A stretch of DNA of 64,000 nucleotides from assembly GCA_965215975.1 (NCBI GenBank), contig OZ244136.1, positions 3,413,281 through 3,477,280 of the forward strand. The letters run 5' to 3'. The position numbers and the translations under genes were made by a program. Below are positions 1 through 64,000 of the stretch, piece after piece. The notes beneath the pieces are model-generated. The model was given only the letters and a program-made list of their open reading frames with translations. It was not told where the DNA came from and ran no database searches. Source of the DNA: Dehalococcoidia bacterium. Its GTDB lineage: Bacteria; Chloroflexota; Dehalococcoidia; Lucifugimonadales; UBA3495. The first letter of the stretch is position 1. The number at the start of each line of letters is the position of its first letter.

Positions 1-2
1 TT

Positions 3-353
3 GCCAACCCTAAGTACAAGTGGCTTTGGAGCCACGTAGTAGAAGAATTTACGGGCAACGAGGCTCTCGAATACGCCAGGGTTAAAGACCTGAAGACCGG
101 TGAGGTTTACAATTACCCCACTGCCGCCGCTTTTATCTATGTTGGCTTCCATCCCAACACGGAATACCTCAAGGGCCTGCTGGACATGGACCCACTGGGT
201 CACTTATACACTGACATCCACATGCGTACCAAGGCTCCCGGCGTGTACGCCTGTGGAGATGCCCGCGCTGATTCAACTCGCCAGTTGGGCGCCGCGGTGG
301 GTGACGGCATTACCGCTGCCCTCGCCGCCTATCATGACCTGAGCGGCGCTTAA
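3..353 (+). CDS. trxB: thioredoxin-disulfide reductase-like flavoprotein, C-terminal fragment (5' end outside window)
   Basis: Frame 3 is open from the window edge to TAA 351-353; it is absent from the ORF track because it has no start codon. The translation ...FIYVGFHPNTEYL...TKAPGVYACGDARADSTRQLGAAVGDGITAALAAYHDL matches the C-terminal FAD motif region of TrxR-type oxidoreductases. Confidence 0.6.
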   Translation, partial: ANPKYKWLWSHVVEEFTGNEALEYARVKDLKTGEVYNYPTAAAFIYVGFHPNTEYLKGLLDMDPLGHLYTDIHMRTKAPGVYACGDARADSTRQLGAAVGDGITAALAAYHDLSGA

Positions 354-380
354 GCTGAGACGGAAACTCCACATGTAAAA

Positions 381-409
381 GGGGTGAGATAAGACTCGCC
401 CCTTTTCTT
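381..409 (+). terminator. rho-independent terminator after the trxB-like gene
   Basis: Hairpin GGGGTGAG-ataaga-CTCGCCCC (one G.U pair) followed by TTTTCTT. Confidence 0.6.
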
Positions 410-520
410 ATCCACACTTCCCCCGCTTACCTAGCCCGATTGTTTCGTAGCTCCTCTTCATGCCTCGAAACTTAGCACCGCATAATTGCGGGTAGGGTAA
501 GCCTATCCACCGTGGGGAAT

Positions 521-1297
521 TCATCCCGCTACCACCTTGGACACCTCTTGCCCCAGTAGCACTAGGCTACCGGTGATAATTACCCCAATAGCCACGTACC
601 GGAATACGGCCTCATTCATCCGCCTCGCCAGCAATGCCCCGACACCGAAACCCACCACTAATGACGGCACCAGCAGGGCAATATTGACCAAGATATCCCG
701 ATCCACCAGCCCAATGAAGTAATACAGTACAAACCCCACAATGTAAGTGCAAAGGAAATAGAAGGCAAGGGCTGCCCTCATCTGTTCTCGATGCCAGTGC
801 TGGGCAATAATGTATGCCGCCGCCAAGGGCCCGCCGATGCTTAGAGTAGTTATGGAAAGGGAAGTGAGGAACCCTACTAACAGTCCGGAGCCGCGCCTGT
901 TTGCCATTGGCAGTTGAATATTAAGCAGGTTGAGGACACCCAGACACAATATCGCAGCGCCTATCGTTAACCTCAAAACCGTTGGGTTAGCCGATTCCAG
1001 GACCAGAACCCCCAACGGAACGGCCAGAACTCCACCAACCGCCATTCCTTTCAGTAATCGAAACTGCAGGTGGCGCCACGTAGTCAGCAGGACGAAAGAA
1101 AGCAGGATTGGAATTATAGCGTTGACAGTTACTATTGCCGACTTAGGGTCCAGGAATAGCAACAAGATGGGAGCGACAACCAGGCCCATACCAAAGCTGA
1201 CGGTCCCCATGATGGTTGCGCCGACCGCCACCGCGAGGATGGCGATCAACAACTCTAGGCCGGTTAACACGCGACCCTCGCGATTCCTTTCATGCAA
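521..1297 (-). CDS. TauE/SafE (DUF81) family membrane anion exporter
   Basis: 258-aa polytopic hydrophobic protein with Gly-rich helices arranged as in TauE/SafE. Assignment is by family resemblance only. Confidence 0.6.
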   Translation of the reverse strand: MHERNREGRVLTGLELLIAILAVAVGATIMGTVSFGMGLVVAPILLLFLDPKSAIVTVNAIIPILLSFVLLTTWRHLQFRLLKGMAVGGVLAVPLGVLVLESANPTVLRLTIGAAILCLGVLNLLNIQLPMANRRGSGLLVGFLTSLSITTLSIGGPLAAAYIIAQHWHREQMRAALAFYFLCTYIVGFVLYYFIGLVDRDILVNIALLVPSLVVGFGVGALLARRMNEAVFRYVAIGVIITGSLVLLGQEVSKVVAG

Positions 1298-1319
1298 CCG
1301 CTATTGATGGAACAGGGGT

Positions 1320-2249
1320 TCAGCGTCCGCTCGCAGTCCCAGACTCCGGCTTCCAAAAATCCAGCAGGTATTCGAAAGTAGTTCCCATCGTAATGTAGTT
1401 CGAGGGCCAACCGAAAATACCGACGCGATTTACTATGTTTGTCCGGTCCCAAATGATAGTGTTTCTCAGTTCATATCCCACCGAACGCAGCGCTTCGACC
1501 ACGGCGGTATGGATAGTAATGCGCCGATTATCCAGCCACATATCTGGAACGTCAATGACGCAATGCCCCCGCTCCCGCAGCAACGGGAAGAGGCTGCCAT
1601 AGATTTCTGCCATAGCGTCCTGGTAGGAGTCTAGGTCAAGGGTTCCCAGGTCCCTCGGGTCCTGGCTGTATTGTTCAGTCTTAAGGTATTGGCTGTTCTT
1701 TCGCTCCGCTCCCCTGCGGCTCTTGTTAAGGCGGGGTCGATTCAGCAAGTTTGCGTAGGGAGGCGAAGTAAGTATCAAGCTGACCGACTCTGGTTCGAGA
1801 AAGTCCTCTATCATTCTGGCGTCGCCACAAAATCCAACTTGTGCGGTGGCATCGTGCGCTGTCTCCGGCTCCAGCCTTGCCTCACACAGGTCAATGTAGT
1901 CCTGTTTGAGGTCAAAACCCACGGCATTACGGTTCAAGTCCCTCGCAGCCACCAACGTCGTGCCACTGCCGACAAAGGGATCAAGCACCAACTCCCCTTC
2001 ATGCGTAAACAGGGAGATACATCGTGCGGCCAGGGATATTGGATAGGTAGCCGGATGAGCGGCCTTGTCCCTGATATCCCTTGATTCGTAGTAAAACTGC
2101 CAAACTCCCAATTGCGACTTGATCCATTCCTTGGCGGTCATGCAATTGATATGTTTTGGCGGGCATTCACAGAGCCTCTTGTTTTCAAGTCCAGGTAATT
2201 CTCTCTCTCTTTCAACCAGTAATGCCATCAGATCCTCACCACCCTTCAC
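1320..2249 (-). CDS. DNA methyltransferase (N4-cytosine/N6-adenine type), motif order X-I then IV
   Basis: Motif X-like HPATYPISLAARCI plus motif I VLDPFVGSGTT, followed about 70 aa later by catalytic motif IV TSPPY. C-terminal IWDR...FEYLLDFWK resembles motifs V-VIII. An alternative start at Met8 (2228) is possible. Confidence 0.75.
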   Translation of the reverse strand: MKGGEDLMALLVERERELPGLENKRLCECPPKHINCMTAKEWIKSQLGVWQFYYESRDIRDKAAHPATYPISLAARCISLFTHEGELVLDPFVGSGTTLVAARDLNRNAVGFDLKQDYIDLCEARLEPETAHDATAQVGFCGDARMIEDFLEPESVSLILTSPPYANLLNRPRLNKSRRGAERKNSQYLKTEQYSQDPRDLGTLDLDSYQDAMAEIYGSLFPLLRERGHCVIDVPDMWLDNRRITIHTAVVEALRSVGYELRNTIIWDRTNIVNRVGIFGWPSNYITMGTTFEYLLDFWKPESGTASGR

Positions 2250-2285
2250 TCTCTCTCGGGAAACATTGCTACCCGGTTTTACTGC

Positions 2286-3332
2286 CTACCTGCGAAATAG
2301 TCCCAACTCGGCTGCCACTTGCAGGGCCCTTTCCACTTGCACCACCGGCGGCCCGTTTCTCTGCACCGAGATTTCTACCTTTTGCTGCGGAGTTACCGTG
2401 AGCGCCCGTTCGCCATCCAGTGCGATGGTGCTATGGCGCCGCTCTACTTCGACCCGTTCACCCTCCGCGAGGCGTGCCCAACTTGCTATATGCACTTCGG
2501 CGACCATCCCCGGCGCCACAGGCGCCAGGACTGTGGACTGACCGGCCCCGTGTGACATCCCCTGGGTCTCTGTGGACTGCCCAGGTTCCCCATCTGGCGA
2601 AGCGTTCCTGCCAGCCAGGACGTACCGCAGCCCTCCAGCGTCACTCAGTGAGATGTGCTGCAACCGCGCCCCCACCGAAGACAGGCCGATGGCTGCCGGT
2701 TCGGCGCGAGTGAGGAAAACCTCGTAGAGGGTGCTGAGATCCCATATGGCGCGCGTGGCTACGTACCGTTCCCGGGATAAGGCCACATCCACCAAGGCCA
2801 GGTCCCGATATTCGTTATCTACGTAAACCGCAAGGGTCTTGCTGGTTACAGACACCCAATCGGGCAACAGTTTGCCGCTGGCCACCAGACCCGCAACCAG
2901 GCCGGCAAGAGTCCCTTCCACCATCTGCGGGAAGACGTTATTGGTGCCAGTGGAAATGGGCACAACTGGAATGGTGGAACTGCCGCATGCCACCGCCCTG
3001 TTGGTCCCATCGCCCCCCAGGGTAACCAGGCAAGTCACCCCCTCTTGAGCCATCATGCCTGCTGCCCGAATAGTGTCCCCTTCCGTGAAGTAAGTGGGCA
3101 TCTCAAGCAGGGACAAGTCGACGTGCAATTGGGAGTCATCCCTGGCCCTCTGGCACAGATGAGAACCATCGGGCATGGCAACGACTTGCTCAACTCCCAC
3201 CGCCTGAAGGCCCAGGAGCACCCGTCGTACGATGTTGACCTTTTCCCAGTCGGGAATGACTCTCCCTTGAGCGACCAGCCGGCGAATGTCTTTGCTGGCG
3301 GCCGGATTGGCAATGATTCCGACTTTGGTCAA
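2286..3332 (-). CDS. ATP-NAD kinase / AcoX-like family protein
   Basis: GGDGT motif (VTLGGDGTNRAVA) and ISTGTNNVFP, as in NAD kinase/diacylglycerol-kinase-like proteins. Confidence 0.65.
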   Translation of the reverse strand: MTKVGIIANPAASKDIRRLVAQGRVIPDWEKVNIVRRVLLGLQAVGVEQVVAMPDGSHLCQRARDDSQLHVDLSLLEMPTYFTEGDTIRAAGMMAQEGVTCLVTLGGDGTNRAVACGSSTIPVVPISTGTNNVFPQMVEGTLAGLVAGLVASGKLLPDWVSVTSKTLAVYVDNEYRDLALVDVALSRERYVATRAIWDLSTLYEVFLTRAEPAAIGLSSVGARLQHISLSDAGGLRYVLAGRNASPDGEPGQSTETQGMSHGAGQSTVLAPVAPGMVAEVHIASWARLAEGERVEVERRHSTIALDGERALTVTPQQKVEISVQRNGPPVVQVERALQVAAELGLFRR

Positions 3333-3383
3333 CCGTCATTCCTTTTGGTGTAGGACGCACGAAGCGTCCCACGAGTCTTACTT

Positions 3384-3392
3384 TGCTATAAT
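3384..3392 (+). promoter_or_regulatory. candidate extended -10 promoter (TGcTATAAT) upstream of the amidase gene
   Basis: Exact TGnTATAAT lies about 110 nt upstream of the ATG at 3500 in a divergent intergenic region. Confidence 0.4.
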
Positions 3393-3499
3393 CACCCGGA
3401 TTGTAGAGAGGGTCCCGTTTAAAGGTCAATTTAAAAAAAGTTCGGAAAAACACCAAAATTTGAAGGGAGCCTTGAAGTTTCCCTTGGAGCGGTAGAAAG

Positions 3500-4927
3500 A
3501 TGGAGCAAGAACTCGCCTTCAAGTCCGCAACGGAACTGGCCAAATTGATTCGTTCAAAGGAAATTTCCTGCGTGGAACTTACGGAGTTGTTCTACAGCAG
3601 AATTGCGGCGATTAACCCCAAACTGAACGCTTACCTCGAATTGTGCGCGGATAATGCAATGGCGGAAGCCCACAGCGCCCAGGGGGCGGTGCAGCGGGGA
3701 GAGCAGTTGGGCCCCTTGCATGGCATACCAATTTCAGTCAAAGACCTGGAGATGACCAGTGGCGTGCCAACCACATTGGGATCAGCCATCTTTCGCGGAC
3801 GTACACCCGACCTGGATTCGGTCGTTGTTGAAAGAGTAAAGTCGTCCGGCGCGATCATTCTGGGTAAAACAAACACGCCGGAATTCGGACTCTCTGGGAC
3901 TACCGAGAACAAGTTGGGCGACGCTTGTCGCAACCCTTGGGATACTGGCAGAACGCCGGGCGGCTCCAGCGGCGGAGCAGCAGCGGCATTGGCTTCGGGA
4001 CTTTGCACTTTGGCAACCGGAAGTGACGGCGGGGGCTCCATCCGGATTCCGGCCAGCTTCAGTGGCGTTTTCGGTATCAAGCCCTCTCAAGGGCGAGTTC
4101 CTCGTTACGGTGGCTACGGCTATCCTGCAGCGAACCACTTTTCCCAATCGGGCCCCATGTCCCGCACCGTAGCGGATAGCGCTTTGCTTCTCCAGGTGCT
4201 GGCTGGTCCCGATCCCCGTGACCCGGTATCCATGCGGGTAGCGCCCCCCGACTTCTCGTCCGGTTTGGACAAGGGAGTAAGCGGCTGGAAGATTGCCTGG
4301 AGTCCTGACCTCGGCTATGCCGGTGTGGACCGTGAAGTATTGAGGGTCACCGAGAATGCAGCCAGAGTTTTCGAAGAACTGGGTGCCTCCGTTGAGACGC
4401 CAGACCTCAGAATTGATGACCCCTTCCAGGCTTTTTGGGACGTGTTTGCCACTGCTTCCTATACATCCTACGGCCATCTGCTGGAAGAACATCGTGACGA
4501 TTTTACTTACTACGGGCTGCGCGCGTTTGAGCATGGCGCGGAAGTAACCGGTGCGGACCTGTCTCGTGCCCTGCTTCGTGTTGACCAACTGCGGCGGCAA
4601 ATGGAGACCTTTTTCGACAACTACGACCTGCTCCTGACTCCGACAATGGCCGTGCCGGCGTTTCCAATTGACCAGCGTCCTTCGGTGATTGGCGGTAAGG
4701 AAGTGGACCCCTTCTGGGGGTACCTGCCCTTCACCTTCCCCATCAACATGACCGGCCAAACCGCGGCCAGTGTTCCCTGTGGATTTTCCGGGGACCCGGC
4801 AAGCGCCGGAATGCCCATCGGCCTGCACCTGGTGGGTCCAACAGGCTCAGAGGCCAATGTGTTGCAGGCCTGTGCAGCCTTTGAACGGGCCCGGCCCTGG
4901 GCGGATAAACGTCCCACTGTCTCGTAG
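3500..4927 (+). CDS. amidase (amidase-signature family)
   Basis: Signature GGSSGGAAAALASG, plus KDLEMTSGVPTT upstream. 475 aa, typical length. Confidence 0.85.
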   Translation: MEQELAFKSATELAKLIRSKEISCVELTELFYSRIAAINPKLNAYLELCADNAMAEAHSAQGAVQRGEQLGPLHGIPISVKDLEMTSGVPTTLGSAIFRGRTPDLDSVVVERVKSSGAIILGKTNTPEFGLSGTTENKLGDACRNPWDTGRTPGGSSGGAAAALASGLCTLATGSDGGGSIRIPASFSGVFGIKPSQGRVPRYGGYGYPAANHFSQSGPMSRTVADSALLLQVLAGPDPRDPVSMRVAPPDFSSGLDKGVSGWKIAWSPDLGYAGVDREVLRVTENAARVFEELGASVETPDLRIDDPFQAFWDVFATASYTSYGHLLEEHRDDFTYYGLRAFEHGAEVTGADLSRALLRVDQLRRQMETFFDNYDLLLTPTMAVPAFPIDQRPSVIGGKEVDPFWGYLPFTFPINMTGQTAASVPCGFSGDPASAGMPIGLHLVGPTGSEANVLQACAAFERARPWADKRPTVS

Positions 4928-5116
4928 TCCCTTTTCCTGCTGTTACTGCTCACAATTCAGTGCTAGCTTCCGACCGGTTCATTCCAGTTGGCAGGCTTGC
5001 GCTGCACTGCATTGCCTTCTTTCCTGCCACTTCGTCTAACTCTACTTAGTCCAACCCTTTCTCCCTCGCCCAGCAAGGTTGACGTTGTCAACGCGAAGTG
5101 ATAAAAATAACCGCTT

Positions 5117-5147
5117 CGCATTACAACTCTTTATATCGCATTACAAA
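5117..5147 (+). promoter_or_regulatory. two copies of an 11-bp direct repeat TCGCATTACAA spaced 20 bp start to start
   Basis: Copies at 5117-5127 and 5137-5147, ending 16 nt before the ATG at 5163. The palindrome GTTGAC-gtt-GTCAAC at 5079-5093 lies just upstream. Confidence 0.4.
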
Positions 5148-5162
5148 GTATTTAGGATTGCT

Positions 5163-6128
5163 ATGTATTTGCCTTTTGAGCGCCTGAGATTGTCTGTCGC
5201 CGTCCTTATTTTCCTGGCAGCACTGGTTGTGCTGCTGGCGTGGAACCGCTCGGACCTGGCGGCGCAGCCGGAAGATGGTGAAGTGCCAGCAGAACAACTT
5301 GGCTTGACCGCTGAGGCCCGGGAAGCATTGCAGGGCTCTGACTTAGCCTTCCCGTCAGACGATGCCGGGTTTTCAGCCTACTATCGCATGGGGAGCATTG
5401 GTGACTATAGCCTTGACAAAGCAACGGTAGACGACCACATCTTCGGCCAGGTCGAATCCAATGCCATTACGGTAAGGACAGCTCCGGCAACTCTGGTAGA
5501 AATAGGCGACAACTACACGATATCGACTCTTTCATTGACGAACATAGACTCGATAGCATCCACCGTTAACCTCTATTACGACGACGAAGGCTGGATTGTG
5601 GCTTACCTGCCAAGCGGCACATCTTCGTCACAAATCTGGCAGGCCAGGGAAGAGAACACGGAAAATCCTGAAATAACGGACATTAGCAATACCACCCTGT
5701 TGGACGCGATAAACGTGGTGGTGGATGACGCATTGGGCGAAACAGCAATCGAGCACGATGATAGCAGTCTGGGATACTACCATTGGCAACATACGGATGC
5801 TGATAACTTCTTGATGATGGCCGTTTCCAGGCAAATTCAGGGAGAATACCCTGTCCAGTTTTCGGTTCCGACGTCATTAACTGTGGCGGAGGTTTCAGCG
5901 ACGATGTGGGTCTCTCTGGCAAGCAACACCGATCCACCATGCGCCAAAGTTATCCTGGACGACTCCGACCTGATCACTGAACAATGCACCAAGGGAATAT
6001 CAAGCAGCACGGCAATCCTGTCAGATTTCAATAACCAGGCCAACCACACATGGAAGCTGATTCAGTCGGAGAGGGATGAAGGAGCTTCTGGGGCCCTGCT
6101 GATGATTCTCTACTCCGTCTCCAATTAG
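5163..6128 (+). CDS. hypothetical secreted/membrane-anchored protein
   Basis: ATG at 5163 preceded by AGGA. The N-terminal hydrophobic anchor LSVAVLIFLAALVVLLAW is followed by an acidic Ser/Thr-rich domain. No motif recognised. The track start at 5079 (TTG) is less likely. Confidence 0.55.
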   Translation: MYLPFERLRLSVAVLIFLAALVVLLAWNRSDLAAQPEDGEVPAEQLGLTAEAREALQGSDLAFPSDDAGFSAYYRMGSIGDYSLDKATVDDHIFGQVESNAITVRTAPATLVEIGDNYTISTLSLTNIDSIASTVNLYYDDEGWIVAYLPSGTSSSQIWQAREENTENPEITDISNTTLLDAINVVVDDALGETAIEHDDSSLGYYHWQHTDADNFLMMAVSRQIQGEYPVQFSVPTSLTVAEVSATMWVSLASNTDPPCAKVILDDSDLITEQCTKGISSSTAILSDFNNQANHTWKLIQSERDEGASGALLMILYSVSN

Positions 6129-7948
6129 TGCCGCTCATGCCCAGGTTAAGAGTTTCAGCCGGAAATTGGAGAAACTACCTTTCAACTGCCCTCTTGATTT
6201 CGGCCTTTACTATTTACGTCCTGACCCTTCCAACATCACTTGTCAGGGCTTCTCAAACGTCTATTCCTCCTGGTCACGACACTTCTGTACTTCAGGGTGA
6301 AACGAAGGACGTAGCAGTAACTTCAATAATTCAAATGGGCCCTCCCTCTGCCAATGAAGGCGACACCGTCACTATCCAAATTGGTGTGGTGAACAACGGA
6401 TCCGGCGAGGAGACATTCAGCGTCAGTCTTCATGACAACACCGAGAATAAGCCGATCGCCTCGAAAGAAATAACGCTGGATGCCAGTAGCTCAACTACCG
6501 CAAGTCTCGACTGGGATACCTGTGGAGCCTCTGGCGGTCCGCCTCCGCCAGGCCCGCCAACGCCGGGAACCATTCACTCCCTGACCGCAACCGCAGTATT
6601 GGAAGGCGATTCAGACAGCAGCAACAATTCCCTGAGTCTTCTACCAGGGATATGGATCATTGCCGCTCCCGAGGCACCTGAGATTGCGTTTCCGGAACAT
6701 TTAGAAATTCCACAAGCCAAGTATGGGGAGGAGTTGCCGTTGGCAGTACCCCTGGTTCAAACGGAGTCTGTTGCCCTTAGCAGCACCTTCGTGGGACCCG
6801 TACAGGGTATGAAGTCGCTCGAAGCTTCAAATGCTTTGATACAAACCGAGGGAGAGGCGCTGAGCAGTGTATTCAAGGGTCCTGTCGATGCAGACGACGA
6901 TTTAGACTTGAAGGATCCGGACATAGGAACTCTGGGAAGCAAGCTTAGCGAGATATTCAGCGCAGGCGTTCAAACAAAGGTAAATGATAATTTTGCCAAC
7001 CCTAATATTGAAACCATCTCTGAACTACTCACTCGCATTCTGTCTGACAACGCTGATGCCCGCGTCGATCAATTCTTACTCAGGCCAGGGATTGATGCTG
7101 AAATTGCACCGTTGACCAGTATTCAAATAGACGATGCTGACAGCGACTCGCTAAGTACTCTCTCAGGACCGGATTTACAAACTGAAGCAGACCCGCTTAC
7201 CGACATTTTCTCCAGCGAAATCGAAGGCAATCGCACCCAAATGCTTTCTGTGCCTGCGATTTTAACCGACGCACTTCCTTTAGCCGAAATCATGTCCGAC
7301 ATTACTCAAGACCGTGTACTTAACGTCTTCTTAGCACCGACCATTGAAACGGAAGCTATGAGTCTGACCGAGTTGTTTATCAGCCCGTTGACCGTCATGT
7401 CCACTCTTGGCAGCAAAAGACCTGACATCAACACGTCGGCCATTCCCCTGTCCGTCATCTTTTCAGGATCGGTTGAGGCCAGACTGGCAAATTCAATTCG
7501 TAAGCCAGAGGTGTCCACTGAGGCGGATCCGTTAAGCCGACTGCACGTTTTTGGTGGGGCGGCCACTTACCAACCTGGCCAAGCGATGGCTCGTCCATTA
7601 GTGGAAACTACGATAGATGGCACGATAAGAGGAAGGATAAAACTGCAAAATGACTCAAACAGCCTGGGCGCCTACGTTACCATTGGTGACGAGGTTACAT
7701 TCGCCGACCGAGATGGCAGATTTGAAGCGCCGGCCCCCACTGAGACTTTTGACCTTTACATCGGGGCGCCCGGGCACATTCCAGTCCTAATAAACGGCTT
7801 TACTCTGGACTCGAGAGAGTCGCTGGAGATTCCGGAGGTGACACTGCTCTTTGGCGACGCAAACAGCGACGGTGTAGTGAACATCTACGACCTGGCTGTG
7901 GCCGCATTCAACTATGGTGAGACCATCCGAACAGTTCCGGCCCCATAA
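6128..7948 (+). CDS. secreted repeat protein: signal anchor, CARDB-like domain, Pro-rich linker, 10 x 28-aa repeats, CarboxypepD_reg-like domain, dockerin-like Ca-binding repeat
   Basis: The GTG start overlaps the upstream TAG (TAGTG); an alternative ATG is at 6137. The CARDB-like segment is EGDTVTIQIGVVNNGSGEETFSVSL, and the linker is GGPPPPGPPTPG. The C-terminal GDANSDGVVNIYDLAVAAFNYG resembles a dockerin/EF-hand repeat. Confidence 0.7.
   Translation: MPLMPRLRVSAGNWRNYLSTALLISAFTIYVLTLPTSLVRASQTSIPPGHDTSVLQGETKDVAVTSIIQMGPPSANEGDTVTIQIGVVNNGSGEETFSVSLHDNTENKPIASKEITLDASSSTTASLDWDTCGASGGPPPPGPPTPGTIHSLTATAVLEGDSDSSNNSLSLLPGIWIIAAPEAPEIAFPEHLEIPQAKYGEELPLAVPLVQTESVALSSTFVGPVQGMKSLEASNALIQTEGEALSSVFKGPVDADDDLDLKDPDIGTLGSKLSEIFSAGVQTKVNDNFANPNIETISELLTRILSDNADARVDQFLLRPGIDAEIAPLTSIQIDDADSDSLSTLSGPDLQTEADPLTDIFSSEIEGNRTQMLSVPAILTDALPLAEIMSDITQDRVLNVFLAPTIETEAMSLTELFISPLTVMSTLGSKRPDINTSAIPLSVIFSGSVEARLANSIRKPEVSTEADPLSRLHVFGGAATYQPGQAMARPLVETTIDGTIRGRIKLQNDSNSLGAYVTIGDEVTFADRDGRFEAPAPTETFDLYIGAPGHIPVLINGFTLDSRESLEIPEVTLLFGDANSDGVVNIYDLAVAAFNYGETIRTVPAP
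6749..7594 (+). repeat. ten tandem 28-codon (84-nt) degenerate repeats inside the CDS
   Basis: Repeat units start at residues 208, 236, 264, 292, 320, 348, 376, 404, 432 and 460, exactly 28 apart. The consensus is P-x-[IL]-x-T-E-x-x-x-L-[ST]-x-[IL]-F-S followed by about 13 variable residues. Confidence 0.8.
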
Positions 7949-7964
7949 GAAATACTTTGTGGGG

Positions 7965-10874
7965 TCAGGCCACAGCGTCCATCAAGATTTCTACCAGGTG
8001 CCTGGCGGGGCGCCCGGTGCCATGCTCCACCTGCTGGCGACAAGAGACACCCATAACGGCCACTTCCCACTCAGGACCCTTGTCGCGGATCGCTGGGAAC
8101 AATACCTGTTCTCCGATAGTCATGGAAATGTCGTAGTGTTCCTTCTCAAAGCCGAAGGAACCGGCCATTCCGCAGCAACCGGAATTAATCAACTCCACCT
8201 GGTAACCCGGCGCCAGGCTCAGAGCTGCCATAGATGTGCTTGTTCCCACCAGGGATTTCTGGTGGCAATGACCGTGGAACAAGACTTTTTTCTCCAGCGA
8301 AGTGAACGCCAGGTCAAGCTCACCCTTTTCCTGGAGCATAGCAAGGAACTCATCGATCATATAGCTGTGGTCGGCGACTTTGGCAGCACGTTCATCCTGG
8401 CAGAACTCCGGGTACTCGTCGCGGAAGGTTAGCAGGCAACTTGGTTCGCAGCCAATAATGGGGACTCCCTGGTCAGCAAAGGCATAGAGGCGGTCTACAT
8501 TGTATCTGGCGTGGGCCGCCGCCTCATCCAGCAGTCCCTTGGAAATCATGGGACGGCCGCAGCACTCGGCGTCAGCCAACTGGACTCGATAGCCGGCGGC
8601 CTCCAGCAGCTCCACGGCAGCAATGCCGATTTCCGGATAATTGTAGTTCATGAAGGTATCGTTAAAGAGAGCGACTGTACCCTTAGCCGTCCCCTTTAAA
8701 TTGGTGCCGGCCCGCGAATTGAACCACTGTGCCAGGGTGGGGCTGGCGAATTTGGGCAGCTGCCTTTTGGGATGAACACCCAGAAATGCGCTGGAAAAGA
8801 ATCGACCAATCGGGCTGCCTGCCCCAAAGTTAGCCAGCGACGCAAAGCGGCTGCCAATCCGGCTGAAACGCGCAATGTGGGCGAAGAACTTGTTGCGGAA
8901 AGGACGTTTGTTCGTTTTATAGTAGTTGTCGAGGAATTCATACTTGAGCTTTGCCATGTCCACGCCCGACTCACACTCGGACTTACAGGCCTTGCACTCA
9001 AGGCAGAGGTCCATGGCATCGTAGAGGCGCTTGTCGGTTATGGTGCCCTCGGGGAAATTGCCGGATAGTGCGGCCCGCAGCAAATTGGCCCGCCCCCTGG
9101 TGGAATGCTCCTCTTCCCTTGTGGCCATGAAGGACGGACACATGGTGCCGGTAAGCTTGCGGCAGGCCCCCATTCCGTTGCACATCTCCACCGCGCCGGC
9201 GAAGTTAGAATCCTGCGAGAAATCAAGACTGGTGCTCAGGGAAATGGCCTCGTATTCGGAGCCATAGCGCAGGTTTTCCCGCATAGGAGGGCAATCGATT
9301 ATCTTCCCCGGGTTCATTATTCCGTGGGGGTCGAAAGTGCTCTTCAAATCGCGGAAGGCCTGGTAAATCTCGGGGCCAAACATCTTTTCGGTCCACACAC
9401 CGCGGACGATGCCGTCCCCGTGCTCCCCGCTCATGGAACCGCCGAACTCCTTGACCAGGTCGCTGATTTCCTCGCCGATGGAGAGCATTTTTTCGATCCC
9501 TTCGGCGCTCTTCAGGCTAACCAGCGGCCTGATGTGGAGGCAGCCAACGCTGGCATGTCCGTAGTAGCCAGCTGTAGTATCGTGGTTGCGGACCACCTCG
9601 TCGAAGCGACGGACAAACTCACCCAGGTTTTCCGGGTCAACCGCCGGGTCTTCAACGAAGGGGATGGGTTTGGCGTCGCCGTGGGTGCTCATCAACAGTC
9701 CCAATCCGCCCTTTCGTATATTCCACACCATGTCCTGGTCGGCGCGGGCAAGCAGGTTAACGCAGGCATACCCCAACCGACGGCGGGCCATATCATCCTT
9801 CAGGTTCTCCATCTTGGACGTAAGCTCAGCTTCCGACTCACCGTAAAATTCCACCAGGAGCACCGCGCCGGGATCGCCCTGCACAAAAGCCATGTTCCGG
9901 GACTGCCCCATAGATTCTCGCGAGCGGTCCAGGACCATCTTGTCCAACACTTCCACCGAAGACGGGCCGTGATTCAGGACCTCCTTCGTTGCTTCGCTGG
10001 CCTCAAAGATGTCCCTGAAATGCAGAACGGAAAGAGACGTCATCGTCGGACGGGGAACCAGGTTTATTTTGGCCTCGTTTACCACACACAGGGTTCCCTC
10101 GGACCCAACCACCATCTTGGTCAGGTTAACCGGTTCCTCTCCCAGGAAGGAATCCAGGTTATAGCCACTCACCCGGCGCATTATCTTCGGATATCTGGCC
10201 TCGATTTCCGCCAGATTCTCGCGGGCTATTTGCAGTACGCCTCGGTAAATGTCCGATTCAAGCCCTTCCCCGTTTAGCTTGGTATCCAGTTCGTGGGGCT
10301 CCAGCGTCTGGAAGTGGGCCTGACTGGCGTCGGAAAGTACCACGTCCACTTCCTTAATATGGTCCAGAGTCTTTCCGTAAATAACTGAATGGGCGCCGCA
10401 GGTATTGTTGCCAATGCCTCCGCCAACACAGGCGCGGTTGGAAGTGGTGGGGTCGGGAGCATATTGAAGGCCGTAGGGAGCCAGGTAACGGTTTAGCTGG
10501 TCAAGGACAATCCCGGGCTGTACCCGAACCCAGCTTTCCTCCCGGTTCAGTTCTATCACCTGGTTAAGGTACTTGCTGAAGTCCATCACGATGGCGTGGT
10601 TAACCGATTGGCCAGCCAGTCCTGTACCGCCCGCTCGCGGGAGCACTGGTATTTCGTTCTCGCTGGCCAAGTCCACCACTGCCAGCACATCTTCAGCGCT
10701 GCGGGGAATAACAACGCCCACGGGTTCCATCTGGTAAATGCTGGCGTCGGTGCTGTACAACACGCGAGAAAAGGGATCAAAGCGTACTTCACCGGCAACT
10801 CGCCTTCGAAGTTCTTCTGCAATTTCGGTTCGCTCCGTGCCTTGAATCCTGCGACCCGCCGCGGTGGTGGCCAT
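7965..10874 (-). CDS. FAD-linked oxidase fused to Fe-S/CCG domains (YdiJ/GlcD-GlcF-like 2-hydroxyacid dehydrogenase)
   Basis: FAD_binding_4-like VLPRAGGTGLAGQSV, ferredoxin-type CLECKACKSEC and CNGMGACRK, and two CCG motifs (ECCGRPM, SGCCGMAGSFG). The start at 10874 is preceded by GGGAGGA; the track start at 10907 is less likely. Confidence 0.8.
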   Translation of the reverse strand: MATTAAGRRIQGTERTEIAEELRRRVAGEVRFDPFSRVLYSTDASIYQMEPVGVVIPRSAEDVLAVVDLASENEIPVLPRAGGTGLAGQSVNHAIVMDFSKYLNQVIELNREESWVRVQPGIVLDQLNRYLAPYGLQYAPDPTTSNRACVGGGIGNNTCGAHSVIYGKTLDHIKEVDVVLSDASQAHFQTLEPHELDTKLNGEGLESDIYRGVLQIARENLAEIEARYPKIMRRVSGYNLDSFLGEEPVNLTKMVVGSEGTLCVVNEAKINLVPRPTMTSLSVLHFRDIFEASEATKEVLNHGPSSVEVLDKMVLDRSRESMGQSRNMAFVQGDPGAVLLVEFYGESEAELTSKMENLKDDMARRRLGYACVNLLARADQDMVWNIRKGGLGLLMSTHGDAKPIPFVEDPAVDPENLGEFVRRFDEVVRNHDTTAGYYGHASVGCLHIRPLVSLKSAEGIEKMLSIGEEISDLVKEFGGSMSGEHGDGIVRGVWTEKMFGPEIYQAFRDLKSTFDPHGIMNPGKIIDCPPMRENLRYGSEYEAISLSTSLDFSQDSNFAGAVEMCNGMGACRKLTGTMCPSFMATREEEHSTRGRANLLRAALSGNFPEGTITDKRLYDAMDLCLECKACKSECESGVDMAKLKYEFLDNYYKTNKRPFRNKFFAHIARFSRIGSRFASLANFGAGSPIGRFFSSAFLGVHPKRQLPKFASPTLAQWFNSRAGTNLKGTAKGTVALFNDTFMNYNYPEIGIAAVELLEAAGYRVQLADAECCGRPMISKGLLDEAAAHARYNVDRLYAFADQGVPIIGCEPSCLLTFRDEYPEFCQDERAAKVADHSYMIDEFLAMLQEKGELDLAFTSLEKKVLFHGHCHQKSLVGTSTSMAALSLAPGYQVELINSGCCGMAGSFGFEKEHYDISMTIGEQVLFPAIRDKGPEWEVAVMGVSCRQQVEHGTGRPARHLVEILMDAVA

Positions 10875-11017
10875 CGCTATTCCTCCCCAAACGCAAATTG
10901 CGGACAAAGCTGCGTATTGACGGTTAGTTTATCACAGTAGCAACGGCAAATTGGCTTCCCAATTGGCGCCAGGAGAGTTGTCCCAACACCTGTTTTCGTT
11001 TGTAGTTGACCCTGCCC

Positions 11018-11029
11018 AATGTTAAACTT
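11018..11029 (+). promoter_or_regulatory. candidate extended -10 promoter, AATGTTAAACTT (TGtTAAACT)
   Basis: TGnTAAACT lies 66 nt upstream of the ATG at 11095. The identical 12-mer recurs at 15102-15113. Confidence 0.4.
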
Positions 11030-11094
11030 TCGCCTACCGTTCCTAGTCTGATTCGTCAGACGGTTTGCCCCCGAAAAAGCAGCCGGAGGGTGTT

Positions 11095-12474
11095 ATGGCA
11101 ATCCATACAGAAGACAGTGTAAAAGACCTCCAGCGTACTGCACTGGAAAATCTCTGGGTCTACCTGCGAGAGCCCAGCGATATGGCGGAGAAGGGAGAGC
11201 CCCAGATCTTCGTGGAGGGCAAGGGCTGCAAGGTAACCGATGCCCTGGGCAATACTTACATTGATGCCATGTCGGGCCTTTGGCTAAAGAACATTGGTTA
11301 TGGTCAAACGGAGGTCGCCGACGCTGCATACGAGCAGATGCTCAAGATTACCTATATGCCGATGGGTACCACCACGGAACCGGCAGTGCGGTTGTCAGAA
11401 AAGATCGCCTCCATCACCCCCGGCGACCTTTCCCGCTGTTTCTTCACCAGCGGAGGGTCCGAGTCCGTTGAGACGGCTCTGAAGCTGTCCCGTGCCTACT
11501 TCAAGAGGATAGGAGAGCCTGAACGCACCAAGTTCATCAGCAGGAAAGACTCCTATCACGGAGCCACCTTCGGCGCTCTGGCGCTGGGGGGAAATTTCCT
11601 TTACCCCAAGACCGACTATGAACCCCTGATGCCCGGCTCTTTCCACGCTCCCCAACCTAACTTCTATCATTGCGAGTTCAACAGCAGCACTCCCGAGGAG
11701 TGCGGCCAGCGCTGCGTGGACGCAATCGAGAACATAATCCGTTTCCAGGGACCCGAGACCATCGCCGCCGTCGTGGCCGAACCCGTCTCCAGTCCCTTGG
11801 GCGCGGTGGTTCCCCCGGACAATTATTGGCCACTGCTGAGGGAGTTGTGCGACAAGTACGGCTGCCTGCTGATAGCTGACGAAGTAATCACCGGCTTTGG
11901 CCGAACTGGCAAGATGTTCGCCTGCGAGCATTGGGGCATTACGCCGGACATGATGACGGTCGCCAAGGGCATCACCAGCGGCTACATTCCCATGGGCGGG
12001 GCCATCCTCCGCAAGCCCATCGCCGATGCCTTCGTGGGCGGGCCTAATGCGGCTTTTCGCCACGTAATTACATTTGGCGGCCACCCGGTAGCAGCCGCTG
12101 CTTCCCTCAAGAACCTGGAAATTATGGAACGCGAGGGAATGGTGGAAAACTCAGCTCGAATGGGTCAATACCTGCTGGACGGCTTGGAAGAGCTTAAGCA
12201 GAAACATTCCATCATTGGCAACGTCCGTGGCCTGGGCCTGATGTGCGGTCTGGAACTGGTAAAGGACCGGGAGACCAGGGAACATTTCCCGTCAGATGCC
12301 GACCTGGGTCCGCGGCTCACCCAGGGGTTCGCCGACGACGGGCTGTTCCTCCGGGGCGGAGACGTGATGAACATCATGCCGCCACTTTGTGTTACTCCTG
12401 GCGAGATCGAACAGATCGTCTCCACGATGGACCAGGCAATCGGTAAGGTAGCCAGTGACCTGGGCGCCGCCTGA
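11095..12474 (+). CDS. class III (omega-type) pyridoxal-phosphate aminotransferase
   Basis: Motifs SGGSESVETALKL, DEVITGFGRTGKMFA and the PLP-lysine region MTVAKGITSGY. ATG 11095 is preceded by GGAGGG. Confidence 0.85.
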   Translation: MAIHTEDSVKDLQRTALENLWVYLREPSDMAEKGEPQIFVEGKGCKVTDALGNTYIDAMSGLWLKNIGYGQTEVADAAYEQMLKITYMPMGTTTEPAVRLSEKIASITPGDLSRCFFTSGGSESVETALKLSRAYFKRIGEPERTKFISRKDSYHGATFGALALGGNFLYPKTDYEPLMPGSFHAPQPNFYHCEFNSSTPEECGQRCVDAIENIIRFQGPETIAAVVAEPVSSPLGAVVPPDNYWPLLRELCDKYGCLLIADEVITGFGRTGKMFACEHWGITPDMMTVAKGITSGYIPMGGAILRKPIADAFVGGPNAAFRHVITFGGHPVAAAASLKNLEIMEREGMVENSARMGQYLLDGLEELKQKHSIIGNVRGLGLMCGLELVKDRETREHFPSDADLGPRLTQGFADDGLFLRGGDVMNIMPPLCVTPGEIEQIVSTMDQAIGKVASDLGAA

Positions 12475-12585
12475 CGTCTCACCGAAAAGGCTGGCAAAAA
12501 TTCATAGTGGCCTGATGGACGAACTCCGGCCCGCGCGCTCGAAAGAGAGGGCCGGGCACTGAAACCCCCAGAAGGAGGCGGCGAA

Positions 12586-13515
12586 ATGCCCGATAACCTT
12601 CCTTCCCAGGAAAATATCGCCTTTTTCAATGGACAACTGCTGCCGGAAAGGGATGTAGGAATTTCGATTCGCGACCGAGGGTTCATCTACGGAGACGCAG
12701 TTTTTGACGCCACTCGCACATTCAACGGCCAGACATTCAAGCTCCGGGAACATGTAGAACGACTGTACAATTCGTTGCGCTACCTTCGGATTGACCCGGG
12801 TATAGACCCTGCAAAAATGGAGCGGTGGTCCCTTGAAGTAGTAAACCACAACTATCCTCTGCTGCCCCCGGGTCAGGATATGTGGGTAATGCAGCGGATC
12901 AGTCGCGGCGTCGAATCGTCGGAGCCGGGAGCGGAGTCGCGACCCACCGTTCTGATTGAAAGCCACGCCATACCTTTCGCTCGTCGAGCCTCTCTTTACC
13001 GCGATGGTATCAGGGTCGTAACGCCTTCCGTACCGCGCATCCCTCCCCGGTTTGTCAGTCCCCGGGCCAAGACTCACAATTATCTGAACCTGATCATGGG
13101 AGAACTGGAGGTCCACGAGACTGACCCCGATGCCTGGGCCGTGCTGCTGGACGAGTCAGGCAACCTTACTGAAGGCAAGGGCAGCAATATTTTCTTGGTC
13201 AAGGACGGCACTGTAGCTACACCCCAAGGTCGTTTCGTGCTGGAGGGTATCACTCGCAGCGCAGTGCTGGACCTGGCGTCCGGCCTCAGCCTGCCTGTTG
13301 CCGAGGAAGACCTCGACTTGTTCGACGCCTATACTGCCGACGAAGCTTTTCTCACTTCCACCAGCCTGTGCATCTGTCCCATTTCTTCCATAAACGGAGC
13401 CAGGATAGGAGACGGCAAGGTGCCAGGGCCCGTTACCAATCAACTGATGGCCGCGTTCAGCGATATGGCTGGAATGGATTATGTGAACCAATACCTGTCG
13501 CACTTGCCTTCCTGA
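12586..13515 (+). CDS. class IV aminotransferase (branched-chain / D-amino-acid aminotransferase family)
   Basis: EGKGSNIFLVKDGTV and LEGITR motifs. RBS GAAGGAGG upstream. Confidence 0.8.
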   Translation: MPDNLPSQENIAFFNGQLLPERDVGISIRDRGFIYGDAVFDATRTFNGQTFKLREHVERLYNSLRYLRIDPGIDPAKMERWSLEVVNHNYPLLPPGQDMWVMQRISRGVESSEPGAESRPTVLIESHAIPFARRASLYRDGIRVVTPSVPRIPPRFVSPRAKTHNYLNLIMGELEVHETDPDAWAVLLDESGNLTEGKGSNIFLVKDGTVATPQGRFVLEGITRSAVLDLASGLSLPVAEEDLDLFDAYTADEAFLTSTSLCICPISSINGARIGDGKVPGPVTNQLMAAFSDMAGMDYVNQYLSHLPS

Positions 13516-13584
13516 CACCTCGGTGGCAGCCGGAATGCCCGGAGCCGACAGCGCTCCCCTAAATCATGCAGCATGGAGGTCACC

Positions 13585-14454
13585 ATGGCGGACAACTTGG
13601 ACCGGATTGTAGAAACATCGACTGCGGAATGCCTGGCTACCGGGTTCGTATTCACTGAAGGCCCCCTCTGGCATCCCGACGGCTATTGGCTGTTCGTGGA
13701 CGTTCGAAGGGAGCCGGGCGCCATCTTTAAGCTGGTCCCTGGCGGCCAAACCGAAATCTTTCGGGAACCTAGCAACGGTTCCAACGGCCTTACCTTCGAT
13801 CTGGAAGGGAGGCTGGTTATGTGCGAGGGCGACGGACGGCGAATGAGTCGCCGGGAGCACGATGGCACCATTACACCCCTTGCAGAGCAGTGGGAAGGCA
13901 AGCGCCTCAACCGGCCCAATGATGTGGTCTGCCACTCCGACGGCAGCATCTACTTCACCAACCCGGGAGGCCGTGTGCCTGCCGAAGAACGTGAGATTGA
14001 CTTCAGTGGCGTTCATCGCATCGCGCCCGATGGTACGGTCACAGCAGCTATTACCGACACCGAGTACCCCAACGGCCTCGCCTTCTCACCCGACGAAACT
14101 GTTCTGTACGTTACAAATACACGCGAAAGAATGTACATCGCGGCCTACGATGTGCTTCCGGATGGAACGGGATCAAATGGCCGGGTCTTCGCCGACATGT
14201 CTTCGGACGAGCCCGACGGCGTACCTGACGGAATGAAGGTCGATTCGGCAGGGAACGTCTACAGCACCGGCCCCGGCGGCTGCTGGGTCTTTGATGCTCT
14301 TGGTAATCATCTTGGCATAATTCGCCTGCCGGAAATTCCCGCCAACTGCGCCTGGGGCGGTCCCGACAACCGCACCATGTTCTTCACGGCCCGAACGTCG
14401 GTGTACACCTTGCGGATGCAGAATACCGGAATCTCCCCGTGGCGCGGGGGCTAG
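13585..14454 (+). CDS. SMP-30/gluconolactonase/LRE family protein
   Basis: TEGPLWHPDG, NRPNDVVCHSDGSIYFTNP, PNGLAFSPDE and PDGMKVDSAGNVY repeats typical of this six-bladed propeller family. GGAGG lies 5 nt before ATG 13585 (alternative start 13573). Confidence 0.8.
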   Translation: MADNLDRIVETSTAECLATGFVFTEGPLWHPDGYWLFVDVRREPGAIFKLVPGGQTEIFREPSNGSNGLTFDLEGRLVMCEGDGRRMSRREHDGTITPLAEQWEGKRLNRPNDVVCHSDGSIYFTNPGGRVPAEEREIDFSGVHRIAPDGTVTAAITDTEYPNGLAFSPDETVLYVTNTRERMYIAAYDVLPDGTGSNGRVFADMSSDEPDGVPDGMKVDSAGNVYSTGPGGCWVFDALGNHLGIIRLPEIPANCAWGGPDNRTMFFTARTSVYTLRMQNTGISPWRGG

Positions 14455-14690
14455 TCGGGAAAGGTGTTGCCGAAGGGCTGGAAATCATTTTCGACTGGCG
14501 ACCGGGAACCGGTGTGGAACGAATTGTTGACCGCGCTCCCTGTAGTCTTGAACAGACTATTCACTTCGCTGGAAAAGCCGTGTGGGGGAATAAAGGTGGA
14601 CTATCCCACTCTGGGAAGAAAGAGAGTTTGGGCCTGATCAATGGGCTATATCACAACCGCTGAAACTCCATCAATCGGCAACATTTACGA

Positions 14691-15062
14691 ATGATCTGGC
14701 TCCTCGTTGCCGCCGGCGGCGCTGCCGGTTCAGTATTGCGATTAGCCGCGGGACGGGTTGCCGTTCACTTCCTTGGATCCGGCACGGTATGGGGAACTTT
14801 CTTCGTAAATGTAACCGGTTCCTTCTTACTGGGCTTCTTTCTTGCCTATGCTCTCCAGAGAAATAATATTTCCGCCGATATTAGGGCGATGGTTGCTGTT
14901 GGGGTTCTGGGAGGATACACAACCTTCTCCACCCTCAGCTACGACACTGTTCGCCTGTTGGAATCGGGCGAGCTAACGCGGGCAGGCTTGTACATTGGCG
15001 CCAATCTATTGATTGGATTGGGAGCAGCATATCTGGGCATTCTCTCGGGACGGGCGGTGTAG
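14691..15062 (+). CDS. crcB: fluoride ion channel CrcB/FluC
   Basis: 123-aa four-helix protein with GTFFVNVTGSFLLG and GGYTTFSTLS motifs. Confidence 0.9.
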   Translation: MIWLLVAAGGAAGSVLRLAAGRVAVHFLGSGTVWGTFFVNVTGSFLLGFFLAYALQRNNISADIRAMVAVGVLGGYTTFSTLSYDTVRLLESGELTRAGLYIGANLLIGLGAAYLGILSGRAV

Positions 15063-15101
15063 GTGCGGTGGCACATCCACTTCTTGTTACCCGTATTGGC
15101 G

Positions 15102-15113
15102 AATGTTAAACTT
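15102..15113 (+). promoter_or_regulatory. candidate extended -10 promoter, AATGTTAAACTT
   Basis: Same 12-mer as at 11018-11029, 104 nt upstream of the PAC2 gene start. Confidence 0.35.
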
Positions 15114-15216
15114 GTACGTGAAAGACTCCTCCACTGACTTTCCCTCTAACTAATCCATTGATTTTCTCCCGGGGATCAGACCCGCGCCGCCGGGAATCTT
15201 CCAACAAGGCTGTCTG

Positions 15217-16116
15217 ATGAGCTATTTGAACCTCCACGGGAAACCGGACAAGAAGTTTGACCACCTGATCATTGCCTTTGCCGGGTGGCCCGACGCCGGA
15301 GAGAGCGCCACCTCCAGTTTGAAGTACATGCTGCGCGACCTGGGGGCCACCAAATTCGCCGACATTGACCCCGAGGAATTCTACGACTTTACCCAGGAAC
15401 GTCCGAGGTCATATCGCACCCGTGACGGACGGCGCCGGGTGCGCTGGCCCTCAAATGAATTTTATTACTGGTTGCCGCAGCAGCCCGCAACGTCAGGCTC
15501 TTCCAAGGGTGCCCTCTTTTTCATGGGAGTCGAGCCAAACCTGAAGTGGCGCACCTATTCGGAAACCATCGCCAACCTGGCCCTGGACCTGGGTGTGAGA
15601 ACTGTGGTGCATATGGGTGCCCTGCTTGACGCCGTTCCCCATACCAGGCAAGTAAAGCTTACCGGGTCATCAACCCTGCCCTTGTTACAGGAAGCGCTGG
15701 AATCGGCGAACATTGGAACTTCAAACTACCAGGGACCAACGGGAATCAGCACCTCGGTAATGGAAACCTGCACCAAGAAGGGCATGAGTTACGCCTCTCT
15801 CTGGGGCCACACTTCTCATTACCTCCAGGCGGCGCCCAACTACCGGGTTTGCTATACCCTGGCAGATACCATTTCCAGGATCCTGCAACTCCCGGTTAAC
15901 CTGAAGGAATTGCGCTCGGCGGCAGATAAGTTCGACCAGGAAGTGATTCAGGCAATTGGAAAGGACGATCAACTCGAGAGTTACGTCAAGAAACTGGAAG
16001 ACCGTTACGACGAATCTCTCGCCGACAGTCCCATGCCGGAACCGGCAGACGTAGTGCGGGAACTGGAGCAGTTCCTACGTTCGGAGCAGCGCAGGAACTT
16101 TGGGGGAGCGAGTTAG
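15217..16116 (+). CDS. PAC2 (proteasome assembly chaperone 2-like) family protein
   Basis: N-terminal LIIAFAGWPDAGESATSSLKYM resembles the conserved PAC2 family start seen in actinobacterial proteins. 299 aa. Confidence 0.55.
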   Translation: MSYLNLHGKPDKKFDHLIIAFAGWPDAGESATSSLKYMLRDLGATKFADIDPEEFYDFTQERPRSYRTRDGRRRVRWPSNEFYYWLPQQPATSGSSKGALFFMGVEPNLKWRTYSETIANLALDLGVRTVVHMGALLDAVPHTRQVKLTGSSTLPLLQEALESANIGTSNYQGPTGISTSVMETCTKKGMSYASLWGHTSHYLQAAPNYRVCYTLADTISRILQLPVNLKELRSAADKFDQEVIQAIGKDDQLESYVKKLEDRYDESLADSPMPEPADVVRELEQFLRSEQRRNFGGAS

Positions 16117-16200
16117 CCAGCTACGAAAGAATGAGGGTGCTTGGAACGCGCCCCGAAGCGGAGCTTTTTAACAGGTACTATCCCCAAGTCCAATCCATAA

Positions 16201-17082
16201 TTGCGGAGTTGGCTTGTGCCGGCAAAAGCCTCCAAAACCGAAGAAAAGGCTGTGGTAAAATCTCCCAGTCCCACTCCCCGCCGGCGTGGGCGCAGGAAAG
16301 CCGTGCCGACCATCGCCATCAACGAAGCTATCCGGTTGATGACAGAGGAATACGGACCCTTTCCCGATGAACCCCGTCTCGACCCTGTCCACGAACTGAC
16401 CTTTACAATTCTTTCCCAGCACACCTCCGACACCAACTCTGAACGGGCGTTTCGCAGCTTGATGCTAGAATTCGGTTCGCTTGAGGCAGTCGCCGCTGCT
16501 GATGTGTCGAGAATAGAGTCGGCAATCAGCGGTGGCGGGCTTGCAAAGATCAAGGCTCCCCGAATCAAGCAGGTGCTGTCCCGGATATTGGAGTTGAACG
16601 GCACGCTAGATCTTTCCTTCCTGCGGGAAATGCCCCTGGAAGATGCCAAGGCATGGCTCCGGCAACTGCCAGGCATCGGACCCAAGTCTGCCGGCATAAT
16701 ATTGAGCTTTTCCCTCGGTATGCCGGCCATGGCAATCGACACCCACATTTACCGGGTCTCCCAGCGGATGGCCCTGATAGGCCCCAAAGTTTCAGTAGAC
16801 AAAGCCCACGACCTATTGGAAGCGGCCGTAGAACCGGAGCAGGTTTATCCCTTCCACCAGGCATTTATCAACCACGGCAGAACGGTTTGCAAAGCCCAGC
16901 GGCCCCGCTGCCAGGAATGCGTGGTTGGACACGGTTGCCCTTCCCGTGAGCAGTTCATAAAGGCGTCCGAAAAAAAGAGCACGGCAGCCGCAAAAGCAAA
17001 GGTAAGGCAAACCAAGTCCACCGAAACAAAGCGAACCAGGGTGGCCACTCAAGCCCCCCATGCTTACCCAACGATTGAGTGA
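16201..17082 (+). CDS. nth: endonuclease III-like HhH-GPD DNA glycosylase with basic N- and C-terminal tails
   Basis: HhH motif LPGIGPKSAGIIL, catalytic-Asp region IDTHIYRV, and the Fe-S cluster loop C-x6-C-x2-C-x5-C (CKAQRPRCQECVVGHGC). The start is uncertain (TTG 16201 or GTG 16216). Confidence 0.8.
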   Translation: MRSWLVPAKASKTEEKAVVKSPSPTPRRRGRRKAVPTIAINEAIRLMTEEYGPFPDEPRLDPVHELTFTILSQHTSDTNSERAFRSLMLEFGSLEAVAAADVSRIESAISGGGLAKIKAPRIKQVLSRILELNGTLDLSFLREMPLEDAKAWLRQLPGIGPKSAGIILSFSLGMPAMAIDTHIYRVSQRMALIGPKVSVDKAHDLLEAAVEPEQVYPFHQAFINHGRTVCKAQRPRCQECVVGHGCPSREQFIKASEKKSTAAAKAKVRQTKSTETKRTRVATQAPHAYPTIE

Positions 17083-17537
17083 GCAACACTCCTTCCCATC
17101 GTCCCCGACTTCCCCATCGCTGAACTGATTCGCCATCGCCGCCCAGTGCAATTGCAAGCGGGTCCCATTGGTGGTCATTCTTGATTATTCGCGTATCAAC
17201 CCTTCACTCAATTACTTGGCGGGCAAACATACAATGGGTCCGCTGAAAACCGGGACTGGACAGCCCTTGTTACCCCCTTCTACCATGGTTTATGTAACGC
17301 CGTACGCCCCTTCCCTGTACCGGCTACCCACCGGCAGAGAGTCATTGGGGGAAGTGGTGGGAGAAGTGTTTTCCTTCATGTTTATTCAGGATTCCTGTTC
17401 CCAGGCGGCAAATGGGTGGAAATGAGCGAAAATGGCGGGAAAGTTAAATTTTCTGCGCCACCCTGCCGTCGGTCAATTCCGTCCGGCAAAGCCCGGCACT
17501 TGAAATGCGTTATACCTGCCAGGTCGTTCCGGACACG

Positions 17538-17566
17538 TTGGCATACTTGCTCCAATGTAGTAGAAT
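17538..17566 (+). promoter_or_regulatory. sigma70-type promoter TTGGCA-N17-TAGAAT for tRNA-Glu
   Basis: Near-consensus hexamers with a 17-nt spacer. The -10 element ends 10 nt before the tRNA 5' end. Confidence 0.55.
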
Positions 17567-17576
17567 CTTGTTGTGT

Positions 17577-17654
17577 GCCCCGGTCGTCTAGCCAGGTTAG
17601 GACGCCACCCTTTCAAGGTGGAGATCAGGGGATCGAAGCCCCTCCGGGGTACCA
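17577..17654 (+). tRNA. tRNA-Glu (anticodon UUC), CCA encoded
   Basis: Cloverleaf folded by hand: acceptor GCCCCGG/CCGGGGT, D arm GTCT..AGGAC, anticodon stem CCACC/GGTGG with loop CTTTCAA, T stem AGGGG/CCCCT, discriminator A, then CCA. The architecture parallels E. coli tRNA-Glu. Confidence 0.9.
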
Positions 17655-17780
17655 TTTTTCCTGCAGCAACTTGGCACACTACCATAGACCTGTTACTGCC
17701 TCAATGTTCGCCTCAACGGACCTTTAACCAGTGCCTGGCCCGGATGGGCAGGCTTACGTATTTACCCCTTTGGAGACGCG

Positions 17781-19262
17781 GTGCTGAAGCACAACTTCTT
17801 AAGACTGAACCGAATCTTTGGTAGGGAAGCCGCCGCAACGATGCCCGGTGCTCAGGGCACGAATACGCTGGAAGAAACAACTTGTCCCCATTGCGGAGCC
17901 AGTATTCCCAGGTCCCGGCGCTGCCCCGCTTGCAACAACGTTACCTTCGCTTTGCCCCGGTGGGCTGCAGGCGGGAGAGACCGACGATTATTCACCCGGC
18001 GCCGGCTAATTATCAGCGGTTGCACTCTTGCCGTCCTTCTATTTGTCCTGTGGCTGAATTACCCGTTCATGCCCAACTATCGCATTCTATTGTTCAACCG
18101 TCCGGCCACCACCGTTTCGTCATCCTCGACCGTGAACCAGTGGTCAATGGCCGGCGGAGACGTAGCCCAGCGAAAGGTAGTTCGGTCTGATACAGGCTCT
18201 GTAGCCCTGCCGGTTGGCAAGCTCCAGTGGAGTACGCCTACGGGGGAGGGGACGAGAGCCGGGCCCATAGTTGCCGACGGAAAGGTTTACCAGGGAGCTT
18301 ACTTTAAGATTGTGGCCCTGGACGCCAACACTGGCGAAGAAGTCTGGTCTCAGCCAACCTCCGGCCCGGTACAGGCTTCGCTGGCCCTGGCAGGCGGCAA
18401 GCTTTATGCCGGATTCCTTGATCATAGGCTAAGGGCCATGGACCCCGAAACGGGGGAAATACTATGGGATTTTAGGGCGGGGGACATCATTACTTCCTCC
18501 CCGGTTGTGGACGAAGGAGTTGTATATTTTGGCGCATGGGATAGTAAGCAGTACGCGCTGGATGCTGCTACCGGGACAGAAATCTGGACTTACGAAAGTA
18601 CGGAAAAAGTGGGATCTAGCAGTCCGATCTACAATGGTGTGATGGCCGTACCCGACAAGGGCGGGCGAATCCACCTGCTGAACGCCCGTACCGGCCAAAA
18701 CCGGCTCGTCTACCGCACTCCCAGGTCCACCAACGCTGCTCCGGTTATTGCCCATGGGCACGTCTACTTTGCAGCCGGCGGTCGCCTCTACGCCATCGAC
18801 ACCAGTGAGAAAGAAGTACCGGGACAATATCACTTCAAGAGAGTTTGGGCCCAATTCTGGTTGTGGCAAGTACCGGGTGTGCCCAAGCCCGCTCAACAGC
18901 AGGGAGGCCGGTGGCGTTTCTCTCCCGATGAGGCAGAGTCCACCATAGTAGCCTCCCCAGCCGTGGCAAATACCGGCCTATATGTAGGAGATTTGCTCGG
19001 CCGCCTATATGCTGTTGACCCATTATCCGGCGCCGAACAATGGCGCTTCGAGGCCACTGGCGGCATACATGCATCTCCCATAGTTGCAGGGAACTTGGTT
19101 TACATTGCAACCCAGCAGGGACATGTTTATGCGATTGACCGCGGATCTGGCGAGGCCGTTTGGGAATTGTCCCTGGGGACCGGAGTGAACGAACCTTTGG
19201 CTTTCGCCGGCGGTGTGTTGTACTTACGCACCTCAGATGGTACGGTTCATGCCATTGAGTAA
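17781..19262 (+). CDS. PQQ-like beta-propeller repeat protein with N-terminal zinc ribbon and one TM helix
   Basis: CPHCGASIPRSRRCPACNN, then the hydrophobic LIISGCTLAVLLFVLWL, then repeated A-D-G-x-V/L-Y...D..TGE..W blades. GTG start with GGAGA upstream (alternative ATG 17841). Confidence 0.75.
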   Translation: MLKHNFLRLNRIFGREAAATMPGAQGTNTLEETTCPHCGASIPRSRRCPACNNVTFALPRWAAGGRDRRLFTRRRLIISGCTLAVLLFVLWLNYPFMPNYRILLFNRPATTVSSSSTVNQWSMAGGDVAQRKVVRSDTGSVALPVGKLQWSTPTGEGTRAGPIVADGKVYQGAYFKIVALDANTGEEVWSQPTSGPVQASLALAGGKLYAGFLDHRLRAMDPETGEILWDFRAGDIITSSPVVDEGVVYFGAWDSKQYALDAATGTEIWTYESTEKVGSSSPIYNGVMAVPDKGGRIHLLNARTGQNRLVYRTPRSTNAAPVIAHGHVYFAAGGRLYAIDTSEKEVPGQYHFKRVWAQFWLWQVPGVPKPAQQQGGRWRFSPDEAESTIVASPAVANTGLYVGDLLGRLYAVDPLSGAEQWRFEATGGIHASPIVAGNLVYIATQQGHVYAIDRGSGEAVWELSLGTGVNEPLAFAGGVLYLRTSDGTVHAIE

Positions 19263-19310
19263 GGCTGCAAGAAGATGTGCGCCGCTCCTTAAAGAAACGG
19301 AGACCCCATT

Positions 19311-19685
19311 TTGGCAACATATGAAGATATAGTCGCCAGCTTGAGCCAGGCGGTCGAACGGCTGGAGACGGACAATCTGGAGCTTAAGGCCTCCATCGCC
19401 AAGCTGCAAAAGCAGGTGAGGCAGCGGGAGTTGGATGCGGCTTATATGTACATCCATTCCAACTGGCTTTGGATTCGCTGGTTTCTGGTCCGCGACCAGG
19501 ACCGGGCTGGGGACAATACCGATCTGCTGGATAGAGCTAAGGCCGCTGAGTCCACGATCCGTGACAATCTGGCCCGCAGCCTGCGCTCAGTTCAATTCGA
19601 CCCGGAACCCATGCAGGCTGCTTACCGGTGGCGAATCGAAACTACTGTCATCCTTAACCGACAACGCTACACCTTCTTTGACTAG
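19311..19685 (+). CDS. hypothetical protein with N-terminal coiled-coil-like segment
   Basis: 124-aa ORF with a TTG start 7 nt after GGAGA. A heptad-like region (LSQAVERLETDNLELKASIAKLQKQVRQRE) is followed by a Trp-rich segment. No family recognised. Confidence 0.4.
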   Translation: MATYEDIVASLSQAVERLETDNLELKASIAKLQKQVRQRELDAAYMYIHSNWLWIRWFLVRDQDRAGDNTDLLDRAKAAESTIRDNLARSLRSVQFDPEPMQAAYRWRIETTVILNRQRYTFFD

Positions 19686-19857
19686 GCCTTCCTCGTAATT
19701 CTTTGCGAGTAGGCCTACACCAGGTCATCCCGTCGATGCCCCTCCACTCTGGGCCAAGTTCGCAGTTGAACCTGCGGAGAGAATAGGCTATTGTTTTTCG
19801 TGACAAAGAAGCACTCCAGCGTGTTATCTGAAACGAATGAGGCCAAAGGAGAGTTAA

Positions 19858-20049
19858 ATGGCAGGAGACAAAGAGACTTACGAAATAGAATTGAACCCGG
19901 ATCAAATGGGCTTTGTAACATCTATGAAGGACAAGTACGAACTAGCCGATGAAGGCAAAGTTATGCGGATAATCATGGACTACCTGATTTCCAACTCAGA
20001 CGTTCACGACACCGTATTCACTCAAGTACGTTGCCTTCGTTGCGGATAA
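19858..20049 (+). CDS. hypothetical small protein (possible ribbon-helix-helix fold, C-terminal CxxC)
   Basis: 63-aa ORF with a strong RBS AAAGGAGAG 5 nt upstream of the ATG. The strand-helix-helix pattern is only suggestive. Confidence 0.45.
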   Translation: MAGDKETYEIELNPDQMGFVTSMKDKYELADEGKVMRIIMDYLISNSDVHDTVFTQVRCLRCG

Positions 20050-20219
20050 CCCGGTCCAATGCATGGCAGGGTTGCACTGTTGAATTAGAGTAGTCAGATC
20101 AATCGGAAATTCGAGCCGGTCGGGTCCGTACCACAGAGTGGTAAAGGGCTCGTCCGGCTTTTCCGTGTAACCCTGCTGCTCGAAGGGTTCGAAGTGTCGG
20201 GGACCTTCCCCTATTTTCG

Positions 20220-20651
20220 TTATCCCGCTAACTGCTGCTTCAAGCCCACCAGGGCCAGATAGTAGCCATAGACACCGAAACCATACACGGAGCCCTTGCA
20301 AACGGGCTGAACCGCTGAAACCCCGCCTCGGGATGCCGGGTTAGAAGCGTGGACCTCAATCACCGGATACCGGACCTGGGCTATGGCTGCGCGAAGAACC
20401 CCGTTGAGGGAAGTGTAACCGGCGGGATTGATGACTGCGGCATCCACGTCGCCGTCGTGGCCTGCATAGAGGGCATCCGCCACTTCACCTTCCACGTTCG
20501 AGTGAACGAATTCAACATCGAGGCCCAGGCTCTCGGCATAGCCCTTCACCTGCTCGTTAATTTCCGGCAAAGTCATAGGGCCAAATATTTCAACCTGCAC
20601 TTTGCCCCTCATATTCATTCCCGCACCTTGAATCATCAGGATTTTCGCCAT
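20220..20651 (-). CDS. aroQ: type II 3-dehydroquinate dehydratase
   Basis: FVHSNVEGEV, INPAGYTS and IEVHASNPASR motifs. 143 aa. Confidence 0.9.
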   Translation of the reverse strand: MAKILMIQGAGMNMRGKVQVEIFGPMTLPEINEQVKGYAESLGLDVEFVHSNVEGEVADALYAGHDGDVDAAVINPAGYTSLNGVLRAAIAQVRYPVIEVHASNPASRGGVSAVQPVCKGSVYGFGVYGYYLALVGLKQQLAG

Positions 20652-20816
20652 ATCAGACTCCTTATAAGCCTATGTATCGATACCAGATTAATGGGATAGC
20701 CTAACAAATACTGTTAACGACTTCCCAAGCCAACAGAATATAAACCCTCAAATGGGCCGAAGCAAGGTAAGGGGACGTAGAGCAAAGAAAGAGGCTTACC
20801 CATCAAGGAACAGGCA

Positions 20817-22121
20817 TCAAGTTGGTCGAGCATACACAACTTGGCGCGTTTGGCCCCGGGCGAGGGGGGTAAAGATCAGTGCGGGAATAAGTAGCACAAG
20901 TCCAACAACAGCATTGAAAGTAATTGCCAGTGGTGTCCCGTAGATCTCCGCCAGGATTCCAATTGCTAGCGCTCCGAGGGGAGTTCCGATGCCGATGCAC
21001 ACACTCATCAATCCGACCATACGGCCCCGCATGTCCGGGGGAGCCGAAAGCATGGTAATGGTGCTCTGCATAGTGCCAAAGCAGGACTGACCCACGCCCG
21101 CGATTATCAGTACACCGAAGGCAAGCAAGTACCAGGGCGACCACACGAAGGCGATGGCCATCAGCAACACTACCGTAGAGCCCAGCATGAAGACCAATCC
21201 ATGTCTCTGCAGGTTGCGGGTTAGCGCCATTGCCCCTGCGCCGGCCATTTGTCCAATCCCTTCTCCCGCTACTAACAACCCCACCAGAGTGGCTCCCACC
21301 CCAAGGTTGTTGGCGCCAATGTCAGGGATGAATTGCTGCAAAGGAAAAGCGAGCGCGTTCATTATTATGGTCACGTAAAGCATGCCCCACAGCAAAGGTG
21401 TGGCCAGCGCATATCTAATAGCGCTGCTCAAGCTGCTCCATACGGGTTCCAGTGTGGTGGTTCGTTCTTTTTGCGGGATGCGTACCCTGGTCATTACCCC
21501 CAGGTCAATCAAGTGCACTAATACAATCAGGCTGCAGGCCCCCACGTAGCCTCCAGTCTCAATCGAAACGCCGCCGACCATCGATGAGATGAGCGGGCCC
21601 GAAGTATCGATCATGATTCCAGCCAGGAGGGGGCCCAGCATCTTGCCTGACGTGTTGCTGATGGTATCCAGCGACAGCGCATTTACCAGTCGACGCTCCC
21701 CGACGATATCCAGTATGCCAGTGCGCCGGGAGGGATCTTCCAGGGATTTGGTAGCACCCTGAACGAATACTGCGGCGTAGACGTGCCAGGCTGCTATAGC
21801 ATCGGTAACTATCAAACCCAGAACCACACCCGCCACCGCAGTATTAATTACCTGGGATAGCATGAGAATGCGCCATCGGTTGAAACGGTCAGCAATGAAG
21901 CCGGTAAACAGAGAAAGGACCGGGCGCGGCAAGTTGTTGAACACCAACACAAGACCCAATTGCAGTGGAGACCCGGTAGATTGAAGGATGAGCCATCCCA
22001 GAACCAGCAGTTCCATCCGGCGGGACAACTCCCTCAGAGTGCCGACATACCAGATGGCCCGAAAGTCCCGGTCTTGTAGAATTGTGAATACCGGGGCGTC
22101 TGCCCGGGGTCTAAACCTCAA
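20817..22121 (-). CDS. MFS transporter
   Basis: 434-aa protein with about 12 hydrophobic helices. The N-terminal FRAIWYVGTLRELSRRMELLVLGWL resembles the enterobactin-exporter-like MFS subgroup. Confidence 0.7.
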   Translation of the reverse strand: MRFRPRADAPVFTILQDRDFRAIWYVGTLRELSRRMELLVLGWLILQSTGSPLQLGLVLVFNNLPRPVLSLFTGFIADRFNRWRILMLSQVINTAVAGVVLGLIVTDAIAAWHVYAAVFVQGATKSLEDPSRRTGILDIVGERRLVNALSLDTISNTSGKMLGPLLAGIMIDTSGPLISSMVGGVSIETGGYVGACSLIVLVHLIDLGVMTRVRIPQKERTTTLEPVWSSLSSAIRYALATPLLWGMLYVTIIMNALAFPLQQFIPDIGANNLGVGATLVGLLVAGEGIGQMAGAGAMALTRNLQRHGLVFMLGSTVVLLMAIAFVWSPWYLLAFGVLIIAGVGQSCFGTMQSTITMLSAPPDMRGRMVGLMSVCIGIGTPLGALAIGILAEIYGTPLAITFNAVVGLVLLIPALIFTPLARGQTRQVVYARPT

Positions 22122-22513
22122 GATGCTCCCGCCTGCCCAACATCCACTTCAACCACCGATCCTGGGTTCGGTAATTGTAGCTCATGCATGGCTTGGCTCC
22201 GCTGAGTTTCTGGGGCCGATGTATAGAACTTTTGCCCAGGTTGGCTTGACGAAACTACATGCGAACAGGCGACCCTATCCCACCGACCTGTTTCAGTCAG
22301 GCACCAGCCCGCCACAAGAAGTGGTCCAGGCGTGGACATGCCATCAAGCAGTCAACAGTTGTTAGAATCGCTCTCCGCCAATCCAATGCTCTTTCTCCCA
22401 CTTACCAAGCTTTGACACTCGTGGTGATTGCCATATGCCAAAAACGTATTTCGTAAACTTATCGCATTATTAGCATAAGTAGCTACAAGTTTGCTGATTT
22501 TTCTCCTTTTAGG

Positions 22514-22543
22514 TTGCAATTATTGAATTGGTGGGTATATATT
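22514..22543 (+). promoter_or_regulatory. candidate promoter TTGCAA-N17/18-(A)TATATT
   Basis: Good -35/-10 hexamers in an AT-rich stretch about 125 nt upstream of the zinc-ribbon gene. Confidence 0.35.
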
Positions 22544-22665
22544 GTTGCCATAGGGTAAAAGTTAGGTTTTCCATGGCTGTTTCTGCGTGGGCGCTTCAAG
22601 TTTGTTGTCTCGGCACTGGTTGACCTAATGGACAAAATGATCAAACGCCCTAAGGAGGCCAACCG

Positions 22666-22971
22666 GTGGCACTTTCGGACAAGACTTTGGTATGCGTAGA
22701 CTGCGGCGGTGAGTTTATTTTCACGGTAGGGGAGCAGGAGTTCTTCAATTCTCGGGGCTTTGTAAACGAGCCCAAGCGGTGCCAGTCCTGCAGATCCTCC
22801 AGACGCGCTGAACAGCGGGGTGGCTTCTCGGCGGGTCCCAGGGAAATGTTCCAGATTCAGTGTGCTGAGTGCGGCAACGAGGCCACGGTACCTTTCCGGC
22901 CCAGAGGAGACCGTCCGGTATACTGCAGCGACTGCTTTAGCAGGAATAGGAACACCATGTCTCAGTTCTAG
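22666..22971 (+). CDS. small zinc-ribbon protein with two CxxC...CxxC units
   Basis: CVDCGGEF...CQSC and CAECGNE...CSDC. RBS AAGGAGG lies 7 nt before the GTG start. It resembles the widespread CxxC_CxxC zinc-ribbon family. Confidence 0.65.
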   Translation: MALSDKTLVCVDCGGEFIFTVGEQEFFNSRGFVNEPKRCQSCRSSRRAEQRGGFSAGPREMFQIQCAECGNEATVPFRPRGDRPVYCSDCFSRNRNTMSQF

Positions 22972-22991
22972 CACCACGAACTTGTCATTTT

Positions 22992-23024
22992 GAGGAGGGA
23001 GAACCCAATTAACCTCCCCTCCTC
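22992..23024 (+). terminator. strong hairpin downstream of the zinc-ribbon gene (no clear U-tract)
   Basis: GAGGAGGGAG-N12-CTCCCCTCCTC, 20 nt after the stop codon. Confidence 0.3.
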
Positions 23025-23486
23025 TGAATTGACCCTTCTCTCCACAAGAGGGGCTTTTCTGTTTCGGATACCAGCTATTGGCTTCGGAAGGCAGCCCACA
23101 GTCGCAACTCGGCCTAAATCTGCACGTCCACAAATTGCCTATTCTTGCCAGGTAACCTTTCCCCACTGCTCCCTCTGAATGGACTTGCAATTGACCCGTT
23201 TCCTCTTTGCCAAACCTTGCCAACATTAGCCGATTAGAAGCCATTGGTTTATCATCCTATTCGCCGAGGGTAATGGTTGCCGACTTCTGAGGCTCGGCCA
23301 ATACTGGTGCAACATTCGCCCATACCTCGCCGCCAAACACTTGAATCGACCTCTTCCGAAGGTTGCTGCCCTCAATCCGTCTCTATAGAATTGAAAGAGC
23401 CGATCTGCATGTACTGCCATGTGGGGTAGCTTTCGACAGTCGTGCTTAGTCTTGACCAGCGATCTTTTCTTCTCAAGGAAGCCTTT

Positions 23487-24944
23487 ATGAATTACAGAGA
23501 CCTGCGAGAGTTCATTACGTTCCTGGAGCAGCGGGGACAACTGCATCGCATTAGCGCGCCAGTGAGTTGCGAACTGGAAATGACGGAGATAGCTGAACGC
23601 ATGATTAAGGGCGACGGCCCCGCACTCCTCTTCGAGAATGTGGCCGGCTACGACATGCCGGTTCTCATGAATATTTTTTGTTCAGACCAGCGGATGGCAT
23701 GGGCTCTTGGAGTTGACCGGGTAGACGATCTGGTCTCCAGATTAGAAGGAATGCTCCAGCTGGCCCAGGGGGCCCCGGAAGGATTGATGAACAAGCTCCG
23801 TACCCTGGGGCAGATCATTCAAATGGGCCGCTTCCAGCCAAAGACGGTTACCCGCGCCCCTTGCCAGGAAGTGGTGCTGCAAGGTTCCGACGTTGACCTC
23901 TTCAAGTTTCCCATCCTTAAGTGCTGGCCCATGGACGGCGGCCGGTACATTACTCTGCCGCTGGTAATAACCAGGGATCCGGAAACCGGTACGCAGAATT
24001 ACGGCATGTACCGGATGCAAGTCTATGACGCATGCACCACCGGAATGCATTGGCAGACTCACAAAGTGGGAGCCCATCATTACCGGGTGAGCCAGGAACG
24101 GAAAGACAACCGACTGGAGGTCGCGGTTGCTATTGGAGCAGACCCGGCAACCATGTGGACCGGCTCGGCGCCATTACCCCCAGACATGGACGAGATGGCA
24201 GTATCCGGATTCATTCGGGAAGAGGGAGTTGAGCTAGTCAAGGCCAAGACTGTAGACTTGCTGGTGCCAGCCCAGGCCGAAATTGTGCTGGAAGGGCACG
24301 TCTACACAGACGAACAGCGCATGGAAGGTCCCTTTGGCGACCATACGGGCTATTACTCAATGCCGGAAGAGTACCCCGTATTCCATGTTACTACCATCAC
24401 CCACCGTAGAAACCCGATTTATCCCGCCACGGTGGTTGGCCGGCCGCCCATGGAGGACTACTGGATGGGCAAGGTGACCGAGCGTGTTTTCATGCCCATA
24501 ATCAGGATGATAATGCCTGAAATCGTGGACATGAACATGCCAGCCGAGGGCGTCTTTCACAATCTCGTCATAGTTTCGATCAAGAAAGAATACCCCGGTC
24601 AGGCCCGGAAAGTAATGTATGGCCTGTGGGGGCTGGGCCTGATGAATCTCACCAAGACAATTATCGTCGTTGACGACTTCGTTAACGTGCAAGATCCTTC
24701 GGAAGTAACCTGGCGTGTGGCAAACAACATCAATCCCAGCCAAGACATAGTGATTGTCGAGGGGCCGCTGGACGACTTGGAGGTCGGGTCGCCCACTCCT
24801 AAATTTGGCGGCAAAGTCGGAATAGACGCAACCAGAAAGGGCCCTCTAGAGGGCTACACCCGGGGTTGGCCTCCCGACATCGAAATGTCACCGGAGGTCA
24901 AGACCCTGGTTGACAGCAGATGGAAAGAGTACGGATTCAGTTAG
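23487..24944 (+). CDS. ubiD: UbiD-family prenylated-FMN-dependent decarboxylase (quinone biosynthesis)
   Basis: MNYRDLREFITFLEQRGQLHRISAPVS...ELEMTEIAER is the canonical UbiD N-terminus. ATG 23487 is preceded by AAGGAA; the track start at 23442 is less likely. Confidence 0.85.
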   Translation: MNYRDLREFITFLEQRGQLHRISAPVSCELEMTEIAERMIKGDGPALLFENVAGYDMPVLMNIFCSDQRMAWALGVDRVDDLVSRLEGMLQLAQGAPEGLMNKLRTLGQIIQMGRFQPKTVTRAPCQEVVLQGSDVDLFKFPILKCWPMDGGRYITLPLVITRDPETGTQNYGMYRMQVYDACTTGMHWQTHKVGAHHYRVSQERKDNRLEVAVAIGADPATMWTGSAPLPPDMDEMAVSGFIREEGVELVKAKTVDLLVPAQAEIVLEGHVYTDEQRMEGPFGDHTGYYSMPEEYPVFHVTTITHRRNPIYPATVVGRPPMEDYWMGKVTERVFMPIIRMIMPEIVDMNMPAEGVFHNLVIVSIKKEYPGQARKVMYGLWGLGLMNLTKTIIVVDDFVNVQDPSEVTWRVANNINPSQDIVIVEGPLDDLEVGSPTPKFGGKVGIDATRKGPLEGYTRGWPPDIEMSPEVKTLVDSRWKEYGFS

Positions 24945-25021
24945 CTAGTAGCAACTGGAAGATAACAGGTCCAGGCAACTCCGTTTGGGCCACGTCAACC
25001 GTCTAAAATGCTCGAGCTATT

Positions 25022-25927
25022 ATGCAAAACACCGGAACCAGCCGCACCTGGACAGGCTCCTTGCTTGGAAGGGTTTCCCTTTACGCAGGCTCAATACGCA
25101 TTTGGGAATCTCTCTTTGCCCTGCCCTTCGCCTATATCGGCATGACACTGGCCTCACAATCCGCAAACGGCCAACCCTGGCCCGGTTGGCCCGCGTTTGT
25201 CTGGATCACCGTGGCTATGTTTGGCGCACGCACTCTCGGCATGTCGGCCAACCGCCTGATCCATGCCAGGGAAGACCTGGCCAATCCACGTACAGTAGAG
25301 CGTCATCTGCCCAGGGGACTGCTAAAGTCATGGGAAGTGGCGGCCATGGCCGTTATTGGTTTGCTCATACTCATTGTCGGTGCCGCACAGTTGAACCCGC
25401 TTGCACTGTTACTCTCTCCATTAGCGGCCGCCTATGTGGTGTTTTATTCCTACGCCAAGTACTTCACCTGGCTGTGCAATTTCTGCCTGGGCTGGGCGCT
25501 CGCTATTGCGCCAACTGCAGCGTGGATCGGTGTCACCGGCAGCTTGTCTTATGAGCCACTCCTGATTAGCTTTGCCGTGGCAATGTGGGCCGGAGGGTTC
25601 GATATCATCTACGCCTGCACCGATTTTGACTTCGACCGAGGATTTGGGACACGTTCTGTGCCGAGCTACATAGGCATAGCCGAGTCGCTCTGGTTGGCCC
25701 GTATAATGCACTCCCTGTCGGTGTGCGCCCTGCTGGCCCTGGGTCTGCTGACCGGGTTGGCGTGGCCTTATTACATAGGCTGGGTCGTTGCAGTCCTGCT
25801 CTTGATATACGAGAATAGACAGGTAAGTCCAACCGACCTGTCAAGAATTAGCGCCGTATTTTTCAGGGTGAACGGATATGTTTCAGTGCAGTTAATGGCC
25901 TTTACGATATTGGCCCTGGTGGTGTGA
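25022..25927 (+). CDS. ubiA: UbiA-superfamily aromatic polyprenyltransferase
   Basis: Nine-helix membrane protein with first motif NRLIHAREDLANPRT and second motif FDIIYACTDFDFDRGFGTRSVP. Confidence 0.8.
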   Translation: MQNTGTSRTWTGSLLGRVSLYAGSIRIWESLFALPFAYIGMTLASQSANGQPWPGWPAFVWITVAMFGARTLGMSANRLIHAREDLANPRTVERHLPRGLLKSWEVAAMAVIGLLILIVGAAQLNPLALLLSPLAAAYVVFYSYAKYFTWLCNFCLGWALAIAPTAAWIGVTGSLSYEPLLISFAVAMWAGGFDIIYACTDFDFDRGFGTRSVPSYIGIAESLWLARIMHSLSVCALLALGLLTGLAWPYYIGWVVAVLLLIYENRQVSPTDLSRISAVFFRVNGYVSVQLMAFTILALVV

Positions 25928-25952
25928 AATGGCCATCCGACAGGAGACTGGG

Positions 25953-26564
25953 ATGTCGAGGCTGTCCGCACCCAAGCCTATAATTGTGGGTGTTTCCGGC
26001 GCCAGTGGATCCATTCTGGCCCGCGCCACCGTTGAAGCGCTCCTGTTGCGTGATGTACCCACGATTGTGGTTTGCACCAATGCCGCCCGCCTGGTCTGGC
26101 AGGAGGAACTCGACACACCCTTCGGGGAAACCCTGTCGGAGTGGCAGGAACACCCCCGTTTCACCTACTATCCCATGGGAGACATGCGAGCATCCATTGC
26201 CAGCGGGACCTTTGCCACCCGCGGCATGGTTATAGTGCCCTGCAGTATGAACAGCGTCGCCGCCATAGCCCACGGCCTGGCCGGAAACCTGCTACTTCGT
26301 GCCGCCGACGTTTGTTTGAAGGAACGCAGAAAGTTGATACTGGTTCCCCGGGAAACACCTCTTCACGCCACTCACTTGGAGAACATGCTTTCACTCACGC
26401 GCGCCGGGGCGGTGATAATGCCCCCGGAACCGGCCTTCTATCTGAAACCGCAGGGCATCGACGATATCGCCCAGTTCGTGGCCCAGAGGGTACTTGTTGC
26501 GCTGGACATTGAAGAGGAACTGCCTCCAGAGATGCGGTACCACGAAGAAACTCTTCCCGAATAG
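25953..26564 (+). CDS. ubiX: UbiX flavin prenyltransferase
   Basis: IIVGVSGASGS and VIVPCSMNSVAAIAHG motifs. AGGAGA lies 5 nt before ATG 25953 (alternative start 25929). Confidence 0.85.
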   Translation: MSRLSAPKPIIVGVSGASGSILARATVEALLLRDVPTIVVCTNAARLVWQEELDTPFGETLSEWQEHPRFTYYPMGDMRASIASGTFATRGMVIVPCSMNSVAAIAHGLAGNLLLRAADVCLKERRKLILVPRETPLHATHLENMLSLTRAGAVIMPPEPAFYLKPQGIDDIAQFVAQRVLVALDIEEELPPEMRYHEETLPE

Positions 26565-26600
26565 ATATGCCAACCCAACCGCGGGGTACTCTCAAAGAAT

Positions 26601-27323
26601 ATGGCCAACCTGACCGGCGAAGCAAAGCAAACGTATGTGGCGGACCTTTTCGCTCGCATTGCCCGGCAGTACGACTTGATGAACACCCTGATGACCGGAG
26701 GCATGCATCATCGCTGGAAGCGACGAACTGCCCAACTCACCGCCCGCGGGCTTACCGGACCGGCACTGGACATCGCTACTGGAACAGGAGATTTGGCTTT
26801 CTGCCTCGCCCGACAGGACGGAATTAACACAGCATTGGGCGTAGACCTCCTTCCGGCAATGATTGCGCTGGCACAGGATAAGAAGAAAAACACCGGCACT
26901 CCAGCAAAGGTTGATTTTGCGCTGGGTGATGCGCTGGCCCTCCCTTTTGAAGACGGGTCTTTTGTCTGCGCTACGGCAGGATTCAGTCTCCGGAATATGC
27001 CCGATCTGCCAGCGGCGATAGCGGAAATGGCCCGCGTGGTCCGCCCTGGCGGTCGAGTAACGACCCTGGAGCTTAGCCCCATGTCCCCGGGTTTGAAAGC
27101 GACTCTGTTTCGCATGTATTTCCACCGCGTGGTACCCCTGGTCGGCCAAATTGTGGCCGGAGAACGCACCGCTTACACCTACTTGCCGCAATCCGTTGAT
27201 TACTTTCTACAAGCCGACCGTCTTTCCGATCTCTTTGGGGACGTCGGCCTCGTTGACGTTAGTTTCCAGAAGCTGGGGTTCGGAACTGTGGCAATCCACC
27301 AAGGCACCAAACCGACACCGTAA
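26601..27323 (+). CDS. ubiE: demethylmenaquinone/ubiquinone C-methyltransferase UbiE/MenG
   Basis: YDLMNTLMTGGMHHRWKR signature and SAM motif ALDIATGTGDLA. Confidence 0.85.
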   Translation: MANLTGEAKQTYVADLFARIARQYDLMNTLMTGGMHHRWKRRTAQLTARGLTGPALDIATGTGDLAFCLARQDGINTALGVDLLPAMIALAQDKKKNTGTPAKVDFALGDALALPFEDGSFVCATAGFSLRNMPDLPAAIAEMARVVRPGGRVTTLELSPMSPGLKATLFRMYFHRVVPLVGQIVAGERTAYTYLPQSVDYFLQADRLSDLFGDVGLVDVSFQKLGFGTVAIHQGTKPTP

Positions 27324-27523
27324 TCGGTAACGATCGATACATGGACATCTGCCAGGTGGAGGTCTCCACTGCGATTATCAATCATCATTTCCCGACATTC
27401 GACGTTATTTCCGAGAATTTTACCTAAAGCCCTTGTTGGCTTCCGGTACTTGGTATAAACTTGTAAATAGTTCGCCGACAGGCGGACAGGGTAGCGTTGC
27501 ATTTTTCTCCAACAGGTAGAAAT

Positions 27524-28606
27524 ATGAGGTCCATATTCGATAAATTGGACTCTATAGTTCGAAGAAACGCTGAGATCGAGGCCGACATGGGACGGCCGGA
27601 AGTAGCAGCCGATTTCGAACAGATCCAGACCCTGGCCAAGGAAAGAGCCGGCCTCGAAGAGCTGGTGGAAATTGCCCATCTGCATCATTCCTTGCTCAGC
27701 GAGGAGGCTGACCTCAAGGCGTTGGTTGCTGAGGGGGGCGATCCCGAAATAGGCCAGATGGCACGAGAAGAGCTGGAGGCCGTCGAAATTCGGCTTGAAG
27801 ACCTGGCCCAAGAGCTCAAACTGGCTCTCTTGCCGAGGGACCCAAACGACGAAAGGGACGTCATTGTAGAGATTCGCGCCGGCACCGGAGGTCAGGAAGC
27901 AGGGCTTTTCGCAGGTGATCTGGCACGCCTTTACACCCGATATGCCCAACTACAGAATTGGCGGGTCGACGTTATGGACTCCAATCCGTCCGACTTGGGC
28001 GGTTTCAACAAGGTAGTTTTGGAGATACAGGGCAAGGGTGCTTTCAGTCGGCTCAAATACGAGCGTGGCGTGCACCGTGTACAGCGTGTGCCGGAAACCG
28101 AGGCCCAGGGACGGATCCACACTTCGACGGCAACGGTAGCGGTGCTGGCGCAAGCCGACGAAGTAGAAGTAAAGGTCAATCAAGACGAAATAAGGATCGA
28201 TATATTCCACGCAGGTGGTCATGGCGGCCAGAACGTAAACAAGGTTGCCACAGCGGTGCGCATCGTACACGAACCCACGGGAGTAGTAGTTGTTTGCCAG
28301 GACGAGCGCTCCCAGCACAAGAACAAGCAGAAGGCCATGGCAATGCTAAGGGCCAGGCTATTTGAGGCCGAGCAGGAAAGGCACGACGCCGAAATCTCCC
28401 AGAACCGCCGCTCACAAGTTGGCACTGCCGAGCGTTCCGAGAAGATACGGACCTACAATTACCCCCAGGACCGGATAACCGACCACCGAGTTTCATCCAG
28501 CTTCCACGGCATACCCAGCATCATGGATGGTCCGGGACTGGGCGACATTATCAGTTCCCTGATTGCGTGGGAGCAGGGGAAGCTTCTTGAAGAGGTGACG
28601 GCTTAA
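27524..28606 (+). CDS. prfA: peptide chain release factor 1
   Basis: GGQ motif (HAGGHGGQNVNKV) and an RF1-type tripeptide region (RVPETEAQGRIHTS). ATG 27524 gives the typical N-terminus MRSIFDKLDSI. Confidence 0.9.
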   Translation: MRSIFDKLDSIVRRNAEIEADMGRPEVAADFEQIQTLAKERAGLEELVEIAHLHHSLLSEEADLKALVAEGGDPEIGQMAREELEAVEIRLEDLAQELKLALLPRDPNDERDVIVEIRAGTGGQEAGLFAGDLARLYTRYAQLQNWRVDVMDSNPSDLGGFNKVVLEIQGKGAFSRLKYERGVHRVQRVPETEAQGRIHTSTATVAVLAQADEVEVKVNQDEIRIDIFHAGGHGGQNVNKVATAVRIVHEPTGVVVVCQDERSQHKNKQKAMAMLRARLFEAEQERHDAEISQNRRSQVGTAERSEKIRTYNYPQDRITDHRVSSSFHGIPSIMDGPGLGDIISSLIAWEQGKLLEEVTA

Positions 28607-28621
28607 GCCGTATTCGCCGTC

Positions 28622-29488
28622 ATGCCCCTCTTACGAGAAGCCGTCCAACAGACCCACCGCACTCTCGAAGCAAGCCACATCCCTGACGCACGGCTTGAAG
28701 CCGAAGTGATGCTGATGAACGTCATGCGGTTGCAGCGTCACGACCTCTTTTCGCAGCAGGAAACGGAAGTATCCCCCCAACAGGAAGAAGCGCTGGCGCA
28801 CATTTTGGAGCGCCGGCTACAGCGAGAACCCCTGGCATATATTCTTCAATACAAAGAGTTCTATGGCGTCAACCTGCTGGTCAACACTGATGTGCTGATT
28901 CCGCGACCAGAAACTGAGTGCATGGTGGAGCATGCACTTTTCATGGCGCTTATGGGAATGGAAACGCCGAAATTGGTAATCGCCGACGTGGGAACCGGTA
29001 CGGGCGCCATCGCCATTAACCTGGCTATGCATCTGCCGGCCGCCCGCATCTTTGCCGTGGACTATGCCGACGCCGTCCTGGATGTGGCCGCCTATAATAT
29101 TCGGGCCCACAACGTAGGCGACCGGGTAACCTTGGGAAAGGGCGACCTTCTTGAACCCATTCCTGAGCCGGTGGACTTGATTCTGGCCAATTTGCCTTAT
29201 GTACCCAGCGGCCGCATCCCTGATCTGCAACCTGAGATCCGCTGGGAACCACAGCAAGCCCTGGATGGTGGACCGGATGGCCTGGACCTCATTCGCAGGC
29301 TGTTGCAGCAGGCTCCGTCGAAGTTAAAGGAACATGGTATCGTATTGCTGGAACTAGACCCTGAACAGGTTCCAGCAGTACAAGCCATGGCTGAAGAGAT
29401 CTTCCCAGAAGCGGAAATGTCCGTGGAAAAGGATTTGGCCCAGCGAGACCGCATATTTGTAATCAACCGGGGAATGGAATACTGCTGA
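28622..29488 (+). CDS. prmC: release factor glutamine N5-methyltransferase PrmC/HemK
   Basis: SAM motif ADVGTGTGAIAINLA and catalytic NLPYV (an NPPY variant), immediately downstream of prfA. Confidence 0.85.
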   Translation: MPLLREAVQQTHRTLEASHIPDARLEAEVMLMNVMRLQRHDLFSQQETEVSPQQEEALAHILERRLQREPLAYILQYKEFYGVNLLVNTDVLIPRPETECMVEHALFMALMGMETPKLVIADVGTGTGAIAINLAMHLPAARIFAVDYADAVLDVAAYNIRAHNVGDRVTLGKGDLLEPIPEPVDLILANLPYVPSGRIPDLQPEIRWEPQQALDGGPDGLDLIRRLLQQAPSKLKEHGIVLLELDPEQVPAVQAMAEEIFPEAEMSVEKDLAQRDRIFVINRGMEYC

Positions 29489-29526
29489 TCTAATTCTTCT
29501 CACCGGCGGAACATTTGCACCAAGAG

Positions 29527-29558
29527 AGGGGCAGGAACTTATCCTGCCCCTATTCATT
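29527..29558 (+). terminator. rho-independent terminator after prmC
   Basis: AGGGGCAGGA-actta-TCCTGCCCCT followed by ATTCATTT. Confidence 0.5.
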
Positions 29559-29615
29559 TGACTATCCAGGCAATCCGGAGTGACATGCAGAGTCGGCCGC
29601 ATAGTCTAAAACCGT

Positions 29616-31103
29616 TCAATCAGGCCAGGCCAACTCCAAGGTAGTCACCCGCAGAGTTTCCATATCGGCCACCCTCACCTGGTGGTTGTTTGTGTCGGCG
29701 ATAAACATCTTGCCGCCGGCAATACTCAGGCCGCTTGGTTCAGAAAAGGCTGCTTCCAGCGCGCCCCCGTCCAGGTAGCCCGCCTTACCTGTGCCCAACA
29801 GGGTCTCCGAAGACCTTGGGACGGGCATTATCAGCTTGATCTTATGGTTGTATGTGTCGGCAACATACAGAGCCCCATCTCTGTATGTAATTCCCAGCGG
29901 ATGCTGCAGCCGGACATGGTGGCCCTCTCCGTCCCTGTCGCCGAATTCAAACAGCCCCAGTCCTATAATTGTACGAACTCTGCCATTAGGTTCCAGTTCG
30001 GCCGAGCGGATGGAACTGGTTTCGCTGTCGGCAAAGTAAAGGCGGTTCCCGTCGGTTGTGATGCCACTGGGCTGCGCCAGCGTGGCCTGGTCCATGGCCC
30101 CGTCGCTGATGGACTCGCCGCCGGACCCGGCGTAGGGTCCCACGAGGCCCAATTCCAGGTCCATCACCCACAGTTGATGACAGCCAGCCATGGCAATAAA
30201 GAGCTTATTGTCATGAAATGCCAGATCCCATGGCGAATTCAGCTCTGTGGACAAACCAGGGCCATGGCCTTCGCGACGGTTACCCTGATTGCCGTTACCC
30301 GCAAGGGTCGTAACAGTGCCCGCCACCAAATCGACCTTGCGCAACGCATGGTTCTCGGTGTCGGCAACGAAGAGTGCATCCCCTTCCAATTCCATCCCCT
30401 GGGGATGGTTGAACAGGGCAGAGGAAAAGTCGCCGTCGGCCAAACCCTCTTCACCTGATCCTATTACGGCGGTTACCTTGCCTGCCAGGGAAGCGACCAC
30501 TATCCGGTTGTGGTTGGTATCGGCAATAAACAGGCGATCGCCGGTTTCGTCGGCCAGCACCTTGCCTGGAAAAGACAGAGGTGTTGTTGGCTCTGGCTCC
30601 CTGGCAATCGCAACTGGCTTTCGGTCCAGTTGGCCCTGTTCATCAAACTCCGCGACCATTTGACCCAGCAAGCGGTCCATATCTTCGTAGGACATCTCTC
30701 CTTCGTGCTTGCCGATAACTTTGCCCTCGGGGTCAATGAACATCATGGTTGGCCAGGCCCGGCAGGCATATTCCTGCCATACCTGGAATTCGGCATCATT
30801 GACCACCGGATGTTCAAGTTCGCACCGCTTGACCGCCTTGTAGAGGTTCTCCTTTTCCTTCTCGTTAGGGAACTTGGCGGAATGGACGCCGATAACCATC
30901 AGTTCTTCGGCGTACTTGCGTTCCAGTCTCCGCAACTGCGGAAAGATGTGCATGCAGTTGATTCAACAATAGGTCCAGAAGTCCAGCAGGACTATTTTGC
31001 CCCTCAGCTCCGCCATGGTAAGCGGTCGGTCGGTATTGACCCACTCCAATCCTTGAGGGAAATCAGGGGCATTCACCTTGCCGGCAAAGGACCTGCTAGT
31101 CAT
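29616..31103 (-). CDS. thioredoxin-fold (redoxin) / NHL-repeat protein with in-frame UGA at the CxxC position (predicted selenoprotein, NHLRC2-like architecture)
   Basis: The same frame extends upstream of the track ORF (30953) to ATG 31103, with GGAGAG 7 nt upstream. It reads [59 protein letters not shown]... and contains a single TGA. The length of 1488 nt is in frame, and multiple NHL blades follow ([36 protein letters not shown]). Confidence 0.7.
30927..30944 (-). other. candidate SECIS-like hairpin downstream of the UGA
   Basis: mRNA UUUCCGC-AGUU-GCGGAGA forms 7 bp including one G.U. The loop contains GU and begins 26 nt after the UGA. Confidence 0.3.
30963..30965 (-). other. in-frame UGA codon, predicted selenocysteine (U of a UxxC redox motif)
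   Basis: Plus-strand tca at 30963-30965 is TGA on the coding strand, flanked by TGT (Cys) and ATC AAC TGC (Ile-Asn-Cys). Confidence 0.6.
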
Positions 31104-31166
31104 GACTAACTCTCCAACAATGCGAAAACTGGAACACCAGAACCGTAAACGCCTCTAACGCGCAGC

Positions 31167-31676
31167 TTACTCAAAAGCCAGGGTGGCGTGGCGGAAGAAG
31201 ATGGAGCCCACAGGGTCGCCCAATGGAGCATTGCCAACCAGCACGGCAATCACGTGCTCCTTGCCCGGTTCCGCTGAATCCGAAACTGCCACGCGCTTGG
31301 AAGTGTTGTTGCCGGTTATAACGCCAATGTTCCGGTCTATGGCGCCATCGACATAGACTTCTCCGTAGTTGTCTACGTTGCATTCGAAGAACACCCGGTT
31401 GCCGGCCGATGCTTGTCCCTTGACACTTTCCGGCATGGTAAAGGACAGGCGGTACCAGGCAAAGGTGAATCCTACGGACAGCCTTTCCTGAATGGAATCA
31501 GGCTGCTCCCAGCCGGAATCGTCGTACTCGGGCAGGCGGGCAGGAACCCCGCGCATTTCCGCCACCAGACCCTGATTCGGTTCGCCGGGTACCATACCCA
31601 TGCCGCGCCGCCAACCGGCAGCGCCCAATACCTGCAGGTCACCCTTGTCGTCCAGGTCGAGAGATACTCTTGCCAT
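31167..31676 (-). CDS. hypothetical protein (beta-sandwich, galactose-binding-domain-like by composition)
   Basis: 169-aa ORF with GGAGGA upstream of the ATG. No diagnostic motif recognised. Confidence 0.45.
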   Translation of the reverse strand: MARVSLDLDDKGDLQVLGAAGWRRGMGMVPGEPNQGLVAEMRGVPARLPEYDDSGWEQPDSIQERLSVGFTFAWYRLSFTMPESVKGQASAGNRVFFECNVDNYGEVYVDGAIDRNIGVITGNNTSKRVAVSDSAEPGKEHVIAVLVGNAPLGDPVGSIFFRHATLAFE

Positions 31677-31765
31677 CGTTCAGTCCTCCAAAAAAATTCG
31701 CTCTAATTGCAACTTACTCGAGCTCTAGCTGAGTCAGGAAGCCAACCATTTAACTCTTAGGTTCA

Positions 31766-32479
31766 TTACCCCAGGTTTGAAGCGAAGAAATCCAGGGTGC
31801 GTGGCCACGAGGCATCTGAAGCCTCCTTGTGGTAGCGGTCAGTCGTAAAGTCCATGAAGGCGTGGTTGGCGCCTGGGTAGGTATAAAACTGGTGCGCCTT
31901 ACCCAGACTGGTCAATTCGGCGTCAAACTTCCGCATGTCGTCCTGCGAAGGATTCTCGTCCACCTCGCCAAAATGGAAAAGGACAGGACAGTCAATGTTC
32001 GCCGCCATTTCAAAGGGGGGCTTCGTCCCAGCGCCCCAGGGAACCAACAGGTTGCCGCCATAATAGGGCGCCAATGCCTTGAAATGAGGGTTGGATGCAG
32101 CACCCAGCCAGGCAACTCGCCCGCCCATGCAGAACCCGGTAATGCCAAGCTTTTCGCCGTCAATTGCCGGATGGTTACGCAAAAAGTCGACGGTCGCGTT
32201 GATGTCGGCGACGATGTCAGGATCGCTAAGTACGTCCCAGGGACGAGGCCTGGGATCACCGTTTAACACCTCGTCGGGTATTCTGTGGTACAAATTTGGC
32301 GCAACGGCGGCATAGCCCGCTTCGGCGAACCTGTCACACATGGTCTGGATAAAGCGATCCACGCCACCACCATGCTGGCTGACGACAATGGCGTTGAATG
32401 GCCCAGCGCCAGAGGGAACGCTGGCGTACATATCCATGTCTTGCCCATCAACCTGAACCTTTTCCCAAAAGGATGGCAT
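31766..32479 (-). CDS. dienelactone hydrolase family protein
   Basis: Nucleophile motif GFCMGGRVA, C-terminal YPGANHAF, 237 aa. Confidence 0.8.
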   Translation of the reverse strand: MPSFWEKVQVDGQDMDMYASVPSGAGPFNAIVVSQHGGGVDRFIQTMCDRFAEAGYAAVAPNLYHRIPDEVLNGDPRPRPWDVLSDPDIVADINATVDFLRNHPAIDGEKLGITGFCMGGRVAWLGAASNPHFKALAPYYGGNLLVPWGAGTKPPFEMAANIDCPVLFHFGEVDENPSQDDMRKFDAELTSLGKAHQFYTYPGANHAFMDFTTDRYHKEASDASWPRTLDFFASNLG

Positions 32480-32589
32480 AGCGGCACCTCTCTTACGTTT
32501 GTTATTGGGTCGGAAGGTCTATTTGGCGATTTGCTTTCGCCGCTACCTGGAGCTTTTGCCGGTAAGGCCAAGCCGCCACCCACCTAATC

Positions 32590-33924
32590 CTAAAGCAGTC
32601 CCTCGGCCCTTACTTCGGCCAATGACATTTCAACTGCGGACAGTGTCTTGTCTATTTCGATCTCCGTGTGCGTAGAAGACACCAGGAACGAGTCTCGCCC
32701 CATGATATCGATTCCATTGTTTTGCATACTGCGCTTCAGAGCAGTGACCGCCGGCGACCCGATAGCAGCCTTAATTTCATTGTGTGGCATAGTACAAATG
32801 CCGCGGTCACAGTCGCAGTCCGCCAACACCAGGTGGATCATGGAGGCTACACCATGGGCATGTCCCGCAACTTCCATCTTGCCCAACACCTCGTTGAGCC
32901 CGAGTTTGAGGCGGTTGGCCATGGCGTCGGCCCGTTGGTTGATTGGCTGACTCGCTATCATTTCAAGGCATACGGACCCAGCTACGGCAGAGAGGGGATT
33001 GCCATTGAAGGTTCCGGGATGATAGACGCGTTCGCGATTGTCCCACTCAGGGTCGCCTCTATGGGCGATCATGTCGACGATCTCAGCCTTGCCGCCGACC
33101 GCACCACCGGGTAAGGCTCCGGCTACGATTTTCGCCATAGTGGTTAAATCAGGCTCGACGTCGTAGAGCACCTGGGCACCGCCGGGGGAAGCACGGAATC
33201 CCGTAACGACTTCATCAAAGATAAGCACTACTCCGTTCTGGTGGGTCAGGTCCCGCAGGCCTTTAAGGTAATTGGGTGTATCAAAGGGCAATTGCCCATA
33301 GTGTGCGCCAGTCGGTTCCAGGATTATAGCTGCAATGTCCGAGTCTCGGTTGAGAGCATCTTCTACTGCCCCCAAATCGCCCGAAGGGACTATAACCATG
33401 CTGCCCCAACTCTCTTGGGGTATACCCGGGGCGGGGCGGTCAGACCCAGCCATGGCATAGTCGTGCCAGCCGTGAAAATGGTCCTGCAGCTTTATGATTT
33501 TGTTCTTGCCGGTGTAGGCCCTGGCCAACCGCATGGCCATCAACGTTGCCTCAGTGCCGGAGCTATGGAAGCGCACACGCTCTACCGACGGCATAAGAGC
33601 CATAATGGCTTTCGCCCAGCGCAGTTCTTCGTCAGTGCATGCACCCAGGTGAGTACCCCGGTAAATCTGCTCCGAGACGGCGGCGGCAATGGCTGGGTGC
33701 GAATGACCCAATATCAGGGCGCCGTGGCCGGAGACGTAATCGATGTACTCGTGTCCGTCCACATCCCATTTGCAAGGGCCCGTTCCGTGGGTGATATATA
33801 GTGGGAAAGGTTGGGCGTACCGGTTATCGTGGGTAACGCCACCAGGAAATATCTGGGTGGCTTCAGCATACCGCTGTGCCGACCCCGGGTGCTTTGCGAT
33901 ATATTCTTCCAGAATGGTAGCCAT
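32590..33924 (-). CDS. glutamate-1-semialdehyde 2,1-aminomutase-like class III aminotransferase
   Basis: FDEVVTGFRASPGGAQ, the PLP-lysine region TTMAKIVAGALPGG, and HFHGWHDY. ATG 33924 is preceded by AGGAGG; the track start at 34023 is unlikely. Confidence 0.8.
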   Translation of the reverse strand: MATILEEYIAKHPGSAQRYAEATQIFPGGVTHDNRYAQPFPLYITHGTGPCKWDVDGHEYIDYVSGHGALILGHSHPAIAAAVSEQIYRGTHLGACTDEELRWAKAIMALMPSVERVRFHSSGTEATLMAMRLARAYTGKNKIIKLQDHFHGWHDYAMAGSDRPAPGIPQESWGSMVIVPSGDLGAVEDALNRDSDIAAIILEPTGAHYGQLPFDTPNYLKGLRDLTHQNGVVLIFDEVVTGFRASPGGAQVLYDVEPDLTTMAKIVAGALPGGAVGGKAEIVDMIAHRGDPEWDNRERVYHPGTFNGNPLSAVAGSVCLEMIASQPINQRADAMANRLKLGLNEVLGKMEVAGHAHGVASMIHLVLADCDCDRGICTMPHNEIKAAIGSPAVTALKRSMQNNGIDIMGRDSFLVSSTHTEIEIDKTLSAVEMSLAEVRAEGLL

Positions 33925-34137
33925 ATAGCCTCCTAAGCTGCCAGAAGCCTCTCTGTCCCCATGATATACCATAGAAAACGGTAAGGCTATGGAGTCAACC
34001 ACAAGACCACATTGCCCGGACATAGCTACGGAAAGCGGTCATGGGACAGTTTCGAGAGCAGAAGCGGCTTCACCCCAAGGAGTCGTGGAGTGCCCCCCTT
34101 ATTCCAAGATACATACGAGGACTAATGGGTTTACGGA

Positions 34138-35445
34138 TCAGTCATCGCTTTCAGAAGCTCTGGTCAACTGCGGTGGCCGCCTGATCAACATGAAGCATAT
34201 GCTGGCAAGACCTGCACAGACGGCAGCCGGGCCAATGGCCCAATCGTAGTTCCCGAAATGGTCGAAAACCCAGCCAACGTAAACAGGAGAGCCTACCAGT
34301 GCCCAGCTGTGCGAGAAGGTAATGTAACCCCGCAGGGTGGCAAACCGGTCACGGCCAAAGAAGTCACCCAAAGCCGCCCAGATGATTATGCCTGCTCCGT
34401 CGCCAAATCCCTCCAGGATAATAAACATCACCAGCAGCATGATTCCAATGGCGCCGGCATTCCATTCTCCAAAATACAGGAATACGAAGGCTATTGCCTC
34501 GGCAGCCAGGCTGACTGCCAGCAACAGGCCCTTTGGCCACTTGTCGCCCAAGTACCCCACTGCCAGCCGGGCAATGAAGTTTATGCCAAACATCGCGCCG
34601 GTCAAATTCGCGGCCATTTGGCGACTTACGCCTTTGTCTTCGAGTATAGGAATAATGCTGACCAAAATTCCCAGCGTGGCAATCATCCGCAGACCGGCGC
34701 CTAGCATGAGCAGCCAATAGGCGTTGGTATGGAGCGCCTCCCGGACAGTGTAATCCCTCAGCAGCCTGCGGCGCCCGGCGCCCCCACGGGCACCTAAAGT
34801 AGAAGGCGGTGTGGCGTCACCGTCGGGCAACAAACCCATATCTTCGGGCTTGTTCCGAAATAGAAAACAAAGGGGAAAGAGAAAAACCAGGTAGGAAACA
34901 CCGGCAATCAGCGAGGCCATTTCCCAGCCCCATCTTTCGATCACGCCATTCATTGAAGGGACTATAAAGAGCCCACCCAGCGAGGAAACTGCGGCCAGAA
35001 TTGAAATGGCGAGGGAGCGGCGGCGGCGGAACCATTGGTTGATTCCGGCAAACATAGCATGCTGAAATGCTATGCTGTTGCCCAGTGAAACCATCAACAG
35101 GTAAACGAGGGTAAAGCTCCAGAATCCGCTGACGAACTGGGACAGAGCAAAGTAACCGAGGAGCGCCAGCAGTACCGATGGTATAAGTAGCCTTCTGTTG
35201 CCAAAACGGTCAATCATCCAGCCGGCAAAGGGGCCTTCCAGCCCGCCTTCAGCGCGAGCAAGCGAAAAGATGAGGTTGGTTTGGGCTTGGCTAATGCCCA
35301 GGGAGTCCCGCAAGGCAGGTACGAAAACTGTGAAACCGCGAAAGAATATGCCGCTGGCAAAAAAGGACATCCAGGAGGTGATGGCCAGCATCCACCAACC
35401 GTAAAATATACGGGGACGCTGTTCCTGTGAAGTAGCCTGCTGCAA
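34138..35445 (-). CDS. MFS transporter
   Basis: 435 aa with about 12 TM helices. The N-terminal RIFYGWWMLAI is typical of oxalate/formate-antiporter-like MFS proteins. Confidence 0.7.
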   Translation of the reverse strand: MQQATSQEQRPRIFYGWWMLAITSWMSFFASGIFFRGFTVFVPALRDSLGISQAQTNLIFSLARAEGGLEGPFAGWMIDRFGNRRLLIPSVLLALLGYFALSQFVSGFWSFTLVYLLMVSLGNSIAFQHAMFAGINQWFRRRRSLAISILAAVSSLGGLFIVPSMNGVIERWGWEMASLIAGVSYLVFLFPLCFLFRNKPEDMGLLPDGDATPPSTLGARGGAGRRRLLRDYTVREALHTNAYWLLMLGAGLRMIATLGILVSIIPILEDKGVSRQMAANLTGAMFGINFIARLAVGYLGDKWPKGLLLAVSLAAEAIAFVFLYFGEWNAGAIGIMLLVMFIILEGFGDGAGIIIWAALGDFFGRDRFATLRGYITFSHSWALVGSPVYVGWVFDHFGNYDWAIGPAAVCAGLASICFMLIRRPPQLTRASESDD

Positions 35446-35825
35446 GTAAAACCGCCTACCCTGACTGCTGGGTTTACACCAAAAAAGAGGCCCGCCCTAC
35501 CGGCGAGCCGCAGGTTGCATACCATCAATTTGTTGATAAAGTCTGCTGGATACTATTTGTAATTGGTTCGCATAGTTTACCCGCTCCAGAGAAATTGGGC
35601 AACGTATATCGTCGTTTCCGCAAACGAAGGACTGCAACAATTAGCGAGTGAATGTGGCCCGCAGTCTTGCGGAAAACCTTCGCCCCTATGGCAATGCTGT
35701 GCCCGGGCTTGTGACACGGGATAGTTGGAAGAAGACCGGTTGCAAGCTACAATTGGTTCAGGCCTTTGCCTCACCCGACAATCCGGAGACTGCAAGTCGA
35801 AAACAGGCATTCGCGGAGCCGGACA

Positions 35826-36911
35826 ATGCGCCACATCATTCACGCAGATTTGGACGCCTTTTACGCTGCTGTGGAACAATTGGATAACCCCGACCTGCGG
35901 GGAAAGCCCGTAATGGTGGGAGGAAGTCCCCAAAGCCGCGGGGTTGTAGCAACGGCCTCATACGAAGCCCGTGTATTCGGCGTTCACTCCGCAATGCCCA
36001 TGGCTACCGCGGTACGCCAGTGTCCTCAAGGCATAATCGTCCGGCCGCGTTTTGACCGCTACCGGGAAATGTCCCGTCTTGTGATGGACATTTTTCACCA
36101 ACTAACCGACCTGGTTGAACCTCTTTCCCTTGATGAAGCATACCTTGACGTTACGGGCAAGGTGGCAGAAGGAAGGCTGCCTCTGGGAGTAGCCATTGAG
36201 CTCAAACGCCAGGTCAAGGATGCAACGGGACTGAATGTGTCCGTCGGGGTGGGCACCAGCAAATCGGTGGCTAAGATTGCATCCGACCTGGAGAAGCCGG
36301 ATGGTCTTGTGCTTGTTGCCCCAGGCGAGGAGAGAGAGTTCTTGTCTCCCCTCCCGGTGGGCAAGCTTTGGGGGGTCGGCCCAAAAACCGCGGAGAGGCT
36401 ATATGCGGACGGCATACACACCATCGGGGACCTGGCCCAGCAACCGGATGAATGGTTCGCCAGGAGGTTCGGGAAACGAGCTCCATACGTTCTTGCCAAA
36501 GCCATGGGTCAGGACGAAGAACCGGTAAAGACCGAGCGAACTCCAAAGTCCATCAGCGCTGAGACGACCTTCCCTGAAGACATCAGTGACCCTGAGGAAT
36601 TGGGGGACGTATTGAACCGGCTAGCCTTGAACGTTTCGAGCCACCTGGAGCGTAAGGAAGTAAAGGGTCGCACCGTAACGGTCAAGCTCAGGCTTACCGA
36701 CTTTACCACCCTGACCCGTCAAACCACCCTCTCGACCGCTACCAATTCGGAGAAGGTGATTTCGGAAACAGGCTGGAAGCTGATGTCGGCGGAATTGACT
36801 CCGGGCCGTTCCCTGAGGCTATTGGGTGTTGGCATGTCCGGCTTCGCAGAACATTCTGATCTGCCGCAGCAACTGCCGCTTCCCTTCTCCGACTCCATGT
36901 CCCAAGGTTGA
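35826..36911 (+). CDS. dinB: DNA polymerase IV (Y-family)
   Basis: MRHIIHADLDAFYAAVEQ, SIDEAYLDV-like (SLDEAYLDVT), and GVGPKTAERL HhH motifs. Confidence 0.9.
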   Translation: MRHIIHADLDAFYAAVEQLDNPDLRGKPVMVGGSPQSRGVVATASYEARVFGVHSAMPMATAVRQCPQGIIVRPRFDRYREMSRLVMDIFHQLTDLVEPLSLDEAYLDVTGKVAEGRLPLGVAIELKRQVKDATGLNVSVGVGTSKSVAKIASDLEKPDGLVLVAPGEEREFLSPLPVGKLWGVGPKTAERLYADGIHTIGDLAQQPDEWFARRFGKRAPYVLAKAMGQDEEPVKTERTPKSISAETTFPEDISDPEELGDVLNRLALNVSSHLERKEVKGRTVTVKLRLTDFTTLTRQTTLSTATNSEKVISETGWKLMSAELTPGRSLRLLGVGMSGFAEHSDLPQQLPLPFSDSMSQG

Positions 36912-36967
36912 TGCTCACTCTGGTGATTCCCAGGCTGGCCAATTTCCCGGAAAGAACACTGCCAAAG

Positions 36968-37726
36968 TTACCTGAATAAGTCCTTGTCCGGATCCCGAAT
37001 TAAGGCCTGGTTACTGGCGTCTTCCATCGGTTCATAAGCGAAACCGCGTATGACGGCTACTGGCACACCCAGAACCTTCCCTGTCACCAATTCAGCGGTA
37101 GCTGCCAGTTCATCTGCGATGTTGATGACCGTCGTGTACATCATGTTGCCGTGGGAATCCTCCTGCCCAACATAGCTCAGGAGCGGATTGATTCCGGCCA
37201 CGCCAATGGCGACGTTTACTGCCGCGCTGCGCCACGGGCGGCCGAAGGTGTCCGATATAACCACGGCCACATCTACACCGGCCAACCTCTTGACGGACTC
37301 CCGTATGCCCCGAGCAGAGGCGTCCGGGTCGACGGGCAATAGGGCCACCGTTCCTTCTCCCGGAATATTTGAAGCATCGATCCCTGCGTTGGCACAGTTG
37401 AAGCCGTGATAGGTCTCGCTGATAATAACCCCCCGGTCCATGCGAACTATCCGGCGGCTTTCCCTCAGTATCAACTCGGTATGACGGGGGTCTCGCCGGT
37501 GCCCCTCTGTTATTGAAATAGCCAGGGGAGACGGTTCTATATCTTCGATAGATATGACGCGCCCTTCCGTCTTTGATACTATCTTTTGGGTCACAACCAG
37601 CACATCTCCGCCTTCTATTGGCGTCCCCTGGTTCCTGGCAGCATCCACTATTTGGGCGGCAATGTCGTCCCCTGGTTTTGCCTCGGGCATCCCTTCTATG
37701 CCAATGATACTGATCTGCGGTGGCAT
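36968..37726 (-). CDS. cofE: coenzyme F420-0:L-glutamate ligase
   Basis: 252 aa with GDVLVVTQKIVSKTEGR and NAGIDASN motifs characteristic of CofE/FbiB-N. Confidence 0.7.
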   Translation of the reverse strand: MPPQISIIGIEGMPEAKPGDDIAAQIVDAARNQGTPIEGGDVLVVTQKIVSKTEGRVISIEDIEPSPLAISITEGHRRDPRHTELILRESRRIVRMDRGVIISETYHGFNCANAGIDASNIPGEGTVALLPVDPDASARGIRESVKRLAGVDVAVVISDTFGRPWRSAAVNVAIGVAGINPLLSYVGQEDSHGNMMYTTVINIADELAATAELVTGKVLGVPVAVIRGFAYEPMEDASNQALIRDPDKDLFR

Positions 37727-37832
37727 CGCGTCTCGCTCCTTTCTAATCCAATGGAGTCGCTGGTAGTCTTGCTTGCTCGGGCTGGTATGGCAGGGTTAGG
37801 CCGCTACCAAGTATAGCTTCACCAATACCCCT

Positions 37833-38504
37833 ATGCTACAATTCCAGCTGATCAGGACGCAGCAACCACCCTCCTACAGCAACGGAAAGGCAAAAATCTC
37901 CCTGGCAAGGACTATTGACGTGACTTCTTCATCGTCTTCCTACCGGAAACGGGTTTATACCAAGTTCGGCGACAAAGGTGAAACCAGCCTGCTCTATGGC
38001 GGGCGAGTTTCCAAAAACGACCCTCATACCGAGGCCTACGGAGTAACCGACGAAGCAGTCTCGGTGATGGGCCTGGCAAGGTCCTTCTCTGAAGACCCGA
38101 AGGTCAAAGACATTCTTCGTGATGCGCAACGGGACCTGTTTATGATTGCCGCCGAATTAGCTACTGAGCCGGACAAGTACGAGCTTTTCCAGCAGCACTT
38201 TGCTCCGGTAACAGTTGAAATGGTGGAGAACCTGGAACATACCATCGATTCCCTTGAGGAAGAATTTGAGATGCCAACGGTCTTCGTCCTGCCCGGCGGT
38301 TCTCCTTCTTCTTCAGCGATAGACATGTCACGCACCTCCATACGTACTGCCGAACGCCGAGTGGTGGCCTTGGCTGAAGCTGGCCGCCTTACCAACGAAT
38401 TAATTATCAACTACCTCAACCGGTTGGGTGACCTGCTCTTTGTTCTGGCCCGCTACGAAGACCGCGAATTGCCCATCGAACGGGCAACCGGCGAACGCAG
38501 CTAG
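37833..38504 (+). CDS. PduO-type ATP:cob(I)alamin adenosyltransferase
   Basis: VYTKFGDKGETSLLYGGRV is the canonical N-terminal motif. The true start is probably internal (for example GTG near 37918), since family members begin about 5 aa before this motif. Confidence 0.75.
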   Translation: MLQFQLIRTQQPPSYSNGKAKISLARTIDVTSSSSSYRKRVYTKFGDKGETSLLYGGRVSKNDPHTEAYGVTDEAVSVMGLARSFSEDPKVKDILRDAQRDLFMIAAELATEPDKYELFQQHFAPVTVEMVENLEHTIDSLEEEFEMPTVFVLPGGSPSSSAIDMSRTSIRTAERRVVALAEAGRLTNELIINYLNRLGDLLFVLARYEDRELPIERATGERS

Positions 38505-38536
38505 TAGCGACAAGCTAGCTTGCCCTACTGAATGAA

Positions 38537-39166
38537 ATGGCCCAAGAATTGAAGATTGTCGTAATTGATTACCAGTCCGGTAACCTGAGAAGTGTGGCCA
38601 AGGCTTTGGAAGCGGTAGGCGCAAGCCCGGTGGTTACAGAGGACGCTTCTCAAATAGAATCTGCCGACGCAGTTATTTTGCCTGGCGTAGGCTCCGGCCC
38701 GGCGGCCATGCGGGCCCTGGAAACTCGGGGGCTGGTAAAGCCAATCAAGCAGTATGTGGCGGGCGGACGACCCTTCCTGGGAGTCTGCCTGGGACTGCAG
38801 CTGCTCCTGGAAAGGACCGACGAAGGCGACGCTCCCTGTCTCGGTATTGTTCCTGGTCAAGTCCGGCGCCTGCCTGGCGGAATGAAGGTTCCCCACATGG
38901 GTTGGAACAGCGTCGATTTTGAGTTCGATCACCCGGTGTTCCGGGGAATTCCCCCTGCCAGCCACTTTTACTTTGTCCACAGCTACTATGCCGATCCCGA
39001 CAAGAATGCAGGAGTAGCTGGTACGACCACATATGGCATTCCCTTTTGCAGCGCATTCGCCCGGGACAACCTGGTAGCAACCCAATTCCATCCCGAAAAG
39101 AGCGGCACGGTAGGGTTGCGAATTTACCGAAACTTCCTGGAGTTTGCCGGTAACTACTCGGCCTGA
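38537..39166 (+). CDS. hisH: imidazole glycerol phosphate synthase, glutaminase subunit
   Basis: IVVIDYQSGNLRSVAKALE, GVCLGLQLL (catalytic Cys), and the QFHPEKS triad region. Confidence 0.9.
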   Translation: MAQELKIVVIDYQSGNLRSVAKALEAVGASPVVTEDASQIESADAVILPGVGSGPAAMRALETRGLVKPIKQYVAGGRPFLGVCLGLQLLLERTDEGDAPCLGIVPGQVRRLPGGMKVPHMGWNSVDFEFDHPVFRGIPPASHFYFVHSYYADPDKNAGVAGTTTYGIPFCSAFARDNLVATQFHPEKSGTVGLRIYRNFLEFAGNYSA

Positions 39167-39197
39167 CTATCTGTCGCGCCTACCGAACGAGCCAAAC

Positions 39198-39935
39198 ATG
39201 GAAATCATTCCCTCCATAGACCTCAAGGCAGGCCGTTGCGTACGCCTCTTCCAGGGTGACTTTCAGAAAGAAACCGTCTTCTCCGATGATCCGGTTGCAG
39301 TGGCCCTCGGCTGGCAGGAGCAAGGCGCCCAGCTTCTGCACTTAGTGGATTTGGACGGCGCCGCAGATGGAACGCCCGCCAATTTACCCATTATCGAAGC
39401 CATCGCAGAAGCCCTGCGAATCCCGGTCCAGGTGGGCGGTGGAATCAGGGCAAGAGTGACCGCTGATAGGTTGATTGCTGCCGGAGTGGCCCGGGTGGTA
39501 ATTGGCACTGCTGCTATCGAAAACCCTTCGCTGGTCGAGGGCCTGTGTCGAGATTACGGAAATGAATCTACTGTGGTAGCAGTGGACGCCCGTAACGGCC
39601 TGGTGGCAATACGGGGTTGGACCGAAGGCAGTCAGGTTGAGTCGATAGACCTGGCCAAAGAGATGGCAGAGTTAGGAGTACCTCGCCTGCTGTATACCGA
39701 TATATCCCGGGACGGGACCCTCACCTCCCCTAACTTTGAAGCCAACGCTGAATTGGTGAGGGAAACGGGATTGAAGGTGCAGGCTTCAGGAGGTGTATCT
39801 GCCCTGGAACACGTGGCCCGGTTGGCACAGACGGGAGTAGAAGGGGTAATAATCGGGACCGCTCTTTACCGCGGAACAATATCGCTGAAAGAGGCCATAG
39901 AGGCTGGGCAAGCAGGCGCCCAAGGTTCAGGTTAG
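39198..39935 (+). CDS. hisA: ProFAR isomerase HisA
   Basis: MEIIPSIDLKAGRCVRLFQGDF, HLVDLDGA and ASGGV motifs. Confidence 0.9.
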   Translation: MEIIPSIDLKAGRCVRLFQGDFQKETVFSDDPVAVALGWQEQGAQLLHLVDLDGAADGTPANLPIIEAIAEALRIPVQVGGGIRARVTADRLIAAGVARVVIGTAAIENPSLVEGLCRDYGNESTVVAVDARNGLVAIRGWTEGSQVESIDLAKEMAELGVPRLLYTDISRDGTLTSPNFEANAELVRETGLKVQASGGVSALEHVARLAQTGVEGVIIGTALYRGTISLKEAIEAGQAGAQGSG

Positions 39936-39947
39936 AGCCGGGCCCGC

Positions 39948-40520
39948 TTAGTCTTGCTTGGCGGACTCCTGGGGCCAGCGATCTGCCAGCCTTTCTTCGG
40001 CTTTCTCGAACCAATCTTCTCTTAACACTTCCATCAGGATGAAGTCGCGGCCCATCCGCCTGACTGGACGCACCGGATTAAAGCCGCACCTGCCAAAGCT
40101 GCGCTGGGCACGATGATTCCACTCCAGGGTATGGAGATAGACCCGCTTCAAGTTCCGCTCGTTGAACATGAAGTCCAGCAAAGTTACTACAGCATCGTAA
40201 CCGTAGGCATTGTTCCAATAATCCCGGTCCCCAATAACAATCCCGAGTTCGGCTTCCAGGTTGATGGTGTCCAGGTCGTAGTACATGCAGTTGCCGATCA
40301 ACTTGCCGTCTTCAACATCAATGCCAAAATGGTGGGAGCCAGGCGTAGGATAGCGCATTTGGTCCTGAAACATTTTCAGATACCGGTCGTAATTCATACT
40401 CAGGGGATAAGTGGCATCCAGTTGAGCCAGTTCAGCATCACAGCGCCAAATGTAGTCCTGCTCTGCATCTTCAAGCTTCTTGTCGCGCAAAACGACCCGC
40501 GCGCCCTTTAACTCCAGCAT
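39948..40520 (-). CDS. GNAT family N-acetyltransferase (RimJ/RimL-like)
   Basis: 190 aa. YWNNAYGYDAV...VYLHTLEWNHRAQRSFGRCGF matches the GNAT acetyl-CoA-binding core. Confidence 0.7.
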   Translation of the reverse strand: MLELKGARVVLRDKKLEDAEQDYIWRCDAELAQLDATYPLSMNYDRYLKMFQDQMRYPTPGSHHFGIDVEDGKLIGNCMYYDLDTINLEAELGIVIGDRDYWNNAYGYDAVVTLLDFMFNERNLKRVYLHTLEWNHRAQRSFGRCGFNPVRPVRRMGRDFILMEVLREDWFEKAEERLADRWPQESAKQD

Positions 40521-40521
40521 A

Positions 40522-40995
40522 TTAGATGGTCCTCTCCCTTTGAGAGATCAGGTCATAAGCCTGCCTGAGAACATCGGCTTCATTGGGGTAAGCCAGCCTC
40601 GTAACAGCCTCATCGTAGGGAAACCATTGGACCACATCAAATTCGGGGTCGTGAAGGCTGGTATCACCACCAGTCGATCTCATCAAGTAGAAGTGCACCG
40701 TCTTGTGATAGCGCACATCATCGTCTTTATTTGAGAACCAATAGTCTATGCTGCGAATGCGTTTTTCAATGACCGGTTCCAACCCCGTCTCTTCCTGCAC
40801 TTCCCTCAAGGCAGTTTCCTCAAGGGTTTCGCCGAGGTCGGGGGTTCCTTTCGCCAGACTCCAGCGGGCCGGTTCATCCCGACCGCAAAGCACTATTTCC
40901 AATTGGTCAGCCACCCAGCGGTAAACCACACCACCGGATGACACAGGTTCCTCCACCCGGGACTTGCCGCCGCCGGGGGAACTCTTCCTCGCCAT
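40522..40995 (-). CDS. NUDIX hydrolase
   Basis: Nudix box GTPDLGETLEETALREVQEETGL. Confidence 0.85.
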   Translation of the reverse strand: MARKSSPGGGKSRVEEPVSSGGVVYRWVADQLEIVLCGRDEPARWSLAKGTPDLGETLEETALREVQEETGLEPVIEKRIRSIDYWFSNKDDDVRYHKTVHFYLMRSTGGDTSLHDPEFDVVQWFPYDEAVTRLAYPNEADVLRQAYDLISQRERTI

Positions 40996-41012
40996 GAGCG
41001 CCCCTTAATATT

Positions 41013-41039
41013 CGTGGGGTTCCGGCTTGGAACCCCACG
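41013..41039. other. 11-bp perfect stem hairpin between the MoaD-like and NUDIX genes
   Basis: CGTGGGGTTCC-ggctt-GGAACCCCACG, 18 nt upstream of the NUDIX start. There is no U-tract on either strand. Confidence 0.4.
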
Positions 41040-41239
41040 GTAACAACATGATTAATTGACCTTAATTGTAGGGTTGAGACCATTGGTAGTCAATGCGAAT
41101 ATAAAGGCGAACTTAAGGCGCCTTATGCAGTTCGAGAGCTATTCTGGCTGTAGGAAACGGGGTCAAAGGATCCGATGTTCCCTTTCACCTTTTAATCATG
41201 ACAGGATACTTCGAGGCAAATGTGCCGCCCCAATTGGGA

Positions 41240-41503
41240 CTAACCGCCGCTGATGGCTGGAACAAAATGGACTTCGCTGTTCTCCCTGACGCGCTCCAGG
41301 AGGCCCATTCGGGCAATCTCGCCATCTATGGAGACAGCCAAGTTAGAGCGCACCTCGTTGTTTTCCACCAGCCTATCTTTGATGCCAGGGAACTGCTCTT
41401 CAAGTCCGTTGATTAGTTGGCGAACGTTGGAGGCCTCCACCTGCACCTGCTTTACGCCGCTGGTAACCGGCAGCAGCATTGTCGGAATATATACTGTAGC
41501 CAC
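41240..41503 (-). CDS. MoaD/ThiS-family ubiquitin-like sulfur carrier (C-terminal GG)
   Basis: 87 aa ending ...VHFVPAISGG, with a beta-grasp-like pattern. Confidence 0.75.
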   Translation of the reverse strand: MATVYIPTMLLPVTSGVKQVQVEASNVRQLINGLEEQFPGIKDRLVENNEVRSNLAVSIDGEIARMGLLERVRENSEVHFVPAISGG

Positions 41504-41528
41504 GTTAGCTGCTCCTCATTGACCGAAA

Positions 41529-42044
41529 TTATTCCAACACCTTGGCATACAAAAGCCGATCTATGGTTTTGCAGTTCTTGGTAATGCTTTTGCGAAGTCT
41601 GCCCTCACAAACATAACCCGCCTTGACCAGGGCCCGAGCCGAGGCCGGGTTCCAATCATAGACAGCAGCTTCAATTCGGGCCAGGTCAAAGTTAAGGAAA
41701 GCAAATTCAGTTAGAGCCTGTACTGCGGCGGTTGCTATTCCCTTTCCCCAATGGGGCTCACCCAACCAGTAGCCCAATTCGGCCGAGCGGCGGAATACGT
41801 CATTCCCCAGTCTCAATCCTATTCCCCCTATGGCCTCCTTCGAATCCGCAATTGCAGAATTCGTTTCCGGATCTTGCCGGCTGGCAAGATTAATCCAGCC
41901 TTTGGCATCCTCAGAAGAATACGGATAAGGAAACGAGTCTCGCAGATTTATCGAACCACTAAGATTATTGGCGTAGGTCACCAAGCTCTCTTTATCTTCG
42001 CGGCGCCAACTGCGTATTTGCCATTCGCCGAATTTCAACAACAT
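41529..42044 (-). CDS. GNAT family N-acetyltransferase
   Basis: 171 aa. GYWLGEPHWGKGIATAAVQALTEFAF...NPASARALVKAGY matches the GNAT core. Confidence 0.75.
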   Translation of the reverse strand: MLLKFGEWQIRSWRREDKESLVTYANNLSGSINLRDSFPYPYSSEDAKGWINLASRQDPETNSAIADSKEAIGGIGLRLGNDVFRRSAELGYWLGEPHWGKGIATAAVQALTEFAFLNFDLARIEAAVYDWNPASARALVKAGYVCEGRLRKSITKNCKTIDRLLYAKVLE

Positions 42045-42119
42045 ATGTAACCATTACGTTGAAGGGCGGGTTTGACACCCGCCCAACTAGAATACACCGG
42101 GAAACCCTTGACGCCGACT

Positions 42120-44384
42120 CTACTCCAAAGCTTCCAGAATAGCGCCCGGATTGGCCGGAAGTCTGCTAATCCGGCTGCCAATGGCGTGGGATATGGCACT
42201 GCCGATAGCGGCCAGCGGAGGAACTATAGGAACCTCTCCCACACCTCTAACGCCGTAAGGATGGCCCGGGTTGGCCACCTCGACAATGACCGTATCGATC
42301 ATCGGCAAGTCCAGCGCTGTGGGCATCCGGTAGTCCAAGAAGCTGGAATTCATCATCTGTCCCTGGTCGTTGAAGAAATACTCTTCATTCAGAGCCCAGC
42401 CAATACCCTGAACCACGCCCCCTTGCATCTGCCCTTCCACGTAGCTGGGATGGATTGCCTTCCCTGCGTCCTGAACAGCGGTGTACCGGAGAATGGTTAC
42501 TTTGCCGGTATCAGGATCCACTTCCAAGTCCACGATGTGAACTCCGAAGCCATTGCCTTCGCCGCTGGGGTCCACGTTGGAAGCCCCAGTGATGCCACCA
42601 CCAGTGCCGAGCAACTGTCGCGCTAGCTCCTTGAAGGTCATTCGCAGTTCGGGATCCGACTTGTGGGACAAGACGCCGCCTTCGTATTGAACATCCTCCA
42701 CAGCCGTATCCCATATCTTGGCTGCCCGTTCCACCATTTGTCCCTTAACGTCCTCAGCCGCTTCGATAGCGGCCCAGCCCGTGGCAAAAGTGGTGCGGCT
42801 GCCGCCGGTCACCATGGTATAGCCAATGGAGTCGGTATCTACTACTGTTGGCTTGACGTCTTCGTAGGCGACTCCGAGGGTTTCGGCGGCCTGCTGAGCA
42901 ATTGATGCCCGGCTTCCGCCGATGTCCACGGAACCTTCAATCAGGTTGACGGTGCCGTCCGGGTTGACACTTATGTTAACGGCGGACTGGAAACCCCGGT
43001 TAAACCAGAAGCCGGCTGCTACTCCTCTGCCCCGGTTAGGTCCAACCAAGGGAGTCTTGTAGTGATCGTGGTTGCGGGCAGCTTCCAGGCATTCCACCAA
43101 CCCTATGCGCCGGAAGACCGGCCCTTCCACCCGGCGGACACCTTCGCGGGACGCATTGCGGAGTCGGAACTCAACTGGGTCCAAGCCCATTTGCTCACAG
43201 ACTTCGTCAATTACCGATTCAACGGCAAACGCCGCCTGAGGGGAACCGGGCGCACGGTAAGCCGCGGTCTTTGGCTTGTTAACCACTACGTCATAACCAT
43301 TGATGCGCGCATTCGGGACGTCGTAACAGGCGAGGGCACACGCGGCTCCCTGCATTACCGGAGAGCCCGGATATGCGCCAGCCTCGAAGGCAAGAAAAAT
43401 ATCCGCCGCCGTTATCTTGCCGTCACTGGTGGCGCCCAGCTTGACCTTCATCCATGTACCGGGCGCAGGGCCGGATGCTTCGAAAACCTCGGTGCGGGTC
43501 ATCAGCAGCTTTACCGGTCGGCCGGATTTACTGGAGAGCAACGCAGCTACTGGTTCCAAATAAGCAGTGATCTTCCCGCCGAAGCCGCCGCCAATCTCCA
43601 TGGGAGTCACCTTCACCCTGGAGACGGGATGACGGAGAATATCGGCTACGTTAGTGCGGACGACGAAGGGCCCCTGGCTGCTGCACCAGATGTTCAGCTG
43701 CCCGTCAGAGTTCCAAAAGGCCGTCGCATTGTGAGGTTCTATGTATCCTTGGTGGACGGAGGCAGTTTCGTATTCCCGCTCCAGCACCAGGTCGGCCTGC
43801 GCAAATCCCTGATCGATGTCTCCGGTTTCGAACGCCATGTGCGAGGCGACGTTGCTGGGCTTGTCGGACAACTCACCCAACTCAGAGGTAAACAGGTCAT
43901 CGTGAAGAAGTGGAGCATCAGGCTCCATAGCCTGTTGCACCGTCAGGGCCGGAGGCAGGACTTCGTACTCTACCTTAATCAGGTTAATGGCCTCTTCCGC
44001 CACGTGTTGGCTGTCAGCCGCCACCGCAGCGATGGGGTGCCCCCTGAAGAGGACCTTGTCTGAGGCCAGGGTATGATTGCTGGCGAGCTTTACTCGCTGG
44101 TAGTCGCCACCCAACTCATCGCGGCTCAAAGAGGCGAAGGGCAAGTCGGAGGCCGTCACCACAGCGTGAACGCCAGGGTGGACCTCCGCAGCGGAGGTGT
44201 CAATAGACTTGATCCGGGCGTGGGCATGGGGACTGCGCAGCACTTTGCCCTGCAACAGACCGGACAACTGTACATCAGCCCCGTACTGGGCCCGTCCCGT
44301 AACCTTGTCAACGCCGTCGGGGCGGATATGCCGCTTGCCGACGACGTTGTACTCAATATCAGAAAGAACAATGTTGGAGGTCAC
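42120..44384 (-). CDS. molybdopterin-binding large subunit of a xanthine dehydrogenase-family hydroxylase
   Basis: 754 aa. Motifs GGGFGGK, AAYRAPGSPQ and EGQMQGGVVQGIGWAL. Confidence 0.85.
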   Translation of the reverse strand: MTSNIVLSDIEYNVVGKRHIRPDGVDKVTGRAQYGADVQLSGLLQGKVLRSPHAHARIKSIDTSAAEVHPGVHAVVTASDLPFASLSRDELGGDYQRVKLASNHTLASDKVLFRGHPIAAVAADSQHVAEEAINLIKVEYEVLPPALTVQQAMEPDAPLLHDDLFTSELGELSDKPSNVASHMAFETGDIDQGFAQADLVLEREYETASVHQGYIEPHNATAFWNSDGQLNIWCSSQGPFVVRTNVADILRHPVSRVKVTPMEIGGGFGGKITAYLEPVAALLSSKSGRPVKLLMTRTEVFEASGPAPGTWMKVKLGATSDGKITAADIFLAFEAGAYPGSPVMQGAACALACYDVPNARINGYDVVVNKPKTAAYRAPGSPQAAFAVESVIDEVCEQMGLDPVEFRLRNASREGVRRVEGPVFRRIGLVECLEAARNHDHYKTPLVGPNRGRGVAAGFWFNRGFQSAVNISVNPDGTVNLIEGSVDIGGSRASIAQQAAETLGVAYEDVKPTVVDTDSIGYTMVTGGSRTTFATGWAAIEAAEDVKGQMVERAAKIWDTAVEDVQYEGGVLSHKSDPELRMTFKELARQLLGTGGGITGASNVDPSGEGNGFGVHIVDLEVDPDTGKVTILRYTAVQDAGKAIHPSYVEGQMQGGVVQGIGWALNEEYFFNDQGQMMNSSFLDYRMPTALDLPMIDTVIVEVANPGHPYGVRGVGEVPIVPPLAAIGSAISHAIGSRISRLPANPGAILEALE

Positions 44385-44398
44385 AACCAGTACCTCCT

Positions 44399-44875
44399 TT
44401 AGGCCTTCATCTTCTCTTCGGCGTCCAGGACGGCACGAACAATTTTGTCATAGCCAGTACAGCGGCAAAGGTTGCCCGCCAGCCAGTGGCGTATGCGTCC
44501 CTCATCGGCATCCGGTTCCCGGTCAAGGAGCGCTTTGGTGGCCACGATGAAGCCGGGTGTGCAAATTCCACACTGCAGCGCGGCATTCTCCAGGAAGGCC
44601 TGTTGCACCGGGTGCAGGCCCTCAGGAGAAGCAACTCCCTCAATGGTCGTAATTTCTTTGCCTTGGGCCTCAACTCCCATTACCAGGCAGGAAGTAACGA
44701 TCCGGCCGTCAAACATGACCGTGCAGGCGCCACAATTGCCGTCGTTGCAGCCTTCCTTGGTGCCAGTCATGCCGAGCACGTCCCGAAGCACCTCTAGCAG
44801 GCTCTGGCGGGGCTCACAGAGATAATCGGTGGGGTTTCCGTTAATCGTGGTACTTACGTGTACAAGTCCAGGCAT
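44399..44875 (-). CDS. [2Fe-2S]-binding small subunit
   Basis: CNDGNCGACTV and CGICTPGF...NLCRCTGY cluster motifs. Confidence 0.9.
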   Translation of the reverse strand: MPGLVHVSTTINGNPTDYLCEPRQSLLEVLRDVLGMTGTKEGCNDGNCGACTVMFDGRIVTSCLVMGVEAQGKEITTIEGVASPEGLHPVQQAFLENAALQCGICTPGFIVATKALLDREPDADEGRIRHWLAGNLCRCTGYDKIVRAVLDAEEKMKA

Positions 44876-44877
44876 GT

Positions 44878-45756
44878 TTACTCTTCTCCCCTAGCTCGCC
44901 TTACGGCGTTGTTCAAAGTGCGGCGGGTCAGGACTCCAACCAGATGAACCCGCTGACGAATCGTACCACGCATGTCGGTGATAGGCTTGGCATCTGCCAT
45001 AGCCAACCGGGCTGCTTCTTCTATGGACTCGTCGGAAACCGGCTTCCCGGCCAGGCTGGCGCCAGCCTCCTGGCAGAATACGGGAGTCGGGGCGACGGAA
45101 GCCAGGGAAATGCGGGCGGATACAAAGTTTTGGCCCGAATCATCCAGCACCACTGCGCTGCCGACGCCGGCGACCGCAATATCCATCTCGTTTCGGGGAA
45201 TAAATCGCAGATAATTAGCTCCAGAACCTGCTTTAGGAGCGGGTACGTTGATGGAAACCAGGATTTCGCCAGCCTCCAATACGTTTCGGCCGGGGCCGGT
45301 GCAAAAGTCCTCAACGGCGACCTGCCTGGTTCCGTTGGTGCCCACAATGTTGGCAACGGCTCCCAATGCGATCATCGGCGGTATTGCGTCGGCGCTGGGG
45401 GCGGAATTACAAAGGTTGCCACCAAAGCTGGCTCTGCCCTGAATCTGAATGCTTCCTATCAGCGAAGCAGAGTCAACCAGCCCTGGATATTTGGACACTA
45501 CGTCCTCGTTCTGGTAAATGCGGTAACAGGGTGCTGCTGCGCCGATGGTCAGACCTGAGTCCGGACTGTAGGAAATCTCGTTCAGTTCCGGAATGTCCTT
45601 AACATCAACCACCAGATCAGCGCTGCGGCGGCCACCGCGAAGTTGCACCAGCAGGTCGGTGCCACCGGCCAAAGCCCGGGCACGGTCTCCCTTGGAGGCC
45701 ATGACCTGAACAGCCTCATCTAAAGTTTTCGGTGTGGTAAATTCAACTGCTTCCAA
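44878..45756 (-). CDS. FAD-binding medium subunit (CoxM/XdhB-like)
   Basis: LAGGTDLLVQLR and the FAD_binding_5 pattern. Gene order is medium-small-large. Confidence 0.85.
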   Translation of the reverse strand: MEAVEFTTPKTLDEAVQVMASKGDRARALAGGTDLLVQLRGGRRSADLVVDVKDIPELNEISYSPDSGLTIGAAAPCYRIYQNEDVVSKYPGLVDSASLIGSIQIQGRASFGGNLCNSAPSADAIPPMIALGAVANIVGTNGTRQVAVEDFCTGPGRNVLEAGEILVSINVPAPKAGSGANYLRFIPRNEMDIAVAGVGSAVVLDDSGQNFVSARISLASVAPTPVFCQEAGASLAGKPVSDESIEEAARLAMADAKPITDMRGTIRQRVHLVGVLTRRTLNNAVRRARGEE

Positions 45757-45965
45757 TTGCCCACCTCCTTTCCGGACGAATTATAGCACTATGCCCTAAG
45801 GGTGTCAGCTACCGTCCCTACTTGCTGATGTGTAGCCATCTGACATTGTGCTCACCAGATCAGTACATGCCGTCCATAGGACTGACTGACAGTCGAATTG
45901 GTCGGGAAGTCTATTGTGGGCAGCCATAATGCGCCCAAATATTCCTCTTGTGTCGGGGGGGGGGG

Positions 45966-47298
45966 CTGACAGGGGTAGGTAACGGCCGAAATCGGGCGTA
46001 CGCTTAGCTTGGGAAGGCGCACCGGCATCCAGCATCTTGGTTGTGACACCACCAGATGCAGGAGACCCCCGATGCGCCTTCCCAGAGAATGCTATCAGGT
46101 GCAAAAAACGATTGAAACGCATTTACCTCACCTCTCCCAGGCACAAATGACCGGCCTGGCGCTGTGGGTCTGCGGGGCCATCCTCGCCGGCAGCGCCTGC
46201 CAGAACGCCGTGGCCTCGGCCCTCTCCCCTTGGCGCAAGTGGAACAACCTGCGCCAGTATCTCCGGGAGTGGCTCTACGACGGCAGCGACCGGACCAGTC
46301 CCTGCCAGACCCAACTGGACGTAACTCTCTGCTTCGCGCCCCTGCTCCGGTGGGTCCTGGCCTGGTGGTATTCCGAACGTCTCGCCCTGGCCATCGACCC
46401 CACGCTCAAGGGCGACCAGACCACCGCCATCGTCATCAGCGTGCTCTACCGCAGTTGCGCCATCCCCGTGGCCTGGCACATCCGGCACGCCGACCAGCCC
46501 GGCTCCTGGATGGACCCCACCGTGGAACTGCTGCAAGCCTTGGCCCCAGCGGTTCCCGAGAATATGACCGTCATCGTGCTCTGCGACCGGGGCATCGCCA
46601 GTCCCAAGCTGTGGCAGCAAATACGGGATCAAGGCTGGCACCCCGGTATGCGCTACCGGAAGAACATCACTTTCGGCGCTGACGGCGGCAAACGATTGCC
46701 CGCCCAGCGCTTCGTCTCCCGTCCCGATACGGCGTGGATTGGCCGCGGCACCGCCTTCAACACCCCCAAGGCCCAACGCCGCTGCACCCTGCTGGTGGTC
46801 TGGTACTCCGAACAGGAGGAGCCCTGGATCATCCTCACCGACCTTGCGCCCGACCAGGTGGGTCCCAGTTGGTACGCCCTGCGCTTCTGGATCGAGCTGG
46901 GCTTCAAGGCCATCAAGAGCCTGGGCTGGAAATGGGACAAGACCCGCCGCACCGACCCCACCCGCGTCTCCCGCCACTGGCTGGTGCTGTCGGTGGCCAC
47001 CCTGCTGGCCCTGGCCTACGGCACCAGGGTGGAAGACGCCCAGGAGCGGAGGATTGCTCCAGGGAACCTGCGGGCGCCGCCCAAAGCGCTGGCTCCCAAT
47101 CACCGTGACCCTTGGAGCCGTCCGGCGCGCACCGTGAGCGTAATCCGCCACGGAATCGACTGGCTCCGGCGGTTGCTGATCAAGGGCCGCCTCTGGAGCC
47201 GCGTCTGGCTGCTGCCCGAACCCTGGCCGGAACCCAAGCTTAACCTGGAGATTACTCGTCATGTCCCACCGTAAAAACCCCATACCTACCCCTGTCAG
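45966..47298 (+). mobile_element. IS4-family insertion sequence, 1333 bp, with 16-bp perfect terminal inverted repeats
   Basis: IRL CTGACAGGGGTAGGTA (45966-45981) is the exact reverse complement of IRR TACCTACCCCTGTCAG (47283-47298). The element is flanked on both sides by plus-strand G runs (11 G on the left, 7 G on the right). It is visibly more GC-rich than its flanks. Confidence 0.85.
46072..47274 (+). CDS. IS4-family DDE transposase
   Basis: DDE candidates LAIDPT, VLCDRG and WIELGFK, and the Y-x2-R-x3-E-x6-K signature (YALRFWIELGFKAIK). ATG 46072 is preceded by GGAGA. Confidence 0.8.
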   Translation: MRLPRECYQVQKTIETHLPHLSQAQMTGLALWVCGAILAGSACQNAVASALSPWRKWNNLRQYLREWLYDGSDRTSPCQTQLDVTLCFAPLLRWVLAWWYSERLALAIDPTLKGDQTTAIVISVLYRSCAIPVAWHIRHADQPGSWMDPTVELLQALAPAVPENMTVIVLCDRGIASPKLWQQIRDQGWHPGMRYRKNITFGADGGKRLPAQRFVSRPDTAWIGRGTAFNTPKAQRRCTLLVVWYSEQEEPWIILTDLAPDQVGPSWYALRFWIELGFKAIKSLGWKWDKTRRTDPTRVSRHWLVLSVATLLALAYGTRVEDAQERRIAPGNLRAPPKALAPNHRDPWSRPARTVSVIRHGIDWLRRLLIKGRLWSRVWLLPEPWPEPKLNLEITRHVPP

Positions 47299-47423
47299 GG
47301 GGGGGCACCAGGCTCCTACGCAGCCAGTCATCGCACTCCTTCAAATCAGCGGCGGCATACTCCTGTGGTGGCTTGTTGGTTATCCAGTGCCATCTAGCTC
47401 AAATCAACTCCTTCCCAGCACAA

Positions 47424-47452
47424 TTGACACCTTGAAAATGTATTCCTAGACT
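47424..47452 (+). promoter_or_regulatory. sigma70-type promoter TTGACA-N17-TAGACT
   Basis: Consensus -35 with a 17-nt spacer, about 50 nt upstream of the ATG at 47503. Confidence 0.45.
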
Positions 47453-47502
47453 GGGGCTGGTCGCGGAAAAATACTGTATGCCACACCGATTGGGAGAGAC
47501 TT

Positions 47503-48297
47503 ATGGCTTCACTTCAAGAACGATATCTTTCCTGCTACCCGATTCTTGCCAAGCTTGGTCGGGTTGATCCAGAAGGAGTTCCTGTCCCCCACGAAATGCT
47601 CAGCAACAATGCACCCGACTTGTGGCGCATGATCGGTGAAGCCTGCTTTGGAGTGATATGGAACCGGCCCGGGCTGAGTATCGAGCATCGCAGTATGGCC
47701 ACTATTTCAGTCATTGCGGCTCTCCGCCGCGATGACAACCTTAAGGGTCACATCGAAAGCGGCCTGGATGTAGGGTTTTCGCCCACTGAAATAGTGGAAA
47801 TGATTATTCAAACCTTCTTCTACGTGGGAGCCCCCATCGGTACCACGGCACTGGCTATCGCGTGCGAGGTCTTTGAGGAAAGAGGCCTGTCCGTTGACCC
47901 GGTAAGAGCCTTTGATCCCTCTGAGAACCCTGAGTCAATGCTCGAGCGAGGTTTAGCGAAGAGACGGGAAGTTCTCGGTGACGTGAGCCCCACCAGTGGA
48001 GAGGCCGTGGACGAGGATTGGGACAGATATCTCTTGGAATACCTGTGGGGATCAGTCTGGACCAGGCCCGGGCTGGACACGGTGAGCCGAATGGTCTGCA
48101 CCCTGGCGGTGTTGCCACTGGTTGCCACCAATCGGAACATGAGAGACCACATCCGCGGCGCGATACGGATAGGCATGACCAAGGAGCAGATAAACGAGTT
48201 GTTCTTCCATTTGACCTTTTACACCGGCGAGTCAATAGCCCGCCATGCCAGAGTAATAGCCAGGGAGGTGTTCTCCAGGGAACGCCCCCAATCCTGA
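47503..48297 (+). CDS. carboxymuconolactone decarboxylase (AhpD-like) family protein, two CMD domains
   Basis: Duplicated W-x-RPGL motif (IWNRPGLSIEHRSM, VWTRPGLDTVSRMV). Confidence 0.7.
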   Translation: MASLQERYLSCYPILAKLGRVDPEGVPVPHEMLSNNAPDLWRMIGEACFGVIWNRPGLSIEHRSMATISVIAALRRDDNLKGHIESGLDVGFSPTEIVEMIIQTFFYVGAPIGTTALAIACEVFEERGLSVDPVRAFDPSENPESMLERGLAKRREVLGDVSPTSGEAVDEDWDRYLLEYLWGSVWTRPGLDTVSRMVCTLAVLPLVATNRNMRDHIRGAIRIGMTKEQINELFFHLTFYTGESIARHARVIAREVFSRERPQS

Positions 48298-48324
48298 AGA
48301 ATCAATCGCAATCACGGAGGAAGC

Positions 48325-48714
48325 ATGCCAAGAGAGTACTTCAAGGGAACCGCCGAGGAAGACCGTGCCTACTCACCGGCAATTAAAATTAGCGGCGGGA
48401 CGACGGTTTACCTGGCCGGGGTGGGGGCAACTACCGACGCCAACGGAAAATCCCTGGGCGGTGACTTCGAAGGTCAGGTCAGAGCCACGTTCGAGCGGAT
48501 AAGGGCCAACCTGGCAAGGGCTGGCGGGGCTTTAGAAGACATCGTAACGATGACCGTCTTCATCAAGGACATGCAGTACGGGACTCATTTCACCCAGTTG
48601 CGGAAGGAATATTTTACCGAGGGTTATCCCTGCAGCGCGCTCATAGGGATAGATTCCCTGGCGAGGGCCGAAATGATGGTGGAGATACAGGCAATAGCGG
48701 TAATCGGAGACTAA
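48325..48714 (+). CDS. RidA/YjgF family protein
   Basis: 129 aa. YSPAIKISGGTTVYLAGV and the C-terminal MVEIQAIAV pattern. Confidence 0.8.
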   Translation: MPREYFKGTAEEDRAYSPAIKISGGTTVYLAGVGATTDANGKSLGGDFEGQVRATFERIRANLARAGGALEDIVTMTVFIKDMQYGTHFTQLRKEYFTEGYPCSALIGIDSLARAEMMVEIQAIAVIGD

Positions 48715-48720
48715 GGAAAA

Positions 48721-48748
48721 GGGCGGGTTCGTTCCCGCCCGATTTATT
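48721..48748. terminator. bidirectional terminator between convergent genes
   Basis: GGGCGGG-ttcgtt-CCCGCCC. It is followed by GATTTATT on the plus strand and by TTTTCCTT on the minus strand. Confidence 0.6.
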
Positions 48749-48792
48749 CCTTCATGAGTCTGAAGTTGTCCCCAAACGACACCAAAAGGCGC

Positions 48793-49836
48793 CTACGCCA
48801 GTTGGGGCAAGACTTCCTCATTGAACAACCTTAACGAGTTAAGCTGCAATTCATGGGGCAGCCGGTTACCCAGGTCTATCTCGTAGATAAACTGGGTTAA
48901 CCCCAGATCTTTTTGCAATTTGCGGATACGCTCGGCCACCGCGTCGGGCGTACCGTAGGCCACCTTGTCCCGAAGCCAGTCGTCGTACTCCATGCCAAGA
49001 ATCCGATCACCTTCGGACTGCCAGTCCCCGGTGGTGGCGCCGTACTCCGCGTAGCTGAGCACCCGGTTGCCCAAACGCTCGTACATGAATATGGCACCCT
49101 CACGGGGGTCGGAGTAGGCCTTCTCTTCAGTCTCTGCCACGTATATCGGTACGCGCAGACCAACCTCAGGTTCCCCTTCATGGCCCGCCTCGTCCCATGC
49201 ACGACGGTAAGCGTCTATATGCTGGGCAAGCTCGTCAAGATTGAAAACTCGGGAAGGATTTATAAGGATTGGGTAGCCCATTCTTCCGGCGATCGGGAAT
49301 GACTCTGCCGAGGTTATGCCAACCCGAATGGGAGGATGGGGGTCCTGACAGGGTTTGGGTTCAACGCATAGGTCATTGAACTGGTAGAACTCTCCTTCAA
49401 ATGTGAAGGAGTCCTCAGTCCAGGCCTTCTTGATGATTTCCAGGCTCTCCTCAAAACGCCCCCTGCTTTCGGCAAAGGGGGTATTAAAGCCTTCGTGTAC
49501 GTTGGGGAACGTCCCTCTTCCCACACCATACTCCAACCTGCCATTGCTCAGTTGATCCAGAGTCGCCGCCTCTTCGGCCAGTCGAACCGGGTGGGCCAAG
49601 GGAAGGCACTGCACCGCCAGTCCCACACGAATATGTTCCGTTCGGGAAGCTATGGCGGTAGCGATCAAAATAGGGGAAGAAAGCACCCTTCCCGGGTTGA
49701 AATGGTATTCAGCTAACCAGACTGATTGGACTCCCAACCGTTCCGCTTCGTCCACCAAGGCAAAAGAGGTGTCGAAAGCTTCCCTGTAGCTACTACCGGC
49801 TGGCCTGGGGAACTCCATGAACATTCCAAACTGCAT
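48793..49836 (-). CDS. LLM-class (luciferase-like) flavin/F420-dependent oxidoreductase
   Basis: MQFGMFMEFP...SVWLAEYHF N-terminus and overall TIM-barrel LLM pattern. 347 aa. Confidence 0.8.
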   Translation of the reverse strand: MQFGMFMEFPRPAGSSYREAFDTSFALVDEAERLGVQSVWLAEYHFNPGRVLSSPILIATAIASRTEHIRVGLAVQCLPLAHPVRLAEEAATLDQLSNGRLEYGVGRGTFPNVHEGFNTPFAESRGRFEESLEIIKKAWTEDSFTFEGEFYQFNDLCVEPKPCQDPHPPIRVGITSAESFPIAGRMGYPILINPSRVFNLDELAQHIDAYRRAWDEAGHEGEPEVGLRVPIYVAETEEKAYSDPREGAIFMYERLGNRVLSYAEYGATTGDWQSEGDRILGMEYDDWLRDKVAYGTPDAVAERIRKLQKDLGLTQFIYEIDLGNRLPHELQLNSLRLFNEEVLPQLA

Positions 49837-49917
49837 TGAATATCACCCGCAAAGCAAGAATAGAAAGCGGGCCTTCCCGAACTGAGGGAGAAGGCCCGCC
49901 TATAATCTGATTTTGCC

Positions 49918-50601
49918 CTAAGCCCTTTGGTTTCCGGCCTGTTCAAACATGTCACGGCGCTCAACTGTGGCAGTCAGCATTTCGCGTGGAATAGGCTTGG
50001 CGCCGCCAATAGTGGATGCCTGGGCCGCCAGTTGGGCAGCAGCTTCTACTAGAGCCACCGACCGGGCCGCCTCAGCAGGCGTGGACCCGAAGGCCAGAAT
50101 TCCGTGGTGTTCCATCAAAACGGCGCGAATGTCCGAGGCGCTGTTCAAAGCATCGGCAATGTATTCAATGGACAGGTCGGATCCTCGGGGACCGTACTTC
50201 GCAAGCGGGATCCCGTCGGTCATGTTGAACCTGGCCATAGCTTCGTAGCTGCACTCAATGGGCTGGCTTGCCACGGCAAACGTAGTGCCCCAAGTTGAGT
50301 GGACATGCACCGCCGCGCCTGCTTCCGGGCGATTCTGGTAAATGACGGTGTGCAAGTGGACAATCTCAGCTTCCCGGGCAGTCATGTTTCCCTCTATAAG
50401 GTTGCCCTCTAAGTCCACTAGAACAAAATCATCCTTTCGGACGCTGTCCATATCGCCACCAATCAAAAGGAACGCCCCGCCGCCGGGAATCAGGGCGCTG
50501 AAATTCCCATGTTGCCCAATACCCATAACGCCCGCTTTTTCGATGGCGTCGATGGCCTTGAGCACCGCTTCTTTTTCAACATCCAGGTCCCTGAGAGCCA
50601 T
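49918..50601 (-). CDS. class II aldolase/adducin family protein
   Basis: GNFSALIPGG and HLHTVIYQNRPEAGAAVHVHS (metal-binding His cluster). ATG 50601 is preceded by GGAGGAA. The track start at 50670 would overlap the upstream gene. Confidence 0.8.
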   Translation of the reverse strand: MALRDLDVEKEAVLKAIDAIEKAGVMGIGQHGNFSALIPGGGAFLLIGGDMDSVRKDDFVLVDLEGNLIEGNMTAREAEIVHLHTVIYQNRPEAGAAVHVHSTWGTTFAVASQPIECSYEAMARFNMTDGIPLAKYGPRGSDLSIEYIADALNSASDIRAVLMEHHGILAFGSTPAEAARSVALVEAAAQLAAQASTIGGAKPIPREMLTATVERRDMFEQAGNQRA

Positions 50602-50635
50602 AGCTCGTTCCTCCATTACAATAGGCAAGCAGTAG

Positions 50636-51046
50636 TCAGGAGGTCGCCCAACCCGACTTTGAAACGTCAATAACTACGCCGTCAGGGCCAGCCCATTTCA
50701 CTTCAAAGTTTCTGGGGGCGGCGGCGGTCTGAGCCAAGGTGGCATCGTCATGTCGCTGGTTCAGGCGTTGTCCATCGACCTGTTCCAGCTTCTCAGAGGC
50801 ATTATCCAAGTCTTCAACCTGGAATCCAATATGGTGGATTCCATTGTAATTGGGGCCGTTGGGGCCCACATCTGCGTCCTTTTCGGTTTTCCAGTTCAAG
50901 ATTGCCAGGTTAATGTAGCCGTCCGTCAGGAAAACCGCACCTGCCTCGCTGCGGCGGATTTCCTGCATGTCAAAGGCTTCCTTGTAGAACTCCGCCACTG
51001 CCGCTGGATTCTCGGTGGTAAGACCTATGTGACGTATCTTTGCCAT
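50636..51046 (-). CDS. VOC (glyoxalase/bleomycin resistance/dioxygenase) family protein
   Basis: IRHIGLTTENPAAVAEFYKEAFDM and GIHHIGFQVEDLD motifs. Confidence 0.8.
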   Translation of the reverse strand: MAKIRHIGLTTENPAAVAEFYKEAFDMQEIRRSEAGAVFLTDGYINLAILNWKTEKDADVGPNGPNYNGIHHIGFQVEDLDNASEKLEQVDGQRLNQRHDDATLAQTAAAPRNFEVKWAGPDGVVIDVSKSGWATS

Positions 51047-51096
51047 CTCTTGCTCCTCTTCAGGCAGACTTGTTGACCCTGGGCAAATGTTCGGCC

Positions 51097-52035
51097 CTAT
51101 CTGCTGCGCAGTTTCGGGTCCAGCTTGTCCCGCAACCAGTCACCGGACAGGTTCATTGAAAGCACAACAAGCAGGATTGCCAGTCCGGGGAACAGGGAAA
51201 CCCACCAGCCGTTGCCGCCCACAATCAGGTCGCGGCCATCGGACACCATCAAACCCCAGGCAGGAATGGGGCGCGGGATACCGGCGCCGAGGAAGCTCAG
51301 CGTAGCCTCCAGCAAAATAACGTGCCCCACCTCCAGGGTGACCAACACCACCAGGGGATTGACCACGTTGGGAAAGATGTGCCTCAGCATTACCCGACTG
51401 TTTGAACATCCGGCAACCTTGGCTCGACTTACAAAGTCCCTGCTGCGCATACTAAGCGTTTCGGCCCGCGACATACGGGCGAACCTAGGCCATAATATCA
51501 CCGCCACCACTAACACTATGGTGCCAAAACTTGGCCCCAGAACTATTGCCAGCACCAGAGCAAACAGCAGTCCGGGAATAGTAATGAAGATATCCACCAG
51601 GCGCATAACTACGTGGTCCAATAGCCCGCCAAAGTAACCGGCCAGCACTCCCAGACCGCTGCCCACCACTCCACCCGCCAGAATAGCCAGCAGCGAAATG
51701 CTCAATGAGTAACGGGCACCGTGCATAATCCGGCTCAGCACATCCCGGCCCAGCTTGTCGGTACCGAGGATGTTTTTCCAAGAACCTTCGGGGCGCACTT
51801 CAACACCATTAAAGTACTGGGCACCCGACCATGCTGGTGGGGTTAGCCGCTCGCGGGGGCTTATATCGTAGGGGTCATGGGGGGCGATCAAGTCGGCGAA
51901 TATCGCGGGAATGATCAACAGCACAACCAGGATAAAACCGGGAATCAAGGGATATCGCCGTGCATCAGCGATGACTTTTCCTACTCCGACCGGCGCAACC
52001 CTCGGGGCCGATTCACTAACTCTGCTTATGTCCAT
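51097..52035 (-). CDS. ABC transporter permease (DppC/OppC type)
   Basis: Six TM helices and an EAA-like loop ([21 protein letters not shown]). Confidence 0.85.
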
Positions 52036-52061
52036 AAGACGCCTCTAAGGATCTTTACTAG

Positions 52062-52997
52062 TTAAGCGTAACGAATGCGCGGATCGATGTAGGCGTAAAC
52101 AACATCCACCAACAAATTTATGCCAACAAAAATCAACGCGAAGACCATAACAATAGTCTGCATAACCTGGAAATCCCGGTTACGGATAGCATCCACAGCC
52201 AGAAGACCAACGCCGGGATAAGAAAATACGGTCTCGGTAACCACGGTGCCGGTAACCAACTGCGCCACCAGCAAGCCCAGCAACGTGATGGGAGCGATTG
52301 AAGCGTTGCGGAGAGCGTGCTTCCAGACAACTCTGGACTCCGAAACGCCCTTTAAACGTGCCAACTTGATATATTCGCTGTCCAGCACCTCAAGCATAGA
52401 TGAGCGTACCAGCCGCATAAGGGCAGCTACCTGGTACCAACCTATTGCAAATGCCGGAAGAATCAAATGGACAAGTCGGTCCAAACCGGGGTCTCCCCGC
52501 CCAGAAGTGGGCAGCCAGTTAAGCTGAACGGCGAATATCCACATAAGCATAATTGCCAACCAAAAAGAAGGAGCCGATTGACCTAACAGGGCAAAGGTTT
52601 TCGCCGCGTAGTCTGGCATGCTGTCCTTCTTAACCGCCGACAACACGCCAACCGGGAAAGCGATGACGATAGATATCACCAGTGCCAAACCGGCCAACAC
52701 CAGGGTGGCAGGGAATCGCTTGATAACCAAATCCAGTGCTTCCCTGGTAGGATGCTGCACCGACCGACCGAAGTCGCCAGTTAAAGCGTTGCCCAAGAAA
52801 GCAAAATACTGGACATGCAAGGGCTTATCCAAGCCCCACTTTTTCTCCATCAGCTCAAATTCTTCAGGGCCGGCATCATCCGGGAGAAGGACATCCATGG
52901 GATCCCCGGAAATGCGAGCCAATCCAAAAATGATAATACTAACTGCAAACAGAACGATAATGCTCTGAAACAATCGAACTATAATGTATCGCTGCAT
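52062..52997 (-). CDS. ABC transporter permease (DppB/OppB type)
   Basis: MQRYIIVRLFQSIIVLF N-terminus and EAA loop YIKLARLKGVSESRVVWKHALRN. Confidence 0.85.
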   Translation of the reverse strand: MQRYIIVRLFQSIIVLFAVSIIIFGLARISGDPMDVLLPDDAGPEEFELMEKKWGLDKPLHVQYFAFLGNALTGDFGRSVQHPTREALDLVIKRFPATLVLAGLALVISIVIAFPVGVLSAVKKDSMPDYAAKTFALLGQSAPSFWLAIMLMWIFAVQLNWLPTSGRGDPGLDRLVHLILPAFAIGWYQVAALMRLVRSSMLEVLDSEYIKLARLKGVSESRVVWKHALRNASIAPITLLGLLVAQLVTGTVVTETVFSYPGVGLLAVDAIRNRDFQVMQTIVMVFALIFVGINLLVDVVYAYIDPRIRYA

Positions 52998-53151
52998 GGC
53001 TAACCTATAGATTGCCAGTTGCGTTGCTTAGAATATTAAACTTCCTAATAAACTATCCAATCAGAACTCCCCAATTGCGGAGCGTCCCGATTGGATAGAC
53101 AGGACTACGATGATACCAGGGCAGTACCCAAGTACGTCAATTCCGGTCTGC

Positions 53152-55050
53152 TTACTTGACGGCCTTAACGTACTCGAAGTCCCGGACACCGAACACACCG
53201 GGGGTAAGCCACTCCTCGATGATCTCCGGGTTAATCATGAACTCGAAGGGCACCCAGTACAACGGAATGGAGCAGTAAATCTCATAACAGTTCTCGCCCA
53301 TCTCCCGAATGAGGTTGTCCCGTTCTTCTAAAGTCGATGCAACTTCCAAGGCCTCATATTTCTCGGTAAAGAAGGGAGATTCATAGCGGGGGCTCACGGC
53401 GCCGCTGTAATGGTAAACAAAGATGGCCCGGGTTGGCTCGGTAAAGCTGCCGGTATGTAGCCAGGCTGTGTTGTTAATTTCCTTGGCCCTCAGCTGAGAG
53501 CTATAAACCGCAGTCTCTACGGGCTGGAACTCCACATCGATGCCGATGTTACGCCAGTAGTCTGCTACTAGCTCACCTATATCGAGCATTTCGGGAAGTC
53601 CAGGCCTGGGATAGGAAAGCTGGCCAATCTCGAATCCGTCGGGAAACCCGGCCTCGGCCAGCAAGGCTTTGGCCTTTTCCGGATCATAGCCGTAGTCAGT
53701 TTCAAAACTATCCAGCCAGGAGGGCTGCCAGCCGGGGAACTTCTCATGGGAATGGGTCTGCATCATCAGTTCACCATTGCCATTGAAGAAAACATCGTTA
53801 ATTTCTTCCCGGTCGATGGCCCGGTTCATAGCTTCGCGAACCAAGGGCATAGTCATAGGCTCGGTGGCATCAAAATTGGGGTGATCAGGCAGGTAGTTGC
53901 CGCCGAAGAATCCAACTAGGCGAATAGCCGGAGTAGTACCAAGCACGATTTCCATGCCACGCGACAAAGCTCCCACCTGCAGGTCACGAGGAATCTCAGC
54001 AGCGTGAACTTCGCCGGTCACCAACTGGGCCAACTGGGTGGAAGGCTCGGAGACGAAGTAAATCTGAAGCTCGGGGAAGTCCGGCGTCTTGCGCCAGTGG
54101 GTCGCCGCGGGAGCATCGTACCTGAGGTATTGGGCTTCTGCATGTTCCGCAAACTGGTACGGGCCGGTCCCAATGGGATCGTTGGCCATGAGCTGGATGC
54201 CGGCGTCATTGGCGTCAAAGCCGGTCATCACACCACCGTTCTCATCCCAGTGGTTCTTGCTGCGGATCACCGTGGTGTAGTTGGTGCTCATGTAGGTGGT
54301 CATGATCGGTTCTGGCTTGTTCAGGTGAAGCTCAACTACGAGACCATCCGGCCCGTCGGGCATCACTACCTCTTTAAGGAGATCGCGCCACGTCGAAGCC
54401 CGACCGTCAAAGTGGTCGTTGCGCCTTTCCTGCAACATGGTATGGCCGATGTCCTTGGCTGTCATCGGTCCCCAGCCCTTGTGGAACTCTACGCCTTCCT
54501 TGAGGTTGAAGGTCCACACGGTGAAGTCGTCATTGGCAGACCAGTCGGGAGCAAGCATAGGCACAGAATCGGTGTACTGGTCAAATTGAACGAGGCCCTC
54601 AAACATGGGCAGAATCACTGGCAAGTCACCCCTGCCCGCAACGGGGTCAGCCAGATCTCTCGTGGTTGGCCCACGAGAAACTTGTAACTCCGTTACTGCC
54701 GGCTCCGCCTCCATCATTACTTCAACAGGCGCAGAGGTGGGTCCAGGCGTCGCCGTAGGGGCTTTGGCTCCAACTCCAATCGCTCCCTGTCCGACTACGG
54801 CGCTGACCGTGGCCTGAGGTTCAGGCTCGGCCGGCTGCGCGGGGGCTACCGGATCGGCAGCAGCGGCCGGAGCGGAAGGTTGGGAAGGAGCTGCCGGTTG
54901 GGCAGCGGGCGCAGCGCTACTTGACGGCTGGGAAGGCGCCTGTTCCGGCGCCGACGCGCCACAAGCAACCAAGGCCAATAAACCGATAGAAATAACACTG
55001 TAGATCAACCAACGAGGCGCATAGATTCCGGACAAGGTCATCGTTCTCAC
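53152..55050 (-). CDS. ABC transporter substrate-binding lipoprotein (family 5, peptide/nickel type) with long Pro/Ala-rich tether
   Basis: Lipobox LLALVAC-G, an Ala/Pro/Gln low-complexity linker of about 100 aa, then an SBP_bac_5-like core (GTGPYQFAEH...). Confidence 0.8.
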   Translation of the reverse strand: MRTMTLSGIYAPRWLIYSVISIGLLALVACGASAPEQAPSQPSSSAAPAAQPAAPSQPSAPAAAADPVAPAQPAEPEPQATVSAVVGQGAIGVGAKAPTATPGPTSAPVEVMMEAEPAVTELQVSRGPTTRDLADPVAGRGDLPVILPMFEGLVQFDQYTDSVPMLAPDWSANDDFTVWTFNLKEGVEFHKGWGPMTAKDIGHTMLQERRNDHFDGRASTWRDLLKEVVMPDGPDGLVVELHLNKPEPIMTTYMSTNYTTVIRSKNHWDENGGVMTGFDANDAGIQLMANDPIGTGPYQFAEHAEAQYLRYDAPAATHWRKTPDFPELQIYFVSEPSTQLAQLVTGEVHAAEIPRDLQVGALSRGMEIVLGTTPAIRLVGFFGGNYLPDHPNFDATEPMTMPLVREAMNRAIDREEINDVFFNGNGELMMQTHSHEKFPGWQPSWLDSFETDYGYDPEKAKALLAEAGFPDGFEIGQLSYPRPGLPEMLDIGELVADYWRNIGIDVEFQPVETAVYSSQLRAKEINNTAWLHTGSFTEPTRAIFVYHYSGAVSPRYESPFFTEKYEALEVASTLEERDNLIREMGENCYEIYCSIPLYWVPFEFMINPEIIEEWLTPGVFGVRDFEYVKAVK

Positions 55051-55130
55051 TCCTTGGCTTTAATCGCCCTAATCCCCAAATGAAGTTACTGTCGAATATA
55101 CTATCTTTACGTACGAATTCCGCCGAATAT

Positions 55131-55145
55131 TAGCAATAATTGCTA
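55131..55145. promoter_or_regulatory. perfect palindrome TAGCAAT-A-ATTGCTA in the divergent promoter region
   Basis: 7-bp arms with a 1-bp centre, located between the binding-protein gene (minus strand) and the CocE/NonD gene (plus strand). Confidence 0.35.
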
Positions 55146-55323
55146 TGGCATGCACACTATGTTTCTAGGCTATCTGGGGAGTCAGGCCAGTTCAGGGAAG
55201 TCTAGTATCGGGTTTGCCAATTGTCAAGAAAATCCGTATTTGTTTATAGCTGAGGCGCCCTGCCTCGCAGTGCTACACTCCCGTTGTATTTTTATTTTTC
55301 CGTAATCTCAATAAGGAGGAGAG

Positions 55324-57180
55324 ATGAGCCCGAGGGTAAGAGGACGCGTCAATAGGCGCAAAAGCAATAATCATTTCATAGAAAACGCGATGGTACCCAC
55401 ACGAGACGGAATGAATCTGGCAACTGACATACATCGACCCCAACTTGACGGTAAGGTGGTCGAAGAGCCTTTACCGGTGTTATTGCAACGTACTCCCTAC
55501 GACAGATCCGCACCTACCCGGATGGAAGAAGCAGCCTTTTTCACTAACAGCGGCTACGTCACAGTAATCCAGGATTGCCGGGGAAGATATGAATCGGAAG
55601 GTGGTTTCACCAAGTATGTCGATGAAGGTCAGGACGGCTACGATACGGTGGAATGGCTGGCACAACAACCTTGGTGCAACGGAAAAATCGGCACCTTTGG
55701 CCTTTCCTACGCTGCTCATACCCAGGCCGCCCTGGCCTGCTTGAACCCGCCACACCTGGCCGCCATGTGGCTGGAATGCGGCGGATTCGCCAGCGCCTTT
55801 CACAGCGGGTGTCGAAATGGTGGGGCCTTCGAGTTGAGGCAGGTGACCTGGGCGTTTCGGGAGGCCCTGGAAAGCCCCGAAGCAAGGGACAACCCAGATA
55901 CAACCAGGGCAGCCATGTCCCGTCAGGATATTCACGACTGGTTCGCACGGTTTCCCTGGAAGAAAGGACACTCGCCGCTCAGCTGGACGCCTGACTACGA
56001 GAATTATCTCTTCGAGATTTGGGGCCACGATACTTTCGACGAGTATTGGCAGCAGGTAGGCCTGTGCGCGTCGGCGCATTACGGTCCTTTTTCCGATGTG
56101 CCCCAGGTGCACCAATGCAGTTGGTACGATCCCTACGCTGCAGGAACGGTACAGAATTACCTGGCGCTGTCCCAGGGCAAATCCAGCCAGGTGTCGCTGA
56201 TAATGGGCCCTTGGACCCACGGGTCCCGTTCAGTCACTTATGCAGGAAATGTGGACTTCGGTCCCCATTCAACCCTGGACAATCCCAAGGACGGCAGCTT
56301 CAACCAGCAGAGGCTCACTTTCTTTGACCGATGGATGAAGGGAGAAACCAATGACTGGGACAAGCGACCGCTAGTAAAGCTGTTCGTCATGGGAGGAGGC
56401 AGTGGACGCAGGAATCCGGAAGGAAGACTCGACCACGGGGGAAGATGGGTGGAAGAAACCAGTTGGCCTCCGGACCGAGTGAAAGAAACCGCCTTCTATC
56501 TCCATCAGGGCGGGAGGCTATCCATCGCTCTACCCCAAATGGAGGCGCAGCCAAGCAAATACCGTTTCGATCCCCTGGACCCGGTACCCACCGTGGGCGG
56601 AAATATCTCTTCTGGCCTCCCCATTATGGAACCTGGAGGATTTGACCAGAGAGAATCTGAGGAGTTCTTTGGCAGTAAGGCACCATATTTGTCACTGGCT
56701 TCCCGTCCTGATGTGCTGGTATTTCAAACGGAACCCCTGGCAGAGAGCCTGGAAGTTACGGGGCCGGTGGTAGTTCACCTATGGATATCATCCACCGCCG
56801 TCGACACTGACTTCACAGCGAAGCTCATAGACGTCTACCCCCCTTGTCGGGACTATCCGGAAGGCTATGCATTAAACCTGACCGACGGCGTCTTGCGAGC
56901 CAAGTTCCGCACCTCCTGGAGTGACCCTCGACTAATGGAACCCGGACAGGTCTACCCCCTAACCATTGAGTTGTATCCCACAAGCAATCTGTTTGCCCAG
57001 GGTCATCGGATAAGGTTAGACATTTCCTCCAGCAACTTCCCGCGGCTGGATGTGAACGGCAATACCGGAGAAAACCCTGCTTTGTCTCCCATACTTATCG
57101 TCGCCGACAACACTGTATATCACGACCGGGGTCGGCCATCTCATGTAGTCCTTTGTGTAGCTGCGGGAGACACGGAATAG
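55324..57180 (+). CDS. CocE/NonD family hydrolase (S15 X-Pro dipeptidyl-peptidase-like)
   Basis: PVLLQRTPYD, the nucleophile region GKIGTFGLSYAA, and a C-terminal jelly-roll domain. Strong RBS AAGGAGG before the ATG at 55324. Confidence 0.85.
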   Translation: MSPRVRGRVNRRKSNNHFIENAMVPTRDGMNLATDIHRPQLDGKVVEEPLPVLLQRTPYDRSAPTRMEEAAFFTNSGYVTVIQDCRGRYESEGGFTKYVDEGQDGYDTVEWLAQQPWCNGKIGTFGLSYAAHTQAALACLNPPHLAAMWLECGGFASAFHSGCRNGGAFELRQVTWAFREALESPEARDNPDTTRAAMSRQDIHDWFARFPWKKGHSPLSWTPDYENYLFEIWGHDTFDEYWQQVGLCASAHYGPFSDVPQVHQCSWYDPYAAGTVQNYLALSQGKSSQVSLIMGPWTHGSRSVTYAGNVDFGPHSTLDNPKDGSFNQQRLTFFDRWMKGETNDWDKRPLVKLFVMGGGSGRRNPEGRLDHGGRWVEETSWPPDRVKETAFYLHQGGRLSIALPQMEAQPSKYRFDPLDPVPTVGGNISSGLPIMEPGGFDQRESEEFFGSKAPYLSLASRPDVLVFQTEPLAESLEVTGPVVVHLWISSTAVDTDFTAKLIDVYPPCRDYPEGYALNLTDGVLRAKFRTSWSDPRLMEPGQVYPLTIELYPTSNLFAQGHRIRLDISSSNFPRLDVNGNTGENPALSPILIVADNTVYHDRGRPSHVVLCVAAGDTE

Positions 57181-57226
57181 CAATACCGATATTTAACAGG
57201 AATCATACTTTTCTTCTATTTTTTTC

Positions 57227-57259
57227 AGGGCGAGCTTAATGCTCGCCCTACTTTTTTTG
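57227..57259 (+). terminator. rho-independent terminator after the CocE/NonD gene
   Basis: AGGGCGAGC-ttaat-GCTCGCCCT followed by ACTTTTTTT. Confidence 0.75.
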
Positions 57260-57301
57260 CCCACGGCTGTTCAGGTCGAGTTCAGTCTTCCAAGAAGGCT
57301 T

Positions 57302-58258
57302 TTACTCTCCAACAAAGAACTTTCTTGGATTCACCACCGTCAGCTGATTAATATCGGCATCAGTAGCGCCCAGTTCCAGAAGTCGTGGCAGCACCTTGCG
57401 GGGAATAAAGTTATAGCCGTCGGGATTCGCACGACGACGCTCCTCTTGCACTTCGGCTCCGTGGCGCGCCTTGGGTACGGAATAGTCATGGGAAAGCATG
57501 ATTCGCCCGGTGAAGCCAGCATCCATCAACTTCTTGGCCACCTCGGTTCTTCGTTCCCAGTCCGGCGTGCCTGGAACTCTGCCGCCGGGATACCGGTCCA
57601 GACCTAACCAAACCCCTTTGTTCAGCAGGCCCAGCAGGTAGTCCATGTCCGTGTCGTCATTGCTGTGGCCGATGTAAACCCGACTAAGATCGACGCCTTC
57701 CTCTTCCAGGATAGCTACTTGCTGGTCACCCACGCGATCAGGAGACCAGGTATGGGTAGAAATCGGGGCGCCGGTTTGGAGGTGAGCTCGAGCGGCGGCC
57801 CGGAGCACAACTTCCTGGGGTGGAGTAATTCCGCCCCGGTCGCTAGCCACTTTGATAACCGCGGCTTTGACACCGGTACCTTCAATGCCTTCTTCGATTT
57901 CCCGTACGTACATAGGCGCTATTGCGTCGGGAGAAACCTCGCCAAAAGGCCTGGGCACTGCCAGGTGATTTCCAGTGGCTACAACTATGTTTACACCACT
58001 TTGCCTCGACACTTCTGCAATCATTTCAACGTCCCGCCCAAGGTCGAAGGTGCTCACATCAATGATGGTTCGCAACCCTGCTTCCTCGCAGGCTTCTTTC
58101 AGGGCCGCGGTCGATTGCTCTACTATTCCCTGTCGGTCAATGATTTCCGGATAGGTATGGCGCAGACCGGCGGCGTTCGTTCCGACGTGCTCATGACTGA
58201 GGGTAAGTCCAAGACTCTCTGCTTCTATTGGGCCCAAGACTGTTTCAAGCGCAGGCAT
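57302..58258 (-). CDS. phosphotriesterase-related protein (PTE/lactonase-like amidohydrolase)
   Basis: LTLSHEHV (HxH metal site) plus downstream His/Asp ligand regions (ISTHTW, IGHSND, MLSHD). RBS AAGGAGG. Confidence 0.8.
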   Translation of the reverse strand: MPALETVLGPIEAESLGLTLSHEHVGTNAAGLRHTYPEIIDRQGIVEQSTAALKEACEEAGLRTIIDVSTFDLGRDVEMIAEVSRQSGVNIVVATGNHLAVPRPFGEVSPDAIAPMYVREIEEGIEGTGVKAAVIKVASDRGGITPPQEVVLRAAARAHLQTGAPISTHTWSPDRVGDQQVAILEEEGVDLSRVYIGHSNDDTDMDYLLGLLNKGVWLGLDRYPGGRVPGTPDWERRTEVAKKLMDAGFTGRIMLSHDYSVPKARHGAEVQEERRRANPDGYNFIPRKVLPRLLELGATDADINQLTVVNPRKFFVGE

Positions 58259-58369
58259 CCTGTATCCTCCTTAAATAGGGTCTTCCTCTTTCTGGAAATT
58301 AGTGGATATTCTCCGCGGTTGCAGCGTGTCGTGTATTCTATACTCCAGTTCACCGACAAGGGAAACCCT

Positions 58370-58400
58370 TTGTAGCACCCTGGGTTGTAGCACCCCTGGG
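58370..58400 (+). repeat. tandem direct repeat TTGTAGCACCC(C)TGGG x2
   Basis: Copies at 58370-58384 and 58385-58400 are adjacent, in the divergent region between the PTE-like and dehalogenase-like genes. Confidence 0.6.
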
Positions 58401-58413
58401 TGATTCGAACTAA

Positions 58414-58565
58414 CTAAACTAAAGCCACGGTGGGATGTGCATTTAAGTGGCGAGGATGATCAACTGGGTTGCGCCGGTGAATCCCTCTCGTCCGTACTTG
58501 GAGAATGACCCGGCTCCGTCGTTTGCCCCCCACCATATGCGCATTTCACCTTGGCTTTAGTTTAG
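58414..58565 (+). other. 19-nt inverted repeat pair (18/19 complementary) enclosing 114 nt
   Basis: CTAAACTAAAGCCACGGTG (58414-58432) pairs with CACCTTGGCTTTAGTTTAG (58547-58565). The element ends 35 nt before ATG 58600. Confidence 0.5.
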
Positions 58566-58599
58566 GATGGCTAAAAGGGCGCCAATAAATGGAGGAGCG

Positions 58600-59472
58600 A
58601 TGTTCGAAGGATTTGAACGTAGAAAAGTCGAAACAAGTGGGGCGGCCATCAACCTTGTTGTGGGGGGCAGTGGCCCGGCTTTGCTGCTGCTTCACGGCTA
58701 CCCCCAGACCCACACTATGTGGCACAAGGTAGCTCCTCGTCTCTCCGAGGATTTTACAGTAGTGGCAGCTGACCTGAGGGGATATGGAGACAGCGACAAG
58801 CCTGCCGGGGACTCCGAACACATTAATTATTCAAAGCGAGCCATGGCCAGAGACCAGGCGGAAGCGATGGAGAACCTGGGTTTTGACACGTTCTTCCTGG
58901 CCGGACACGACCGAGGGGCCCGGGTGTCACACCGCCTGACCAAAGACTACCCGGAGCGGATCAGGAAACTCGCAACCCTCGACATTATTCCGACCCACCG
59001 AATGTTCCAGATCGTCAACAAAGAAATGGCTTCCAACACGTACCACTGGTTTTTTCTCATCCAACCTTACGATTTCCCTGAGCGAGTGATTGGCGCAGGG
59101 GCCGATTTCTTCATTCGGTCCAGTTTTCAGCGCTTCCCGAGTTGGGAGAGCATATTCCCTTCCGAGGCCCTGGAAGAGTACGTAAGGTGCTCAACCGACC
59201 CGGACTCGATCCATGCAATGTGTGAGGACTATCGGGCGGGCGCCAGCATCGATCTGGTTCACGACGATGAGGACTTCGAAAGCAAGATAACATGCCCGCA
59301 CCTGGCGTTGTGGAGCGACCGGGGATACGTTGGCAGGACCCAGGATGTATTGGCCGTTTGGAGCGACTACTCCACAAACGTCAGGGGGCACTCCGTACCC
59401 TCAGGTCATTACATTGCGGAAGAGTTGCCGGATGTAACTTACGAAACCTTAAAGACATTCTTTCTTGAATAG
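58600..59472 (+). CDS. alpha/beta hydrolase of the haloacetate (fluoroacetate) dehalogenase H-1 type
   Basis: MFEGFERR... N-terminus, LLLLHGYPQTHTMWHKVAP, nucleophile/Arg motif GHDRGARVSHR, halide-pocket YHW and CEDYRAG, and C-terminal SGHYIAEE. GGAGG lies 4 nt before ATG 58600 (track start 58567). Confidence 0.7.
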   Translation: MFEGFERRKVETSGAAINLVVGGSGPALLLLHGYPQTHTMWHKVAPRLSEDFTVVAADLRGYGDSDKPAGDSEHINYSKRAMARDQAEAMENLGFDTFFLAGHDRGARVSHRLTKDYPERIRKLATLDIIPTHRMFQIVNKEMASNTYHWFFLIQPYDFPERVIGAGADFFIRSSFQRFPSWESIFPSEALEEYVRCSTDPDSIHAMCEDYRAGASIDLVHDDEDFESKITCPHLALWSDRGYVGRTQDVLAVWSDYSTNVRGHSVPSGHYIAEELPDVTYETLKTFFLE

Positions 59473-59515
59473 GTCGGTAGTACCCGCTGGTCGGGTCCCG
59501 TGGTCGAAAAAAGTA

Positions 59516-59550
59516 GGGGACAGGTAGATAACCTGTCCCCCGTCATTTTT
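59516..59550. terminator. bidirectional rho-independent terminator
   Basis: GGGGACAGGT-agata-ACCTGTCCCC, with CGTCATTTTT downstream on the plus strand and CTACTTTTTT downstream on the minus strand. Confidence 0.75.
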
Positions 59551-59616
59551 GCAACGAATTAGTCTGCTAGTCAAACTGGCAATAGAAAAACTTCTTCGCC
59601 AGCGCCATTGTGTAGG

Positions 59617-60027
59617 CTATGGGTTGGCTTTGGGCAGTCCCTGTTCCATGGCCCGCATCTGGCACTCCAGGCAAAGCAATTCCTGGAGCAGGTCAGTGGC
59701 AGCCCAGATGTTGTCGCCAACCTCTCCACAAAGGAACTGGGGGACCGTTTCCTCCCAAGACGAAGCGGAAAGCGACTCGACGTAGTGAATATATCCGGTC
59801 TTGTCCGCGGTACCCCACCACCAAGGAGAAAACTCTCGGTTTAACTCCATGGTAGTTGCGGCACTGATCCACCCGTCGTCGGGTAGCTCAACCACCCAAC
59901 CTCCTTGGCCTTCAGAGCCTTCCTCACGAAAAGCTTGCAACTCTCCGCCACGAATGCACTCTCGCACTTGTGCAGTTGAGATCCGCAATCTTTGGGAAGC
60001 CTCCCTAATGGTTACTCTCTCCATCAA
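59617..60027 (-). CDS. hypothetical protein with N-terminal excisionase/MerR-type helix-turn-helix
   Basis: VTIREASQRLRISTAQVRECIRGGELQAF resembles HTH_17/excisionase domains. The remaining Trp-rich domain is unrecognised. Confidence 0.5.
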   Translation of the reverse strand: MMERVTIREASQRLRISTAQVRECIRGGELQAFREEGSEGQGGWVVELPDDGWISAATTMELNREFSPWWWGTADKTGYIHYVESLSASSWEETVPQFLCGEVGDNIWAATDLLQELLCLECQMRAMEQGLPKANP

Positions 60028-60114
60028 TAGCCTCCCTAATCAGACTCAGACGCACGGGTCCACGTGCATCTACGAATTGCCGCTATTATGGTGCATTTGG
60101 TCTCAAAAGTAAAA

Positions 60115-60143
60115 GCCCCCGACCTCTTAAAGAGGTCGGGGGC
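60115..60143 (-). terminator. rho-independent terminator of the second ABC permease operon
   Basis: 13-bp perfect stem GCCCCCGACCTCT-taa-AGAGGTCGGGGGC, followed by TTTTACTTTT on the minus strand. Confidence 0.8.
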
Positions 60144-60180
60144 CACAATTTTCACTACCCATCGAGGTTGCAGGCGGTTA

Positions 60181-61164
60181 TCAGCCTACACCTGCGTCCT
60201 TGGCTTCCTTAGTCGCCTTGAGCCAGCGCCACCGCTGTAAGGGGTCGCTCACAGCCCGCATCCAGACTCCAAAGAGATTGAAGGAAAGCGCAGTCAGGAA
60301 AATGGCTGCTCCCGGTACGACCACCACCCACCAAGCGGTAACGATGTAGTCGCGGCCCTGAGAAAGCATCAGGCCCCAGGAGGATTCGGGAGGCTGAATG
60401 CCGAAACCCAGGAAACTCAAGGTGGACTCGGTCAGAATGTTTCGCGGTACTTCCAGAGCCGCCAAGGTCAATAGAGGTGTGATCAGGTTTGGCAGCACAT
60501 GGCGACCAATGATCCGGCTGTCGCTCGCGCCTATCGCACGGGCTGCATCGACGAAGGCTTGTTCACGCAGGGAAAGTACCACTCCCCTGGTAACGCGACA
60601 GAATAGCATCCAGCGGGCAATCGCAAACACAATGATGATATTGGTGAAACTTGGCCCCAGGATGAATAACACCATAAGGGCCAGCAATAATAAGGGCACA
60701 GACATGAAGATGTCCACCGCCCTCATAATAACATCGTCCAGAATGCCCCGATAATATCCCGCAGTAATCCCCAGAAAAACGCCGATTACACTGGAGACTA
60801 ATACTCCCAGCAGACCCACAGATATCGATATCCTGCCGCCGTAAATGAGCCGGCTCAGGTAGTCCCGACCCAGGTGGTCAGTTCCCAGGAGGAAGAAGCG
60901 CTGCTCTTCGACAGTCTGGCTGTTGACCCGATAGGTAGCAGTACCGACCGCAAGTGGACCCTGATGGCGCAACCTTAACTGTTGGTTCTGCGGATCGTAA
61001 GGAGCTACCAAGGGCGCGAACAAGGCCGCCATCACCATGATAAAAAGGAACAACGCCGAGAGAAGAGTTATCGGGTCGTTCAAGAACGCCTGAACCAAAG
61101 CATTATGCCAAATGGCGACTATTGGATTAGGCTTCTGAGTTACGATTGAAATATCGCTTTGCAT
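60181..61164 (-). CDS. ABC transporter permease (DppC/OppC type)
   Basis: TM pattern and EAA loop VDAARAIGASDSRIIGRHVLPN. Confidence 0.85.
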   Translation of the reverse strand: MQSDISIVTQKPNPIVAIWHNALVQAFLNDPITLLSALFLFIMVMAALFAPLVAPYDPQNQQLRLRHQGPLAVGTATYRVNSQTVEEQRFFLLGTDHLGRDYLSRLIYGGRISISVGLLGVLVSSVIGVFLGITAGYYRGILDDVIMRAVDIFMSVPLLLLALMVLFILGPSFTNIIIVFAIARWMLFCRVTRGVVLSLREQAFVDAARAIGASDSRIIGRHVLPNLITPLLTLAALEVPRNILTESTLSFLGFGIQPPESSWGLMLSQGRDYIVTAWWVVVVPGAAIFLTALSFNLFGVWMRAVSDPLQRWRWLKATKEAKDAGVG

Positions 61165-61265
61165 ATCAGAACAAAGTCCTCAAAGCAGAATGGGTATCAA
61201 GTCTATTTGTTCCCACCGGCAACCTCACAGCACGATGTATGAGAGGCGACCGGGGCCCGAAAAGG

Positions 61266-62207
61266 CTAACTGTACGAAATTCTCGGGTCCAGCCAAGTGT
61301 AAAACAAGTCTACCCCTAGGTTAATCACCATGACCATCAGTGCAATTACGAACACAGAGGACGTAACGATCGGCAGGTCCCGCGCGTTAATACCGTCGAT
61401 CAACAGCTTGCCAATGCCGGGCCAGCCGAAAATAATCTCAACTACCGTAGACCCGTTCATGAAACCGGCTAATTCATCGCCCATAAGGGTAACAATGGAA
61501 ATCGAGGCGTTCTTAAGAACATGCCCATAGAGAATGCTCGTTTCTCCTAACCCCTTGGAACGAGCCGTAGCAACGTACTGCTTGGCAATTTCCTCAATCA
61601 TCGTGGAACGGGTTATCTGGGCGTTCCGCCCCATCACCAGCGGACACAAAGCCATGGCAGGCAGAACCATGTACTTCCAACCCTCTGGGCCCAAACCCTT
61701 GAAACCGGAAGTGGGCAGGAGATCAAATTGAACGGATACCAACAGAATGAGCATCAGCGCCAGCCAGAACTGGGGCACCGAGATGACCGCAAAAGATAGT
61801 ATGTTGACAATGCGATCAATGAATCCTCTGGGCCGTCTAGCCGCCAGCATGCCCAGCGGAATGCCAGTGCTTCCTATGATCCAGGCCACTATGGCCAATG
61901 CCGCCGTATTGGGCAACCGGTCAAAGATCATCTCCCGTGCATCAATGCGATGGCGTAGAGACTTCCCGAAGTCCCCACGCACCAGGTCCCAATAAAAATC
62001 CGCGAATCGAATATAGAGTGGCCGGTCCAGACCAAACTTTGTGCGGAGGGCGTCAATGGTCTCTTGCGACGCGTCCTCGTCAACCATCAATTCAACCGGA
62101 TCCCCCAGAACATTGATGGCCAGAAAGAGCAACCCCATAAGGCCAGCCACAATGAATATCGAGTGGCCGATTCGACGAATCATGTAGTTACGCACATTCC
62201 CCTCCAA
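61266..62207 (-). CDS. ABC transporter permease (DppB/OppB type)
   Basis: N-terminus YMIRRIGHSIFIVAGL and EAA loop YVATARSKGLGETSILYGHVLKN. Confidence 0.85.
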   Translation of the reverse strand: MEGNVRNYMIRRIGHSIFIVAGLMGLLFLAINVLGDPVELMVDEDASQETIDALRTKFGLDRPLYIRFADFYWDLVRGDFGKSLRHRIDAREMIFDRLPNTAALAIVAWIIGSTGIPLGMLAARRPRGFIDRIVNILSFAVISVPQFWLALMLILLVSVQFDLLPTSGFKGLGPEGWKYMVLPAMALCPLVMGRNAQITRSTMIEEIAKQYVATARSKGLGETSILYGHVLKNASISIVTLMGDELAGFMNGSTVVEIIFGWPGIGKLLIDGINARDLPIVTSSVFVIALMVMVINLGVDLFYTWLDPRISYS

Positions 62208-62603
62208 GAGAGCGGTATCGTGGTCTTAAGCCTAATGAACCGAAGATTCGCGCTGGCCAGGCAACAGTTTCGCCTTTTCCTCACACCTTGGCCGACTACA
62301 TGCAGCGGGTCTGCTATCAAAGGGTCATAGCCCTATGTGCCCAGACTCTTCGCTGTAACTAAAAGATAGCCCGTTATCCCTAATGGCACCTATCAACTCG
62401 TGCAGGATTCTGAAGTACTACGTTTCTACGAGAAAAATTGCTAACTTGATCTACAGAACGATCGAAAGCGCTAAGAAACTTGGTCTTTCATTGGCGAAGG
62501 GTGATACGTCGAATTATACCCCGCCAATAGTGTGAAAGATTGGGACGATTAAACAACGGCTGCTCGTATTTGTCAATAAATATTAAGTATTTCAAGAGAT
62601 TAA

Positions 62604-62622
62604 GTTGTTCCATATGAACAAC
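62604..62622. promoter_or_regulatory. palindrome GTTGTTC-catat-GAACAAC
   Basis: 7-bp perfect arms inside the 670-bp AT-rich spacer between the binding-protein gene and the permease genes. Confidence 0.3.
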
Positions 62623-62812
62623 CAACCAACAGCAAGGAAAGAACAGCGCATACCTGCCGGCCAATTTGAGAGATATGATGTCGCAAATCACGGAATACAG
62701 GGAGTGCCAGTCTCACACGTAACGAAGGTGGAACCCTGTTTTCGTCAACGCACTCTCAATTGCTCCCCTAAAGGCTCCATATTCTTCAAGTCAAACTACT
62801 ATGGAGTGGGAA

Positions 62813-62853
62813 GCGCCCCGGGATATAGATTCAATTCTGCAATCCCGGGGCGC
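62813..62853 (-). other. 12-bp perfect stem-loop immediately downstream of the binding-protein gene
   Basis: GCGCCCCGGGAT-N17-ATCCCGGGGCGC, 24 nt after the stop at 62877. There is no U-tract. Confidence 0.5.
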
Positions 62854-62876
62854 TAACCTTTAAACCTCAGGTCGAA

Positions 62877-64000
62877 TTACTGAGTGAACCTCATGGAGTT
62901 AACACGGGTTCGCGGGTCGTAACGTGGTTCCCATTCCAGATTCTCTGCCAGACCGTAAACCTGGACAGACACGAAGAAAGGCAGGAACCAATGCTCGTCA
63001 TGGATTTTCTGGGCCAAGTGCTCCATTTTTCGGACCCTTTCCGGACCCAAGGGAGTCGCTATCGCGTCGTCGATGCTTTCCTCAAAGGTGAGACCATCGA
63101 AGCCGGGAACCAGGTTACAGACCCGGCTGTTGACGTTGAAGCAGCTGTTACGGAGCACCAACTGACGCTGCATATCCAGTGCCTCGTTGGAGGTGGCCGT
63201 CTCATAGAAGTGAGTAGTTGCACCAAATGGCGGCGGCGGGGTCTGTTCTGCGCAGGCCAGGGCCCCGGTGCGATCCTGAGTTCCGTCTTCAGCAATCTCT
63301 ATGAATTTGCCGCAGCCAGAACGACGAACCTCAGTGGCGCGGCTAGGCTCGAGCACTACAACATGCGCATTTACACCCAGGTCACGCCAGCTAGCAACAA
63401 TCGATTCAAACATTTCCAGTCCGCGATAGACGCGGGCGGCCCGAGTATGAATGCGTATCTCTTCATTCACATCGAAATTGTTGTCTTCCTGATCGTATTC
63501 GGGCTTGTAGTAACCCGATGAAGCCAGCAGTTCTCGGGACAAGTCAGGGTCAAACCCGTAATCAGCATAGTTGCTCTCGTTTATGCCCACCGTGCCCCAC
63601 TGGGAAATGTTGCCGATGCATTCCTGCAAACCGTCATAGAGGAACTCCATCAGGGACTGGCAATCTACGCCGAGAGCCAGGGCCCTGCGGACGTCCTTCT
63701 TCTTCAATTCCGGGTGCCAAATGTTATCGGCCACCAGGGTGAACACCTCATTGTTGGTACCACTCTTGGCCACCGGTACGGAATCTATATTCTCGAACCC
63801 AATGTCTACAGCCCAGTCGGCCTCGCCGGCCTGTATCATGGCAGCCCTAACCAAAGGCTCTGGGCGCCAGACTTGGAAAGCCTTCTGGATAGACGGGGCT
63901 TGCGCGTCAAAGGCAGAATTTGGCTTGTAGTTTTCGTAGGCCTCTATTTCCACTTGGATGCCCCCCTGCCATTCTACGATCTTGTAGGGGCCGATGCCGA
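62877..64000 (-). CDS. ABC transporter substrate-binding protein (family 5), 5' end outside window
   Basis: The frame stays open upstream of the track start (63953) to the window edge (...GIGPYKIVEWQGGIQVEIEAYENYKPN), which is typical of the SBP_bac_5 core. Confidence 0.8.
   Translation of the reverse strand, partial: GIGPYKIVEWQGGIQVEIEAYENYKPNSAFDAQAPSIQKAFQVWRPEPLVRAAMIQAGEADWAVDIGFENIDSVPVAKSGTNNEVFTLVADNIWHPELKKKDVRRALALGVDCQSLMEFLYDGLQECIGNISQWGTVGINESNYADYGFDPDLSRELLASSGYYKPEYDQEDNNFDVNEEIRIHTRAARVYRGLEMFESIVASWRDLGVNAHVVVLEPSRATEVRRSGCGKFIEIAEDGTQDRTGALACAEQTPPPPFGATTHFYETATSNEALDMQRQLVLRNSCFNVNSRVCNLVPGFDGLTFEESIDDAIATPLGPERVRKMEHLAQKIHDEHWFLPFFVSVQVYGLAENLEWEPRYDPRTRVNSMRFTQ

What the first reader, a model, noticed from the sequence alone, without database searches (positions are those of the whole stretch)
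29616..31103. Predicted selenoprotein: in-frame UGA replaces the first Cys of the CxxC motif in a thioredoxin-fold/NHL-repeat protein
The ORF track begins this gene at 30953 (MHIFPQL...), which leaves a redoxin-type domain without its redox motif. Reading the minus strand upstream in the same frame gives ATG 31103 (GGAGAG 7 nt upstream) and [66 protein letters not shown]... There is a single TGA at 30963-30965 and no other stop. As I recall, proteins of this architecture (bacterial Trx-like/NHL proteins, eukaryotic NHLRC2) read ...FWTYCCINC... at this point. The TGA therefore falls exactly on the N-terminal Cys of C-I-N-C and gives a UxxC motif, the classic selenocysteine position. TGA is a normal stop elsewhere in the window (prmC at 29486-29488, nth at 17080-17082), so this is not a reassigned genetic code. 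Automated annotation would miss the N-terminal 47 codons and the active site.
Basis: partly seen in the sequence, partly recalled or inferred. Interest (0 to 1): 0.8.

Follow-up and report, generated by a model that had tools for sequence, protein, structure and literature searches.

The report
Selenocysteine form of NHLRC2/SOQ1-type redox protein
This gene encodes a bacterial relative of human NHLRC2 and plant SOQ1 in which an in-frame UGA, followed by a conserved RNA hairpin, very probably inserts selenocysteine at the active-site cysteine; gene callers truncate the protein, and the substitution marks that residue as the family's catalytic redox centre.

Summary
The minus-strand ORF 31103..29616 has 496 codons and one internal TGA (30965-30963), which reads FWTYC-TGA-INC.

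The selenoprotein interpretation is strongly supported:
- **Family.** The protein is a full-length homologue of SOQ1 (E 7e-133) and NHLRC2 (E 3e-120). The TGA aligns with the second Cys of their CCINC motif, SOQ1 C431 of the C431-C434 redox pair.
- **Conservation.** Of 80 species-representative genomes, 43 carry TGA at exactly this codon and 37 carry TGC/TGT. The 43 are mostly Dehalococcoidia, plus Thermomicrobia, Rokubacteria and Fervidibacter.
- **Hairpin.** All TGA forms carry UUUCCGC-AGUU-GCGGARA, with the loop 25 nt after the UGA. Its synonymous sites are frozen, and three pairs show compensatory changes. No Cys form has it. It meets the published bacterial SECIS model.
- **Stop codon usage.** TGA is also an ordinary stop, both for this gene and for neighbouring genes.

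The Sec machinery of this genome could not be checked. A related genome carrying the same TGA form (UBA1141) is reported as Sec-using, with 49 selenoproteins.

The mechanism is canonical. I found no NCBIfam model or paper describing this family as a selenoprotein. I rate it a new member of a known kind, of moderate-to-good interest.

The parts
29616..31103 (-). Full selenoprotein gene: 495 residues (U47) plus stop. Thioredoxin-like domain followed by an NHL beta-propeller; NHLRC2/SOQ1 family, short form without the C-terminal domain.
   Evidence: tblastn matches query residues 1-495 in related genomes.
31110..31115 (-). Shine-Dalgarno-like GGAGAG, 6 nt before the ATG at 31103-31101.
   Evidence: Read directly from the sequence. 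Function inferred.
30966..31103 (-). N-terminal 46 codons that gene callers miss or call as a separate 46-aa ORF.
   Evidence: Conserved with an ATG 45-47 codons upstream of the TGA in most Sec forms. Entropy by codon position is 0.59/0.27/1.35. Called as a 46-aa ORF in the 98%-identical contig L081.
30954..30968 (-). Active-site motif C46-U47-I48-N49-C50, the CC(I/V)NC motif of NHLRC2/SOQ1 with Sec at the second position.
   Evidence: Motif literature.
30963..30965 (-). In-frame TGA, predicted selenocysteine codon (residue 47).
   Evidence: TGA in 43 of 80 related species genomes and TGC/TGT in the other 37. Aligns with the second Cys of FWTYCCINC in SOQ1.
30927..30944 (-). SECIS-type hairpin: 5' arm 30944-30938 (UUUCCGC), loop 30937-30934 (AGUU), 3' arm 30933-30927 (GCGGAGA). 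The loop starts 25 nt after the UGA. Encodes F-P-Q-L-R-R.
   Evidence: 99.7% of cells paired; 3 pairs with compensatory changes; 0 of 500 shuffles reach the observed values. RNAalifold predicts the same helix. Synonymous sites are frozen and the hairpin is absent from all 37 Cys forms. dG -8.8 kcal/mol.
30639..31073 (-). Thioredoxin-like domain (about residues 11-155; TlpA/DipZ-like, Thioredoxin_8).
   Evidence: Pfam PF13905 54.7 bits and PF00578 36.4 bits. Aligned to the SOQ1/NHLRC2/DipZ Trx-like domains.
29631..30587 (-). NHL-repeat beta-propeller (about residues 173-491).
   Evidence: Pfam NHL 94.8 bits. Aligned to the propeller-containing chains 7djm, 7djl (SOQ1) and 6g7w (NHLRC2).
29616..29618 (-). 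Genuine TGA stop of the same gene, with no such hairpin after it.
   Evidence: 21 of 44 Sec-form genes end in TGA.
29616..30953 (-). The truncated 445-aa ORF that automatic annotation reports.
   Evidence: Database proteins P0001-P0064 are all 427-458 aa (most 438-451) and start at or after MHIFPQL. GenBank MCH7605891.1 is 444 aa and named 'alkyl hydroperoxide reductase'.

Best explanation
The gene encodes a 495-residue cytoplasmic protein of the NHLRC2/SOQ1 family: a thioredoxin-like domain followed by an NHL beta-propeller. The UGA at codon 47 is decoded as selenocysteine. While the ribosome holds the UGA in its A site, the hairpin UUUCCGC-AGUU-GCGGAGA, with its loop 25 nt downstream, recruits SelB.GTP.Sec-tRNA(Sec). 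Sec is then inserted instead of termination (inferred from the canonical bacterial mechanism). The same mRNA ends at a second UGA that has no such hairpin.

The product carries a C-U-I-N-C active site. Sec47 is the exposed nucleophile of a U-x-x-C redox pair, and Cys50 is the resolving residue. Sec47 would attack an oxidised substrate held in the cleft against the propeller 'cup'. That substrate could be a disulfide, a sulfenate or a sulfoxide. Cys50 would then form a selenenylsulfide with Sec47, and an upstream reductant would reduce it (inferred).

Shown here:
- the TGA lies exactly on the redox Cys column;
- the reading frame is conserved on both sides;
- the hairpin is conserved, covaries and occurs only in TGA forms.

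Inferred: actual Sec insertion, the substrate and the reductant.
For: (1): one internal TGA in an otherwise open 496-codon frame.
(2): full-length homology to SOQ1 (7djj, E 6.9e-133) and NHLRC2 (6gc1, E 2.7e-120). Residue 47 aligns with the second Cys of FWTYCCINC.
(3): SOQ1 C431-C434 is a redox-active pair that aligns with the catalytic cysteines of cDsbD.
(4): 43 of 80 species-representative genomes have TGA at this codon and 37 have TGC/TGT.
(5): a 7-bp hairpin is present in all 44 Sec forms, with 99.7% of cells paired. Three pairs show compensatory changes: U-A to C-G six times, U-A to G-C in Fervidibacter L041, and G-C to C-G in Thermomicrobia L050, the last at the cost of an Arg-to-Gly change. 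RNAalifold finds the same helix independently.
(6): the hairpin codons are frozen. TTG 44/44 against 14% gene-wide; CCG 43/44 against 35%; CGG 43/44 against 28%; TTT 37/44 against 24%. Flanking codons vary freely. 0 of 37 Cys forms can form the helix, against 43 of 44 Sec forms.
(7): the hairpin meets the published bSECIS constraints. Loop of 4 nt with G at position 2 followed by U; 7-bp stem; 25 nt spacing; dG -8.8 kcal/mol.
(8): the upstream 35 codons show the coding pattern of variation. In L004, L005, L006, L009 and L023 the codon after INC is not a start codon.
(9): TGA is also a real stop here.
(10): the UBA1141 genome (locus L007, same TGA form) is listed with 49 selenoprotein genes in a database that accepts only species with Sec pathway genes.
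Against: - No selA, selB, selD or tRNA-Sec was found in the 64-kb window. Only 19 ORFs were scanned, and the rest of the genome is not available.
- There is no experimental evidence of selenium incorporation.
- For the single window sequence, the fold energy of the 76-nt region is not unusual (z = 0.28). The hairpin is convincing only through comparison.
- The 44 sequences are related, forming one clade. Their invariance is therefore not 44 independent observations.
- The biochemical activity is extrapolated from SOQ1, whose methionine sulfoxide reductase activity is attributed to a C-terminal domain that this protein lacks.
Confidence: 0.9

Rival explanations
1. Pseudogene or sequencing/assembly error: the TGA is a disabling lesion or a miscalled TGC/TGT.
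For: Only one assembly of this window is available and no reads were inspected. Gene callers split the gene.
Against: The same TGA occurs at the same codon in 43 other species-level genomes and in dozens of 90%-identity protein clusters truncated at the same point. There are no other lesions. Both halves are under purifying selection. A dedicated hairpin co-occurs only with TGA.
Confidence: 0.01
2. The TGA is a true stop. The locus makes a 46-residue peptide plus a separate 445-residue protein re-initiated at ATG 30953, and the hairpin serves translational coupling or mRNA stability.
For: In the window and many relatives an ATG (Met51) follows four codons after the TGA.
Against: In L004, L005, L006, L009 and L023 the equivalent codon is GCC, GCG, GTC or GTT, which are not start codons. 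The next callable starts remove still more of the fold (P0002, P0003). The split would cut the thioredoxin fold at its active site and remove the redox nucleophile, while the resolving Cys and the preceding Cys stay conserved. The break falls exactly on a codon that is Cys in all 37 other homologues.
Confidence: 0.03
3. The UGA is read through, but as a standard amino acid (Cys, Trp or Arg) by near-cognate or suppressor decoding stimulated by the hairpin, not as selenocysteine.
For: The Sec machinery was not demonstrated for this genome. Misincorporation of Cys at Sec codons is known for some selenoproteins under selenium limitation (my own knowledge, not checked here).
Against: The hairpin matches the SelB-type bSECIS model in spacing, loop size and the G-U in the loop. 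The recoded position is the classic U-x-x-C nucleophile. The clade is reported as selenoprotein-rich. TGA is an efficient ordinary stop in the same genomes.
Confidence: 0.05
4. The conserved nucleotides after the TGA reflect only an amino-acid requirement for F-P-Q-L-R-K in this subfamily, not an RNA structure.
For: The hairpin lies in coding sequence, and the peptide PQLR is nearly invariant in Sec forms.
Against: Synonymous positions are frozen to rare codons: TTG 44/44 against 14% usage, TTT 37/44 against 24%. Where the sequence does change, both arms change together and pairing is kept, even at the cost of amino-acid changes: R to G in L050, F to L plus K to Q in L041. Cys forms have P-D-L-K with free codon choice. 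The one Cys form nested among the Sec forms (L068) has lost the helix.
Confidence: 0.01

Closest known systems
Arabidopsis SOQ1 lumenal Trx-like/NHL domains (PDB 7djj) and human NHLRC2 (PDB 6gc1)
   Same: Full-length homology over the Trx-like and six-bladed NHL propeller domains (E 6.9e-133 and 2.7e-120). The same FWTYC-C/U-INC active-site motif and the W-P-T (cis-Pro) segment. The motif sits in the cleft facing the propeller cup.
   Different: Sec replaces the second Cys of the motif. There is no C-terminal beta-stranded domain with its Cys pair, no HAD domain, no transmembrane segment and no signal peptide, so the protein is probably cytoplasmic. In SOQ1 the methionine sulfoxide reductase activity is assigned to the domain that is missing here.
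Bacterial Trx-fold U-x-x-C selenoproteins (Prx-like thiol:disulfide oxidoreductase, thiol:disulfide interchange protein, 'Redoxin family protein' PF08534, Trx-like families of the ocean selenoproteomes)
   Same: Sec at the N-terminal position of the CxxC motif of a thioredoxin fold, with Cys-containing homologues more numerous. A SECIS hairpin lies just downstream of the UGA in the coding region.
   Different: Those families, as listed, are single-domain redoxins. None in the 2026 review is described with an NHL propeller, and 'NHL' does not occur in the main text of the review, the BSepDB paper or the GOS paper. [quoted passage not shown]
E. coli fdhF-type bacterial SECIS / bSECIS consensus model
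   Same: Hairpin in the ORF immediately 3' of the UGA, small apical loop with G then U, and spacing within 16-37 nt.
   Different: The sequence is unrelated. Only a 7-bp upper stem with a 4-nt loop is conserved, and no conserved lower helix reaches the UGA. SelB binding was not tested.
Mycobacterium tuberculosis DipZ C-terminal Trx-like domain (PDB 2hyx) and TlpA/ResA thiol-disulfide oxidoreductases
   Same: Closest single-domain structural relatives of the Trx-like domain (E 4.6e-22 for DipZ). DipZ carries the related SCINC motif.
   Different: They are extracytoplasmic reductases without a propeller and without Sec.

Membership tests
Bacterial selenoprotein gene (SelB/SECIS-dependent UGA recoding) | In-frame UGA aligned with Cys in homologues, at a redox-active position | tested here: met
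   TGA in 44 sequences against TGC/TGT in 37 at the same column. The column is the second Cys of CCINC, SOQ1 C431 of the C431-C434 pair.
Bacterial selenoprotein gene (SelB/SECIS-dependent UGA recoding) | Coding conservation on both sides of the UGA | tested here: met
   The upstream 35 codons have entropy 0.59/0.27/1.35 by codon position. An ATG lies 45-47 codons upstream in most Sec forms. The downstream 448 codons are conserved.
Bacterial selenoprotein gene (SelB/SECIS-dependent UGA recoding) | Hairpin 3' of the UGA meeting the bSECIS model (3-9 nt loop, 4-16 bp stem, G in the first two loop positions, 16-37 nt spacing, MFE <= -7.5 kcal/mol) | tested here: met
   Loop AGUU, 7 bp, 25 nt spacing, -8.8 kcal/mol. 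Criteria quoted from PMC13188914.
Bacterial selenoprotein gene (SelB/SECIS-dependent UGA recoding) | Evolutionary support for the RNA structure, specific to UGA forms | tested here: met
   Three pairs with compensatory changes and 0 of 500 shuffles as good. Frozen synonymous sites. 43 of 44 Sec forms against 0 of 37 Cys forms can form the full helix.
Bacterial selenoprotein gene (SelB/SECIS-dependent UGA recoding) | tRNA-Sec, SelA, SelB and SelD encoded in the same genome | not testable with these tools
   None found in the window or in the +/-3 kb flanks of 43 loci. The rest of the genome is unavailable. Indirect evidence: BSepDB lists genome UBA1141 (locus L007) as Sec-using, with 49 selenoproteins.
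Bacterial selenoprotein gene (SelB/SECIS-dependent UGA recoding) | Selenium demonstrated in the protein | not testable with these tools
   Needs 75Se labelling or mass spectrometry.
NHLRC2/SOQ1 family | N-terminal Trx-like (Thioredoxin_8/TlpA-DipZ-like) domain | tested here: met
   PF13905 54.7 bits. Aligned to the SOQ1, NHLRC2 and DipZ Trx-like domains.
NHLRC2/SOQ1 family | NHL-repeat beta-propeller directly following the Trx-like domain | tested here: met
   PF01436 94.8 bits. Residues 173-491 align to the propeller-containing chains 7djm and 7djl. The number of blades is taken from the homologues' structures, not modelled here.
NHLRC2/SOQ1 family | CC(I/V)NC motif at the CXXC position | tested here: met
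   C-U-I-N-C: the motif is kept, with Sec at the second position.
NHLRC2/SOQ1 family | C-terminal beta-stranded domain with a conserved Cys pair (SOQ1 C1006/C1012; NHLRC2 C689/C696) | tested here: not met
   The protein ends about 448 residues after the motif. All 44 Sec forms have 447-464 residues there, against about 573-622 with a C-x7-C pair in most Cys forms. The NHLRC2 paper describes this domain as non-conserved, so I treat this protein as a short-form member of the family.
Peroxiredoxin / alkyl hydroperoxide reductase (the GenBank name of homologue MCH7605891.1) | Best match to the AhpC/TSA family, with the peroxidatic Cys in its Prx context | tested here: inconclusive
   PF00578 scores 36.4 bits, above its cut-off but below Thioredoxin_8 at 54.7 bits. 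All close structural relatives are TlpA/ResA/DipZ-type thiol-disulfide oxidoreductases, and no peroxiredoxin appears among the 44 PDB matches. The sequence does read T-x-x-U as well as U-x-x-C. Peroxidase activity was not tested.

The most novel reading that the evidence does not exclude
Sec-containing NHLRC2/SOQ1 orthologues may be a selenoprotein family that has not been described, and I found none annotated as such. It has a single evolutionary origin and is retained across Dehalococcoidia and a few other lineages. If so, it gives the first natural evidence that the second Cys of the CCINC motif is the catalytic redox nucleophile of this family, which includes a human disease gene whose biochemistry is unknown. 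The short Sec forms, which lack the C-terminal domain, may be stand-alone Sec-dependent protein-repair reductases. They would use the propeller to hold the substrate.
Probability: 0.45. Interest if true: 0.68.

Novelty: new member of a known kind. Interest (0 to 1): 0.58.

Why it matters
1. **Annotation.** In every close homologue retrieved, the deposited or predicted protein lacks its first ~50 residues or more, and with them the active site. One GenBank entry is named 'alkyl hydroperoxide reductase'. A family model with a Sec-aware rule would correct these.

2. **Function of NHLRC2/SOQ1.** Natural Sec/Cys pairs are an accepted marker of catalytic redox cysteines. NHLRC2 is essential, and its variants cause FINCA disease. 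It showed no activity in the classical insulin assay, and its biochemical function is undetermined. A Sec at the position of SOQ1 C431 argues that the CCINC motif is a true redox catalytic centre. It also offers a naturally more reactive enzyme for finding substrates.

3. **A teaching example.** The P-Q-L-R signature of the Sec forms is the amino-acid footprint of the SECIS hairpin, and the footprint and the helix disappear together when Sec reverts to Cys. This shows clearly how an RNA element constrains protein sequence.

Tried and rejected
- **Rfam.** The gathering scan of the whole window and a permissive scan of 30850-31000 found nothing relevant. Neither scan matched any SECIS family.
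- **Single-sequence folding.** It finds the hairpin, but the z-score is not significant. Only comparison is informative.
- **Sec machinery.** ARAGORN found one tRNA-Glu in the window and no tRNA-Sec in the flanks of 43 Sec-form loci. NCBIfam/Pfam scans of 19 window ORFs, including those sized like SelA, SelB and SelD, gave amidase, aminotransferases, RF1, PrmC, UbiE and others, but no sel genes.
- **Other selenoprotein genes in the window.** A six-frame scan for TGA-interrupted ORFs gave 69 mechanical candidates. By inspection of the list they look like adjacent genes in one frame or frames overlapping other ORFs (examples checked), and none other than this gene was convincing.
- **Split-domain idea.** I tested whether the conserved 169-aa upstream neighbour is the missing C-terminal domain encoded separately. 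It shows no similarity to the C-terminal domain of P0089, has only one Cys, and has a weak GH2_N jelly-roll hit. Rejected.
- **Structure prediction.** It was not needed given E 1e-133 to solved structures.
- **Exact look-up of U-containing full-length proteins.** I therefore could not check whether any source stores a Sec-annotated version.
- **Literature.** No paper in the held library co-mentions NHLRC2 or SOQ1 with selenocysteine in a relevant way. The motif-string search returned only noise. The Haft & Tolstoy 2025 paper is not held.
Full report
**1. The observation**

The minus strand from 31103 to 29616 is one 496-codon frame with a single internal stop. That stop is a TGA at 30965-30963, in the context ...[27 protein letters not shown].... 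An ATG at 31103-31101 follows GGAGAG (31115-31110) after a 6-nt spacer. The gene terminates at another TGA (29618-29616).

TGA is an ordinary stop in this window. Five of 15 genes checked end in TGA, including prmC at 29486-29488; 13 of the 15 have a family match. The genetic code is therefore not reassigned.

**2. What the protein is**

With residue 47 written as Cys, Pfam gives a thioredoxin-like N-terminus and NHL repeats: Thioredoxin_8 54.7 bits, AhpC-TSA 36.4 bits, NHL 94.8 bits.

Against the PDB, the best matches cover the full length:
- Arabidopsis SOQ1 lumenal domains, 7djj, E 6.9e-133, query residues 11-491;
- human NHLRC2, 6gc1, E 2.7e-120;

The alignment places residue 47 on the second Cys of FWTYCCINCMH. 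The literature describes the motif as follows:
- In NHLRC2 the CC(I/V)NC motif replaces the CXXC motif. It sits at the N-terminus of helix alpha-1, in the cleft facing the propeller 'cup' (PMC6107167).
- In SOQ1, C431-C434 is the redox-active pair, and it aligns with the catalytic cysteines of cDsbD (bioRxiv 10.1101/2024.11.01.621559).

The TGA therefore falls on the N-terminal nucleophilic position of the C-x-x-C pair, giving C-U-I-N-C.

**3. Comparative evidence for recoding**

*Protein database.* The 64 best hits (70-100% identity) are all 427-458 residues long, most of them 438-451, and cover 83-90% of the query. They begin at MHIFPQL, or further downstream at MRRLERKY or MVIGVHS. This is what gene callers produce when they stop at the same TGA. 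Full-length hits appear only at 63% identity or less, and those retrieved read FWTYCCINC.

*Species-representative genomes.* A scan returned 80 loci.
- 43 have TGA at exactly this codon. Most are Dehalococcoidia, including a SAR202 single-cell genome. The rest are a Thermomicrobia MAG, a Rokuibacteriota MAG, an unclassified Chloroflexi isolate and the complete genome of *Candidatus* Fervidibacter sacchari PD1.
- 37 have TGC or TGT. These are Blastocatellia and other Acidobacteriota, Latescibacterota, Planctomycetota, Armatimonadota, Anaerolineae and others.

*Upstream segment.* It is conserved, with an ATG 45-47 codons before the TGA in most Sec forms. Its variation by codon position (entropy 0.59/0.27/1.35) is that of a translated sequence under purifying selection.

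*No restart.* In L004, L005, L006, L009 and L023 the codon after I-N-C is GCC, GCG, GTC or GTT, so no restart is possible there.

*TGA as stop.* Twenty-one of the 44 genes end in TGA.

*Close relative.* A 98%-identical relative on a 270-kb contig is syntenic with the window. Its gene caller reports a 46-aa ORF followed by a 427-aa ORF.

**4. The hairpin**

All 44 TGA forms carry UUUCCGC-AGUU-GCGGARA, starting 18 nt after the UGA. The loop begins 25 nt after the UGA. In the window the coordinates are 5' arm 30944-30938, loop 30937-30934 and 3' arm 30933-30927.

*Pairing and covariation.*
- RNAalifold predicts exactly this helix and nothing else.
- On the stated structure, 99.7% of cells are paired, and three of seven pairs show changes on both sides. 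The changes are U-A to C-G in six sequences, U-A to G-C in L041, and G-C to C-G in L050.
- None of 500 shuffles reaches any of the observed measures.
- Sliding the 3' partner by 1-3 columns drops pairing to 32-72%.
- The L050 change costs an Arg-to-Gly substitution. The L041 changes cost Phe-to-Leu and Lys-to-Gln.

*Codon usage.*

| Hairpin codon | Use in the 44 Sec forms | Gene-wide use of that codon |
|---|---|---|
| TTG (Leu) | 44/44 | 14% |
| CCG (Pro) | 43/44 | 35% |
| CGG (Arg) | 43/44 | 28% |
| TTT (Phe) | 37/44 | 24% |

- The flanking His, Ile/Val, Glu, Lys and Leu codons vary synonymously.
- Cys forms read P-D-L-K with free codon choice. None of the 37 can form the helix, against 43 of 44 Sec forms.
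- The median MFE of the 24-nt window is -9.4 kcal/mol in Sec forms and 0.0 in Cys forms.
- The P-Q-L-R signature of the Sec forms is therefore the amino-acid footprint of the RNA element.

*Fit to the bSECIS model.* The hairpin meets the published constraints: loop 3-9 nt, stem 4-16 bp, G in the first two loop positions followed by G or U, 16-37 nt spacing, and MFE at or below -7.5 kcal/mol (PMC13188914). The window value is -8.8 kcal/mol.

*Caveat.* The sequences are related, so invariance counts lineages, not independent events.

**5. Evolution and architecture**

A neighbour-joining tree puts all Sec forms in one clade. Two Cys-containing Dehalococcoidia proteins (L074, L076) are its sisters. 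One Cys form (L068, Thermobaculum) is nested inside the clade and has lost the helix. This fits a single Cys-to-Sec conversion followed by one reversion. The tree is only a distance tree, without support values.

Sec forms are short. They have about 46 residues before the motif, 447-464 after it, and no C-terminal domain. Apart from L041 and a few loci with longer apparent N-termini, there is no room for a signal sequence. Most Cys forms in the sample have an N-terminal hydrophobic leader and a C-terminal domain with a C-x7-C pair, like the Trx-NHL-CTD lumenal part of SOQ1. The Fervidibacter Sec form is the exception, with a hydrophobic N-terminus.

**6. Sec machinery**

Sec machinery was not found in the window:
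- the only tRNA is tRNA-Glu;
- 19 ORFs scanned, including all those of SelA, SelB or SelD size, belong to other families or to none;
- no tRNA-Sec lies within 3 kb of the gene in 43 related genomes.

With these tools the rest of the genome cannot be reached. Indirect support comes from BSepDB, which accepts only species with at least two Sec-pathway genes. It lists Dehalococcoidia bacterium UBA1141 among the ten most selenoprotein-rich bacteria, with 49 genes (PMC13326102). That genome is locus L007 here and carries the TGA plus hairpin. Sec-containing formate dehydrogenases have also been reported in Dehalococcoidia single-cell genomes (PMC5736913).

**7. Mechanism**

*Recoding (inferred from the canonical bacterial system).* SelB.GTP.Sec-tRNA(Sec) binds the apical part of the hairpin while the UGA is in the A site. 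The terminal UGA has no such hairpin and is read as a stop.

*Chemistry (inferred from the thioredoxin fold and the SOQ1/NHLRC2 work).* Sec47 is the exposed nucleophile and Cys50 the resolving residue. The substrate would be held in the cleft against the propeller cup.

This short form lacks the domain to which SOQ1's methionine sulfoxide reductase activity is attributed. It probably acts directly on its substrate or on a separate partner. Neither the substrate nor the reductant is known. The neighbouring genes give no operon clue:
- a 169-aa protein of unknown function;
- a dienelactone hydrolase;
- an aminotransferase;
- an MFS transporter;
- on the other side, prmC, prfA and a ubiE-ubiX-ubiA-ubiD cluster.

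**8. Known or new**

A thioredoxin-fold U-x-x-C selenoprotein with a coding-region SECIS is a well-known kind. For this particular family I found the following:
- NCBIfam has no model. The best hit is ResA at 58.7 bits against a cut-off of 170, and the WAxxUGC selenoprotein model scores 20 bits against 300.
- The word 'NHL' does not occur in the main text of the 2026 review with its family table, of the BSepDB paper or of the GOS paper.
- No held paper links NHLRC2 or SOQ1 with selenocysteine.
- GenBank MCH7605891.1 is a truncated 444-aa 'alkyl hydroperoxide reductase'.

I cannot exclude that the family is already counted under a generic label. [quoted passage not shown] I therefore rate it a new member of a known kind.

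**9. Verdict**

The interest is moderate to good. The mechanism is ordinary. The finding corrects a widespread annotation error. It also gives evolutionary evidence that the CCINC motif of the NHLRC2/SOQ1 family is a catalytic redox centre.

Noticed in passing
window 31167-31676 (-): A 169-aa ORF lies 63 nt upstream of the selenoprotein gene on the same strand. It has no Pfam or NCBIfam family, only a weak Glyco_hydro_2_N jelly-roll hit (E 0.008). It is conserved in the same position in 19 of the related Dehalococcoidia loci (64-89% identity). It may be co-transcribed with the selenoprotein gene. It is not related to the SOQ1-type C-terminal domain.
   Followed up: partly
L041:3118-3120 and upstream (Candidatus Fervidibacter sacchari PD1, NZ_CP130454.1): This Sec form has a 76-residue N-terminus with a hydrophobic segment (MWRILTATAIITMILISVGMM...). 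That suggests a membrane-anchored or exported selenoprotein in a cultured organism with a complete genome. Its hairpin carries two compensatory pairs (CUGCCGC/GCGGCAG).
   Followed up: partly
L068:3139 (Thermobaculum sp. MAG): A Cys form (TGC) nested inside the Sec clade in the distance tree. It keeps P-H-L-R-K-L but has lost the hairpin, which looks like a Sec-to-Cys reversion.
   Followed up: partly
alignment A2, codon before the TGA (window 30966-30968): The Cys codon just before the UGA is TGT in 31 of 44 Sec forms. The same codon is TGC in 29 of 37 Cys forms, with TGT in 4 and GGC in 4. This may be a context effect on UGA recoding, or simply shared ancestry.
   Followed up: no
window 5079-6128 (+) and 6128-7948 (+): Two adjacent, overlapping-stop ORFs of 349 and 606 aa have no match in NCBIfam or Pfam at E <= 0.001.
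   Followed up: no
window 23442-27323 (+), then 27497-29488 (+): By length and synteny with L081, this is a ubiD-ubiA-ubiX(flavoprotein)-ubiE prenyl-decarboxylase/quinone cluster, followed by prfA (RF1) and prmC. It converges on the selenoprotein gene. Only UbiE, RF1 and PrmC were confirmed on the window itself.
   Followed up: partly
P0068 = GenBank MCH7605891.1; L081:9797-9937: Public annotation of this family is systematically truncated. One GenBank entry is a 444-aa 'alkyl hydroperoxide reductase'. JGI names include 'DNA-binding beta-propeller fold protein YncE'. One ENA gene call reports the N-terminal 46 codons as a separate ORF.
   Followed up: yes
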